A DNA stretch of 4,633 nucleotides from a virus (lineage: Duplodnaviria > Heunggongvirae > Uroviricota > Caudoviricetes). Positions 1-4,633 of this stretch are shown piece after piece. Numbering within the stretch: position 1 is the stretch's first letter; each line of letters starts with the position of its first letter. The stretch lies in IMG/VR virus record IMGVR_UViG_2667527914_000002. One strand, written 5' to 3'. The notes beneath the pieces were generated by a model that worked only from the letters and a program-made list of their open reading frames with translations, ran no database searches and was not told where the DNA came from. The translations under genes were made by a program, and so were the position numbers.

Positions 1-82
1 CGAGGTAATCCCCCAGAGAAGTCAGTGGGTTACGCAGAGAATCGTAACGGGATACCAGATCAAGAGCCTGTCCAATGTGCAT
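1..82 (-). CDS. insG: IS4 transposase, N-terminal 27 codons only (rest of gene lies beyond window start)
   Basis: ATG at 82-80 (minus) followed by MHIGQALDLVSRYDSLRNPLTSLGDYL, open to the window edge. This matches my recollection of the E. coli IS4 transposase InsG N-terminus. Absent from the ORF track because it is truncated by the window. Confidence 0.75.
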   Translation of the reverse strand, partial: MHIGQALDLVSRYDSLRNPLTSLGDYL

Positions 83-116
83 AAAAAAATCCGGAAACAA
101 GTGAGCGTTTCCGGAT
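83..116 (-). terminator. Intrinsic-terminator-like hairpin plus T-tract inside the IS4 end, immediately upstream of the transposase ATG
   Basis: Perfect 10-bp stem (plus-strand 89-98 atccggaaac and 107-116 gtttccggat) with an 8-nt loop. On the minus strand it is followed by TTTTTTT (89-83) and then the transposase ATG at 82. Confidence 0.5.
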
Positions 117-148
117 TCTTACACAGCCACTGGATCGGTCAACTGATC

Positions 149-166
149 CTTAACTGATCGGCATTA
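149..166. repeat. IS4 terminal inverted repeat (outer end at 166)
   Basis: 18 bp TAATGCCGATCAGTTAAG on the minus strand at the element boundary. Three GATC sites cluster at 133-136, 145-148 and 156-159 in and next to the repeat. Confidence 0.65.
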
Positions 167-1306
167 CACCACCGGGACGCGGATTCATATCTTCCAGGTC
201 GCGGCAGTCATTGGAAGAGTAAATTCCCCAGTTGATCCCGGTGGCGTAGGCTTCAAAACGGGACTTCATATCCCCGCGCAGTAACGCCCCGGCGTTAAAT
301 TTGGCGTAATAAACGCCCTGCTTACTTTTTCGTACCAGTCCGGTGTTGATCCGCTGTTCGATGCGGGTCAGATACGGCACCAGTGAATAGTTGATAAATC
401 CCAGCCCCAGCTCTTCGATATTGTTGAAGGTGGCGCGATCGGTGTTCTGCACCATGTGCAACGGCACCCGGAACAGACGACAGATTTCTTCCAGCTGAAA
501 CTTGCGGGTTTCCAGGAACTGACTGTCCTCGGCGTTCAGCGCCATCGACTTCCAGTCCAGCCCCATTTCCAGAATCATCGGGCGGTGAGCATTGCCAAGC
601 CCCGTGTGACACTCCTCAAAATCTTTCTTCAGACGCTCGTAAGCATCCGGCGTGAGCTTTTGTTCCGTACGCAACACACCGGATGTCACCGCACCATTAC
701 TAAACAACCTGGCACCGTGCTCCTCGGTTGCCGCTGCCAGTGAAATGGCCTCACGCGCATACGCAATGGGATTCAGCCCGACAAGTCCATCCAGCGTCAG
801 GGTGCGCACATGCCAGATTTCATTCTGGGTCAACACATCCACGGAACCATCCGGAAACGTCACCTGATAAACCGGCTGCCACTGGCTGTTCAGCTTCGGT
901 TCCACACAGCCCGGATCTATCGGAAGAAGCTCCACCACTTCTCCCAGTGCCTTTACCTTGTAGGCGTAAAAATTCCCCCGTAGACACAGGCAGACAATAA
1001 CCAGCTCCCAGAATTCCTGCGGTGTCATGTAGCCATTAGGTTTTGCCGAAACCAACTTATGCAGTCGTTCATCCACCGCCCGTGTTTTCAGGGTACCGCT
1101 GATTTTGTAGAGACTGCAGGGCAGCATACCAACAGACTCTGCCAGCACCCTGACGCAAGAATAGACCGCCGTCAGGCGCATGGCCCGCTGGCTACTGATC
1201 CGCTTTCCGGTATAGGTGTCGTATGACAGCCCGATAGCATCAGCAGTTCTGCTGGCGTGGTCACCGGCACATCGCTTTTTCGTTGAAATAATCCCGAAAA
1301 GAACAC
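150..1306 (-). pseudogene. Phage portal protein, HK97 family; apparently disrupted by an N-terminal frameshift and by IS4 insertion at the 3' end
   Basis: The 415-aa ORF (150..1397) contains portal-like conserved segments (RLTAVYSCVRVLAESVGMLP near the N-terminus, NDCRDLEDMNPRPGG near the C-terminus). Its frame has no credible start after the upstream ORF's stop. A GTG at 1306-1304 with GGAGGT 5 nt upstream opens a different frame encoding a portal-like N-terminus ([22 protein letters not shown]...) that stops at 1172. The last 5 codons (VMPIS) and stop at 150-152 are encoded by IS4 sequence. Confidence 0.75.
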
Positions 1307-1488
1307 TATTTACCTCCGCCGACAGACTGCCGTGTACGGTCGAGATATCGCGCCACCAGCCACGACCAGAACAGGCACAGCGCCCCGGCAACAACAAAAC
1401 CCGCCGGGGGATAAATCAGCCAGGCACCATACGCCAGCAAAAGCGCACCCAGCACGCCCACCAGAGGCGCGAGAATCAGCATGATCAT
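1306..1488 (-). CDS. Hypothetical small membrane protein (60 aa, two predicted transmembrane helices)
   Basis: ATG at 1488-1486 with GAGGT 5 nt upstream, starting 11 nt after the TerL stop. Its stop TAG (1308-1306) overlaps the portal GTG start (TAGTG). Sequence [60 protein letters not shown] has two hydrophobic stretches and a basic C-terminal tail. No homolog recognised. Confidence 0.55.
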
Positions 1489-1499
1489 AATTACCTCAG

Positions 1500-3233
1500 T
1501 TAAAGCGAGCGGATCCCGTAGGACTCAATGTGGTCAGACAGCGTGTCTTCTTTCTCGTACAGCATGGCTCTGCCAACCGCCATAATCAGCGCAACTGCAC
1601 CATCGATTTTGTTTTCCGCCTGCTCTTTGACGGGTTTCACCACATCATCGTTACCCGGCATGTTTTTGCCGACCACGTTGCCGATACACCAGGTCATGAT
1701 GGGATTGCCGTCATGATGAAAACGTCCCGATTCAATCGCTGCTTCCAGCTCTTTCATCGGATCGGACATATTGGTGAAGTTCTGGACGATAGTGACGGGA
1801 TTCAGGTCTTCATCAGCAAGGTCATGTGACAACCCGGTCGCCCCGAAGGGGTCGATGGGTGACTCACTGACCGGGCTGATTTTGTTCGCCGCTTTGGCCT
1901 CCTCGAGGATGTAGCGATAATCCACCTCCGCACCATCGGTAACGGTCAGAACGCCCATTTCCACCCATTTCTGAAAGCGTTCGGCTGTCCGTCGATCTTC
2001 ATTTTTCTCGACGCTGTACACCGTGTCATACGGTACCCAGAAACGCGGGGCCACACTGTAGTAATGCGTTTTACCGTCAATCTCGCGGGTATAAAGTCGC
2101 GCCATGCTGTTCATATCCAGCTTACGCGCCAGGTCAAAGGCCAGAATGCACGGCTGCCCCTCGAACTGCTCAAGGGTCAGTGATTTATCCTCGCAGCTCT
2201 GCCAGCTCACCAAGTTGAAATACGCCGAACGCGCCGACACCCAGATATTGAGGTGTTTTGTTTTAAAGACGTTTGCCAGACGGGCGTTATTTTTCGCACG
2301 CTGCTGCTGACTTAACAAAAATTCGCGATAAACCGACACGCCAATATTTGGATTGGCTTTTTCCAGCACCTGCGGGCCGGTCCAGTCGTCACCTTCATCA
2401 ACGGTATAGATGATCCCGAACAGTTCATCGTTAGGCACCGAGCCGTTGAGCATCTCGATGACTTCCCGCCGCTTGTCGTAGCACGGCCCCTCAATGTTGT
2501 ACCCGGCGGTGGTGATGGCCCACATCAGTGGCTGACGTCGCGCCCCCATCCCGGTAAGCATTGTGGTATAAAGCGCATCGGTGGCATGCTCGTGATATTC
2601 ATCAACCACGGCACAGTGGGGTGATGAACCATCACCTGGGTTGCCGATCAGCGGTTCAAACCGCGCGCCATCCTCCGGACGGTTCATGTTTGAGGCGTTA
2701 ACCTCAATCCCGAACGCTTCCGTCAGCATGGGTGTGCGTTTACACATCAGTCGCGCCGGGCGAAAGACTTCCCACGCCTGTTTCTCTGTCGTGGCACCGG
2801 AATACACTTCCGCGCCAAACTCGTTATCACAGGCAAAACAATACAGGGCAACACCGGCAGAGATTGCTGATTTGCCGTTCTTACGGGGGATTTCGGTGTA
2901 CACCTCCCGGAAGCGGCGCAACCGGGTGCCTTTATTGACCCAGCCAAACGCACAGCAGATCACAAATAGCTGCCACGGCTCCAGCGTGATGGGCATCCGT
3001 TTGAATGCCCACTCCCCCTTGGTGTGCGGCAACAGCTGAATAAATTTCGCGGCCCGTTCAGCCAGGTCCTTGTCGAAGCGGTAACGAAACGACTTACTTT
3101 TTTCCGCCATCAGGTCATCAAGATGGCGCTGGCAGGCCTGAATCACAAACTGGCAGGCAACAATCTTTCCGCGCACGACATCCCGGGCATACTGATTTGC
3201 AGCATTTACGTTGGGGTAAGATTTCCGGCTCAT
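1500..3233 (-). CDS. terL: Phage terminase large subunit (577 aa)
   Basis: ATG at 3233, TAA at 1502-1500. N-terminal ATPase domain with a Walker A-like P-loop (IPRKNGKS) and Walker B (CAVVDEYHE). C-terminal nuclease domain with acidic motifs ([22 protein letters not shown]). Size and motif order fit terminase large subunits. Confidence 0.92.
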
Positions 3234-3724
3234 GATTCGATAATTTTCAGAAACGGGTTAGTGGCTTTCTTCTGCCCCGCCAGGCCAATCAGACGCTGGC
3301 GGCTGCTGGGGTCGAGTCCGAGCATTGCCCCCGTGCTGCTCATCTCGGACTCCTGTTCTTTTTTGGCGGTCAGCTCCGGATTTTTGACCCTGCCGCCCAT
3401 TGCACCGGTGATGGTGTTGCCCTGTATGGCAATATTTTTCACGGCACGTCGCCAGAACTCATAGGCCACGCACCACCGCTCAAGTACCGCCAGGTCAGTC
3501 ACGCACAGCAGGCCCTGACCGCAGAGTTCTTTGGTTGTCAGTTGCCACATGATCGTGGCGAGAGGGAGATCTTCTTCAGCGAACCACTCTGGTGGCTCAA
3601 CACCTTTGATGGGCGTAAAAACAGGTTCATCTTTGTTCAGGGCTCGCTTGCCGGGGTTTCCGGCCAGCGCCTTGCGCGCCGTTGGCTTGGGGCGACGCCC
3701 GGAACGCCCCGCCGTTCCAGCCAT
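3230..3724 (-). CDS. terS: Phage terminase small subunit, P27 family (164 aa from ATG 3724; alternative GTG start at 3733)
   Basis: N-terminus [34 protein letters not shown] matches the P27-family TerS signature as I recall it. AGGAG lies 8 nt upstream of the ATG at 3724. Stop TGA (3232-3230) overlaps the TerL ATG (ATGA). Confidence 0.85.
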
Positions 3725-3763
3725 ATGCGGCACTCCTGGTTAAATTTCATTTTTCGCGGGTAT

Positions 3764-3823
3764 AAAAAAACGATGGGGCGGGCAGTCCGGAAGACGTCAG
3801 GTCACAGGGATTTGCCCCGCCCC
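3764..3823. other. Candidate cos / packaging-recognition region: GC-rich imperfect inverted repeat with adjacent A/T run
   Basis: Arms ggggcgggca (3775-3784) and tgccccgcccc (3813-3823) flank a 28-nt spacer containing the palindromes tccgga and gacgtc. A7 run at 3764-3770. It sits in the HNH-terS intergenic region (3725-3845), where cos lies in HNH-containing HK97-like phages. Confidence 0.35.
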
Positions 3824-3845
3824 TCCCTACAAGTGAGAATAATTA

Positions 3846-4196
3846 TCACCGGATTCGTTCGCGCGCTGTTTTCGCTTTATGGCAGGGCCAGCACAGACTC
3901 TGCAGGTTGCTGTCTGCGTCTGTTCCGCCATGCGCTTTCGGGATGATGTGGTCGACGGTTTTCGCCTCGCTCACCACACCGACACGCAGACACAACTGAC
4001 ACAGACCTTTATCGCGCTTCAGAATACGGGCACGAATCACCGTCCATTTTGAGCCATAGCCACGCTGGTGGCGGCTCAGTCCGCGCTGGTGCTGCACCCA
4101 GCCTTCACCGCGATGTTTATCGCAGTAACCCGAACTGTCTGTGGTTGTACCTGCACATCCACGCTTACGGCAGGCACGTGGGATTAGTGATGGCAT
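3846..4196 (-). CDS. HNH endonuclease, phage packaging-associated (116 aa)
   Basis: ATG at 4196 with GAGGT 4 nt upstream. Cys-rich N-terminus (CRKRGCAG...GYCDKH), HNH-type motif VDHIIPKAHGG, then N...CWPCH. Position immediately upstream of terS is typical for cos-phage HNH proteins. Confidence 0.88.
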   Translation of the reverse strand: MPSLIPRACRKRGCAGTTTDSSGYCDKHRGEGWVQHQRGLSRHQRGYGSKWTVIRARILKRDKGLCQLCLRVGVVSEAKTVDHIIPKAHGGTDADSNLQSLCWPCHKAKTARERIR

Positions 4197-4238
4197 AAAT
4201 ACCTCATACCCTGCGAAATGTTTACCACGATAAAAAGG

Positions 4239-4633
4239 CTACTTAATGCACTGAGTGCGGATATACTCCTGTGCCCCTTCCAGTTGCATCTGCATCGTCA
4301 TCAGCCGCTCTCTGAGGGTGAAATAATCCCGTTCAGCGGTGTCTGCCAGTCGGGGGCTGGTTGCATTATCCACGCCGGAGGCGGTGGTGGCTTCACGCAC
4401 TGACTGACAGACTGCTTTGATGTGCAACCGACGACGACCAGCGGCAACATCAGCGCGCAGAGTTTCATTTTCAGCTTTCGCATCAGCTAACTCCTTCGTG
4501 TATTTAGCATCGAGTGCATTAACATCACGCTGTCTCTGCTGCATGTCAGTAATGGTTGCGTTCGCCAGCTTCAGTTCTCTTGCGTTTTTGTCGCGCTGCT
4601 CTTTGTAGGTAATGGCGTTATCACGGTAATGAT
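4239..4633 (-). CDS. Rz: Rz i-spanin (inner-membrane spanin subunit), 5'-partial; start lies beyond the window end
   Basis: Frame is open to the window edge. Translation [110 protein letters not shown]... is near-identical to phage lambda Rz as I recall it. Stop TAG at 4241-4239. Confidence 0.93.
4301..4483 (-). CDS. Rz1: Rz1 o-spanin (outer-membrane lipoprotein spanin subunit), embedded out of frame within Rz
   Basis: ATG at 4483 with AGGAG 7 nt upstream. [60 protein letters not shown] has a lipobox (VVGC, Cys20) and a proline-rich mature part, near-identical to lambda Rz1. Wholly inside Rz in a different frame. Confidence 0.93.

What the first reader, a model, noticed from the sequence alone, without database searches (positions are those of the whole stretch)
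1..1306. IS4 inserted into the prophage portal gene
The portal reading frame runs uninterrupted to position 167, then crosses into sequence I recognise as the IS4 left end; its final 5 codons and stop are IS-encoded. The junction falls just after the conserved C-terminal-region motif (NDCRDLEDMNPRPGG), so the natural portal C-terminus and the head genes downstream are displaced by at least the IS4 body. Without an intact portal the prophage cannot assemble procapsids, which is a clear route to a cryptic prophage. The transposase is oriented the same way as the late operon.
Basis: partly seen in the sequence, partly recalled or inferred. Interest (0 to 1): 0.75.

Follow-up and report, generated by a model that had tools for sequence, protein, structure and literature searches.

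The report
IS4-cut portal in Shigella prophage remnant
The insertion sequence IS4 has cut off the end of a phage portal gene in a decayed prophage found in many Shigella sonnei genomes; this is real, but it is an ordinary, already sequenced case of insertion-sequence-driven genome decay.

Summary
Window 1-166 is the left end of IS4, 100% identical to IS4 copies in E. coli. Homology to intact HK97-type portal genes starts exactly at base 167. The portal gene (minus strand) loses its last 33 codons and ends in IS-encoded VMPIS-stop. The window is 100% identical to Shigella sonnei chromosomes, and the truncated product is already in databases as "portal protein [Shigella sonnei]".

- A 1-bp deletion at portal codon 22 (between 1244 and 1243) separates the native start at 1306 from the long ORF, so the gene is broken twice.
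- In all nine complete genomes examined, the far end of this IS4 is not followed by a target repeat or the rest of the portal. It abuts housekeeping DNA, either bamE or raiA, at sites where E. coli carries simple IS4 insertions. The IS4 is therefore a recombinant copy, and the head and tail genes are gone from the locus.

The predicted reciprocal junction does exist in one S. sonnei-like draft contig: IS4 right end, a 12-bp repeat GTCCCGGTGGTG, then the 33 missing codons. So the original event was a true insertion. This is a known phenomenon of low interest.

The parts
1..166 (-). Left end of IS4. It contains the terminal inverted repeat (149-166), a promoter-like site (142-115), a strong hairpin followed by a U-run (about 86-121 and 83-89), and the first 27 codons of the transposase insG (ATG at 82-80, running off the window at base 1).
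   Evidence: 100% identity to annotated IS4/insG over bases 1-166. Translation gives MHIGQALDLV.... Fold energy is -33.7 kcal/mol, z = -4.6. Promoter-like site. Full copies are 1426 bp with 16 of 18 matching terminal repeat bases.
150..166 (-). IS4-encoded tail of the truncated portal ORF: two bases of the V codon, then M-P-I-S and the TAA stop (150-152).
   Evidence: Read directly from the sequence and the ORF list.
167..178 (.). The 12-bp target sequence CACCACCGGGAC (GTCCCGGTGGTG on the gene strand) that IS4 duplicated on insertion. Only this one copy is in the window.
   Evidence: The same 12-mer directly follows the IS4 right end in L018, followed by the missing portal codons. It occurs once, uninterrupted, in the intact SfII portal.
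167..1306 (-). Portal pseudogene of the HK97 family. The native GTG start is at 1306-1304. There is a -1 frameshift at codon 22. The gene is cut after residue 380 of 413 (...NPRPGG).
   Evidence: Pfam PF04860 at E=3e-107, with profile positions 2-321 of 321 all present. 93-95% DNA identity to the portals of SfII, SfIV and E. coli A36, each 413 aa. HK97 portal structure 8CEZ matches at E=7e-52.
1243..1244 (-). Site of the 1-bp deletion. The window reads CTG-CT where intact homologues read CTG GCG. The native start therefore reads 44 aa and stops at 1172-1174.
   Evidence: Alignments to L001, L012 and L013. The same sequence is present in all S. sonnei-type loci.
1306..1488 (-). Small membrane protein of 60 aa (YmfR-like) between terL and the portal gene. 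It appears intact.
   Evidence: Annotated ymfR or membrane protein in homologues. Matches phrog_502 at E=3e-28.
1500..3233 (-). Terminase large subunit, 577 aa, full length.
   Evidence: Pfam TerL_ATPase and TerL_nuclease. Same length as SfII TerL. The exact protein is named terminase large subunit [Shigella sonnei].
3230..3733 (-). Terminase small subunit (P27/Terminase_4 type). It is 164 aa from the start at 3724 or 167 aa from 3733.
   Evidence: Pfam PF05119. Gene calls use both starts.
3770..3835 (.). Probable cos region between the HNH and terS genes, containing the inverted repeat GGGGCGGG/CCCGCCCC.
   Evidence: The linear genome ends of SfII, SfIV and SfI map to about window 3773-3833. 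Inverted repeat. That this is a cos site is an inference.
3846..4196 (-). HNH endonuclease, 116 aa, belonging to the HK97-type packaging module.
   Evidence: Pfam HNH at E=2e-16.
4239..4633 (-). 3' part of the lysis gene Rz, whose start lies beyond the window end. The embedded Rz1 lipoprotein ORF is at 4301-4483.
   Evidence: Pfam Phage_lysis at E=2e-45. The full 154-aa gene is present in L002 and others. ORF list.

Best explanation
The window is the late-gene end of a defective lambdoid prophage fixed in Shigella sonnei. Its packaging and portal module is closest to Shigella phages SfII and SfIV.

Step 1 (shown). IS4 transposed into the portal gene between codons 380 and 381. It duplicated 12 bp (GTCCCGGTGGTG), replaced the last 33 residues with VMPIS-stop, and separated the portal from the overlapping prohead-protease gene and everything downstream.

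Step 2 (inferred from the structures). This IS4 copy then recombined with other IS4 copies resident at the bamD/raiA and bamE/yfjF terminators. In present-day complete genomes its left end still touches the portal. Its right end carries the flank of one of those older insertions. The head and tail genes are no longer adjacent: they were either deleted or moved.

The 17.1-kb raiA-bamE block next to the IS4 occurs in both orientations among strains. This implies an inverted IS4 pair that flips the block.

Other independent lesions:
- a 1-bp deletion at portal codon 22;
- an IS2-like element inside the IS4 in Ss046-type strains;
- a second IS2-like element truncating the DnaB-like replication gene at the other end of the remnant.

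The result is a roughly 10-kb remnant bounded by insertion sequences. It runs from the DnaB-like gene through RusA, Q, Ant, holin, lysozyme, Rz, HNH, terS, terL and ymfR to the portal gene, and it cannot make virions.
For: Source organism: the window is 100% identical to six complete chromosomes, including CP000038.1. The 343-aa truncated product ending in VMPIS is named portal protein [Shigella sonnei] and is seen on at least 1000 contigs.

IS4 and junction: identity and position. Intact portals are 413 aa, and 33 residues are lost.

Reciprocal junction: found in L018 with the 12-bp repeat and the missing codons. A tail protein encoded on L018 is named [Shigella sonnei].

Far end of the IS4: in 9 complete genomes the right-hand flank is GCTCATTGAGCAC (45 bp past the bamE stop) or CAGCCCTTGAGCTG (24 bp past the bamD stop). 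There is no second copy of the 12-mer or of the portal 3' end within 10 kb.

Older resident IS4 copies: the same two right-end junctions occur in E. coli as simple IS4 insertions with their own target repeats. The bamE site is occupied in 3 genomes and the raiA site in 337.

Inverted block: on the K-12 map, raiA and bamE are the two ends of a single 17.1-kb block.

Other lesions: the frameshift; the IS2-like element inside IS4 with a 5-bp repeat GTGTC; the left IS2-like copy and the N-terminally truncated DnaB-like gene.

What is missing: related intact prophages carry a long block of head and tail genes after the portal, about 19 kb in E. coli A36.

Background: IS4 is one of five insertion sequences expanded in all Shigella species (PMC7373316), and IS-driven rearrangement in Shigella is documented (PMC8072062).
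Against: - L018 is an odd draft scaffold. It holds an uninterrupted portal 3' end, then a single N, then an IS4 lacking its first bases, then the reciprocal junction. The two portal 3' copies differ at only 3 bases and then become identical. The genes downstream of the reciprocal junction may therefore be a collapsed assembly of two prophages.
- L018 differs from the window at 3 of 2442 aligned bases, so it is a close relative, not the same genome.
- I could not search a whole S. sonnei chromosome. Whether the distal half was deleted or moved elsewhere is therefore undetermined.
- The partner IS4 at the other end of the raiA-bamE block was not seen, because the loci end before it.
- The order of the frameshift, the insertion and the recombination is unknown.
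Confidence: 0.85

Rival explanations
1. One reading: a simple IS4 insertion is still in place in the source genome. The other IS4 end lies 1.43 kb to the left and is followed by the target repeat, the 33 remaining portal codons and an otherwise complete head and tail module.
For: L018 shows that such a reciprocal junction exists in at least one S. sonnei-like genome. The window holds only 166 bp of IS4, so its own far end is unseen.
Against: All 9 complete chromosomes carrying the junction, 6 of them 100% identical to the window, have bamE or raiA DNA after the IS4 and no repeat. L018 differs from the window by 3 substitutions. Its tail tube protein is seen on only 3 contigs, against at least 1000 for the truncated portal.
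Confidence: 0.08
2. IS4 never inserted into the portal. An IS4 resident next to bamE or raiA produced the junction by an IS-mediated adjacent deletion or inversion that reached into the prophage, so no target duplication was ever made.
For: The right-end flanks are those of pre-existing IS4 insertion sites seen in E. coli. The portal target is not a terminator-like palindrome, unlike those two sites.
Against: The reciprocal junction in L018 carries an exact 12-bp repeat of window 167-178 followed by the missing codons. That is the signature of a simple insertion. From my own knowledge, IS4-family transposases act by cut-and-paste, and adjacent deletions are typical of replicative elements.
Confidence: 0.05
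3. The junction or the frameshift is an assembly or sequencing artefact, for example a contig falsely joined at a repeat or a homopolymer error.
For: IS elements commonly break or mis-join draft assemblies. One draft contig (L011) ends 5 bases before the junction.
Against: An identical junction and frameshift occur in 9 complete chromosomes from different projects and in 5 IMG/VR contigs. The deletion is not in a homopolymer run.
Confidence: 0.01

Closest known systems
IS4 of E. coli (insG), as simple insertions at the bamD-raiA and bamE-yfjF intergenic terminators
   Same: The 166 bp in the window are identical. Full copies are 1426 bp with 16 of 18 matching terminal repeat bases and a 442-aa DDE transposase. 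Target duplications are about one helix turn long: 11 bp at the bamE site, an imperfect repeat of about 14 bp at the raiA site, and 12 bp at the portal. The family-level figure is from PMC2266710.
   Different: In S. sonnei the two flanks of this copy come from different insertion sites: the portal on the left, and bamE or raiA on the right. It is therefore a recombinant copy without matching repeats. In Ss046-type strains it also carries an IS2-like element inside it.
Packaging and portal module of Shigella flexneri serotype-converting phages SfII, SfIV and SfI, and of related E. coli prophages
   Same: The gene order is the same: HNH, cos, terS, terL, ymfR-like gene, portal. DNA identity is 94-95% across terS, terL and the portal. 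TerL is full length at 577 aa.
   Different: The functional phages have a 413-aa portal followed by the protease, capsid, connector and tail genes. Here the portal is frameshifted and truncated at residue 380, and none of the downstream genes is present. The lysis and early regions are not SfII-like, because the match stops near the cos region.
HK97 portal protein gp3 (PDB 8CEZ, 8FQL)
   Same: Clear homology (E=7e-52). The PGGDV motif where IS4 cut aligns with HK97 residues 397-402 of 424. The Pfam Phage_portal domain is complete upstream of the cut.
   Different: The gene here is a pseudogene with no in-frame native start. The lost 33 residues form a variable, charged tail that differs between close homologues.
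IS-driven pseudogenisation and rearrangement in Shigella (Hawkey et al. 2020, PMC7373316; Seferbekova et al. 2021, PMC8072062)
   Same: IS4 and IS2 are among the five insertion sequences expanded in all Shigella species. Insertions inactivate genes, and IS copies act as inversion and deletion breakpoints, as seen here.
   Different: Nothing differs in kind. This is one specific locus of that general process. I found no paper describing this particular junction.

Membership tests
IS4 (the E. coli element; IS4 family) | Nucleotide identity to the reference IS4 end, including the terminal inverted repeat | tested here: met
   Window 1-166 is 100% identical to annotated IS4/insG. 1574 records match at >=99%, and the match ends at base 166.
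IS4 (the E. coli element; IS4 family) | Element of about 1.4 kb with imperfect 18-bp terminal inverted repeats | tested here: met
   Not testable inside the window. In L005 the element starting at this junction is 1426 bp, with 16 of 18 repeat bases matching.
IS4 (the E. coli element; IS4 family) | Single DDE transposase ORF (Pfam Nterm_IS4 and DDE_Tnp_1) | tested here: met
   The window encodes the first 27 residues. The same ORF is 442 aa with both Pfam families in L005 and L006.
IS4 (the E. coli element; IS4 family) | Target-site duplication of about one helix turn (10-13 bp) flanking the element | tested here: inconclusive
   A 12-bp repeat of window 167-178 follows the IS4 right end in L018. 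It is absent in the 9 complete genomes that match the window, whose right flank belongs to another IS4 site. The original insertion therefore meets the criterion, but the present copy does not.
HK97-family phage portal protein (PF04860) | Significant match to the family profile above the curated cut-off | tested here: met
   358.8 bits against a cut-off of 39.1, covering profile positions 2-321 of 321. phrog_12 portal at E=2e-135. HK97 portal 8CEZ at E=7e-52.
HK97-family phage portal protein (PF04860) | Intact gene: native start and native stop in one frame | tested here: not met
   A -1 frameshift at codon 22 and loss of the last 33 codons, compared with 413-aa homologues. It is a pseudogene of this family.
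Defective (cryptic) prophage | Loss or inactivation of genes essential for virion production | tested here: met
   No protease, capsid, connector or tail genes lie within 10 kb after the portal in 9 complete genomes. The portal is broken twice. The DnaB-like gene lacks its N-terminal third and sits next to an IS2-like element.
Defective (cryptic) prophage | Failure to produce phage on induction | not testable with these tools
   This needs an induction experiment.

The most novel reading that the evidence does not exclude
The surviving module (HNH, cos, terS, terL) is fully intact. It could still cut and package DNA into capsids supplied by a co-resident HK97-type prophage. L018 hints that some strains carry a second, intact relative. 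In that case the remnant would act as a cos-dependent transduction origin for the adjacent, IS4-flanked 17-kb block of housekeeping genes (raiA through ffh, rpsP-rplS and grpE to bamE). The intact ORFs are equally explained by the recency of decay in a young clone, and nothing here tests activity.
Probability: 0.03. Interest if true: 0.45.

Novelty: already known. Interest (0 to 1): 0.1.

Why it matters
It matters little beyond bookkeeping. The locus is a clean, stepwise example of how Shigella prophages decay: insertion by IS4, then IS-IS recombination that strips the structural genes, plus a point frameshift and nested IS elements. The junction appears fixed in the S. sonnei genomes examined (all 9 complete chromosomes; the truncated product is on at least 1000 contigs), so it could serve as a lineage marker. 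The flanking block differs in orientation between strains, which matters when interpreting assemblies. It reveals no new biology of IS4, of portals or of prophage domestication.

Tried and rejected
- Exact-pattern scans for the window junction and for the predicted reciprocal junction in genome contigs found nothing. A scan for the reciprocal junction in metagenome contigs also found nothing. These are uninformative, because S. sonnei probably has no separate representative genome in those collections.
- No E. coli complete genome carries the portal-IS4 junction. The event was seen only in S. sonnei; other Shigella species are not in the collections searched.
- I tried to reach the S. sonnei chromosomal context of the distal half through proteins encoded on L018. 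The 90%-identity cluster representative of the capsid protein (P0001) led only to unrelated intact E. coli prophages with lambda-like tails.
- Cluster look-ups gave only indirect prevalence figures. The L018 tail tube protein is on 3 contigs. The L018 228-aa protease is on 43 contigs, the longest 4.83 Mb. The truncated portal is on at least 1000 contigs. These do not settle deletion versus relocation.
- The Rfam and tRNA scans of the window found nothing relevant.
- The simple terminator scan did not list the IS4 leader hairpin. Folding did show it.
- I considered and rejected the idea that the C-terminal cut alone kills the portal. The Pfam domain is complete, and the lost tail is variable between homologues. 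The frameshift and the missing downstream genes are the decisive defects.

Full report
**What is in the window**

All genes lie on the minus strand. From right to left they are:
- the 3' part of Rz, with Rz1 embedded in it;
- an HNH endonuclease;
- a short non-coding stretch;
- the terminase small subunit;
- the terminase large subunit (577 aa);
- a 60-aa membrane protein;
- a portal ORF;
- 166 bases that are not phage DNA.

These assignments rest on the sequence and ORF list and on Pfam hits. The portal ORF hits Phage_portal at E=3e-107, covering profile positions 2-321 of 321. This is the packaging module of an HK97-type lambdoid phage.

**Check of the observation**

Window 1-166 matches IS4 at 100% over its whole length. 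2634 E. coli records match it, 1574 of them at >=99%. The matches are annotated insG / IS4 family transposase and stop at base 166.

On the minus strand, 82..2 translates to MHIGQALDLVSRYDSLRNPLTSLGDYL. This is the start of the 442-aa transposase that carries Pfam Nterm_IS4 and DDE_Tnp_1 in full-length copies.

Matches of 1-1400 to E. coli genomes begin at 167 (or at 169 or 181) and lie under annotated phage portal protein genes. No E. coli complete genome spans the junction.

Reading the sequence directly, the V codon at 165-167 straddles the junction, MPIS is at 153-164, and the stop is at 150-152.

**How much of the portal is lost**

Intact homologues are 413 aa. I compared E. coli A36 (L001), Shigella phage SfII (L012) and phage vB_EcoM-720R4 (L013). 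After ...NPRPGG they continue DVYLTPMNMTT..., for 33 more residues.

The gene's 3' end overlaps the start of the prohead-protease gene. The HK97 portal structure 8CEZ aligns through this motif: PGGDV corresponds to HK97 residues 397-402 of 424.

The lost tail is variable between close homologues and lies beyond the Pfam domain. The C-terminal cut by itself is therefore not obviously lethal to the protein.

The start used by intact homologues is the GTG at 1306-1304, which overlaps the stop of the upstream 60-aa gene. That start is not in the frame of ORF 150..1397.

Compared with SfII, 720R4 and A36, the window lacks one G between 1244 and 1243 (CTG-CT instead of CTG GCG), at codon 22. From the native start the gene reads 44 aa and stops at 1172.

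Every listed E. coli hit spans one more base than the window over the aligned region. The deletion is present in all ten S. sonnei-type loci examined. It is not in a homopolymer run.

**Source organism**

The TerL protein is encoded, residue for residue, on contigs in 4305 blocks of the assembly collection. Six complete chromosomes, including CP000038.1, contain the whole window at 100% identity. From my own knowledge, CP000038.1 is Shigella sonnei Ss046.

The 343-aa product that gene callers derive from the broken gene, ending in ...GGVMPIS, is in the databases as portal protein [Shigella sonnei] on at least 1000 contigs. All named members of its cluster are S. sonnei.

The junction is therefore common in S. 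sonnei and present in every genome examined here. It has been public since the first S. sonnei genome was sequenced.

**What lies beyond the IS4**

Loci with 10-kb flanks from nine complete chromosomes show two configurations.

- Configuration a (Ss046 and most others). The IS4 carries an IS3-family, IS2-like element inserted with a 5-bp repeat GTGTC. The IS4 right end is followed by GCTCATTGAGCAC..., then bamE, recN, nadK and grpE.
- Configuration b (L005-L007). The IS4 is an intact 1426-bp copy. It is followed by CAGCCCTTGAGCTG..., then raiA, pheL, pheA, tyrA and aroF.

Neither flank repeats the portal target. Neither the 12-mer nor the portal 3' end recurs anywhere in these loci.

On the K-12 map the two flanks start 45 bp past the bamE stop and 24 bp past the bamD stop. 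These are the two ends of a single 17.1-kb block running from raiA to bamE.

Exactly these two IS4 right-end junctions occur in E. coli as ordinary IS4 insertions:
- The bamE site is occupied in 3 genomes, with an 11-bp repeat GCTCATTGAGC.
- The raiA site is occupied in 337 genomes, with an imperfect repeat of about 14 bp.

The two E. coli copies have their right ends facing the block, so they are in inverted orientation relative to each other.

My reading is that S. sonnei holds an inverted IS4 pair around the raiA-bamE block, and that recombination within the pair flips the block. The copy adjacent to the portal is a recombinant. Its left end comes from a portal insertion and its right end from one of the older resident copies. 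This step is an inference, because the partner copy lies beyond the loci I could fetch.

**Was there ever a simple insertion?**

Yes. I scanned IMG/VR for the IS4 right end followed by the expected repeat and found one contig, L018. It reads ...CTTAACTGACTGGCATTA | GTCCCGGTGGTG | ATGTCTATCTCACACCGATG... That is IS4, then a 12-bp repeat of window 167-178, then exactly the 33 missing codons (PGG DVYLTPMNMTTKPSDGSKAGKQKDNANADETTS stop). The protease, major capsid protein, connectors and a lambda-like tail module follow.

The tail tube protein of L018 is named [Shigella sonnei] and is seen on only 3 contigs.

The same 12-mer occurs once, uninterrupted, in the intact SfII portal. The repeat is 12 bp, one base shorter than the 13-bp candidate. 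It is consistent with IS4-family duplications of about one helix turn (PMC2266710).

There is a caveat. L018 is a scaffold. Its first 2.4 kb are 99.9% identical to the window and carry the same frameshift. That part runs through the insertion site without IS4 and on into the protease gene. Then comes a single N, then an IS4 lacking its first bases, then the reciprocal junction.

The two copies of the portal 3' end differ at 3 bases and then become identical. That genome probably holds two related prophages that the assembler partly collapsed. The junction itself is solid. The linkage of the downstream genes to the junction is less certain.

**State of the rest of the prophage**

Related intact prophages have a long block of head and tail genes after the portal, about 19 kb in E. 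coli A36. None of it is present at the S. sonnei locus.

At the other end of the remnant, a second IS2-like copy abuts a DnaB-like helicase gene that lacks roughly the first 150 positions of its family profile.

The remnant is about 10 kb, is bounded by insertion sequences, and retains apparently intact Q, lysis, HNH, terS and terL genes. It is a defective prophage for several independent reasons. The IS4 cut is one of them, and probably not the most damaging one.

**Comparison with what is known**

IS4 is one of five insertion sequences (IS1, IS2, IS4, IS600, IS911) expanded in all Shigella species and responsible for widespread gene loss (PMC7373316). IS-mediated inversions and rearrangements in Shigella are well documented (PMC8072062).

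The closest phages are the S. flexneri serotype-converting phages SfII, SfIV and SfI, at 94-95% identity over terS, terL and the portal.

Nothing here departs from known IS4 behaviour or known portal biology.

**Verdict**

Novelty: already known. Interest: about 0.1.

Whether the distal half of the prophage was deleted or relocated in mainstream S. sonnei remains open.

Noticed in passing
window 83-142 (minus strand): Inside the IS4 left end, a 14-bp-stem hairpin followed by seven U residues sits immediately before the insG AUG (fold energy -33.7 kcal/mol, z = -4.6). A sigma-70-like site (TTGACC, 16-nt spacer, AAGAAT with an upstream TG) overlaps the hairpin's 5' arm. Read-through transcripts from the phage late operon would contain the whole hairpin, whereas transcripts from the IS4 promoter might not. 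This could shield the transposase from outside transcription. That is speculation.
   Followed up: partly
window 3770-3835: The linear genome ends of phages SfII, SfIV and SfI map into this HNH-terS intergenic stretch. It holds the inverted repeat GGGGCGGG ... CCCGCCCC and is probably the cos site of the remnant.
   Followed up: partly
L009 14190-15521 (inside the IS4, outside the window): In Ss046-type genomes an IS2-like (IS3-family) element is nested in the IS4 with a 5-bp repeat GTGTC. E. coli strains CFS3313 and Ec1115 match the query spanning both IS4/IS2-like junctions in one piece at 97.7% identity. The composite therefore either predates S. sonnei or marks an insertion hotspot.
   Followed up: partly
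L009 15830 onward; L005 14494 onward; L015 3908-20992: The 17.1-kb raiA-bamE block, which includes ffh, rpsP-rimM-trmD-rplS and grpE, adjoins this IS4 in opposite orientations in different complete S. sonnei genomes. Among the contigs read, roughly 21 have bamE next to the IS4 and 4 have raiA. This implies inversion between two IS4 copies.
   Followed up: partly
L016 1225-2650; L017 1225-2650: In E. coli, IS4 sits in the loops of two terminator-like palindromes. The one downstream of bamD is occupied in 337 complete genomes, and the one between bamE and yfjF in 3. The portal target does not look like these palindromes.
   Followed up: partly
L018 2431-2860: The IMG/VR scaffold joins an uninterrupted portal-protease stretch, through a single N, to an IS4 that starts inside its leader hairpin with the loop inverted. 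This looks like a contig-end fold-back combined with collapse of two related prophages.
   Followed up: partly
L003 1769-3101 and 3205-4596: A second IS2-like copy, inverted relative to the one nested in the IS4, bounds the remnant on the early-gene side. It lies next to a DnaB-like helicase gene that lacks its N-terminal part.
   Followed up: partly
L006 (CP044191.1): One complete genome carries the same junction, frameshift and raiA configuration but differs from the window by 45 substitutions and 7 gaps over 4.6 kb (98.9% identity). Either it belongs to a more divergent lineage or this remnant has recombined with another prophage. I did not establish its organism.
   Followed up: no
window 3724-3733: Different annotations give the terS start as 3724 (164 aa) or 3733 (167 aa).
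   Followed up: no

Follow-up and report, generated by a model that had tools for sequence, protein, structure and literature searches.

The stretch of DNA analysed here in its full length of 4,633 nucleotides (the window) was compared with 17 Shigella sonnei-type chromosomal loci. With 11 of them, including CP000038.1 (the S. sonnei Ss046 chromosome, PMC5447701), it shares 100% identity. It carries the following features.

1..166, minus strand: left end of IS4 (97% identical to IS4 copies annotated in E. coli)
167..1306, minus strand: HK97-family portal pseudogene, codons 1-380 of 413 kept (Pfam Phage_portal, 3e-107)
1172..1306, minus strand: 44-aa ORF produced by the portal frameshift, GTG at 1306 to TGA at 1172-1174 (opens at the normal portal start, SD GGAGG)
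between 1245 and 1244, minus strand: 1-bp deletion in codon 21 of 413 of the portal (comparison with intact relatives)
1306..1488, minus strand: ymfR-like gene, 60 aa, hydrophobic, probable membrane protein, intact (homologues in SfII and phiP27)
1500..3233, minus strand: TerL, 577 aa, intact (Pfam TerL_ATPase, 8e-26; TerL_nuclease, 4e-33)
3230..3724, minus strand: TerS of the P27 family, 164 aa, intact (Pfam Terminase_4, 4e-20; TIGR01558, 3e-20)
3775..3791, no strand assigned: probable cos site in the HNH-TerS spacer (phiP27 cos match, SfII/SfV spacer identity)
3846..4196, minus strand: packaging-associated HNH endonuclease, 116 aa, intact (Pfam HNH, 2e-16; unrounded 1.6e-16)
4239..4633, minus strand: Rz (i-spanin), 3' 395 nt only, the 5' end lying beyond 4633 (Pfam Phage_lysis, 2e-52)
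4301..4483, minus strand: Rz1 (o-spanin lipoprotein), 60 aa, intact (Pfam Rz1, 6e-20)

Rz1 (SD AAGGAG) is nested inside Rz in another frame and encodes a signal peptide with a lipobox (VVGC, residues 17-20), which is the layout of an embedded two-component spanin. In the source chromosome the full Rz has 154 aa and matches PHROG 13 (Rz-like spanin) over residues 1-154 of 154 (gene taken from locus L010). The original prediction held that the lysis genes were intact; this stands for Rz1 and, outside the window, for the holin and the endolysin (both intact), but the window itself ends before the 5' end of Rz and contains neither of the latter two genes.

The HNH protein retains both zinc-motif pairs (the CxxC pairs CQLC and CWPC) and the catalytic DH...N...H core, follows an SD (GAGG), is identical to phiP27 L34 in 115 of 116 residues (gap-free), and directly precedes cos and the terminase genes, as expected for a packaging module; its activity is predicted from sequence. 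A cos site is probably present between HNH and TerS: GGGGCGGGCA on the plus strand at 3775-3784 (TGCCCGCCCC on the gene strand) agrees with the annotated 10-nt cos of phiP27 (CGCCCGCCCC) at 9 of 10 bases, with one mismatch, the ends of the SfV and SfIV genome records map to window position 3791, and SfII and SfV have an identical flanking spacer. TerS (ATG start, SD AGGAG) scores 72.2 bits against TIGR01558 (cut-off 45.6 bits) and shares 163 of 164 residues with SfII (gap-free), and the identical protein is also found inside complete HNH-TerS-TerL-YmfR-portal-protease-capsid-tail modules of other genomes. The TerL start overlaps the TerS stop (ATGA); the protein is likewise full-length, with both its ATPase and nuclease domains, matches SfII gap-free at 571 of 577 positions, and is indexed in exactly this form in 4305 blocks of public assemblies. 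Thus, the earlier claim that Rz1, HNH, TerS and TerL are full-length with good translation signals is borne out: Rz1, HNH and TerS have SDs, TerL has the ATGA overlap, and the last three align gap-free with proteins of functional phages. The small gene between TerL and portal, conserved at this position in the phage group, differs little from its homologues in SfII ('putative integral membrane protein', 58/60 identical) and phiP27 (59/60), and is annotated as ymfR in E. coli relatives and in the K-12 element e14.

The portal matches TIGR01537 (portal_HK97; 7e-77, 258.9 bits) over model positions 7-343 of 343 and aligns to residues 41-398 of 424 of the HK97 portal (8cez), but despite this family membership the gene is broken, by a frameshift at codon 21 and by IS4 at codon 381. 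Both lesions were mapped to the base against intact relatives (SfII, E. coli A36 and phiP27). The first removes one G of a GG pair (intact relatives GAGCTGGCGGA, window GAACT-GCTGA), and the substitutions beside it become synonymous once the base is restored. The stop of the resulting 44-aa ORF falls just downstream of the ATG (1181-1179) that opens a 343-aa ORF covering the portal body (150-1181), which public assemblies call as a gene. At the second lesion IS4 takes over from codon 381, the last 33 codons are gone, and homology to the SfII and E. coli portals ends exactly at position 167. Two portal lesions had been foreseen, and exactly these two are found in 17/17 of the S. sonnei-type loci.

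The IS4 identity rests on the terminal inverted repeat found at 148-166 (CCTTAACTGATCGGCATTA on the plus strand) and on an IS4-family DDE transposase. Only the beginning of the transposase ORF, from ATG 79-77, is inside the window, and a hairpin and T-run (about 84-120) closely precede it; where the loci are complete, a 442-aa Nterm_IS4/DDE_Tnp_1 transposase is the gene downstream of the portal. The far end of IS4 adjoins chromosomal DNA that depends on the strain (raiA upstream in some, bamE/recN in others), and in Ss046 an IS2 is nested within IS4. A simple insertion should leave a direct target-site duplication at both ends; here the far flank is unrelated and differs between strains, and neither a portal remnant nor a matching target duplication was found at the far end of IS4. 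Considering that the two flanks do not match, the present junction is best read as an insertion followed by IS-mediated rearrangement or deletion.

With TerL, TerS or HNH as the query gene, the flanks of each locus were viewed over up to 10 kb in both directions. No homology to an SfII-like protease, capsid or connector was detected in the roughly 8.6 kb past the portal (ten loci); the genes called there are those of IS4, IS2 and the chromosome, with no protease or HK97-fold capsid among them, and intact relatives with an identical TerS carry portal (413 aa), protease (216 aa), capsid (401 aa), connectors and tail genes directly downstream. The capsid-assembly defect suspected earlier is hence confirmed, and is much wider than the portal, as protease, capsid, connector and tail genes are all absent after it. 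Head and tail genes may persist elsewhere in S. sonnei genomes through IS4-mediated inversion.

On the other side, phage homology starts at position 3101 of locus L010, directly after an IS2 (itself preceded by an AIDA autotransporter fragment) and just upstream of a helicase gene, and neither an integrase nor a repressor was called within the 10 kb viewed upstream. The whole fragment therefore spans about 10 kb (9.97 kb) between IS2 and IS4, with the window as its right-hand part, and reads helicase-RusA-Q-antirepressor-four tRNAs-holin-endolysin-Rz/Rz1-HNH-cos-TerS-TerL-YmfR-portal' (truncated). All 12 of the 12 protein genes between IS2 and the portal are full-length, and a short-read contig of 9,960 nt, recurrent in at least 20 samples, corresponds exactly to the IS2-to-IS4 interval. 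Some strains carry an extra IS inside the helicase gene (loci L030 and L033); IS-driven rearrangement and further IS insertion vary between strains, and the extra IS copies in the helicase gene indicate that decay continues.

We reason that the window is very probably the right-hand part of an IS-eroded cryptic prophage remnant in the S. sonnei chromosome, in which recent damage accounts for the intact genes. The locus is a chromosomal block of phage genes whose essential morphogenesis genes are broken or absent and whose integration/immunity region (integrase, repressor) has been lost from the contiguous element. A decaying cryptic prophage was among the readings first proposed, together with a search of the rest of the prophage for integrase, repressor and head/tail genes; within the flanks viewed none of these is contiguous with the IS2/IS4-bounded piece, which also has no early promoters. 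Decay of this kind is already known and ordinary: Shigella chromosomes contain 229-348 IS copies, and the families that have expanded include IS2 and IS4 (PMC7373316); S. sonnei has about 23 prophage regions, of which many are incomplete and several resemble phiP27 or SfIV (PMC5447701).

The ancestor would have been a mosaic temperate phage, in which a phiP27-like early-late region with HNH was joined to an SfII/SfV-like HK97-type packaging/head module. IS expansion in the S. sonnei lineage would then have fragmented this prophage, recombination between IS copies would have deleted or moved everything outside the present IS2 and IS4 edges, and a separate 1-base deletion would have frameshifted the portal at codon 21; the order of these events is the one we infer. 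The remnant is unable to build capsids. Without its early region, the fragment shows no evident means of activating Q and the late genes alone, and this loss of its own early control, together with the capsid defect, suggests that the remnant is most likely silent (transcriptionally) and non-inducible.

The age of the damage was approached through dN/dS. The portal, once repaired, gave 0.10 against SfII, and the intact genes gave 0.045 (TerL, against SfII), 0.08 (TerS) and 0.03-0.13 (HNH); taken together, the intact neighbours are put at 0.05-0.19. As the broken gene has a ratio as low as its intact neighbours, the lesions appear recent, and neutral decay by itself predicts that the neighbours should still be intact. 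Hence, the lysis and packaging genes most likely survive through too little time to decay, which points to an absence of selection on them and makes both the selection and the helper-packaging readings unnecessary for explaining the locus; none of the findings lends them support.

Several known systems resemble the remnant. The e14 element of E. coli K-12 (aaaE-ymfR-beeE) has the same packaging module, is also defective and has a truncated portal (beeE); a 1736-bp stretch of it is 93.3% identical to window positions 902-2636 (the 3' two-thirds of TerL, ymfR and the portal start). However, its large terminase gene is a pseudogene too (aaaE, fused to a replication gene fragment), and the segment has no HNH, TerS or lysis genes, while e14 keeps integrase, excisionase and repressor. 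The S. sonnei remnant is the reverse, with terminase, HNH and lysis genes intact, integrase and repressor unattached, and breaks that are IS-mediated. DLP12 (E. coli K-12; Q-lysis-cos-nohD/terminase) is similarly defective, with adjacent lysis genes, cos and terminase genes, and its lysis and small-terminase genes are still functional and usable by an infecting phage through recombination (PMC3945230). DLP12 differs in its lambda-type Nu1/A terminase, in the truncation of the large terminase and in having no HNH, whereas the S. sonnei remnant has an HK97/P27-type module with HNH and a full-length TerL, and is truncated in the portal.

Among complete phages, the serotype-converting SfII, SfIV and SfV of Shigella flexneri are 94-98% identical in DNA over TerS, TerL, ymfR and portal; they and the Stx2e phage phiP27 have the same cos region, and phiP27 is 94% identical to the remnant from helicase to Q. 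These four are complete phages that form particles and encode portal, protease, capsid and tail (the stretches compared do not extend to the integrase), unlike the S. sonnei element, which ends inside the portal. HK97 (gp74 with TerS/TerL) shows the same HNH-cos-TerS-TerL-portal order and an HK97-family portal, and there the cutting of cos by TerL is enhanced by the HNH protein (PMC9410871). The remnant differs in that its TerS is of the P27 family, its HNH activity is putative, and it does not encode the procapsid required for packaging.

An alternative description is that of a passive reservoir, in which the locus has no host function and incoming related phages acquire its lysis, HNH or terminase genes by homologous recombination. 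We hold this to be possible, at somewhat less than even chances; it is a consequence of the best explanation, compatible with it and not a competing cause, with gene exchange as a by-product of decay and no special property of the S. sonnei locus. Viable lambda recombinants have been obtained with R, Rz or nu1 replaced by the DLP12 copies, and cos promoted such exchange (PMC3945230). The module itself is mosaic (phiP27-type HNH meets SfII-type TerS/TerL at the cos spacer), and in two loci (L007 and L029) a patch of 56 differences is limited to Rz/Rz1 between identical flanks, which implies recombinational exchange at the locus. This patch, however, reflects inflow of DNA to the remnant rather than outflow, and no recombinant phage with S. 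sonnei alleles was identified.

Domestication, i.e. a Q-lysis-HNH-terminase block kept as a late-gene cassette under host-benefit selection (e.g., for controlled lysis, vesicle release or interference with related phages) with portal and head expendable, seems to us improbable. Incomplete prophages usually lose lysis and terminase genes early (PMC7744054), so a complete Q-lysis-HNH-cos-terminase block, with every protein gene from IS2 to the portal full-length, is somewhat atypical; in E. coli K-12, the DLP12 lysis module affects host physiology, as it modulates the production of outer-membrane vesicles (PMC7918800), and cryptic prophages contribute to stress tolerance (PMC3105296). The block is also nearly invariant in the S. 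sonnei assemblies compared, but invariance is expected of a recently emerged clone and, in so young a clone, is weak evidence either way. Against selection stands the portal, whose dN/dS is as low as that of the intact genes, the time since inactivation being too short for selection to be signalled; by a rough estimate, one point lesion per about 8 kb of coding DNA translates into about 0.9 expected in the other 6.9 kb, so that the probability of finding none is near 0.4. In addition, no promoter or regulator for host use was found, the early region is gone, and the extra helicase IS of some strains marks ongoing erosion. Selection may still have contributed somewhat to the retention of the block.

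Dependence on a helper was the other reading first offered. In the form considered here, a phage of the SfII/SfIV/SfV/phiP27 type would, on infection or induction, trigger the remnant's late genes, the chromosomal cos would be cut and adjacent DNA packaged in helper capsids. This is very unlikely, as are its details (Q from helper or remnant, cutting by the remnant's HNH/TerS/TerL or by the helper's identical enzymes), and there is little probability that the remnant is a satellite or a lateral-transduction origin. It draws on the cos spacer being identical around the cut site to SfII and SfV, on TerS and TerL 99% identical to SfII, on an intact HNH, TerS and TerL, given that HNH proteins of the HK97 type enhance the cutting of cos by TerL (PMC9410871), and on other phiP27- and SfIV-like prophage regions in S. 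sonnei (PMC5447701). The fragment also keeps an intact Q and a candidate pR'/tR', in which a terminator-like hairpin follows a promoter-like site, so trans-activation by another lambdoid phage may be possible. Yet the fragment has no integrase/excisionase, regulatory switch of its own or helper-interference genes, and consists of an ordinary lambdoid late region plus helicase, without the integrase and satellite-specific genes of a phage satellite (PICI or capsid-forming PICI). Cos phages such as lambda require a second cos about one genome length away to finish packaging. By this analogy, the single cos seen here would make stable transducing particles unlikely. A limited sample of assemblies showed no second copy of the exact HNH in S. 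sonnei chromosomes, and any co-resident intact helper is hypothetical, the scenario being conjectural throughout. It is also highly doubtful that Q, the candidate late promoter, lysis, HNH, cos and terminase form a selected cassette that SfII/SfIV/phiP27-type phages trans-activate, with cos cut and either the neighbouring chromosome packaged in helper capsids or helper packaging disturbed; if true, the remnant would serve as an origin of mobilisation or, by accident, as a decoy against phages, and selection would maintain it in S. sonnei.

That errors of sequencing or assembly produced the portal lesions in a really intact prophage has a negligible probability and is ruled out by replicated assemblies: the lost base belongs to a GG pair and single-base indels do occur in some assemblies (L033, L006 and L009), but the same deletion and the same IS4 junction in 17/17 independent chromosomal loci cannot be sequencing errors, the short-read contig from at least 20 samples stops at the IS4 boundary, and head genes are missing downstream in every locus.

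For an IS-eroded cryptic remnant, importance beyond annotation is small. The locus provides a base-level example of how IS expansion dismantles Shigella prophages, and it illustrates that, where a break is recent, intact genes beside the broken one are no evidence of selection. In S. sonnei assemblies, the 343-aa 'portal' and the adjacent terminase genes should be taken as belonging to a defective remnant, to which prophage predictors may still give high scores. As in DLP12, related phages of Shigella and E. coli could recombine with the intact terminase, HNH and lysis genes and with cos, which bears on phage mosaicism and, marginally, on the safety of phage therapy.

All genes in the window lie on the minus strand, their order running from high to low coordinates, and the features are as follows.

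4239 to beyond 4633, minus strand: Rz, of which only the 3' 395 nt lie inside the window
4301-4483, minus strand: Rz1, 60 aa, embedded in Rz
3846-4196, minus strand: HNH endonuclease, 116 aa
3725-3845: spacer with a probable cos site at about 3775-3791
3230-3724, minus strand: TerS, P27 family, 164 aa
1500-3233, minus strand: TerL, 577 aa
1306-1488, minus strand: YmfR-like protein, 60 aa, probable membrane protein
1306 downwards, minus strand: HK97-family portal gene, broken
1-166, minus strand: left end of IS4 (non-phage DNA), with an inverted repeat at 148-166 and 97% identity to annotated IS4 copies

The IS4 transposase ORF starts at 79 and continues off the window; immediately upstream of its ATG lies a strong hairpin with a T-run (window ~84-120, minus strand) that may shield it from read-through transcription arriving from the portal side. 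No RNA family was matched in the window by the Rfam scan, and scanning the window for promoters and terminators gave no signals above shuffled expectation.

The portal had been predicted to carry two lesions, and mapping against the functional phages SfII and phiP27 and against E. coli A36 recovered exactly two. One is a frameshift caused by the loss of a single G between window positions 1245 and 1244 (portal codon 21 of 413), as a result of which the normal start (GTG 1306, preceded by a GGAGG Shine-Dalgarno motif) leads only to a 44-aa peptide ending at 1172. The other is the IS4 junction (166/167), which falls after portal codon 380 and removes the final 33 residues. As the IS4 cut alone takes only the C-terminal tail, the frameshift is the more damaging of the two; the stretch between the lesions spans the whole HK97-portal model TIGR01537 (positions 7-343 of 343) and can be aligned with the HK97 portal structure over residues 41-398 of 424. 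The 44-aa ORF ends in a TGA (1172-1174) just downstream of the ATG (1181-1179) that opens the 343-aa portal body ORF (ATGCGCCTGA), and it is conceivable, judging from this arrangement, that a truncated 343-aa product could arise through termination-reinitiation; if made, it would hold the entire conserved HK97 portal core. Sequencing error was rejected as the source of the lesions: the 17 S. sonnei-type loci retrieved from chromosomes all carried both lesions, 11 of them (on independent chromosomes) being 100% identical to the window, and a short-read contig terminating at the IS4 boundary was seen in at least 20 samples. Among 5,426 complete E. coli genomes there was neither an IS4-portal junction nor a closer unbroken copy of the portal allele (best match 93.6-93.8% identical), and no direct progenitor was available.

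The retained genes (Rz1, HNH, TerS and TerL) were likewise found to be intact, as had been proposed, with gap-free alignments to functional phages for TerL (571/577 residues identical to SfII), TerS (163/164, SfII) and HNH (115/116, phiP27 L34). The good translation signals attributed to them were also recognized: AAGGAG precedes Rz1, GAGG precedes HNH and AGGAG precedes TerS, and the TerL start overlaps the TerS stop in an ATGA. Among motifs, HNH carries the H-N-H core plus two CxxC pairs, TerL a Walker B-like AVVDE and Rz1 the lipobox VVGC. Compared with phage phi467, the holin (71 aa) and endolysin (165 aa), encoded outside the window, and Rz (154 aa), whose gene extends beyond it, all have their full length. 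Of the 10 nt annotated as cos in phiP27, 9 are matched in the cos spacer, which has the sequence of SfII and SfV, being identical across the SfV genome end. On sequence grounds, the packaging and lysis block thus looks functional, and HNH, cos, TerS and TerL have the sequence characteristics of an HK97/P27-type packaging module, from which an intact portal and the protease and capsid genes are missing. In HK97, cos cleavage by TerL is stimulated by the HNH protein, and the minimum requirement for in vitro packaging is TerL plus procapsid (PMC9410871); no procapsid genes are attached to the S. sonnei HNH-cos-terminase block, and the element does not have the defining features of a phage satellite.

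A mosaic joint is apparent in or near the cos spacer (window 3725-4196). While HNH is 99% identical to phiP27 L34, TerS shares only 46% identity with phiP27 TerS, versus 99% for TerS and TerL to SfII, which indicates that HNH and terminase partners have been swapped between phage lineages. The distance between the Rz stop and the HNH start is only 42 bp (window 4197-4238), compared with about 0.8 kb in close E. coli relatives, where the interval includes the bor/iss serum-survival lipoprotein gene. Since the short junction also occurs in phage phi467, we regard it as a mosaic variant and not as a lesion.

An index of public assemblies lists the exact TerL protein in 4305 blocks, and the retrieved chromosomes include CP000038.1, which is Shigella sonnei Ss046 (PMC5447701). 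From the left, the order is an AIDA-type autotransporter fragment, IS2 and then the phage fragment, in which phage homology extends for about 9.97 kb, from position 3101 of locus L010 (an Ss046-type chromosome), directly after IS2, to the IS4 repeat. It begins with the genes for a DnaB-like helicase, an 85-aa protein, RusA, antiterminator Q, an ORF6N antirepressor and tRNA-Met, -Arg, -Thr and -Gly, and continues with the holin, endolysin, Rz/Rz1, HNH, cos, TerS, TerL, YmfR and the broken portal, followed by IS4. The sequence to the left of the bounding IS2 (L010 277-1785) is a fragment of an AIDA-type autotransporter adhesin (Pfam AIDA, 2e-46) with no phage genes, implying that the left prophage end was also replaced or rearranged. 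In undamaged prophages with an identical TerS, the portal (413 aa), protease (216 aa), capsid (401 aa), connectors and tail are situated immediately downstream. Beyond IS4, by contrast, neither the portal 3' end nor a matching target duplication was found (the far IS4 end was checked), and DNA resembling the SfII protease, capsid or connectors was likewise absent. Upstream of the query genes, the gene calls over 10 kb included no integrase and no repressor. As no more than 10 kb was covered to each side of a query gene (TerL, TerS or HNH), genes for head and tail may still be present elsewhere after inversion. A second copy of the exact HNH, which would hint at a co-resident helper, was not seen in S. 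sonnei chromosomes in the 24 index blocks read, and such a helper may nonetheless exist.

The chromosome past IS4 carries bamE, recN, nadK and grpE in Ss046-type strains and raiA, pheA, tyrA and aroF in other strains, which points to an IS-mediated inversion of that segment. Ss046-type strains additionally have an IS2 nested in IS4 (5-bp duplication GTGTC; L010 13068-15830 vs 13068-14493 in locus L006). In two assemblies (loci L030 and L033) an extra IS3-family element (locus ~2900-5560) interrupts the DnaB-like helicase, leaving pieces of 92 aa and 387 aa, so that IS-driven erosion is still under way in some strains. Two further chromosomes, CP044191.1 and CP032523.1 (loci L007 and L029), show 56 differences restricted to Rz/Rz1 (window 4272-4611), including a 3-bp insertion, between flanks identical to the window; this patch looks like gene conversion or recombination, with another lambdoid prophage of that genome as its source. 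Single-base indels occur in individual assemblies (L009, L006 and L033) at window 1410 (ymfR C-run), 3754 (A-run upstream of TerS), 3018 (TerL G5 run) and 1115 (portal). Given that chromosomal genes in the L033 assembly are also split, its divided TerL is probably an assembly error and not further decay, and the same probably holds for at least the L033 indels.

Promoter followed by terminator right after Q is the usual lambdoid pR'/tR' layout, and two such signals follow the intact Q, a promoter-like site at L010 5602-5631 and a terminator-like hairpin at L010 5693-5709; by their consensus matches, which are no proof of function, they are candidates for these elements. Between Q and the holin is a cluster of four genes for tRNA-Met, -Arg, -Thr and -Gly (L010 6831-7141); this interval is the site of toxin genes in Stx phages, and no toxin gene was found there in the remnant. 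With the early control region lost, there is no evident route by which Q and the late operon would be expressed.

The intact state of the lysis and packaging genes could reflect selection for their retention or simply the recency of the damage. By the Nei-Gojobori method, dN/dS against functional phages was 0.045 for TerL versus SfII (0.19 versus SfV), 0.08 for TerS versus SfII, 0.03-0.13 for HNH versus phiP27 and phi467, and 0.10 for the portal (missing base restored) versus SfII. The broken portal therefore shows no relaxation, and the substitutions beside the deletion are synonymous in its restored frame, from which we infer that the lesions are recent on the scale of the divergence from working phages and that intact neighbours are what neutral decay would leave. 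We rejected dN/dS for testing selection after the lesions arose, as it indicates lesion recency only and cannot measure selection inside the S. sonnei clone, where variation is almost nil. As a rough estimate, one point lesion per about 8 kb of coding sequence would predict about 0.9 across the remaining 6.9 kb, and none would then be found with a probability near 0.4. Surveys of incomplete prophages report preferential loss of lysis, portal and terminase genes (PMC7744054), which makes the gene content of this remnant a little unusual, and weak selection may act on the retained genes.

Defective prophages offer parallels. In e14 (E. coli K-12), window 902-2636 has a 93.3% identical counterpart in the aaaE-ymfR-beeE segment, where the portal at the end is likewise truncated; unlike the S. 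sonnei remnant, e14 has a broken terminase too and has kept its integrase and repressor. DLP12, also a defective prophage, retains cos along with genes for lysis and terminase; lambda remains viable after acquiring R, Rz or nu1 from it by recombination (PMC3945230), and the DLP12 lysis module influences vesicle production (PMC7918800). S. sonnei strain 75/02 has 23 prophage regions, many of them incomplete and several of them phiP27- or SfIV-like, in common with Ss046 (PMC5447701). Shigella chromosomes contain 229-348 IS each, and IS2 and IS4 belong to the families that have expanded (PMC7373316); the IS density of the locus is in line with this biology.

Of the two readings in the original prediction, a decaying cryptic prophage or an element dependent on a helper for portal and capsid, the former is supported, and a passive account explains the remnant best. 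A mosaic phiP27/SfII-type prophage would have been fragmented through IS2 and IS4 insertion and IS-IS recombination, its portal being additionally hit by a frameshift. The remaining fragment, deprived of the early control region, has no evident means to express Q or the late operon and is unable to make capsids, and is thus most likely an inert remnant. The feature is of an ordinary, already known kind in a published genome; its residual roles may be those of a homologous-recombination substrate for related phages and of a locus responsive to a compatible Q acting in trans.

What the first reader, a model, noticed from the sequence alone, without database searches (positions are those of the whole stretch)
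1172..1306. Portal N-terminus is in a different reading frame from the conserved body
The only credible portal start is GTG 1306 (GGAGGT, 5-nt spacer), overlapping the upstream ORF's stop. That frame encodes a portal-like N-terminus (FFSGLFQRKSDVPVTTPAELL) but hits TGA at 1174-1172. The conserved body (ISSQRAMRLTAVYSCVRVLAESV onward) is in the adjacent frame, which has no ATG/GTG/TTG start after 1306. The geometry fits a single-base deletion (or -1 shift) somewhere around 1180-1245. I see no slippery heptamer, so a mutation or assembly error is more likely than programmed frameshifting. With the IS4 insertion this would be a second independent lesion in the same gene.
Basis: seen in the sequence. 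Interest (0 to 1): 0.55.

Follow-up and report, generated by a model that had tools for sequence, protein, structure and literature searches.

The report
Frameshifted, IS4-truncated prophage portal pseudogene
A phage portal gene in a decayed Shigella sonnei prophage has lost one G near its start, so its first 21 codons and its body are in different reading frames; this is ordinary gene decay, fixed in the species, not a sequencing error or a recoding signal.

Summary
The window matches the Shigella sonnei Ss046 chromosome (CP000038.1) exactly. It covers the late region of a lambdoid prophage with a phiP27/HK97-type packaging module, all on the minus strand: Rz/Rz1, HNH, TerS, TerL, a 60-aa YmfR-like protein, then the portal gene, cut off by IS4. 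The portal starts at GTG 1306-1304, as in annotated intact homologues. One G of a GG pair is missing at window 1245/1244. It is the only indel in 1140 aligned bases against six intact homologues. Frame A therefore runs 23 out-of-frame codons to TGA 1174-1172, and the conserved body (1244-167) sits in the adjacent frame. Restoring the G gives one 380-aa reading frame, 97.1% identical to the phage phiP27 portal, with strong HK97-portal profile matches. The same allele is in all 20 S. sonnei loci fetched. The fragment that exists only with both lesions is on record in 1695 blocks of the assembly collection. Assembly-type indels nearby are sporadic and lie in homopolymers. There is no slippery heptamer, the C-terminus is removed by IS4, and no head genes follow. 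Verdict: a real, fixed 1-bp deletion in an already dead gene. Ordinary and of low interest.

The parts
1312..1317 (-). Shine-Dalgarno-like GGAGGT, 5 nt upstream of the portal GTG start
   Evidence: Read directly from the sequence. The same motif is invariant in five aligned sequences.
1304..1306 (-). Portal start codon GTG, overlapping by one base the TAG stop of the upstream ymfR-like ORF
   Evidence: This is the annotated start of the portal CDS in E. coli A36, STEC276, ATCC 11775 and IGC, and in phages phiP27 and SfIV. The translations begin [10 protein letters not shown].
1245..1306 (-). Portal N-terminal segment in the original frame (codons 1-20 plus the first two bases of codon 21): MFFSGLFQRKSDVPVTTPAEL
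   Evidence: 20/21 residues are identical to the intact A36 portal. The N-terminus is conserved across Enterobacterales portals.
1244..1245 (-). Frameshift site: one G of an ancestral GG is missing (window GAACT|GCTGATG; homologues GAGCTGGCGGAG/GAT)
   Evidence: Alignment A1 and the full-gene alignment. It is the only indel in 1140 nt against six intact homologues. All 58 sampled E. coli records that span the site have one more base than the window.
1172..1243 (-). Out-of-frame tail of the start-codon frame (LMLSGCHTTPIPESGSVASGPCA) ending at TGA 1174-1172
   Evidence: It has no similarity to any portal. The 44-aa product has no Pfam match and is not on record as a called gene.
167..1244 (-). 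Conserved portal body in the adjacent frame (ADAIGLSYDTYTGKRISSQRAMRL ... DMNPRPGG), equivalent to residues 22-380 of a roughly 413-aa portal
   Evidence: The repaired 380-aa protein matches PF04860 (E 2.5e-107) and TIGR01537 portal_HK97 (E 2.4e-78). It is 97.1% identical to the phiP27 portal over residues 1-380.
1179..1181 (-). Internal ATG used by gene callers to call a 343-aa portal fragment (150-1181) that ends at a stop inside IS4
   Evidence: The exact fragment is on record in 1695 blocks of the collection.
1..166 (-). End of IS4 (terminal TAATGCCGATCAGTTAAGG...; transposase ATG at 82-80 reading leftwards out of the window). It truncates the portal after residue 380.
   Evidence: Portal homology ends at 167. 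The element is annotated 'IS4-like element IS4 family transposase' in E. coli RefSeq records. The product carries Pfam Nterm_IS4 and DDE_Tnp_1.
1306..1488 (-). Upstream 60-aa hydrophobic ORF (YmfR-like / phiP27 L37 'membrane protein'), intact
   Evidence: It has no Pfam or NCBIfam match.
1500..3233 (-). Terminase large subunit, 577 aa, intact
   Evidence: Pfam TerL_ATPase and TerL_nuclease on the product. The exact protein is listed in 4305 blocks of the collection.

Best explanation
The portal gene of a defective lambdoid prophage in Shigella sonnei is a pseudogene with two independent lesions in the gene. This prophage has a phiP27/SfIV/HK97-type head-packaging module.

Lesion 1 is a genuine one-base deletion (GG to G at window 1245/1244, codon 21/22). 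Ribosomes starting at the authentic GTG (1306) move out of frame and terminate at TGA 1174-1172 after 44 codons.

Lesion 2 is an IS4 element abutting codon 380, which removes the last 33 or so residues. In addition, the rest of the gene and the whole downstream head and tail module are absent from this locus.

Shown: the deletion, its position, its uniqueness among indels, and its presence in every S. sonnei assembly examined; the IS4 junction; and the absence of downstream head genes within 4.6 kb.

Inferred: the lesions arose by neutral decay after the prophage lost selective value and were fixed in the ancestor of the sampled S. sonnei. The order of the two lesions cannot be determined from these data. 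No functional portal is made.
For: - **Source.** The window matches CP000038.1 and three other chromosomes exactly. CP000038.1 is S. sonnei Ss046 (PMC5447701).
- **Deletion.** Against four intact E. coli prophage portals and phages phiP27 and SfIV, there is a single gap at window 1245/1244 and no other indel over 1140 nt.
- **E. coli sampling.** All 58 evenly sampled E. coli records that span the site have exactly one extra base. The other 2 of the 60 sampled do not span it.
- **Repair.** Inserting one G yields a continuous 380-aa ORF: PF04860 E 2.5e-107, TIGR01537 portal_HK97 E 2.4e-78, and 97.1% identity to phiP27 L38 over residues 1-380.
- **Homologues.** Portals from E. coli to Morganella and Edwardsiella start MFF..F and run continuously through the junction.
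- **Fixation.** The identical 181-nt sequence across the site is present in 20/20 S. sonnei loci. The 343-aa fragment, which depends on both lesions, is on record in 1695 blocks.
- **Control.** In the same assemblies, indels that differ between assemblies sit in A6 and G5 runs of TerS and TerL and are sporadic. The portal deletion is invariant and not in a run.
- **Downstream.** No portal 3' end, protease or capsid DNA lies within 4.6 kb beyond IS4.
- **Context.** IS4 has expanded in Shigella. In S. sonnei, 12% of interrupted genes carry both an IS and another inactivating mutation (PMC7373316).
Against: - No read-level data were available, so support rests on agreement among independent assemblies rather than pileups.
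- No near-identical (>99%) intact copy of this exact prophage was found. The ancestral state is therefore inferred from homologues that are 87-93% identical at the DNA level. A scan of species-representative genomes for either allele with identical flanks found nothing.
- Lineage assignments of the 20 loci were not checked, so 'fixed in the species' strictly means 'in all assemblies sampled'.
Confidence: 0.94

Rival explanations
1. Sequencing or assembly error: the genome really has GG and the gene is in one frame up to the IS4 junction.
For: Single-base indels are a common assembly artefact. Some S. sonnei assemblies do show sporadic indels in nearby TerS and TerL.
Against: The same deletion is in 20/20 loci, from 18 distinct assemblies including Ss046 and short draft contigs. 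The dependent 343-aa gene call occurs in 1695 blocks. The site is a GG pair, not a homopolymer run, whereas the assembly-specific indels are in A6 and G5 runs and differ between assemblies.
Confidence: 0.02
2. Programmed -1 ribosomal frameshifting or transcriptional slippage joins the two frames to make a full N-terminus plus body.
For: A -1 shift at the CTG codon would restore the correct frame (read from the sequence).
Against: There is no X XXY YYZ heptamer anywhere in 1306-1160, and no homopolymer at the site. All homologues, including functional phages phiP27, SfIV, SfI, SfII and ST64B, encode the portal in one frame. The product would still lack its C-terminus, and no capsid genes remain nearby.
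Confidence: 0.01
3. The body frame is the real gene and uses another start. Candidates are the TTG at 1397 (the 414-aa call in CP000038.1) or the internal ATG 1181 (343 aa). On this reading the GTG-1306 peptide is incidental.
For: Both calls exist in public annotations (L011 7840-9084, 414 aa; L006 8053-9084, 343 aa). The body frame is open from 1397.
Against: The TTG-1397 extension overlaps the conserved ymfR-like ORF in another frame and has no similarity to any portal N-terminus. Every homologue starts at the GTG with MFFSGLFQRK. The ATG-1181 product lacks 43 conserved N-terminal residues and ends in IS4-derived codons VMPIS.
Confidence: 0.03

Closest known systems
Portal protein L38 of Stx2e phage phiP27 (NC_003356.1), with the portals of Shigella phages SfIV, SfI and SfII and Salmonella phage ST64B
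   Same: The gene order is the same: HNH, cos, TerS, TerL, a 60-aa membrane protein, then the portal, whose GTG start overlaps the upstream stop. The repaired window protein is 97.1% identical in amino acids to phiP27 and about 91% to SfIV, SfI, SfII and ST64B, over residues 1-380.
   Different: Those portals are single-frame, about 413 aa, and are followed by prohead protease and capsid genes. The window copy has a 1-bp deletion at codon 21/22, is cut by IS4 after residue 380, and has no head genes downstream.
HK97-family phage portal proteins (NCBIfam TIGR01537; Pfam PF04860)
   Different: As encoded, the sequence is split between two frames and lacks its C-terminus, so it is a pseudogene of the family rather than a functional member.
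The decayed TerL'-ymfR-portal' module of the e14 element of E. coli K-12 (here strain DH1, NC_017625.1)
   Same: It has the same module (terminase large subunit, ymfR, portal) in a defective prophage, and the portal is annotated as a pseudogene.
   Different: In e14 the portal retains the normal frame at the site (one more base than the window). It is truncated by deletion after about 136 codons and fused to a baseplate gene remnant. There is no IS4 and no early frameshift.
IS-driven and mutational pseudogenisation in Shigella (Hawkey et al. 2020, PMC7373316)
   Same: IS4 is one of five IS expanded in all Shigella. Every reference genome has at least 199 pseudogenes. In S. sonnei 12% of interrupted genes carry both an IS and another inactivating mutation. 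This gene fits that class.
   Different: None in kind. This is one specific instance, in a prophage gene rather than a core metabolic gene.

Membership tests
HK97-family phage portal protein (TIGR01537 / PF04860) | Full-length match to the family profile above the curated cut-off | tested here: met
   The repaired 380-aa sequence scores PF04860 359 bits (cut-off 39.1) over profile positions 2-321 of 321, and TIGR01537 263.7 bits (cut-off 112) over profile positions 3-343 of 343.
HK97-family phage portal protein (TIGR01537 / PF04860) | A single intact ORF encoding the whole protein (functional member) | tested here: not met
   There is a 1-bp deletion at 1245/1244 and IS4 truncation at 167/166. 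The start-codon frame stops after 44 codons.
HK97-family phage portal protein (TIGR01537 / PF04860) | Genomic context: downstream of terminase, upstream of prohead protease and major capsid genes | tested here: inconclusive
   The upstream half is met (TerS, TerL and ymfR-like ORF). The downstream protease and capsid are absent within 4.6 kb, consistent with a remnant.
Programmed -1 ribosomal frameshift site | Slippery heptamer X XXY YYZ at the frame junction | tested here: not met
   There is no such heptamer in any frame between 1306 and 1160.
Programmed -1 ribosomal frameshift site | The two-frame arrangement is conserved in homologues | tested here: not met
   All examined homologues are single-frame: six aligned in full, all 58 sampled E. 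coli records that span the site, and 11 full-length proteins spanning Enterobacterales.
Programmed -1 ribosomal frameshift site | A trans-frame protein product is detected | not testable with these tools
   This needs proteomics or a reporter assay.
IS4 insertion sequence | IS4 terminal sequence and IS4-family DDE transposase adjacent to the break in homology | tested here: met
   Portal homology ends at 167. The downstream DNA matches elements annotated 'IS4-like element IS4 family transposase' at about 98.5-98.8% identity. The product has Nterm_IS4 and DDE_Tnp_1 domains.
IS4 insertion sequence | Target-site duplication flanking a simple insertion | tested here: not met
   The other IS4 end is not followed by portal sequence. 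It is cut by an IS3-family element next to bamE, or followed by raiA-pheL-pheA in other strains. The junction therefore reflects insertion followed by IS-mediated deletion or rearrangement, not a simple insertion.
Sequencing/assembly artefact | The indel varies between independent assemblies and sits in a homopolymer | tested here: not met
   It is invariant in 20/20 loci and lies in a GG pair. True assembly-variable indels nearby are in A6 and G5 runs.

The most novel reading that the evidence does not exclude
The N-terminally and C-terminally truncated 343-aa portal fragment (ATG 1181 to a stop inside IS4) is expressed. It is kept in all S. sonnei because it interferes with portal-ring assembly of superinfecting phiP27/SfIV-like phages, acting as a dominant-negative exclusion factor. 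On this reading the frameshift is not merely neutral decay.
Probability: 0.02. Interest if true: 0.4.

Novelty: already known. Interest (0 to 1): 0.05.

Why it matters
It matters little biologically. It is one more doubly inactivated prophage gene in a species known for IS expansion and pseudogene accumulation (PMC7373316).

Its practical value is for annotation. The 414-aa portal call in CP000038.1 (from TTG at window 1397) and the 343-aa call in other assemblies are artefacts of a frameshifted, truncated pseudogene. The invariant deletion, together with the IS4 junction, is also a stable marker of this S. sonnei prophage remnant.

Tried and rejected
- **Exact-pattern scan.** I scanned the species-representative genome collection for either allele (G or GG) with identical flanks and found 0 hits. 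This says nothing about an intact ancestor.
- **Look-up of the 44-aa frame-A product.** It is not on record as a called gene.
- **Search of 5,426 complete E. coli genomes for a near-identical intact copy.** The best match is only 95.6% identical over 521 nt, so the exact ancestral prophage was not recovered. The large protein search returned only 90%-identity cluster representatives: the best intact one is 94% identical, and the 100% hit is the S. sonnei fragment itself.
- **Programmed frameshifting.** Rejected: no slippery heptamer and no conservation of the two-frame arrangement.
- **Assembly error.** Rejected: 20/20 loci agree, and the homopolymer-indel control behaves differently.
- **Alternative starts TTG 1397 and ATG 1181.** Rejected as authentic starts by comparison with the N-termini of homologues.
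- **Not attempted.** Structure prediction and fold search were not run because the sequence evidence is decisive.

Full report
**What is in the window**

All long ORFs lie on the minus strand:
- Rz with embedded Rz1 (4239-4544 and beyond)
- an HNH endonuclease (3846-4196)
- a P27-type small terminase (3230-3733)
- a 577-aa large terminase (1500-3233)
- a 60-aa hydrophobic YmfR-like ORF (1306-1488)
- a portal gene (1306 down to 167)
- the end of an IS4 element (166-1)

The reverse complement of the whole window matches four complete chromosomes exactly, including CP000038.1. That record is Shigella sonnei Ss046 (PMC5447701). Upstream in those chromosomes lie DnaB, RusA, antiterminator Q, holin and lysozyme genes. 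The region is therefore the late part of a lambdoid prophage.

**Checking the observation**

GTG 1306-1304 is preceded by GGAGGT (1317-1312) and a 5-nt spacer, and overlaps the TAG stop of the ymfR-like ORF. This frame reads [21 protein letters not shown], then LMLSGCHTTPIPESGSVASGPCA, and stops at TGA 1174-1172.

The adjacent frame holds ADAIGLSYDTYTGKRISSQRAMRLTAVYSCVRVLAESV... through to ...DMNPRPGG. It has no ATG/GTG/TTG between the TTG cluster at 1397-1389 and ATG 1181-1179. The description is accurate except on one point. There is an in-frame ATG at 1181, just inside the conserved body, and gene callers use it to call a 343-aa fragment.

**Locating the lesion**

- A 521-nt query across the region matched 1384 of 5426 complete E. 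coli genomes. The listed full-length matches each span 522 nt in the record.
- Four of these loci were fetched. In each, the RefSeq annotation starts a 413-aa 'phage portal protein' at the equivalent GTG, directly after ymfR. The translations begin [35 protein letters not shown].
- The DNA alignment shows one gap. The window has GAACT-GCTGATGCT where homologues have GAGCTGGCGGAGGCT, or GAGCTGGCGGATGCC in one of them. One G of a GG pair is missing between window 1245 and 1244.
- A full-gene alignment against these four plus phages phiP27 and SfIV shows this is the only indel in 1140 aligned bases. DNA identities are 87-93%.
- In an evenly spaced sample of 60 of 1386 matching E. coli records, all 58 that span the site have exactly one more base than the window.

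**Repairing the gene in silico**

Inserting the G gives a continuous 380-aa reading frame. It matches Pfam PF04860 (E 2.5e-107, whole profile) and NCBIfam TIGR01537 portal_HK97 (E 2.4e-78, whole profile). It is 97.1% identical over residues 1-380 to the portal L38 of Stx2e phage phiP27, and about 91% identical to the portals of SfIV, SfI, SfII and ST64B.

In phiP27 and SfIV the portal CDS also starts at the corresponding position. phiP27 has the same gene order: HNH, cos, TerS, TerL, a 60-aa membrane protein, then the portal. Portals from Plesiomonas, Kluyvera, Pantoea, Pectobacterium, Yersinia, Edwardsiella and Morganella all begin MFF..F and run continuously through the junction region. The frame-A N-terminus and the frame-B body are therefore two parts of one ancestral ORF.

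**Mutation or artefact?**

Twenty S. sonnei loci were retrieved through the exact TerL protein and the exact 343-aa fragment. They come from 18 distinct assemblies, both complete chromosomes and short draft contigs. All contain the identical 181-nt sequence across the site.

The 343-aa product can only be called when both the frameshift and the IS4 junction are present. It is on record in 1695 blocks of the assembly collection, and the TerL is on record in 4305.

As a control, I compared the first 3 kb of the loci fetched (HNH 3' end, TerS, TerL and ymfR), comparing five of them with L017. Three assemblies carry extra indels, but these differ from assembly to assembly. Most sit in A6 or G5 runs, which is the signature of assembly error. 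The portal deletion is invariant and is not in a homopolymer. It is a real mutation, fixed in all sampled S. sonnei.

**Programmed recoding?**

A -1 shift at the CTG codon would restore the frame. However, there is no X XXY YYZ heptamer between 1306 and 1160, and no homologue has the two-frame arrangement. A shifted product would also still be defective, for the reason given next.

**The second lesion and its context**

Portal homology ends at window 167. From 166 leftwards the sequence is TAATGCCGATCAGTTAAGG..., with a transposase ATG at 82-80. The element matches 'IS4-like element IS4 family transposase' annotations at about 98.5-98.8% identity, and its product has Nterm_IS4 and DDE_Tnp_1 domains. 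This removes the last 33 or so portal residues.

No portal 3' end, prohead protease or capsid DNA is present within 4.6 kb beyond the junction in any of the eight loci compared (L005-L012). In Ss046-type chromosomes the IS4 is itself cut by an IS3-family element next to bamE and recN. In others the IS4 is complete and abuts raiA-pheL-pheA. The locus has therefore undergone insertion followed by IS-mediated deletion or rearrangement. The prophage cannot make heads.

**Interpretation**

This is a prophage pseudogene with two independent lesions in the gene, plus loss of the downstream morphogenesis module. It fits the documented pattern in Shigella: IS4 is one of five expanded IS, every reference genome has at least 199 pseudogenes, and 12% of interrupted S. 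sonnei genes carry both an IS and another inactivating mutation (PMC7373316). E. coli K-12 derivatives carry a differently decayed copy of the same TerL'-ymfR-portal' module in e14.

The order of the two lesions is unknown, because no copy with only one of them was found.

**Verdict**

Interest is low.

Noticed in passing
window 1181-1397 (L011 7840-9084): The gene table returned for CP000038.1 calls a 414-aa 'portal' from the TTG at window 1397, in the body frame. Its first 51 or so codons overlap the ymfR-like ORF and resemble no portal. Other assemblies call a 343-aa fragment from ATG 1181. Both calls are annotation artefacts of the frameshift.
   Followed up: yes
L011 about 10190-11430, versus L008, L009 and L022 downstream of IS4: The IS4 that truncates the portal is itself interrupted by an IS3-family element next to bamE/recN in Ss046-type chromosomes. 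In other S. sonnei chromosomes the IS4 is complete (442-aa transposase) and is followed by raiA-pheL-pheA-tyrA. This is an IS-associated structural polymorphism among strains.
   Followed up: partly
L020, L024 and L026, positions about 818, 1048, 1079, 1164 and 1546 (TerS/TerL; window about 3360-2640): Some S. sonnei assemblies have extra 1-2-base indels, mostly in A6 and G5 runs of TerS and TerL, that split those genes. They differ between assemblies and look like assembly errors. They served as a useful contrast to the invariant portal deletion.
   Followed up: partly
window about 3770-3790 (minus strand, between HNH and TerS): The sequence CTGCCCGCCCC lies at the position where phiP27 has its annotated cos site CGCCCGCCCC (9 of 10 bases match). 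It is a likely cos remnant of this prophage.
   Followed up: partly
window 4301-4483, inside 4239-4544: A 60-aa ORF with a lipoprotein-like signal ([20 protein letters not shown]) is embedded in another frame of the Rz-like gene (Pfam Phage_lysis on the product in related loci). This is the classic Rz/Rz1 arrangement.
   Followed up: no
L027 (E. coli DH1, e14 element) 1192-3713: The K-12 e14 element carries the same TerL-ymfR-portal module, decayed differently. TerL lacks its N-terminus, and the portal is truncated after about 136 codons and abuts a baseplate J remnant.
   Followed up: partly
P0002; P0003/P0005/P0007; P0006/P0008/P0009: There are odd portal relatives in public assemblies. One is a 439-aa protein with an internal 26-residue tandem duplication (alignment A2, columns 71-96). 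Others are 622-aa portal plus prohead-protease fusions, and 646-aa proteins that combine tail-sheath domains with a portal. They may be gene-call or assembly chimeras.
   Followed up: no

Follow-up and report, generated by a model that had tools for sequence, protein, structure and literature searches.

Several small phage proteins resemble, in gene position, size or topology, the protein described here. In lambda, the 68-aa gpW, a soluble head-completion protein, is encoded between A (terL) and B (portal). In T4, gp40 is a membrane factor that, together with host YidC, enables the portal protein gp20 to start proheads at the inner membrane. Pinholin S21 and other class II holins are proteins of ~68–71 aa with two transmembrane domains (TMDs) and both termini in the cytoplasm (N-in/C-in), and the superinfection-exclusion proteins of the HK97 gp15 and T4 Imm type are small inner-membrane proteins encoded among late genes, whose own genes are sporadic, lineage-specific and separately expressed in lysogens. 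The closest described gene is ymfR of the cryptic prophage e14 in E. coli K-12 (b1150; "protein YmfR" in RefSeq), which encodes 60 aa, lies between the remnants of terL and portal and overlaps portal in the same manner as the gene examined here. It belongs to PHROG 502, a family with named members in ST64B (Sb3), SfII (SfII_03), phiP27, phiKO2 (Gp3) and PL-1 (PL1_3), and DUF1056 (PF06341), PHROG 7105 (SfV), PHROG 1142 and PHROG 29012 share with YmfR the same slot, size and two-TM shape.

The puzzle posed by these genes is why a head and packaging module that is among the most widespread in tailed phages keeps a membrane minigene fused tightly to the portal gene. A literature search found no functional study of YmfR/PHROG 502 or of related ORFs at this junction, in agreement with an earlier description of the locus made from its letters alone (the sequence-only reading), which had left the function open. 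Here, the gene was examined in a 4,633-nt stretch of Caudoviricetes DNA, referred to as the window, and in its relatives.

The ymfR locus in the window

The features of the window, all on the minus strand, are listed in Table 1. The frame of the small ORF runs from an ATG at 1488..1486 through 60 sense codons to a TAG at 1308..1306, and the terL stop codon, TAA, occupies 1502..1500. The portal start codon, GTG (1306..1304), uses the last G of the ymfR TAG as its first base (TAGTG), and its ribosome-binding site, GGAGGT (1317..1312), is located within ymfR codons 57–59, in the 3′-most codons GGC GGA GGT AAA. The tight packing claimed in the sequence-only reading, namely a 60-codon ORF that starts 11 nt past the terL stop behind a GAGGT, overlaps the portal start with its stop and carries the portal ribosome-binding site in its final codons, is therefore confirmed on the minus strand. 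The portal Shine-Dalgarno sequence also places a nucleotide-level constraint on the final codons of ymfR. Two antisense ORFs on the plus strand (1216..1503 and 1332..1484) are unsupported and were dismissed as by-products of the GC-rich coding strand.

Table 1. Features of the 4,633-nt window, with the evidence for each
Feature	Position (strand)	Basis
IS4 element end	1..166 (-)	Inverted repeat 148..166; transposase start at ~82, reading leftwards
Portal pseudogene	167..1306 (-)	Pfam Phage_portal, 2.7e-107 (downstream frame); aligned to SfII and ST64B; homology limits
ymfR-like gene, 60 codons plus TAG	1306..1488 (-)	ORF call; PHROG 502 match; identity to K-12 ymfR
Predicted cytoplasmic tail, variable and mildly basic, codons 48–60	1309..1347 (-)	Tail dN/dS; embedded GGAGGT
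Predicted TM helix 2, codons 29–47	1348..1404 (-)	AlphaFold2; column conservation over 145 family proteins
Predicted tight turn Y-P-P, codons 26–28	1405..1413 (-)	AlphaFold2; nearly uncharged family-wide, predicted to face the periplasm
Predicted TM helix 1, codons 2–25	1414..1485 (-)	AlphaFold2 helix 2–25; hydropathy; conservation over 145 family proteins
terL–ymfR spacer, 11 nt, CTGAGGTAATT	1489..1499 (-)	Shine-Dalgarno GAGGT at 1497..1493
terL, large terminase, 577 aa, intact	1500..3233 (-)	Pfam TerL_ATPase and TerL_nuclease; PHROG 9
terS, P27-family small terminase	3230..3724 (-)	Pfam Terminase_4; PHROG 83
HNH endonuclease of the packaging module	3846..4196 (-)	Pfam HNH, 1.6e-16; PHROG 144
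Rz i-spanin, 5′ end beyond the window	4239..4633 (-)	Pfam Phage_lysis, 2.4e-45
Rz1 o-spanin, embedded in Rz	4483..4301 (-)	Pfam Rz1, 6.4e-20

The translated product matched the profile phrog_502 ("membrane protein") with an E-value of 2.8e-28, residues 1–55 aligning to profile positions 3–57 of 58, and the gene is 98.6% identical in nucleotides to ymfR of E. coli K-12 e14, a gene carried by 1362 of the 5426 complete E. coli genomes. The e14 and window proteins differ at three amino acids, all in the tail (TQSSVG in e14, TRQSVG in the window). These alignments show the small ORF to belong to PHROG 502 and to be nearly identical to K-12 e14 ymfR. Homologues were found in 166 close cluster representatives and, by profile search, in 396 representatives. 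Because of the PHROG 502 match, these representatives and the frames found intact in relatives (see below), the ORF is a genuine protein-coding gene, far beyond a chance ORF. It is neither unannotated, as it had looked in the sequence-only reading, nor without a family, since public records annotate it as YmfR in RefSeq E. coli and as "membrane protein" in ST64B, SfI, SfII and phiP27; the window gene is already catalogued and adds no new entity.

Searches of other collections with the window protein gave no significant match in Pfam (best TctB, E 0.025, far under the cut-off), NCBIfam or the PDB sequences (best E 0.044), and Foldseek against viral models returned uncharacterised small proteins only, none at E ≤ 0.001. 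No PADLOC family was matched at E up to 1 by the window, SfV and Klebsiella proteins, and the PY54 homologue gave a single match at chance level (LeoBC, E 0.42).

The portal gene that ymfR overlaps in the window is a pseudogene. Relative to SfII and ST64B it is frameshifted by the deletion of 1 nt between 1245 and 1244, and its 3′ end is cut by an IS4 element: the homology stops at ~166/167, where the IS4 end begins, and the latter shares 98.9% identity with loci from 2591 E. coli genomes that bear the annotation "IS4-like element IS4 family transposase". In e14, both terL and portal are deletion remnants, whereas terL is full length in the window. The likely start codon of terS is the ATG at 3724, on the basis of the length of the SfII homologue, and the end of terS shares 4 nt with the start of terL. 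Rz and Rz1 form the end of the lysis cassette, which lies upstream of the packaging genes.

Conservation, expression signals and inheritance

When 79 close relatives were picked by terL alone, regardless of the small ORF, an intact small ORF was found in all 79, in each case after the same 11-nt gap; the conservation check suggested for the junction, in which frame-disrupting indels in relatives were to be sought, thus came out in favour of the gene. Among Lactobacillus PL-1-like modules, ~77 of 78 have a two-TM ORF of 46–67 aa in the slot between terL and portal; in the terL-selected Firmicute sample, the family HMM is matched in 64 of 78 cases and a divergent two-TM ORF occupies the same slot in 13 more. 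Lactobacillus PL-1 and Staphylococcus BM31 show the same gene order and match PHROG 502. Across 100 distinct members of the family, which come from alpha-, beta- and gamma-proteobacteria, Ruminococcaceae, Actinobacteria and other phyla, a terL-like ORF lies upstream in 89 and a portal-like ORF downstream in 93. Fifteen of the 100 are exceptions to the synteny. Several of these lie close to or at a contig end, and the two that were inspected (L087 and L118) have fragmentary upstream ORFs only; about 10% of family loci are without a recognisable terL or portal neighbour, mostly at contig ends or beside fragmentary upstream ORFs. No stand-alone cellular copy was found among the loci of these 100 proteins. 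A 1- or 4-nt overlap of stop and start with portal, as in the window, is present in 85% of 73 non-redundant complete loci, and 45 of the 73 carry a Shine-Dalgarno-like motif within the 3′ end of the small ORF.

HNH, terS, terL, small ORF, portal, protease and HK97-fold capsid, in this order, make up the P27-type module, examples of which are e14, ST64B, SfI/II/IV/V, phiP27, PY54, phiKO2 and the Lactobacillus and Staphylococcus cos phages. The statement that terL is normally followed directly by portal is correct for HK97 itself, which has no such gene between the two, but not for the P27-type module, where a small ORF is the rule. The surveyed gene orders show it to be a standing part of this module, whether the phage host is Gram-negative or Gram-positive, and PHROG 502 genes occupy the slot from terL to portal in thousands of phages.

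No sigma-70-like promoter and no intrinsic-terminator-like site was found on the coding strand between 1000 and 2000, and a "putative rho-independent terminator" annotated in the SfII homologue was rejected, as its fold is no better than those of shuffled sequences (z +0.80) and it contains no terminator-like site. Because the ymfR stop overlaps the portal start and the portal ribosome-binding site is located in the last ymfR codons, the arrangement of signals in the DNA shows ymfR to be translationally coupled to portal, and it is likewise seen to be read off the late packaging/head transcript.

These data bear on the possibility that ymfR is a lysogenic-conversion moron, i.e., a gene expressed by the prophage in uninduced cells to the benefit of the host, for instance by superinfection exclusion of the HK97 gp15 kind. 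PHROG 502 is filed under "moron, auxiliary metabolic gene and host takeover", and ymfR is intact in e14 despite the truncated terL and portal, and in the window despite the frameshifted, IS4-cut portal. We nevertheless consider this explanation improbable. None of the marks of a moron (its own promoter or terminator, atypical composition, sporadic distribution) was found: the GC3 of ymfR (0.67) is like that of neighbouring terL (0.65), and the gene was never found apart from terL and portal. Unlike genes of the HK97 gp15/T4 Imm type, ymfR is near-universal in its module, coupled to portal, devoid of signals of its own and without a PADLOC match. Under an SOS-inducing drug, ymfR mRNA of e14 rises (log2 fold change 4.5; PMC10012262) together with that of other e14 genes. 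Chance survival of a 183-nt target is to be expected in young pseudogenised prophages, and the PHROG category appears to rest solely on the words "membrane protein".

The ratio dN/dS is 0.20 for the TM core (median of 216 pairs) vs. 0.83 for the tail, which indicates purifying selection on the core and none on the tail; the synonymous-biased substitution that had been proposed as a check on the gene accordingly holds for the core and fails for the tail. The nearly neutral tail, the tight coupling to portal in most loci and the hold of the portal Shine-Dalgarno on the last codons are features that would also be seen if ymfR had no protein function and were a spacer or leader, translated to bring ribosomes to the weak portal GTG, with an irrelevant peptide. 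That is highly improbable, given that the amino acids of the core are under purifying selection, that the same motif recurs in Lactobacillus and Staphylococcus phages as well as in E. coli, and that a pure leader needs no two-TM hairpin.

The small protein also follows the portal protein in evolution. In pairs of phages whose terL proteins are at least 85% identical and whose portal proteins are <50% identical, the small proteins share only 21–29% identity, whereas in pairs with portal at least 85% and terL <50% identical they share 55–90%; the small protein correlates more closely with portal (Spearman 0.73) than with terL (0.55). In mosaic genomes, these comparisons show the small gene to be inherited with portal rather than with terL. 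The linkage may be partly mechanical, as the overlap offers no site for a neutral crossover between ymfR and portal.

The predicted hairpin compared with holins, gpW and DUF1056

The YmfR-like product contains two hydrophobic stretches (mean Kyte-Doolittle hydropathy over 19 residues up to 2.7), and its AlphaFold2 model (mean pLDDT 74.5) consists of a helix at residues 2–25, a turn at 26–28 and a helix at 29–56, in keeping with the helical hairpin of ~50–65 aa that characterises the family. Every position of the core motif G..G..L..yGAW.iy.PAG(F/Y)I..G is present in the window protein, and G14, G21, A22, W23, A29, G30 and G35 are conserved in 90–100% of 145 family proteins. The conserved residues of TM helix 1 are G11, G14 and G21-A22-W23; TM helix 2 carries the conserved A29-G30 and G35 together with a stripe of small residues (G30/A34/C38/S42/A46). 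The mean number of K+R per region in the 145 proteins is 0.05 in the loop, 0.48 at the N-terminus and 1.47 in the C-tail. Because the charges are confined to the N- and C-terminal sides, the positive-inside rule predicts an inner-membrane hairpin with both ends in the cytoplasm and the three-residue uncharged turn outside. The hydropathy, the model and the charge distribution bear out the earlier proposal of a small membrane protein with two TM segments and a short basic tail.

Among the families that share the slot, an unannotated ORF of SfV (2289..2450 of locus L006) matches PHROG 7105 and, weakly, PHROG 502 (E 5.7e-6), and the divergent Firmicute versions align to the YmfR profile in hhalign with a probability of 91.8% (E 7.6e-7). 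DUF1056 was not matched by the window protein at E up to 1. Of the divergent Firmicute positional equivalents, only one matched it (E 0.002, 18.8 bits), the Pfam gathering threshold being 22.2 bits. The relation of YmfR to the DUF1056/PHROG 7105-like families is remote, probably at superfamily level, and TM composition can inflate such scores. Several GenBank records label a YmfR homologue "head-tail joining protein W" because gpW occupies the same slot and has a similar length. This label is a positional misannotation: unlike the soluble gpW, YmfR is predicted to be almost wholly membrane-embedded, and it has no Pfam match, gpW included.

Class II holins and pinholin S21 resemble YmfR in size, in the predicted N-in/C-in topology with two TMDs, in the basic, charged C-tail and in the Gly/Ala-rich faces of the predicted helices. 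The glycine and small-residue stripes (G11/G14/G21 and G30/A34/C38/S42/A46) and the conserved core suggest helix packing or oligomerisation. YmfR might therefore be a late membrane effector, a hairpin that oligomerises and alters the membrane late in infection (proton leak or depolarisation, tuning of lysis timing as the partner of a holin or antiholin, late exclusion of superinfecting DNA) and merely rides beside portal; a constrained core with a free tail would suit this role, and the breadth of the family would follow from a membrane target shared by Gram-positive and Gram-negative hosts. We regard such an effector as possible but somewhat unlikely. The gene was never found in a lysis cassette: Rz/Rz1 lies ~2.7 kb upstream in the window, past HNH, terS and terL, the phages that carry ymfR have a separate lysis cassette, and the 4.9-kb PL-1 locus contains packaging and head genes only, with no annotated lysis gene. 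No holin family in Pfam or NCBIfam was matched by the window protein, nor was any toxin or defence family in these or in PADLOC. Its M-I-M start lacks a charged residue, and homologues begin MIL.., MFL.. or MLM.., so that the charged dual-start motif is absent and no dual start is conserved; TM1 is strongly hydrophobic, unlike the SAR-like TM1 of the pinholin. Furthermore, one slot has been kept and portal has been followed across phyla, whereas genes for lysis and exclusion usually evolve fast and are shuffled. The holin/antiholin, superinfection-exclusion and small-toxin roles put forward in the sequence-only reading fit poorly because of the strict synteny, the coupling to portal across phyla and the co-inheritance with it, and because holin, defence and toxin family matches and a promoter or terminator of its own are lacking.

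A possible membrane step in head assembly

We read YmfR as a late, portal-coupled membrane hairpin of the head module, rather than as a toxin, a holin or a moron. Gene order, coupling and the substitution pattern lead us to infer, with a probability of roughly 0.35, that it is a head-module accessory that places portal or prohead initiation at the membrane, rather than an effector directed at the host. The hydrophobic hairpin would be synthesised just ahead of portal by the same ribosomes; its insertion into the membrane would locate portal synthesis at the inner membrane, and the initiation of the portal ring or prohead would thereby take place there. Such a role would be comparable to that of T4 gp40 with gp20 and YidC, with no homology implied: by analogy of role, both would be phage membrane proteins tied to portal and prohead initiation, although gp40 differs from YmfR in gene order and size. 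Conservation would be needed solely for the membrane-embedded core, with which the substitution pattern agrees.

Against a head-module accessory, HK97-like head assembly is not known to include a membrane step, and HK97 itself lacks the small gene. A direct and specific contact between YmfR and the portal protein is unlikely because the parts exposed to the cytoplasm are tiny and variable. The motif shared across phyla, G..G......GAW....PAG.I..G, exceeds the needs of a generic anchor and might point to a specific partner within the membrane or to an oligomer. In a stronger form, which we consider doubtful, the superfamily of YmfR (PHROG 502) and the DUF1056-like proteins would be an unrecognised core component of the P27-type head module, in Gram-negative and Gram-positive hosts alike: a membrane hairpin translated together with portal in a single ribosome pass and required for membrane-associated initiation of the portal ring or prohead or for portal dosage.

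If YmfR is instead a late membrane effector, it is a very broadly conserved one. Should the formation of portals or proheads depend on it, a membrane step in the assembly of HK97-fold heads would come to light, and the "moron" label given to PHROG 502 in PHROGs would be corrected. Were the protein a core component, a T4-like membrane step would exist in the HK97-fold heads of a very large group of phages.

Identity and setting of the small ORF

The window derives from a decaying prophage, and all of its genes lie on the minus strand in the order Rz (with Rz1), HNH, terS, terL, small ORF and portal (see the table of features). Between the terL TAA and the small-ORF ATG lie 11 nt containing GAGGT, a single G is common to the small-ORF TAG and the portal GTG (TAGTG), and the Gly-Gly-Gly codons 57–59 of the small ORF form the portal GGAGGT. 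The sequence-only reading had described this junction exactly, and its observation is confirmed. The gene that it took for unannotated and without a recognisable family is nevertheless an already known entity, the uncharacterised YmfR/PHROG 502: a PHROG 502 ("membrane protein") hit covers the full length of the protein with an E-value of 2.8e-28, and at the DNA level the gene shares 98.6% identity with ymfR from the cryptic prophage e14 in Escherichia coli K-12, labelled "protein YmfR" in RefSeq and flanked there by terL and portal remnants. Homologues are annotated as Sb3 in ST64B; the SfII and phiP27 records call theirs a "putative integral membrane protein", and those of SfI and phiKO2 a "membrane protein". 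Among 5426 complete E. coli genomes, 1362 carry the ymfR region. Searches of Pfam, NCBIfam, PADLOC and PDB with the protein returned nothing significant, and a structure search of viral models returned uncharacterised small proteins only. Where papers name ymfR, it is only as an entry in a table of deletions, as part of the first round of an overexpression screen or as one of the e14 genes upregulated with an SOS-inducing drug.

Four GenBank hits (ON470584, ON470603, ON470580 and PQ793804; H1, H8, H19 and H4) label the YmfR homologue "head-tail joining protein W", which was rejected as a positional misannotation from the lambda gene order, without sequence support. A further hit, OR844959 (H18; "Enterococcus phage Efm 3-10", 1764 bp), is 96% identical to enterobacterial terL-ymfR-portal DNA and probably represents contamination or a mislabelled entry.

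Features of the window and unannotated family members in other phages
Source	Feature	Position	Strand	Remarks
Window	Rz	4633..4239	minus	5′ end beyond window edge
Window	Rz1	4483..4301	minus	embedded in Rz
Window	HNH endonuclease	4196..3846	minus	intact
Window	P27-family small terminase, terS	about 3724..3230	minus	intact
Window	large terminase, terL, 577 aa	3233..1500	minus	intact
Window	small ORF, 60 codons	1488..1306	minus	intact
Window	portal gene	167-1306; GTG start 1306..1304	minus	pseudogene
Window	IS4 element end	1-166	minus (transposase)	inverted repeat 148-166; N-terminus MHIGQALDLV... from about 82
SfV (locus L006, U82619)	family member at terL-portal junction	2289-2450		unannotated
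PY54 (locus L004, AJ564013)	family member at terL-portal junction	2301-2492		unannotated
SfIV (KC814930)	family member at terL-portal junction	about 2307-2483		unannotated

In comparison with SfII and ST64B, the portal gene has lost one nucleotide between 1245 and 1244, approximately 20 codons past the GTG, and its N-terminal 44-aa frame (MFFSGLFQRKSD...) is out of register with the main frame. Portal homology ends at about 167, where the IS4 end starts, and the last ~28 portal codons are replaced. Over the part that they cover, five IMG/VR contigs match the window at 100% identity; a single one extends across all of it, and the rest stop inside IS4. The HNH-terS intergenic region contains a perfect 8-nt G+C inverted repeat (GGGGCGGG / CCCGCCCC, 3775-3782 and 3816-3823), whose arms are separated by 33 nt and adjoined by an A/T run; it could be part of a cos region or a long-loop terminator after HNH, and the terminator scan made no call there.

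The slot between terL and portal

The sequence-only reading supposed that terL runs directly into portal, which is correct for HK97 itself (505-aa TerL), whereas in the P27-type module, with its 577-aa terminase, the small ORF lies in between. Among the 79 usable close relatives, picked by the window terL alone, in every one the 60-codon ORF is intact and again begins 11 nt after terL, with none of the frame-disrupting indels that would have suggested a non-coding spacer. In 78 Firmicute contigs selected for a terL resembling that of Lactobacillus phage PL-1 (44–100% identity), the family HMM matched directly after terL in 64; 13 others have a more divergent two-TM ORF of 46–67 aa in the same slot, and at the last locus the script took the wrong ORF as terL. 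PL-1 and Staphylococcus BM31 show the order terS-terL-small-portal-protease-capsid with PHROG 502 matches, while the more divergent Firmicute ORFs match PHROG 1142 and 29012, one nearing Pfam DUF1056 just below threshold; these versions align with the YmfR profile at an hhalign probability of 91.8%.

A profile search with the small-protein family yielded 396 cluster representatives at E <= 1e-3. Loci were retrieved both from viral contigs and from genomes that included alpha-, beta- and gamma-proteobacteria, Ruminococcaceae, Yanshouia and Actinobacteria. For 100 distinct family proteins, a terL-like ORF was found upstream in 89, a portal-like ORF downstream in 93 and both in 85; some of the exceptions sit at or close to the end of a contig, and in two that were inspected (L087 and L118) the upstream ORFs were merely fragmentary. 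Of 73 non-redundant complete loci, 85% have a 1- or 4-nt overlap between small-ORF stop and portal start, and 45 have a Shine-Dalgarno-like motif within the last codons of the small ORF. The small ORF is therefore the rule in the P27-type module rather than an insert, and not the oddity that had been supposed, because the gene is standard there.

Loci L087, L089, L093, L098 and L118 (Reyranella and Yanshouia genomes) retain an intact small ORF and portal next to upstream ORFs that are fragmented or not recognisably terL, and may represent prophages in decay or errors of MAG assembly. The SfV small ORF belongs to PHROG 7105, with a weak match to PHROG 502; the annotated SfV portal start (2392) is probably too far upstream, and a GTG at ~2440 behind GAAGGGGGA fits better.

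Constraint on the protein and linkage to portal

The protein has two strongly hydrophobic stretches, and AlphaFold2 (44-sequence alignment) predicted helices at 2–25 and 29–56 joined by a turn at 26–28 (mean pLDDT 74.5). Across 145 family proteins, the most conserved positions (G14, G21-A22-W23, P28-A29-G30 and G35) are on the helix ends flanking the turn, and Lys+Arg averages 0.48 on the N-terminal side, 1.47 on the C-terminal side and 0.05 in the turn, which predicts an N-in/C-in topology with the turn outside. By the Nei-Gojobori method on 27 distinct 183-nt enterobacterial sequences, median dN/dS was 0.20 for codons 2–46 (TM core), 0.83 for codons 47–55 (tail) and 1.64 for codons 56–60 (portal RBS; pooled pN/pS 1.06). 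These sequence comparisons indicate that the small ORF is constrained as a protein and that the constraint sits in the membrane part. A pure translational leader, in which the peptide itself would be dispensable, is thus very improbable, since the peptide is under purifying selection. The "invariant" C-terminal Gly-Gly of the close-relative alignment is due to the portal ribosome-binding site in the last five codons, and this dual coding and regulatory constraint mimics protein conservation. Family C-termini (GGK, GGE, GGD, EGG, KEG and similar; window 1312-1320) are largely dictated by the embedded Shine-Dalgarno.

In mosaic pairs with terL at least 85% identical and portals below 50% (e.g., SfV and SfII), the small proteins are only 21–29% identical, whereas with portal at least 85% identical and terL below 50% they are 55–90% identical; small-protein identity correlates with that of portal at a Spearman coefficient of 0.73 and with that of terL at 0.55. 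As judged from these alignments, the small ORF is co-inherited with portal. The SfV break falls inside the last ~25 codons of terL, indicating that the exchanged unit comprises the terL tail, small ORF and portal.

Expression and proposed role

No sigma-70-like promoter or intrinsic-terminator-like site was found on the coding strand around the small ORF, its GC3 equals that of terL, and K-12 ymfR mRNA rises jointly with other e14 genes under SOS induction (PMC10012262). These features fit a late-operon gene rather than an autonomous moron, and expression in the lysogen as a moron is accordingly improbable. In the SfII record (L001), a stretch within the small ORF (2370-2419, window about 1480-1431) is labelled "putative rho-independent terminator"; this was rejected, as the equivalent window RNA folds no better than shuffles (z +0.80) and has no terminator-like site.

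The small ORF is thus a real, selected membrane-hairpin gene of the packaging/head operon, translationally coupled to portal; this part of the original interpretation, a genuine two-helix membrane protein, stands, and its being unannotated, family-less and odd does not. The reading that we prefer, at a probability of roughly 35%, is that of an accessory to the head module, because the slot, coupling and portal linkage are retained across phages as far apart as those of E. coli and Lactobacillus, irrespective of tail type. Insertion of the hairpin would bring the translating terL-ymfR-portal message to the membrane, where new portal would be delivered, a role analogous, without homology, to T4 gp40/gp20; this version is the simplest because constraint is limited to the membrane core. 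A late membrane effector that would work by leakage through oligomers, by setting the time of lysis or by exclusion late in infection is a possible second choice: the holin-like topology and small-residue stripes support it, but its case is weakened by the strict linkage to portal and by the absence of matches to holin or defence families. The remaining probability belongs to some explanation not yet conceived.

Searchable literature yielded no description of this pattern. What keeps the family of interest is that a phage head module which is very common holds, almost universally, a membrane minigene welded to portal; this is readily testable in K-12 and in inducible prophages.

What the first reader, a model, noticed from the sequence alone, without database searches (positions are those of the whole stretch)
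3725..3845. GC-rich inverted repeat in the HNH-terS intergenic region: candidate cos site
This 121-bp gap is the only sizeable non-coding region in the packaging module. It carries an imperfect inverted repeat (ggggcgggca / tgccccgcccc) around a spacer with two 6-bp palindromes, flanked by an A7/T7 run. In cos phages that pair an HNH endonuclease with terminase, cos lies between the HNH gene and terS, and known cohesive ends (lambda, P2) are similarly G+C rich. On the minus strand the same structure resembles a long-loop terminator (stem, then TTTTTTT), which late antiterminated transcription would have to read through.
Basis: inference. Interest (0 to 1): 0.5.

Follow-up and report, generated by a model that had tools for sequence, protein, structure and literature searches.

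The report
Known phage cos packaging site

Summary
A 121-bp gap (3725-3845) lies between the HNH gene and terS. It holds an inverted repeat (3775-3784 / 3813-3823), two 6-bp palindromes and an A7 run.

The cos interpretation is supported. On the coding (minus) strand, 3784->3775 reads TGCCCGCCCC. This is identical to the 10-nt cohesive end mapped by run-off sequencing of SfI virion DNA. It sits at the position of the annotated cos-site of phiP27 (CGCCCGCCCC).

The layout also matches HK97-type cos sites, which have a 10-nt 3' overhang and use HNH plus TerL. It has four parts: a G-rich/CAAATC block 30 nt upstream, the C-rich overhang, a T-run, and an ACCCG + A-tract block. That last block sits where HK97 TerS binds (+15..+29).

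The inverted repeat itself is not the selected feature:
- 6.7% of shuffles of the gap reach its length.
- Across 35 related cos regions the arms do not covary.
- Distant relatives lose the complementarity but keep both blocks at fixed spacing.
- The palindromes lie in a variable spacer.
- The terminator reading is not supported.

Side finding: the same roughly 83-bp cos unit occurs without HNH or terminase genes at the end of an ~11-kb satellite-like island in E. coli.

Novelty: already known. Interest: low.

The parts
3846..4196 (-). HNH endonuclease gene (116 aa). It is the last gene before cos and the presumed partner of TerL in cos cutting.
   Evidence: ORF. Pfam HNH PF01844, E=1.6e-16. 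PDB 5h0m HNH endonuclease, E=1e-12. HK97 gp74 (an HNH protein) stimulates cos cleavage (PMC9410871).
3806..3827 (-). Upstream conserved block, GGGAGGGGCGGGGCAAATCCCT on the coding strand. The C of CAAATC lies 30 nt before the start of the cohesive end. Candidate cosQ-like, HNH-recognition or TerL-recognition element; this role is inferred.
   Evidence: AAATC is invariant and the G-run nearly invariant in 35 distinct cos regions. HK97 and HK75 have the same block at the same 30-nt distance. The orphan cos copies of satellite-like islands keep it.
3789..3805 (-). Spacer of conserved length and variable sequence. It holds the two 6-bp palindromes TCCGGA (3786-3791, partly overlapping the conserved GGAC) and GACGTC (3793-3798).
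   Evidence: The alignment is gapless and these columns are not conserved.
3775..3784 (-). Cohesive end (the cosN equivalent): TGCCCGCCCC on the coding strand and GGGGCGGGCA on the + strand. Predicted nicks: minus strand between 3775 and 3774, plus strand between 3784 and 3785, giving 10-nt 3' extensions.
   Evidence: 10/10 identity to the SfI cohesive end mapped on virion DNA, and the SfI record ends on it. The phiP27 cos-site feature is at the homologous position. 74 of 79 close relatives carry the same 10-mer. The 3' polarity is inferred from the 'gap' seen in SfI run-off reads and from HK97.
3764..3770 (-). T7 run on the coding strand (+5..+11 from the nick). It is a conserved A/T tract between the cut site and the candidate TerS site.
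Evidence: TTTTT is nearly invariant in alignment A1.
3740..3763 (-). ATACCCGCGAAAAATGAAATTTAA (+12..+35). This is the most conserved block of the gap. It is the candidate TerS recognition site (cosB equivalent); the core ACCCGCGAAAAAT spans +14..+26 (3761->3749).
   Evidence: CCCGCGAAA is invariant from Shigella to Cupriavidus. In Xenorhabdus, Photorhabdus and Morganella the block stays next to the cut site although 40-60 nt are inserted before terS. HK97 TerS binds +15..+29, CTAACCCGATTTTTT, needing the C:G pair at +21 and the A/T tract (PMC11331095). Binding here is inferred.
3733..3737 (-). AGGAG ribosome-binding site, 8 nt upstream of the terS ATG (3724).
   Evidence: Sequence. SfV, SfIV and SfI annotate the same terS start.
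3230..3724 (-). terS, small terminase of the P27 family (164 aa).
   Evidence: Pfam Terminase_4, E=3.7e-20. 98-99% DNA identity to the terS region of SfI, SfII, SfIV and SfV. 48% protein identity to phiP27 TerS.
1500..3233 (-). terL, large terminase (577 aa) with ATPase and nuclease domains, HK97-like.
   Evidence: Pfam TerL_ATPase and TerL_nuclease. PDB 6z6d 'Terminase large subunit', E=5.4e-26; I take this entry to be the HK97 TerL structure of PMC9410871, but the tool output does not name the phage.

Best explanation
The gap is the cos site of an SfV/SfI/phiP27-type temperate phage, now a prophage. It is built on the HK97 plan.

Proposed steps during late growth, when the genome is concatemeric:
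1. The small terminase (P27 family) recognises the conserved ACCCGCGAAAAAT/A-tract block about 14-30 bp downstream of the cut site.
2. The large terminase nuclease and the adjacent HNH endonuclease make two staggered nicks. One lies on the coding strand after ...TGCCCGCCCC (between 3775 and 3774). The other lies on the opposite strand 10 nt upstream (between 3784 and 3785). The result is 10-nt 3' cohesive ends.
3. Packaging runs from the terS side and ends at the next cos.
4. The upstream G-rich/CAAATC block, 30 bp before the cohesive end, belongs to the same site. It probably positions the nuclease or HNH, or acts in termination, in the position that cosQ holds in lambda.

It is not a hairpin under selection.

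What is shown and what is inferred:
- Shown: sequence identity to a mapped cohesive end, the conservation pattern, and the protein families.
- Inferred: the 3' polarity in this phage, TerS binding to the ACCCG block, and the role of the upstream block.
For: - Identity to mapped sites. TGCCCGCCCC equals the SfI cohesive end mapped on virion DNA. The SfI record ends on it. phiP27 has a cos-site feature at the homologous position.
- Sequence identity around it. The terS-side flank is 98-99% identical to SfI, SfII, SfIV and SfV. The HNH-side flank is 94% identical to phiP27.
- Proteins. HNH, a P27-family TerS and a TerL are present in the expected order.
- HK97 plan. HK97 and HK75 junctions show the same order and the same 30-nt spacing. 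HK75 annotates its last 10 nt, CGCCGCCAAA, as 'cos site'. The window/HK97 alignment score was reached by 0 of 500 shuffles.
- HK97 biochemistry. 10-nt 3' overhang, TerS site at +15..+29, and HNH-stimulated cutting.
- Conservation. 35 distinct relatives align without gaps and share four conserved blocks.
- Context. 94 of 121 IMG/VR sites matching the cos core have HNH upstream and TerS plus TerL downstream. Most exceptions are contig ends.
- A natural delimitation. Orphan copies in satellite-like islands keep exactly the stretch from the G-rich block to ATGAAA.
Against: - No virion DNA from this prophage was examined. Whether it is inducible is unknown.
- The window has G where nearly all relatives have T at 3815 in the upstream block. 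This variant is seen in 5 of 79 close relatives.
- The original SfV and phiP27 papers could not be read.
Confidence: 0.93

Rival explanations
1. The inverted repeat forms an RNA hairpin on the late (minus-strand) transcript. Followed by U7, it acts as an intrinsic terminator or attenuator between the lysis/HNH genes and the terminase genes.
For: The minus-strand RNA can pair GGGGCGGGGCA with UGCCCGCCCC, and a U7 run follows 4 nt later. A late transcript has to cross this gap.
Against: - The loop is 28 nt and 4 nt separate the stem from the U-run. The terminator scan found none, although its loop limit is 8 nt.
- The fold is no more stable than shuffles: z=-1.0, with 28 of 200 shuffles as good.
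- Pairing is not maintained in relatives. 72.3% of cells pair against 73.4% in shuffles, only one pair changes on both sides, and distant relatives pair at 1-5 of 10 positions. The T-run and both blocks stay conserved.
- No Rfam family matches in the gap.
Confidence: 0.05
2. The two arms are symmetric half-sites for one dimeric DNA-binding protein, such as terminase, HNH or a host factor. On this reading the inverted symmetry itself is functional within cos.
For: Both arms are conserved blocks held at a fixed distance. HK97 also pairs a G-run with a C-rich overhang in inverted orientation. The paired fraction is higher in register (72%) than when slid by 1-3 columns (49-55%).
Against: - Arm changes are not matched. 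GGGGCGGG to GGGGGAGG on the left does not go with the changes on the right, such as CCCGCCCC to CCCGCCTC.
- Column 13/54 pairs are mostly non-complementary, 22 of 35.
- The in-register excess is expected because the structure was derived from the window and its close relatives.
- The invariant parts differ between the arms: CAAATC on the left and GAC.GCC on the right.
Confidence: 0.12
3. The repeat is a chance feature of a non-functional, decaying prophage remnant and has no present role.
For: 6.7% of shuffles reach an 8-nt inverted repeat. Many E. coli prophages are defective.
Against: All packaging ORFs in the window are intact. The 10-mer and the flanking blocks are identical or nearly identical to those of plaque-forming phages. 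The region is conserved across genera.
Confidence: 0.03

Closest known systems
cos site of Shigella flexneri serotype-converting phages SfI, SfV, SfIV and SfII
   Same: The 10-nt cohesive end TGCCCGCCCC is identical. The terS-side flank is 98-99% identical. The gene order is the same: Rz/Rz1, HNH, cos, terS (P27 family), terL.
   Different: The HNH gene and the sequence just upstream of the G-rich block are closer to phiP27 (94%) than to the Sf phages, which shows module mosaicism. One base in the upstream block differs (G for T at 3815).
cos-site of Stx2e phage phiP27 (GenBank misc_feature 21806-21815)
   Same: Homologous position and block structure. The cohesive end is CGCCCGCCCC, 9 of 10 identical. 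HNH is 94% identical at the DNA level. The TerS belongs to the P27 family.
   Different: The TerS is only 48% identical. The sequence after ACCCGCGAAA differs (TTAAAAATTTCAGG against AAATGAAATTTAACC).
HK97 / HK022 / HK75 cos (10-nt 3' overhang, HNH gp74-dependent)
   Same: Same position between the HNH gene and terS. The G-run + ATCAAATC block lies 30 nt before the cohesive end. The cohesive end is C-rich and 10 nt long (CGCCGCCAAA). It is followed by an A/T-rich stretch and ACCCG + A/T tract, where HK97 TerS binds. TerL is homologous.
   Different: The TerS proteins show no sequence similarity. ACCCG lies at +18 in HK97 and at +14 here. The overhang sequences differ. HK97 has about 320 bp and sometimes an extra ORF between HNH and cos.
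Lambda cos (cosQ-cosN-cosB)
   Same: Analogous three-part logic: an upstream element, a G+C-rich staggered cut site, and a TerS site on the terS side. Packaging starts toward terS. This rests on established knowledge and on PMC6739421.
   Different: Lambda has a 12-nt 5' overhang, needs no HNH protein, uses gpNu1 with R elements and an IHF site, and shows no sequence similarity.

Membership tests
SfI/SfV/phiP27-type cos site | The 10-nt cohesive-end sequence TGCCCGCCCC (or CGCCCGCCCC), lying between HNH and terS | tested here: met
   Exact match at 3784->3775 on the minus strand. The SfI mapping is in PMC3636060 and the phiP27 feature.
SfI/SfV/phiP27-type cos site | A P27-family small terminase directly downstream | tested here: met
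   Pfam Terminase_4, E=3.7e-20. RefSeq relatives are annotated 'phage terminase small subunit P27 family'.
SfI/SfV/phiP27-type cos site | Virion DNA ends at this site | not testable with these tools
   This needs particle DNA. It has been shown for SfI, whose sequence is identical.
HK97-type (HNH-assisted, 3'-overhang) cos | An HNH endonuclease gene immediately upstream and an HK97-like TerL downstream | tested here: met
   (PDB 6z6d, E=5.4e-26).
HK97-type (HNH-assisted, 3'-overhang) cos | A 10-nt 3' protruding cohesive end | not testable with these tools
   Inferred from the 10-nt 'gap' (not an overlap) in SfI run-off reads and from HK97.
HK97-type (HNH-assisted, 3'-overhang) cos | A TerS recognition element about 15-29 bp downstream of the cut: a C:G pair within ACCCG followed by an A/T tract | tested here: met
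   The sequence pattern ACCCGCGAAAAAT is present at +14..+26 and conserved. Protein binding was not tested.
HK97-type (HNH-assisted, 3'-overhang) cos | A TerS homologous to HK97 gp1 | tested here: inconclusive
Intrinsic (Rho-independent) terminator | A stable G+C-rich hairpin with a short loop, followed at once by a U-run, and conserved as a structure | tested here: not met
   The loop is 28 nt with a 4-nt spacer, z=-1.0. The scan was negative. There is no covariation.
Lambda-type cos | A gpNu1-type TerS, R elements with an IHF site, and a 12-nt 5' overhang | tested here: not met
   The TerS is Terminase_4, not the Nu1 family. The closest relatives are HK97/P27-type.

The most novel reading that the evidence does not exclude
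The upstream G-rich/CAAATC block is a distinct cos element that, as far as I could find, has not been described. It would work like cosQ or as an HNH/TerL positioning site.

- It lies exactly 30 bp before the cohesive end.
- It is conserved from HK97-type to P27-type phages although their small terminases are unrelated in sequence.
- It is retained in orphan cos copies.

Together with the cut site and the ACCCG/A-tract block it would form a portable cos unit of about 83 bp. A family of ~11-kb satellite-like islands in E. coli would then use this unit to be packaged by SfV/P27-type helper phages.
Probability: 0.35. Interest if true: 0.45.

Novelty: already known. Interest (0 to 1): 0.22.

Why it matters
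For this window, the result fixes the genome ends of a very common prophage type. The HNH-cos-terS segment is found in 1898 of 5426 complete E. coli genomes. This helps in annotating such prophages, orienting their genomes and predicting cos-type, non-generalised packaging.

The comparative picture gives concrete targets for HK97-type packaging studies, which so far have defined only the TerS site:
- four blocks at fixed spacing;
- the architecture shared with HK97 despite small terminases that are unrelated in sequence;
- an orphan cos on satellite-like islands.

None of this changes the main verdict. The site itself is already mapped in the literature.

Tried and rejected
- **Terminator and promoter scan of 3400-4300.** No terminator, and no minus-strand promoter in the gap.
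- **RNA folds of both strands.** Not significant.
- **Covariation of the repeat arms.** None found, so the hairpin or cruciform reading was rejected.
- **tRNA scan.** I ran it because GGGTCAAATCC resembles a T-arm. It found nothing.
- **Rfam at E<=1.** Nothing in the gap. The only hit was a chance miRNA match inside terL.
- **TerS against HK97 gp1.** BLASTP, Pfam, hhalign and PDB sequence searches showed no relationship.
- **Papers not held.** The SfV, phiP27 and Kala 2014 papers could not be read.
- **Full-text searches for the 10-mer strings.** They returned only unrelated papers.
- **HK633 record ends.** I expected them to bracket the 10-mer, but they did not fit cleanly, so I did not use them.

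Full report
**1. Anatomy**

All genes in the window run on the minus strand (Pfam):
- Rz/Rz1 spanins, from 4239 upward.
- An HNH endonuclease, 3846-4196.
- A 121-bp gap, 3725-3845.
- terS, 3230-3724 (Pfam Terminase_4, the P27 family).
- terL, 1500-3233 (ATPase and nuclease domains).
- A 60-aa hydrophobic ORF, 1306-1488.
- A portal gene, 150-1304.

**2. The observation**

- GGGGCGGGCA at 3775-3784.
- TGCCCCGCCCC at 3813-3823.
- TCCGGA at 3786-3791.
- GACGTC at 3793-3798.
- A7 at 3764-3770.

The repeat has a perfect 8-bp core and extends by 2 bp across a one-base bulge.

Taken alone it is weak evidence. 6.7% of 2000 dinucleotide-preserving shuffles of the gap hold a perfect inverted repeat of at least 8 nt. 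Neither strand folds better than shuffled controls: z = -1.0 and -1.5.

**3. What it is**

A megablast of 3500-4100 against phage records matched two groups:
- SfI, SfII, SfIV and SfV, at 98-99% on the terS side.
- phiP27, at 94% on the HNH side.

Several of these linear records start or end inside the gap. Three results place the cohesive end:
- phiP27 has an annotated 'cos-site' of 10 nt, CGCCCGCCCC. It aligns with the window's TGCCCGCCCC on the coding strand, 3784->3775.
- The SfI record ends exactly on ...CTGCCCGCCCC.
- The SfI paper sequenced the termini of virion DNA directly. Compared with the prophage, it found a 10-nt gap, 5'-TGCCCGCCCC-3', and concluded cos packaging (PMC3636060).

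The SfIV and SfII papers report the same cos.

Among 79 close relatives from IMG/VR, 74 carry this 10-mer.

The segment is very common. 1898 of 5426 complete E. coli genomes have a match.

**4. Polarity of the ends (inferred)**

Both SfI run-off reads lacked the 10 nt. An overlap would have been expected for 5' extensions. This indicates 3' extensions, as in HK97, whose cos ends carry 10-nt 3' overhangs (PMC9410871 and PMC11331095).

In window coordinates the nicks would fall as follows:
- Between 3775 and 3774 on the minus strand.
- Between 3784 and 3785 on the plus strand.

**5. Comparative anatomy**

I collected the region upstream of terS from 41 genomes. Their TerS identity to the window ranges from 99% down to 49%, from Shigella to Cupriavidus. 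I added phiP27, ST64B and SfV.

Thirty-five distinct sequences align over 94 columns essentially without gaps. On the coding strand the order is:
1. A G-rich run ending in an invariant (T)CAAATC.CT (window 3827->3806).
2. A spacer of fixed length and free sequence.
3. GGAC followed by the cohesive end (3788->3775).
4. About 4 variable bases and a T-run (3770->3764).
5. ATACCCGCGAAAAATGAAATTTAA (3763->3740), whose CCCGCGAAA core is invariant.
6. The ribosome-binding site and terS.

In Xenorhabdus, Photorhabdus and Morganella, 40-60 extra bases separate block 5 from terS. The block stays beside the cut site. It therefore belongs to cos and not to the terS start.

**6. The inverted repeat is not what is conserved**

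I counted the ten proposed pairs on the alignment:
- 72.3% of cells pair, against 73.4% in column-preserving shuffles. 448 of 500 shuffles reach the observed value.
- Only one pair shows changes on both sides.
- The covariation score is below the shuffled mean.

Only the SfV/phiP27-like subgroup has the 8-10 bp repeat. Distant relatives pair at 1-5 of the 10 positions, yet they keep both blocks at the same spacing.

The repeat is best read as a G-rich block facing a C-rich cohesive end. This, the 28-nt loop, the 4-nt spacer before the T-run and the weak fold argue against the terminator reading. The scan found no terminator and Rfam has nothing in the gap.

**7. Relation to HK97**

The HK97 junction (right end joined to left end) reads GGGGGGGGGATCAAATCTTC, then spacer, then GACCGCCGCCAAA | GTTTGAATTTAACGCTAACCCGATTTTTTTAG.

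- HK75 annotates its last 10 nt, CGCCGCCAAA, as 'cos site'.
- The distance from CAAATC to the cohesive end is 30 nt in both HK97 and the window.
- The window/HK97 alignment score was reached by 0 of 500 shuffles.

For HK97, the minimal TerS site is +15..+29. It has an essential C:G pair at +21 and an A/T tract at +24..+29 that must stay A/T-rich (PMC11331095). With the GenBank numbering this stretch is CTAACCCGATTTTTT. The window has ACCCGCGAAAAAT at +14..+26, four bases closer to the cut.

On the protein side:
- TerL matches PDB 6z6d 'Terminase large subunit' at E=5.4e-26. I take this entry to be the HK97 TerL, but the tool output does not name the phage.
- The HNH protein matches a phage HNH endonuclease structure, 5h0m.
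- The two TerS proteins show no sequence relationship.
- An AlphaFold model of the window's TerS (pLDDT 76) found nothing with Foldseek.

Assigning block 5 to TerS is therefore an inference. I put it at about 0.6.

**8. A natural delimitation of the site**

I scanned IMG/VR for the cos core and found 121 sites.
- 94 have HNH upstream and TerS plus TerL downstream.
- Most exceptions are contig ends.

Loci L177, L192 and L207 carry a complete cos with none of these genes. Similarity to the phage cos begins at the G-rich block and stops right after ...AAAAATGAAA, which corresponds to window ~3827->3745.

In E. coli DETEC-P169 this orphan cos closes an ~11-kb island at tRNA-Ile. The island encodes:
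- an integrase;
- an Icd-like protein;
- a D5-like primase;
- a ClpP-protease/major-capsid fusion;
- tail-assembly fragments;
- a DUF1441 protein.

129 complete E. coli genomes hold at least 80% of the query segment that spans the DUF1441 gene, the orphan cos and tRNA-Ile.

E. coli PICIs are known to carry helper-type cos sites (PMC6739421). A satellite that borrows this cos is therefore plausible but untested. Its retention of all blocks supports the view that they form one functional unit.

**9. Verdict**

The site is already known, because an identical sequence was mapped in SfI.

The corrections are:
- The cohesive end is one arm of the repeat, not the repeat.
- Neither the symmetry nor the palindromes are conserved.
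- The terminator idea fails.
- The most conserved element, the probable TerS site, was overlooked.

The role of the upstream block and the satellite-like islands are the only parts with some novelty.

Noticed in passing
L177, L192, L207 (IMG/VR); L257 = NZ_CP116166.1 700918-724502, island at about locus 1691-12585: A complete cos of the same type, from the G-rich/CAAATC block to ACCCGCGAAAAATGAAA, occurs with no HNH, terS or terL nearby. It sits at the end of an ~11-kb island at tRNA-Ile. The island encodes an integrase, an Icd-like protein, a D5-like primase, a ClpP-protease/capsid fusion and a DUF1441 protein. 129 complete E. coli genomes hold at least 80% of the DUF1441-to-tRNA-Ile query segment that contains the cos. 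It is a candidate phage satellite that borrows this cos.
   Followed up: partly
window 83-120, minus strand: A very stable hairpin (stem about 12-15 bp around AAUCCGGAAAC/GUUUCCGGAUU) followed by U7, just downstream of the portal stop codon (150). Folding 70-135 gives -32.1 kcal/mol with z=-7.5. It looks like an intrinsic terminator inside the late operon, and its U-run abuts an ATG at 82. The simple terminator scan did not list it.
   Followed up: partly
window 1306-1488, minus strand: A 60-aa strongly hydrophobic ORF (two predicted membrane helices by eye) lies between terL and the portal gene. It has no Pfam match.
   Followed up: no
window 3230-3724 (TerS) compared with L135:50-535 (HK97 gp1): P27-family and HK97-type small terminases have no detectable sequence similarity, and no P27-family structure was found in the PDB by sequence. 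Yet their cos sites share block order, spacing and the ACCCG + A/T-tract motif.
   Followed up: partly
L155 (IMGVR_UViG_2711768073_000020), sites at 3528 and 6399: Two complete cos + terS starts lie 2.9 kb apart on the same strand of one viral contig. This could be a tandem or mosaic packaging module, or an assembly artefact.
   Followed up: no
L117, L121 and other Xenorhabdus loci, columns about 40-62 of alignment A1: In Xenorhabdus relatives a different, local inverted repeat brackets the cohesive-end position. Examples are CCCAAGG...CCTTGGG and CCCAC...GTGGG, which differ between strains in a seemingly compensatory way.
   Followed up: no
window 3815: The window has G where almost all relatives have T in the GGGTCAAATC block. 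The same variant is found in 5 of 79 close IMG/VR relatives, which are identical to the window over 400 nt.
   Followed up: partly
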